Below are positions 1 through 10,718 of a stretch of 10,718 bases of DNA, one piece after another. The DNA is from an uncultured archaeon (GTDB taxonomy: Archaea; Asgardarchaeota; Lokiarchaeia; Sigyniarchaeales; SOKP01), in assembly GCA_964525635.1 (NCBI GenBank), contig CAZGJX010000123.1, forward strand, positions 1 to 10,718, given 5' to 3'. Each line of letters begins with the position of its first letter. Position 1 is the stretch's first letter. The notes below the pieces were generated by a model. It did not search any database. It saw nothing but the letters and a program-made list of their open reading frames with translations, and was not told where the DNA came from. Position numbers and translations under genes: made by a program.

Positions 1-23
1 AATGGATAACTTTTTCAAAAAAA

Positions 24-1094
24 TTAAAAAATTTTGTTAACTTGTAAACTTAAGAAATAAATAAATGATATATTATCAATTATATCAAATGGAGCTCCAA
101 ATTTTTTATCATTCTGAGGATCAATTATCATTACTTCTTTTTCATGATCAACAACAACATTCCAAGCAGTTTTAGCTCTATCATTTGTACCCCAGATAAT
201 TCCTAAGCCATGAGGATTAAATCTAATACCATTGTCATAAGCACTTTTAATAAATCTATATTTTAAAAGAAATGCATAATCATCACAATCAAAAGCTTCT
301 TTGATAAAGCTCTTTTTATCAATTTTATTATCATTAAGCTATGAAGTTATATCTGTTTGAGTGGGACAATGATAGATTTCATCGGCTATTATAAAAGAGT
401 AATCATTAGTAAACTTCCCCTCAAAGGCGGTTTCAATAATAGTTTTAATGTCATCTTTCGGCAATAAGGTTTTTATAAAAAAATTCTTTGATTTCTCTGT
501 ATTTAGCGTCTTTGTTATACCAGAACTTCTTACACCATCTTTAAACCATATATAAGTTCTATTCTTTTTGGAAATCCCAATATCAATAATATCGGAGGGA
601 GTCTTTTCACTACCTACAATTTTATAACTATAAGGAATTTTATCTCTATCGAGCCAATTATAATTTCCACAGCTTACGGTATTGTTATCATACCAAGCAT
701 AACATTTCCCTTCTGTAGATATAGCCATTCCTACAATTTTACTTGGATTTTGACCAGCGGGTAATGCATAATCCTCTAAGTCATCCTTACTACCGAGATT
801 TGTTGGTGAACCACAACTTACTTTATAATCTTTATACCATGTATAACATCTGTCGTTTTGATCGATTCCAATCGCTACGATTCCCTTATCAGGATCATTT
901 GGTGGATGATCATCTGGATATATAACATTTTTAAATTCTCTTGTACTTTTATTTAAAAAAGTTGAAGTACCTTCCATAATATATAATTTATCATCCACTT
1001 CGTCATAATACCAACTATATACTGTATTATCTTTGCTTGATATAGCAATTGCTATAATTTTTTTCATCATATATTTTGTCAATTTGGTTGCCAT
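24..1094 (-). pseudogene. Repeat (beta-propeller-like) domain fused to a MOA-lectin/Agglutinin_C-type papain-like domain; 356 codons, interrupted by one in-frame TAG (339-341)
   Basis: The ORF 339..1094 continues in the same frame past the TAG: ...HCPTQTDITS*LNDNKIDKKSFIKEAFDCDDYAFLLKYRF...HGLGIIWGTNDRAKTAWNVVVDHEKEVMIIDPQND...ISFIYFLSLQVNKIF, ending at TAA 24-26. The FDCDDYA / GIIWG / xAWN / I[DE]PQ motif order matches my recollection of the Marasmius oreades agglutinin C-terminal protease family. An SD-like AAGGTG lies 8-13 nt upstream of the ATG. Could be read-through rather than a true pseudogene. Confidence 0.75.
505..1060 (-). repeat. Four imperfect ~47-60 aa protein repeats (I[IV]xI[AG]I..x.[VC]Y.W[YF].D..VS.G...L), probable beta-propeller blades
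   Basis: IIAIAISSKDNTVYSWYYD; IVAIGIDQNDRCYTWYKDYKVSCG; IVGMAISTEGKCYAWYDNNTVSCG; IIDIGISKKNRTYIWFKDGVRSSG. Confidence 0.75.
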
Positions 1095-1101
1095 TTTAAA
1101 A

Positions 1102-1107
1102 CACCTT
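1102..1107 (-). promoter_or_regulatory. Putative Shine-Dalgarno (AAGGTG) for the gene starting at 1094
   Basis: Minus strand reads AAGGTG-TTTTAAA-ATG, with a 7-nt spacer. Confidence 0.5.
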
Positions 1108-1361
1108 AATTCTTTTGGTTTAATAAAAAATTTTTCAACTTTTTATTATATGGGTAAACTAAAAAAAGATTTATATAACCATTTAGACCGATTTTTTACA
1201 AATTTTATTAAGATATATAACAATGACTAAATAGAATAGATGTAGTGAGATGCTTATTTTCAGAGCAACTTCAAGAATATAAAAGTTAATTAAATTTAAA
1301 TAAATATTTTTCTTTACTTTTTTTCATAATTAAATTAAAAGTAAATTCAAGAGTAAAAATC

Positions 1362-1808
1362 TTATTTAAATCCTAAATATTCTTTAGCGATTATATTTGT
1401 TTGATATAAGATTTTTGGATTTTCCTTAATCATTTTTTTTAATCCTTTAATAGTAAACTCTTTAGGTTGAAATTCATGCAAACTCTCCTCCAAATAGTTT
1501 TTCAACTCTTCTTCATTCTCATTGGAAAAATTATCAAGATTAAAAAGATCTGTTTTCATTCCTTTATAATTATAATACATCCTTCTCCTAATATGTCCAT
1601 CCTAATATTTTGGAAATTCTATAGAAGGATTTAAATCTCTAAGAAAAAAACCTAACTCTAAGTAATAAGAATTCGAGTATGATGATTTTTATAATCCCAA
1701 TACATATATAAGCTCATTATTTTTCTTGTAATAAGAAGTGCTTTTTCTAATAAAACCTTTCGAAATTAATAGATTAGTTAGAAGTTTCTTGAATTTTAAT
1801 TTTTCCAT
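1362..1808 (-). pseudogene. DUF4304-like protein, 148 codons, with two in-frame stops (TAA 1689-1691, TAG 1602-1604)
   Basis: ATG at 1808 is in frame with ORF 1362..1580: MEKLKFKKLLTNLLISKGFIRKSTSYYKKNNELIYVLGL*KSSYSNSYYLELGFFLRDLNPSIEFPKY*DGHIRRRMYYNYKG... The pattern GF.....YY.....I.V..LQKS.Y...YY..LG resembles DUF4304, with the TAA at the expected Gln. Confidence 0.7.
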
Positions 1809-2178
1809 CAAATTCGCTTTCTTATATTAATAGTTAAATTATTTAATAAAAGTCATATATAAATGTTTTTTGACCAATAATTATATTAGAAAGTTATAAT
1901 CTAAAATTCTTTTTCTTTACTTTTCTTTTTAATTTAATGATGAATATATTGGAAAGTCCGAGAAGGTATTTTAGATCATCTATTCTGAGCTATAAATAAT
2001 ATATTTGATCTAAACGATCTTGAGAAAAATTAAATTTATAATTATCAAAAATGAGTTCAATTATTTATAAGCAGATATTAACAAGAATTTGTATTTAAAT
2101 TTATTTTAAAAAAAGAACATAAATTTTGAAAAACATTATATATTCTACCAATAAATAAAATTCAAAAGAACTCAGACA

Positions 2179-2439
2179 ATGAAGAATATCAATGAGGATA
2201 TAGTTAAATTATTATATGATATACGTAAGGGTAATTATATTAAGGATTTATGCTTCGAATATGAAACAGAAAGGATGGTTGGATTCAAGAGAATCTCAGA
2301 TAATAAATATTGTTCTATTCCAAGAGGATTTATACAGGAGGGATGGAGAAAAGATGACAAGGTACCTCAAAATATCTATATAAAGTCGTATTTAACATTC
2401 CTGAAAATCTATTGGAAAAAACGTGAAGACATTGGTTAA
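2179..2439 (+). CDS. Hypothetical protein (86 aa)
   Basis: ATG-started ORF with protein-like composition and raised GC/purine content relative to the flanks; no family recognised. Confidence 0.55.
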   Translation: MKNINEDIVKLLYDIRKGNYIKDLCFEYETERMVGFKRISDNKYCSIPRGFIQEGWRKDDKVPQNIYIKSYLTFLKIYWKKREDIG

Positions 2440-2639
2440 TAGATTTATATCATCACTTCCAATCATTTTGATGGAACAAGGTTGAAAACATTTTACTTTC
2501 TTTAAAGGTAGATATATATTTGGGAAAACAAATATCAAAACATGAAAGAAGATATAGATAATAAATACTAATTATCATTTATAGATCTCTCTAATAATAA
2601 ATCATAAAACCGAAATAAGTATATTGAAATGATTTTAAG

Positions 2640-2975
2640 TTACTTATATTTTTGAAATGAGGAAAATTTCCTACCTTGAGCTTCGATAATACATTTTTTA
2701 CCTTGAGGACTTAATTTCAAGATAGCATTATCTATAATCTCAATTGGAATACCTTCTTTTGGTAATACAATATGAAACCAATCAACAATTTCATTGTAAT
2801 ATTTCATTACATCATCACTTTCCAAATTGGGAGTAAAGACACCTGTTTTCAAGTCAATAATAATTTCAAATTCAGGAGTAAAGTGAAAAAATGGATCTAT
2901 CATATATCCTTGGTTACCGCTTAATGCATTTCTGAGTATTTGGTTAACTATTGACTTTAATCTACTTAATTTCAT
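2640..2975 (-). CDS. Hypothetical protein (111 aa)
   Basis: Intact ATG..TAA ORF with protein-like composition, flanked by AT-rich intergenic DNA; no family recognised. Confidence 0.7.
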   Translation of the reverse strand: MKLSRLKSIVNQILRNALSGNQGYMIDPFFHFTPEFEIIIDLKTGVFTPNLESDDVMKYYNEIVDWFHIVLPKEGIPIEIIDNAILKLSPQGKKCIIEAQGRKFSSFQKYK

Positions 2976-3090
2976 TTATTTAATCTTTTAATTTTATAAC
3001 GATTATAAGTATTTAAATATAGATTAATACTTTTTTCAAAGATAGAAAACAATTCATAAAGTTTAAAATATTATTTATTTTAGTTATATT

Positions 3091-3888
3091 ATGCGAAGAC
3101 CAATAGATCCTCTTGTAATTGGAGGGATGTTTATAACTGGAGACTTTTATAATCCTTTTATAGCTCAGATGATTGAATTCTTAAGAAGGAAAATTCTTAA
3201 GGTAGAACGTATTCCTCCAGAAGATCCAAAGAATAAAAAATGCAAATACTATCATAACTATAAATATTTTATATTAGAGCAAAATCTAGCTAATTTAAAA
3301 CCATATGAGAGATTTATCATAGATTTCATATAAAAATATAAAGATCAATCGAAAGAATACATAACCCATGAAGAAATAAAGAAAAATTCTGAATCAGATC
3401 CTGAATTTAAGCAAATAGCAATAAAATGGGCAGAAATAATTTTAGAGGAACTAAATAATCTGAATTACTTGAATAAAGATGATTTTCAGGATAAAAAAAG
3501 AAGAATTAAATATAGTCAATTAGGAAAAGTGAGTAGACTAGAATGGAAAAAATATCTAAATTATTTTAATAACACCTTAATCAAAGATTTTAATTAAAAA
3601 GATTTATCAATATGGAAAGAACATTTGACTTATGCAACATCTTTTAGTTGGGAGGGAGAGGGTGATGATGTATTTCAAGTTATGGATAAAATTTTTCCAA
3701 CCCAAGAAGAAAGGGAAAAATCTAATTTCTACATAAAAGGAATTGAGGGAAACGATAAATTTTTTTCAAAATTTAATTTTTTTGCTTCAATTGATTTTGG
3801 GAAAGCATTCATTGATTTTATTTGTGACTCATTAAGAAAAAGGGGATATAGTGTAAAGTTCCCTTATTTTTTATATTTTAAAAAATAG
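3091..3888 (+). pseudogene. DUF2207 C-terminal-like protein lacking obvious TM helices, 265 codons, with two in-frame TAA stops (3331-3333, 3595-3597)
   Basis: ORFs 3091..3333 and 3625..3888 share a frame, and the gap between them is open: FIIDFI*KYKDQSKEYITHEEIKK...KYSQLGKVSRLEWKKYLNYFNNTLIKDFN*KDLSIWKEHLTYATSF. The motifs AQMIEFLRRKILKVE, LKPYERFIIDF, SQLG...W..Y and IWKEHLTYATSF resemble DUF2207 (AT..DL.R.G.L.I / L..YE / T..G.....W..F..YL / WE.YL.YA.A.G). Family call is from memory. Confidence 0.65.
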
Positions 3889-3905
3889 TTTTTCCTTTTT
3901 TTTTT
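3889..3905 (+). terminator. Oligo-T tract between convergent genes, probable archaeal-type terminator
   Basis: TTTTTCCTTTTTTTTTT directly after TAG 3886-3888, in a 20-bp gap before the convergent stop at 3909. Confidence 0.4.
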
Positions 3906-4435
3906 AAGTTATTTTTCAACATTTTTTTTCTTTCCTGCTTTTTTATGTTTGTGTCTATCATATAGGATTTTTATCGAAATGCTAGCAAAACCACTTAAAC
4001 TACCATAAATTAGTGCCTGAATCCAAAAAGGGAATGGTTCTTCCTGAAAATTTACATGAATAGTCATCTGTGTGTATTCTAAATTATCACTCTCATCTAA
4101 AGCATTTTCACCTCCATCACTAGCACTGTAAGTTTCATTAATTAAATTATCAGGATCAATTGTTAATGTTAATATATATAATCCAGGATTAGTAATTTGT
4201 GTGCTTTCTTCAATTATGTGTCTCTGTTCATTTATTTCAGGATCTATAGGATTAAGAGAATTATCATATAATGTAATTCCAAGTGCTTCACATGTTATAG
4301 TTATTATTATGTTTTCAGCTCTCCAAATTCCATTATTTTCTATAATAAAATCTAAGACAAGGGTTTTTCCCTCATAAATATCATTCACTTCAAAATCTAT
4401 TATCCTTAAATTTGGCATAGGATACCAATATCTGT

Positions 4436-4926
4436 CAATAGGATCTGTTTGAATATTAATCTCGACATTATCTGCAAAATTATCATAATCTGAATCAGGA
4501 TTAGTAGCATTAGTTATATATCCATCAGCCCCCAAAATACATTCTTCACCATCTAATATGGAATCATCATCAGAATCAGGATCATCTGGAAAAGTTTGAT
4601 TATTATATTCATCTATATTAGATAATTGGTCGATATCTGGATCATCATTAGAATCATCTATAAGAGGATCTAATCCATATTGAATTTCCCAACCATCAGG
4701 CATTTCATCACCTTCAGAATCAGGATTATTTGGATCTGTGCTATAAATAGTTATTTCATCCCCATCATTCAACTCATCATCATCAGAATCAGGATCACTT
4801 GGATTTGTTTCATAATAACTAATTTCAATACCATCATTTAGGTTATCATTATCAGAATCTGAATCATTTGATAAGGTGCCATATAACTGCTCAGAATAAT
4901 TAGAAAGCATATCAAAATCAGTATCA
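4436..4926 (-). repeat. Thrombospondin type-3-like (bacterial TSP3) Asp-rich calcium-binding repeats
   Basis: DSDSDNDNLNDGIE, DPDSDDDELNDGDE, NPDSEGDEMPDGWE, DPDIDQLSNIDE, DPDSDDDSILDGEE, NPDSDYDNFADNVE. Confidence 0.8.
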
Positions 4927-5009
4927 AAATATTCTTGATTTTTAATTCTGCGAAAAGATATATCTCCTGACAATCCCTGCCAATAAATTCTCTGCCCAGT
5001 TAGATTTAA

Positions 5010-6092
5010 CTTTAGGGCAAATATATTTCCATCATGATTTGCTATGACGACATTAAGATTACCATCATTATTTAAATCCCCTAGCACAGGGGATGTAAAT
5101 ATTATATTCCCCGTAGAGTAATTCCAAGCTTTAGTACCATTTTCTCCATGAAAAATATAAAAATTCCCATCATGACAACCTATAATCACTTCAAGTTTTC
5201 CATTACCATTTACATCTCCTAGTGTAGGAGAAGAGCGCATTTCTTCTCCTGTGGTATAATCCCAGAGAAGAGTACCATTCTCACCATGAAAAGCATGAAT
5301 TGTTCCATCATTATTACCTATTACTACTTCAAGATCTCCATCACAATTAATATCTCCTAATGCGGGAGATGAAAAAATCTCATGTCCAGTTGTATAATCC
5401 CAGAAAAGAGTACCGTTCTTACCATGAAGAGTATAAACGTTTCTATCATTACTTGCAAAAATCACTTCAAGTTTTCCATCATTGTTCAAATCTCCAATTG
5501 CGGGAGAAGAAAAGATCTTATCACCTGTAGTATAATTCCAAAACTGAGTACCATTCTCACCATGAAGAGCGTAGATTTTACCATCAAAACTCCCAACGAC
5601 CACTTCAAGTTTTCCATCATTGTTCAAATCTGCAAGATTAGGAGATGAAATTATAAAATCTCCTGTCGCATAACTCTAGAAAAGAGTACCATTCTCACCA
5701 TGAAAAGCATAAGTTTTATTATCTTTACTACCTACAATCACTTCAACTTTTCCATTTCCATCTAAATCTCCAAAAGTAGGACAAGAACGTATTTCTTCTC
5801 CTGTTGTATAATTCCAGAAAATAGTACCATTCTCACCATGAAGAGCATAAAGATTCTTATCTCCACTCCCTATAATTACTTCAACTTTTCCATTACCATC
5901 AATATCTCCAATAGTAGGAGAACAACGAATTAAACCCCCCGTTGTATAATTCCAGAAAATAGTACCATTCTCACCATGAAAAGCATAAACTTTTCCATCA
6001 TTACTACCTATAATTACTTCAATTTTTCCATTTCCATTTATATCTCCTAATGCGGCAGAAGAATATATAGCATCTCCTGTTGTATAATTCCA
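5010..6092 (-). repeat. Eight tandem 138-bp (46-aa) FG-GAP-like repeats
   Basis: The conserved Trp codon recurs every 138 bp exactly (+ strand CCA at 6090, 5952, 5814, [CTA 5676], 5538, 5400, 5262, 5124). The DNA motif agtaccattctcaccatgaa is repeated. Confidence 0.9.
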
Positions 6093-6257
6093 TAATTGGT
6101 TATCATCCGTAGATATTTTTAATTTATCAGAAAAATTATCATATTTCTTAATTTCAATACTGAAAAAATTTACACTATTTTGAAATAATAACATAAAGAG
6201 AATAATTAATAACACAGCAAGAGTGTTCATTCTTATTTTTTTAAACCTTAAATTCAT

Positions 6258-6511
6258 ATATATAATTCCTCTATAATAAGAATAATAAATAATTATAATA
6301 ATTGAATTGAATAATATTTTTATTGATCTTTATAAAAGTAAAAATTGCAGATAATAAAATAATTTATCTACTCATACATGTATAATATATATCTTCTAAA
6401 TATATAATTATCAATTAAGTGAAGATATAATAAAGACAATATAAAAAATATAAATATTAATATTGATTTTAAAATCTAATTTAAAAAATAAAAATTCAGT
6501 AGTAGATAATA
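6258..6511. promoter_or_regulatory. Divergent AT-rich promoter region; SD-like GAGGA (minus strand, 6267-6271)
   Basis: 254-bp very AT-rich gap between divergent start codons, with several TATA-like boxes (e.g. TTTTATAAA near 6329); individual boxes cannot be assigned. Confidence 0.4.
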
Positions 6512-8224
6512 ATGGTAGATAAATTAGGTTATTTTTCATTAGTGTTACATACACATATTCCATGGGTATTAAATCATGGTATTTGGCCACATGGTACAAG
6601 TTGGTTAAATGAAGCAGCAGCAGAGTCCTATATCCCTCTTATTGATGAAATTTATAAGCTAATAAATGATGGTTACAATCCAAAAATGACTATAAGTATA
6701 ACCCCCGTATTATGTGAATCCCTACGTAATCCAGCATTTATTGGTGATTTTATGAACTATTTAGATCAAAAAATAAATACAGCACTACATGATCGATATG
6801 AATTTAAAAAAAATAATTATCGTTATGAGCGTATCAAGTTAACAGAGTGGTGGGAAGAATTTTATTCTAGAGTGAAAGATAGATTTATTAATGATTATAA
6901 TAAAGATATAATCGGGGAATTTAAGAAATTACAGGATAGAGGATATCTCGATATCATTACTTGTAGTGCTACTCATGGATATACTGCTCTACTTTCGCGT
7001 GATTCATCAATAGATGCTCAATACAAGATAGCTGTTGATAATTATAAAAAGCATTTTGGAAGACCTCCTACAGGAGCATGGCTTCCAGAATGCGCTTATA
7101 GACCAGGATATAGATGGAAAAATCTTATTACTAAAGAAGAATATGAACGTCCAGGAATTGAATATTTTCTAGCCAAGAATGGATTAAAATATTTTTTTGT
7201 TGATACAGTTTTACTTTTAGGTGGTAAATCTATGGGAGTCTATGCAGCTAGATTTCCATTATTAAAAGAATTATGGGAACAATTTGCTTCTCAATTTGAA
7301 GAAAAACCTCTAGATTTTAATAAATCTCAGTATGAAACATATTTAGTATCTTCTTCTTCACCTCAACCTCCCGTAGGATTTTTTACAAGAGATGAAAAAA
7401 CTGGGATTGTGGTCTGGTCAGGAGAGCATGGATACCCCGGATGTGCTGAATATCTTGATTTTCATAAAAAACACCTTCCAGGTGGCCTTAGATATTGGAA
7501 AGTTACTCATGCTAAAATTGATTTAGCTGATAAAATGCTTTATTGGCCTGATGATATTCCAAGAAAGTTAGATGAAAATGGAGGTCATTTTGTAAATCTT
7601 GTTAAAGATGTTTTAAGAGAATATAAAGATAAGAATGGACGTCCTGGAATTATATCAGCAATGTATGATACGGAGCTCTATGGGCATTGGTGGTTTGAGG
7701 GTCCATGGTGGATAAATCGAGTCTTAAGGTGGTTAGAAGATGATCCTGAAGTTGATTTAATTACTTCAAAGGAATATATGGAATTAAATCCTCCAAATAG
7801 AACGGTCCAACTCTTAGAAGGGAGTTGGGGGCAAGGTTCAAGTCATTGGGTGTGGTTTAATGAATGGACTACCTATGTTTGGGCTCATATATATGAATGT
7901 GAAAAAAAATGTGAAGAAATAATGACAAAACACGCAAATTCATCAGATCCTAATCTAATAAAGATTTTAAAACAATTAGCCCGAGAAAATCTTCTTTTAC
8001 AGAGTAGTGACTGGCCGTTTTTAATGACAACATGGACTGCAAGAGATTATTCAGAAAATCGAATTTCCCTACACTATGAAAATTTTAATAGATTATTTCA
8101 TATGGCTTCTAAATATGGAAATGGAGAATATGTTGATGAAGGAGAATGGCATTTTCTAGGGAAGTTACAACAAGAAAATGGAATATTTGAGGAAATTGAT
8201 ATTAAATCTTTTACCAGGAAATAA
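6512..8224 (+). CDS. Glycoside hydrolase family 57 1,4-alpha-glucan branching enzyme (with C-terminal DUF1957/BE_C domain)
   Basis: All five GH57 conserved regions are present: LVLHTHIPWV, AAAESYIPL, WLPECAY (nucleophile Glu193, with the branching-enzyme-type EC), YDTELYGHWWFEG (acid/base Asp386) and LLQSSDWPF. Also SATHGY and EGSWG. Similar in motif content to TK1436-type enzymes. Confidence 0.93.
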   Translation: MVDKLGYFSLVLHTHIPWVLNHGIWPHGTSWLNEAAAESYIPLIDEIYKLINDGYNPKMTISITPVLCESLRNPAFIGDFMNYLDQKINTALHDRYEFKKNNYRYERIKLTEWWEEFYSRVKDRFINDYNKDIIGEFKKLQDRGYLDIITCSATHGYTALLSRDSSIDAQYKIAVDNYKKHFGRPPTGAWLPECAYRPGYRWKNLITKEEYERPGIEYFLAKNGLKYFFVDTVLLLGGKSMGVYAARFPLLKELWEQFASQFEEKPLDFNKSQYETYLVSSSSPQPPVGFFTRDEKTGIVVWSGEHGYPGCAEYLDFHKKHLPGGLRYWKVTHAKIDLADKMLYWPDDIPRKLDENGGHFVNLVKDVLREYKDKNGRPGIISAMYDTELYGHWWFEGPWWINRVLRWLEDDPEVDLITSKEYMELNPPNRTVQLLEGSWGQGSSHWVWFNEWTTYVWAHIYECEKKCEEIMTKHANSSDPNLIKILKQLARENLLLQSSDWPFLMTTWTARDYSENRISLHYENFNRLFHMASKYGNGEYVDEGEWHFLGKLQQENGIFEEIDIKSFTRK

Positions 8225-8435
8225 ATTGATAAATGATAATTATCTCAATTATTCTATTTATTTTTTCCTTGAATCTTATGCAATAGAAATACTTATTAGA
8301 TAAAATAAATGAATCAAGTAAAAAATAATACTAAAAAAAACTGCATACTAAATTATTAAATAATATTTTAAAATAATGGTATTCTATTTTTAGTTAATTC
8401 TAATTTTTTAAAAATGAAATGCAAGAAGGATAAAT

Positions 8436-10664
8436 TTGCTTATTAATGAAATTATTGGTATAGAAGAAAAATATGTTAAATTACTGAAAAAGGAAGGTAT
8501 CTCTCAGGTTGAAGATCTACTACCCTTATCTCAATATAAAATTAATCAATTAGCAGATAAAACAGGTATACCAGCAAAATTAATTGATACATGGCAAGAA
8601 CATGCAGATTTAATGAGAATTGAAGGAATTAATCCAGAATATGCATATGCATTAAATCAAATAGGGATTGATTCTGTAAAAGAATTTGCTAATAGAAATG
8701 CGAAAAGTACCTTTGATAGAGTAAAAGATTTTGCTAAAAAGAATCCTAATCTAATGAGTGAAACTCCAACATTAGGAGAAATAGAACTTTGGATTAAACA
8801 TGCTCAGCAAATTAAGAATTTAGAACCTACTGCGAAACCTAAAAAAGAAAAAAAACCCAAAGAAGAGAAAAAAGAGGATTATGGTAATTATGGACCTGAC
8901 TATTGGAATAATAAATGGGTACAATCACCAATAATATATGAAGGTAGAGCTTTAAGAGGTGAAGCTTATGATATGCAAATAGATGTAGATGTTAAAACAT
9001 TCATTAAAAAGAATGATGAGATACTTAAATTTATAATTGAACAATATGATCTTAAAAAAAAAACTAATAATGAAACAGCTTTAGCTTGTCAGAAATTCGT
9101 ATATAATTTCTTAAAATATAAATTTGATGAAGAATCATCGGAATGTCCGGAATTTTGGGAATTTCCATTTGAAGCTATTCAATTTGGCGTAGGTGATTGT
9201 GTTGCATATTATGAAGAAATCTTTACAAAAGAGGGTATTAAACAAATTGGAAACTTAAAAATAGGGGATGAGATTTTATCATATGATTTTACAAATCAAA
9301 AATTCTGCTATAAACCAATTACTAATATTTGGGAAAAAGGGAAATTAGATATTTGTAGAGTTTTGTTCAGAAATGGTCAGACTATTGATGTTTCAGAAAA
9401 TCATCCATTTTGGATTCGTCAAACTCAAAAAGATAGCATATATGAAAAGACTTATCTAAAAGATATCGACTTATTGAAATGGTGGAAAAGAAAGACGCCT
9501 ATAGCAAGAAAAATCCCTTATAATATAAAAGATATTGAATGGATAACAGAAGAACTTTGCTTTGTTATAGGCCATTTTCTTGCTGAAGGATGGCATGAAA
9601 AAGAAGGAAAAATTAGATCATCTGGATATGAATTACTAGAAAATATAATTCCAATTCTTGAAAAAAATGATATTCCTTATAGTGAATATACAAATACTTC
9701 AGGAGTTCCATGTATTACTTTTTTAAAATCTGAGTTTAAATCATTCTTAAGGTTATTTAAAGAAGATAGTTTTAAAATTCATATACCAGAAGTGATATTT
9801 CACTTACCAGAAAACAAGTTAGAAGCATTAATAAATGGATTTTATTTAGGGAATGGACATTATGGAAATTATCCTGATAAAAGAGGTTATGCATCAAATA
9901 AACAAGAAGTTCTATCAACTTCCTCAAAAAAATTAGCTGAAGATATTCAGAGAATGGGACTACAATTGGGAAAGACATATCATATATGGAAGCAAGTAAA
10001 ACATGGAGGACTTGGAAAAAAACCAATTTACAGAATAACTTATAATCCTAAAAGTCATTTTCTAAAAGAATATGGTTATCCTAACATAAGTGAAATATCA
10101 ATAAGAGAATATGAAAAAATTGGAAAAATTCGAATGCTAGATTTTGAAGTTCAAGATACTAATTCTTACGTCTTTAAAAATGGTATAATTGGACATAATT
10201 GTGAAGATGGTGCGATCTTAATTGCAGCTTTAATGATAAATGCAGGTGTTCCTTCATTTAGAGTTAAGGTTACTGCAGGTAGTGTATTGGCAGATCCAAA
10301 TGTAGCTCCCTCAGAGGATAATATTGGTGGACATGGATATGCTATTTATTTAGCAGATAGATCAGATTCAGAACGAGGGTTGGAATGGGTCATTTTAGAT
10401 TGGTGCTATTTACCTGATCCTGATACTCCAATTGAAAAAAAACCACTAGCTAAAAATGGAGGTCATGATAATGCATACAAAGATGTTTGGTTTACTTTTA
10501 ATGATGAATATAGTTGGGCTCAAAATGATTTTGAGGTTAAAGAAGGAAGAATCAGTAATAACCAAAAAGCAAAAAAGAAGGATGTAATCAGCGAAATAAA
10601 AAATATTGTAGATAAGGTCTTAAAGGATCTAAATCTAGTAGTAGAGGAGAAAAAGAAAAAATAA
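8436..10664 (+). CDS. DUF4332 (HhH-like) domain + transglutaminase-like cysteine protease, intein-containing precursor (742 aa; 408 aa after splicing)
   Basis: TTG start preceded by GAAGGA. Residues 1-126 match DUF4332 (I.EI.GI..KY..LL...GI...EDLL...W...ADLMRIEGI.PEYA..L...GIDSVKE.A.RN...P...EI..WI..A). A Lys/Glu linker follows. The spliced protease reads EFWEFPFEAIQFGVGD|CEDGAILIAALMINAGVP..RV...GGHGY...WVILDWC, giving a Cys-His-Asp triad. Confidence 0.88.
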   Translation: MLINEIIGIEEKYVKLLKKEGISQVEDLLPLSQYKINQLADKTGIPAKLIDTWQEHADLMRIEGINPEYAYALNQIGIDSVKEFANRNAKSTFDRVKDFAKKNPNLMSETPTLGEIELWIKHAQQIKNLEPTAKPKKEKKPKEEKKEDYGNYGPDYWNNKWVQSPIIYEGRALRGEAYDMQIDVDVKTFIKKNDEILKFIIEQYDLKKKTNNETALACQKFVYNFLKYKFDEESSECPEFWEFPFEAIQFGVGDCVAYYEEIFTKEGIKQIGNLKIGDEILSYDFTNQKFCYKPITNIWEKGKLDICRVLFRNGQTIDVSENHPFWIRQTQKDSIYEKTYLKDIDLLKWWKRKTPIARKIPYNIKDIEWITEELCFVIGHFLAEGWHEKEGKIRSSGYELLENIIPILEKNDIPYSEYTNTSGVPCITFLKSEFKSFLRLFKEDSFKIHIPEVIFHLPENKLEALINGFYLGNGHYGNYPDKRGYASNKQEVLSTSSKKLAEDIQRMGLQLGKTYHIWKQVKHGGLGKKPIYRITYNPKSHFLKEYGYPNISEISIREYEKIGKIRMLDFEVQDTNSYVFKNGIIGHNCEDGAILIAALMINAGVPSFRVKVTAGSVLADPNVAPSEDNIGGHGYAIYLADRSDSERGLEWVILDWCYLPDPDTPIEKKPLAKNGGHDNAYKDVWFTFNDEYSWAQNDFEVKEGRISNNQKAKKKDVISEIKNIVDKVLKDLNLVVEEKKKK
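9198..10199 (+). mobile_element. Class-1 intein with LAGLIDADG homing endonuclease domain (334 aa, residues 255-588)
   Basis: Block A CVAYYEEIFTKEG, block B VSENHPFW, block C VIGHFLAEGW, block E LINGFYLGNGH, block H STSSKKLAEDIQRMGLQLG, block F/G MLDFEVQDTNSYVFKNGIIGHN followed by Cys+1 (10200-10202). Removing it restores the canonical GDCED motif. Confidence 0.93.
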
Positions 10665-10667
10665 ATT

Positions 10668-10712
10668 GAGTAAATTTTACTCTTAATCTTTTTCATTTTT
10701 TTTGCTTATTTT
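10668..10712 (+). terminator. Putative terminator: short inverted repeat plus oligo-T tracts
   Basis: GAGTAA-ATT-TTACTC immediately after the stop codon, followed by TTTTTCATTTTTTTTG and further T runs. Confidence 0.45.
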
Positions 10713-10718
10713 TGTAGT

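What the first reader, a model, noticed from the sequence alone, without database searches (positions are those of the whole stretch)
24..6257. Six in-frame stop codons in four neighbouring genes with no frameshifts: clustered nonsense decay, read-through/recoding, or deamination signature
Seen: TAG 339-341, TAG 1602-1604, TAA 1689-1691, TAA 3331-3333, TAA 3595-3597 and TAG 5676-5678 each interrupt an otherwise continuous frame with recognisable motifs on both sides. There are no frameshifting indels despite many homopolymer runs, and the ~1310 codons of the two genes to the right have no internal stops. Where the residue can be inferred the change is a C:G>T:A transition (TGG>TAG at 5676; CAA>TAA at 1689 in LQKS). 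Inference, in order of my preference: (a) recent relaxed selection on an accessory region under a strong GC>AT mutation bias, as in slow-growing clonal sediment lineages; (b) cytosine deamination of template DNA or assembly artefact; (c) programmed read-through, amber recoding or RNA editing. A simple code change is disfavoured because TAA terminates most genes here and the inferred residues differ (Trp vs Gln).
Basis: partly seen in the sequence, partly recalled or inferred. Interest (0 to 1): 0.7.

Follow-up and report, generated by a model that had tools for sequence, protein, structure and literature searches.

The report
Cluster of nonsense-broken accessory archaeal genes
Four neighbouring dispensable genes of a salt-marsh Asgard archaeon each carry one or two genuine premature stop codons, and the evidence points to ordinary recent knock-out mutations rather than a special way of reading the genetic code.

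Summary
Each interrupts a frame that homologues or paralogues read through with a sense residue. Logan contigs of two to three salt-marsh runs carry the same letters at five sites; the sixth (1689) is bridged only by the possible source run. This argues against an assembly or damage artefact.

The aligned residues differ: Leu, a variable column, Gln, Lys, Gln, Trp. TAA and TAG are the normal terminators of this 26.8% GC Promethearchaeota genome. I found no suppressor tRNA and no PylS, and the aRF1 is canonical. Recoding is therefore unlikely.

Genome-wide I count 76 isolated in-frame stops supported by paralogues, on 54 contigs. Their partners are mostly codons one base away from a stop. C:G>T:A transitions are about fourfold over-represented among them, but more than half are transversions.

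Three of the four genes were not found in 40 relatives. This is the densest such cluster in the genome. The lack of frameshifts is only marginally unusual (P about 0.06).

Verdict: young nonsense pseudogenes in an accessory region. The scan reached the same reading before for other pieces of this genome.

The parts
27..1094 (-). Gene 1: lectin-like protein (repeats plus an Agglutinin_C / Lectin_C_term domain), 356 codons, broken once.
   Evidence: Translation. Pfam (PF18021, 8.6e-10). A full-length 351-aa homologue, P0002, aligns across the stop. Not found in 40 relatives.
339..341 (-). In-frame TAG in gene 1. The only homologue has Leu at this place.
   Evidence: Contigs of X1, X2 and X3 bridge the site with no differing letters.
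1365..1811 (-). Gene 2: DUF4304 protein, 149 codons, broken twice. It ends at TAA exactly where its homologues end.
   Evidence: Translation. Pfam PF14137 (8e-15) covers residues 12-100, which include both stops. There are 379 hits at E<=1e-3, most of them 140-150 aa long.
1689..1691 (-). In-frame TAA in gene 2, at a nearly invariant Gln of the GLQKS motif.
   Evidence: Alignment A1: Gln in at least 90% of the 27 homologues. Only the X1 contig bridges the site with at least 31 nt on both sides. The X3 contig ends 13 nt beyond it.
1602..1604 (-). In-frame TAG in gene 2, at a variable column (V/T/I/F/A/W in homologues).
   Evidence: Contigs of X1 and X3 bridge the site.
3091..3885 (+). Gene 3: 265-codon protein with a weak DUF2207_C match, broken twice. 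Its only relative is an intact paralogue on contig C75.
3331..3333 (+). In-frame TAA in gene 3. The paralogue has Lys (AAA).
   Evidence: Contigs of X1, X2 and X3 bridge the site.
3595..3597 (+). In-frame TAA in gene 3. The paralogue has Gln (CAA).
   Evidence: Contigs of X1, X2 and X3 bridge the site.
3912..6257 (-). Gene 4: secreted FG-GAP beta-propeller surface protein with a CARDB-like domain and a C-terminal membrane anchor, 782 codons, broken once after blade 3.
   Evidence: Pfam PF13570 (4e-76) and PF13517 (1e-47).
5676..5678 (-). In-frame TAG in gene 4, at the conserved Trp of the propeller repeat.
   Evidence: Trp stands at this place in the seven other repeats of the same protein. 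Paralogues have TGG. Contigs of X1 and X3 bridge the site.
6512..8224 (+). Intact GH57 branching-enzyme gene. It is conserved in relatives and marks the edge of the decaying stretch.
   Evidence: It is 65-80% identical in Promethearchaeota MAGs.
8436..10664 (+). Intact DUF4332 / helix-hairpin-helix gene that carries an intein with a LAGLIDADG domain.

Best explanation
The six stops are ordinary nonsense point mutations. They have become the form assembled in the sampled salt-marsh population of a Promethearchaeota (Asgard) archaeon. They lie in four neighbouring accessory genes that the organism no longer needs. Translation most likely ends at each stop, so the genes are young pseudogenes or yield truncated products.

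The AT-rich codon usage makes stops easy to reach by a single base change. A GC>AT mutation bias adds further Trp>stop and Gln>stop changes. The long open frames after each stop mean that the inactivation is recent.

Shown: the stops are real, they sit at sense positions of homologues, and I found no recoding machinery. Inferred: loss of function, relaxed selection, and a recent date.
For: 1. The stops are real. Logan contigs of runs X2 and X3, and of X1 (the possible source), match the window with 0 differing letters across the stop sites. The only difference listed in 6.5 kb is 5063 C>A in X2.

2. The aligned residues are sense residues and differ from site to site: Leu, a variable column and a nearly invariant Gln, Lys and Gln, and Trp.

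3. TAA and TAG are working terminators. They end 2159 and 414 of the 2992 frames of at least 150 codons. Gene 2 itself ends at TAA where its homologues end.

4. No decoding machinery was found.
- ARAGORN without introns finds no suppressor tRNA.
- One of the two 'tRNA-Stop(tta)' calls made with introns is a tRNA-Lys(UUU). It has a CUUUUAA anticodon loop and an insertion of about 30 nt that relatives lack.
- The other 'tRNA-Stop' call has no Rfam match.
- No PylS reaches the curated cut-off.
- The aRF1 is full length and has NIKS, YxCxxxF and GGQ.

5. The same thing occurs genome-wide. There are 76 isolated in-frame stops with paralogue support on 54 contigs (37 TAA, 25 TGA, 14 TAG). Their partner residues are mostly one base away from a stop: K, Q, E and Y for TAA, and W for TAG.

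6. The spectrum fits mutation. Among 26 one-step cases at 50% identity or more, the counts are G>A 7, C>T 4, A>T 6, T>A 4, G>T 4 and T>G 1. Under equal rates, C:G>T:A would make up 10%.

7. The genes are accessory. Genes 1 and 3 were found in 0 of 40 relatives. Gene 2 gave one weak partial hit.

8. Seven further broken genes were found by a Pfam domain that crosses the stop. They are also accessory types: transposase, AlkZ-like, two DNA_alkylation, a PPDK_N gene with two stops, and a methyltransferase.
Against: - No close orthologue exists for any of the four genes, so dN/dS downstream of the stops could not be measured. Loss of function is therefore inferred, not shown.
- All downstream frames stay open for 87 to 588 codons, which would also fit continued translation.
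- Six stops without a single frameshift is slightly odd. My frameshift search is about half as sensitive as my stop search (52% against 99%). After correcting for that, the genome-wide ratio is about 1.7 stops per frameshift, which gives P about 0.06 for six stops and no frameshift.
- This is the only 6.5-kb span in the genome with four same-frame long-ORF pairs. That calls for a local cause such as block-wise loss of need, which I cannot show directly.
- Only contigs were available, not raw reads, so minor sense alleles could be hidden.
- The four runs may belong to one sampling campaign.
- Published work argues that many bacterial in-frame stops stay under purifying selection (PMC7918605, abstract read).
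Confidence: 0.8

Rival explanations
1. Leaky termination. The stops are real, but near-cognate tRNAs read them through at a low rate. The four genes would then still make some full-length protein and stay under selection. The stops would act as expression dampers, as proposed for bacteria.
For: The downstream frames are fully open. Belinky et al. 2021 report widespread in-frame stops under purifying selection in bacteria (PMC7918605, abstract read). All three TAA sites in the window are followed by AAA. No frameshifts accompany the stops.
Against: The six sites share no read-through context. The base after the stop is C, G, A, A, A and G. Genes 2 and 3 carry two stops each, which would multiply the loss of product. 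Gene 4 would lose its signal peptide on re-initiation. Genome-wide, the base after in-frame stops looks like ordinary coding sequence. The partner residues fit random one-step mutation.
Confidence: 0.1
2. Split but working genes. The pieces on either side of a stop are made separately and still function, for example the 193-aa secreted N-terminal piece of gene 4 or the 251-aa piece of gene 1.
For: Public gene calls list the 251-aa and 72-aa pieces as proteins (P0001, P0003). A TTG-started 572-aa frame follows the gene 4 stop.
Against: The stops cut inside single domains or repeats. DUF4304 spans both stops of gene 2, and the gene 4 stop lies inside a propeller blade. The listed full-length homologues that align end to end are single chains. 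The downstream piece of gene 4 would lack a signal peptide.
Confidence: 0.05
3. Changed genetic code or dedicated recoding: an amber or ochre suppressor tRNA, pyrrolysine, or an altered release factor.
For: ARAGORN run with introns allowed printed two 'tRNA-Stop(tta)' calls. A second, truncated aRF1-like gene exists on contig C93. The organism does recode TGA as selenocysteine, since it has a tRNA-Sec.
Against: One 'tRNA-Stop' is a tRNA-Lys(UUU), and the other has no Rfam support. No PylS reaches the cut-off. The main aRF1 has canonical motifs. TAA and TAG end 86% of the long frames. The residues aligned to the stops differ from site to site. None of the six stops is TGA.
Confidence: 0.02
4. 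Artefact: assembly error, chimeric consensus, or cytosine deamination of the template DNA.
For: Three of the five inferable changes in the window are C:G>T:A.
Against: Contigs assembled separately from other runs (X2, X3) are letter-identical across the sites that they bridge. Two of the five inferable changes are transversions. Genome-wide, 15 of 26 are transversions.
Confidence: 0.02

Closest known systems
Young nonsense pseudogenes in accessory or paralogous genes of prokaryotes. This is the general concept, from my own knowledge. The scan gave the same reading for other pieces of this genome (e1-5620649, e1-5621288, e1-5621107).
   Same: Single-base changes turn sense codons into stops in dispensable genes. 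The frames are otherwise intact. There is no recoding machinery. The spectrum is enriched for GC>AT.
   Different: Here four adjacent genes carry six stops, which is the densest cluster in this genome. No frameshift accompanies them.
In-frame stops retained under purifying selection in bacterial genes (Belinky et al. 2021, PMC7918605; abstract and outline read).
   Same: In-frame stops sit inside otherwise intact prokaryotic genes.
   Different: That work rests on conservation and dN/dS across close genomes. No orthologues close enough exist for these four genes, so the defining test could not be run. Two of the four genes have two stops each.
Selenocysteine recoding in Loki-type Asgard archaea. 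I did not read the papers; they are named in earlier notes e1-5621237 and e1-5620755.
   Same: It is the same organism, which has a tRNA-Sec. TGA aligns with Cys at 5 of the 25 isolated in-frame TGA sites.
   Different: That system concerns TGA only and needs a SECIS element. All six stops here are TAA or TAG.
Stop-codon reassignment (TAG or TAA read as an amino acid, or pyrrolysine). General knowledge.
   Same: Stops lie inside conserved frames.
   Different: The codons still terminate most genes. The aligned residues are inconsistent. There is no cognate tRNA and no PylS, and the aRF1 is canonical.

Membership tests
Nonsense-mutation pseudogene | The in-frame stop lies where homologues carry a sense codon, inside a domain. 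| tested here: met
   All six sites meet this.
Nonsense-mutation pseudogene | The stop is present in the organism's DNA and is not an artefact. | tested here: met
   Contigs of X1, X2 and X3 are identical across the sites. Site 1689 is bridged by X1 only. Raw reads were not available.
Nonsense-mutation pseudogene | Loss of function, or relaxed selection downstream (dN/dS near 1, no full-length product). | not testable with these tools
   No close orthologues were found. No RNA run was listed.
Stop-codon reassignment | The codon is no longer used as a terminator. | tested here: not met
   TAA ends 2159 and TAG ends 414 of the 2992 long frames. Gene 2 ends at TAA at the same place as its homologues.
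Stop-codon reassignment | One consistent amino acid aligns with the codon. | tested here: not met
   TAA aligns with K 7, Q 6, E 5, Y 5 and others. TAG aligns with W 6, K 2 and others. In all 76 sites were examined.
Stop-codon reassignment | A cognate suppressor tRNA and/or an altered release factor is present. | tested here: not met
Pyrrolysine (TAG) recoding | PylS is present. | tested here: not met
   The best TIGR02367 match scores 35 bits against a cut-off of 178. The pylT, pylB, pylC and pylD genes were not searched separately.
Programmed stop-codon read-through | The stop is conserved in orthologues, with a read-through context or a downstream structure. | tested here: inconclusive
   There are no orthologues to compare. 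No shared context appears at the six sites. Downstream RNA structure was not examined.

The most novel reading that the evidence does not exclude
The stops are tolerated rather than lethal to the genes. On this reading, termination by aRF1 in this Asgard lineage is leaky enough that nonsense alleles persist as low-expression variants. The lineage's mutation spectrum would also be unusually poor in indels, which would explain six stops with no frameshift in the genome's densest cluster of broken genes.
Probability: 0.08. Interest if true: 0.5.

Novelty: new member of a known kind. Interest (0 to 1): 0.15.

Why it matters
For annotation, these four genes should be flagged as interrupted. They should not be listed as eight small proteins.

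The wider census gives a first rough picture of how genes decay in an uncultured Asgard archaeon. It comprises 76 paralogue-supported in-frame stops, roughly 1.7 stops per frameshift after correction, and a GC>AT excess. It also gives a baseline against which real recoding, such as this organism's selenocysteine sites, can be told apart.

It does not change what is known about decoding.

Tried and rejected
- **RNA evidence.** No RNA holder was listed for the stretch, so expression could not be examined.
- **Closer homologues.** The word-index search found nothing for gene 2. For gene 3 it found only the genome's own paralogue.
- **Synteny.** None of the window's other genes lies beside the GH57 gene in the 61 related loci. 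The only hit there was gene 3 against its own paralogue locus, L002. No orthologous region could be compared.
- **First stop count.** The first count of 538 in-frame stops was inflated. Out-of-frame and antisense matches inside 186-195-nt tandem coding repeats caused this. I filtered down to 84 and then 76 sites.
- **ATG-distance estimate.** I tried to estimate how many of the 196 same-frame pairs are real from the distance to the next ATG. That overestimated. Pfam showed that many are neighbouring genes or antisense shadow frames.
- **Stop load in a relative.** The crude pair density in 241 kb of a same-genus genome (9 pairs, 37 per Mb) is close to that of this genome (44 per Mb). The measure is mostly noise, so it says little.
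- **Loose end at position 328.** A loose end next to the first stop in X1 and X2 was followed up. Its 30-nt continuation is not in this genome. More than half of what was laid in X1 at 90% likeness runs on into unlike sequence, so I treat it as a partial match from other DNA.
- Its result was discarded (see steps_to_tell).
Full report
**What the window is**

The window is a complete 10,718-nt contig, C123, of a 4.45-Mb assembly with 245 contigs and 26.8% GC. The tool rates the assembly 100% complete with 3% contamination. The closest public copies of its GH57 gene lie in MAGs labelled Promethearchaeota (65-80% identity), so the organism is an Asgard archaeon. The stretch occurs in 23 listed salt-marsh metagenome runs, and six of them hold half or more of the sampled words.

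**Checking the observation**

Each frame is a single gene by homology.

- **Gene 1 (27-1094, minus strand).** It has an Agglutinin_C / Lectin_C_term domain. It aligns from residue 2 to 347 with a 351-aa protein, P0002, at 55% identity, and Leu stands opposite the TAG.
- **Gene 2 (1365-1811, minus strand).** It is a DUF4304 protein, and the Pfam match covers both stops. The exhaustive search gave 379 hits at E<=1e-3, most of them 140-150 aa long. In an alignment with 27 of them, the TAA lies on a Gln kept in at least 90% of rows (GLQKS). The TAG lies on a variable column. The gene ends where the homologues end.
- **Gene 3 (3091-3885, plus strand).** Its only relative is an intact 259-aa paralogue on contig C75, at 59% identity. 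The paralogue has Lys (AAA) and Gln (CAA) opposite the two TAA codons.
- **Gene 4 (3912-6257, minus strand).** It is a secreted FG-GAP propeller protein with a C-terminal anchor. Its TAG replaces the Trp that the seven other repeats of the same protein carry, and paralogues have TGG there.

None of these alignments needs a frameshift. The two genes to the right are open over 570 and 742 codons.

**Are the stops real?**

Logan contigs of four runs were laid on positions 1-6500. The only differing letter listed is 5063 C>A in X2. Counting only records with at least 31 nt on both sides, the sites are bridged as follows:

| Site | Bridged by |
|---|---|
| 339 | X1, X2, X3 |
| 1602 | X1, X3 |
| 1689 | X1 (X3 ends 13 nt beyond) |
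| 3331 | X1, X2, X3 |
| 3595 | X1, X2, X3 |
| 5676 | X1, X3 |

X1 may be the source sample, and the runs may come from one campaign. Contigs also hide rare alleles. Even so, an assembly or damage artefact confined to one data set is excluded.

**Is it recoding?**

- TAA ends 2159 and TAG ends 414 of the 2992 frames of at least 150 codons.
- ARAGORN finds a tRNA-Sec but no suppressor tRNA.
- With introns allowed, ARAGORN printed two 'tRNA-Stop(tta)' calls. The one on C185 scores 54.9 bits as a tRNA in Rfam and has the anticodon loop CUUUUAA, which reads as Lys(UUU). In 16 of 24 relatives its two halves match. Where both halves are listed they abut without the roughly 30-nt insertion, so aragorn had misplaced an intron. 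The one on C22 has no Rfam match at E<=1.
- No PylS reaches the curated cut-off.
- The full-length aRF1 carries NIKS, YxCxxxF and GGQ. I recognised these motif names from memory.
- The six sites share no context.

**The genome-wide picture**

I ran all 3581 stop-to-stop frames of at least 120 aa against the genome with tblastn. This gave 538 in-frame stops with at least 25 aligned columns on each side.

Many of these lay in tracts of 186-195-nt tandem coding repeats, where out-of-frame matches create false stops. I then required at least 50 open codons and at least 30 aligned columns on both sides, which left 84 sites. Dropping sites inside the dense tracts left 76 sites on 54 contigs: 37 TAA, 25 TGA and 14 TAG.

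The residues opposite these stops are mostly one base away from a stop. TAA aligns with K 7, Q 6, E 5 and Y 5. TAG aligns with W 6. TGA aligns with C 5 and W 4, and the Cys cases are probable selenocysteine sites.

For 26 sites with a paralogue at 50% identity or more and a one-base difference, the changes are G>A 7, C>T 4, A>T 6, T>A 4, G>T 4 and T>G 1. From the genome's codon usage, equal rates would give 10% C:G>T:A and 18% T>G. Under equal rates, 5.8% of all single-base changes in sense codons would make a stop. So there is a clear GC>AT excess, but most events are still transversions.

In the window, three of the five inferable changes are C:G>T:A. One is A>T. One is opposite Leu.

**Frameshifts**

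The same tblastn table gives 25 frameshift keys, about 22 of them distinct places. I ran a control on 300 paralogue pairs, putting in either a stop or a one-base deletion. For positions at least 50 codons from the alignment ends, my rules found 164 of 166 stops but only 87 of 166 frameshifts.

After correction the ratio is about 1.7 stops per frameshift. The chance of six stops and no frameshift is then about 0.06 (my arithmetic). This is mildly unusual and not compelling.

**Clustering**

There are 196 places in the genome where two frames of at least 80 codons are separated by one stop. Contig C123 holds the only 6.5-kb span with four of them.

Many of the 196 are not broken genes. 44 have paralogue support. 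Of the 152 without it, 77 have no ATG within 12 codons after the stop. I put 59 of those 77 through Pfam, with this result:

- 7 have one domain crossing the stop.
- 1 is a cheB gene cut in its linker.
- 16 are neighbouring genes or have a match on one side only.
- 35 have no family.

With about 53 supported sites, a uniform model gives roughly 0.001 for such a cluster over 685 windows. With all 196 it gives about 0.15 (my arithmetic). A uniform model is naive, because dispensable genes sit together.

Genes 1 and 3 were not found in any of 40 relatives, and gene 2 gave only one weak partial match. None of the window's other genes lies beside the GH57 gene in the 61 related loci.

**Conclusion**

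This is a block of accessory genes that lost its use and picked up nonsense mutations recently. Codon usage and a GC>AT bias make such mutations frequent in this genome. The frames after the stops are still open because little time has passed. Low-level read-through cannot be excluded without expression data (PMC7918605, abstract read).

Two literature searches listed no paper among the 15 shown for each on pseudogene load or read-through in Asgard archaea. I did not search further.

Earlier notes of this scan reached the same reading for three other pieces of this genome.

Noticed in passing
G000 contig C54:19098-20390 (minus strand) and 25170-26273 (plus strand): There are two compact arrays with 20 intron-less tRNA genes in all. 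That is more than half of the 37 intron-less tRNAs aragorn finds in the whole genome. The tRNA-Lys(UUU) in the array has C instead of U before the anticodon. This may be a mobile or viral tRNA array, or a mis-binned contig. It holds no suppressor tRNA.
   Followed up: partly
G000 contig C185:4179-4282 (L068:200-303): This is a tRNA-Lys(UUU) with an insertion of about 30 nt just after the anticodon stem. In same-genus and same-family relatives the two halves abut without it. ARAGORN misreads the gene as 'tRNA-Stop(tta)'.
   Followed up: partly
window 8436-10664 (+): A DUF4332 / helix-hairpin-helix protein carries an intein with a LAGLIDADG homing-endonuclease domain (Pfam hits at residues 262-588).
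   Followed up: no
window 1689, 3331, 3595: All three in-frame TAA codons of the window are followed by AAA. Genome-wide, in-frame TAA shows no excess of A at the next base (14 of 40).
   Followed up: partly
G000 C81:13136-14593; C3:59197-60027; C102:18-791; C57:4062-5198; C22:28769-29953; C17:27308-28486; C192:2066-2821: Further broken genes were found by a Pfam domain that crosses the stop. They are a PPDK_N / PEP-utilising enzyme gene with two TAA, two DNA_alkylation genes (one TAG, one TAA), an AlkZ-like glycosylase (TAG), a DDE transposase (TAG) and a methyltransferase (TAA). A cheB gene is cut by a TAG in its linker.
   Followed up: partly
G000 C43:14350-15090, C1:5840-6410, C93:12200-13070, C67:14900-15240: These tracts hold tandem coding repeats of 186-195 nt (about 62-65 aa) in large surface-protein genes. 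They produce many false in-frame stops in six-frame self-comparisons.
   Followed up: partly
G000 C87:9593 and 11162; C109:8156 and 9730; C12:13788: In-frame TGA codons align with Cys (TGT) of paralogues. They are probable selenocysteine sites, which fits the tRNA-Sec on C50:9907-9999.
   Followed up: no
G000 C93:5731-6351 (-): A truncated aRF1-like paralogue (130 bits, model positions 23-255) has one in-frame TGA.
   Followed up: no
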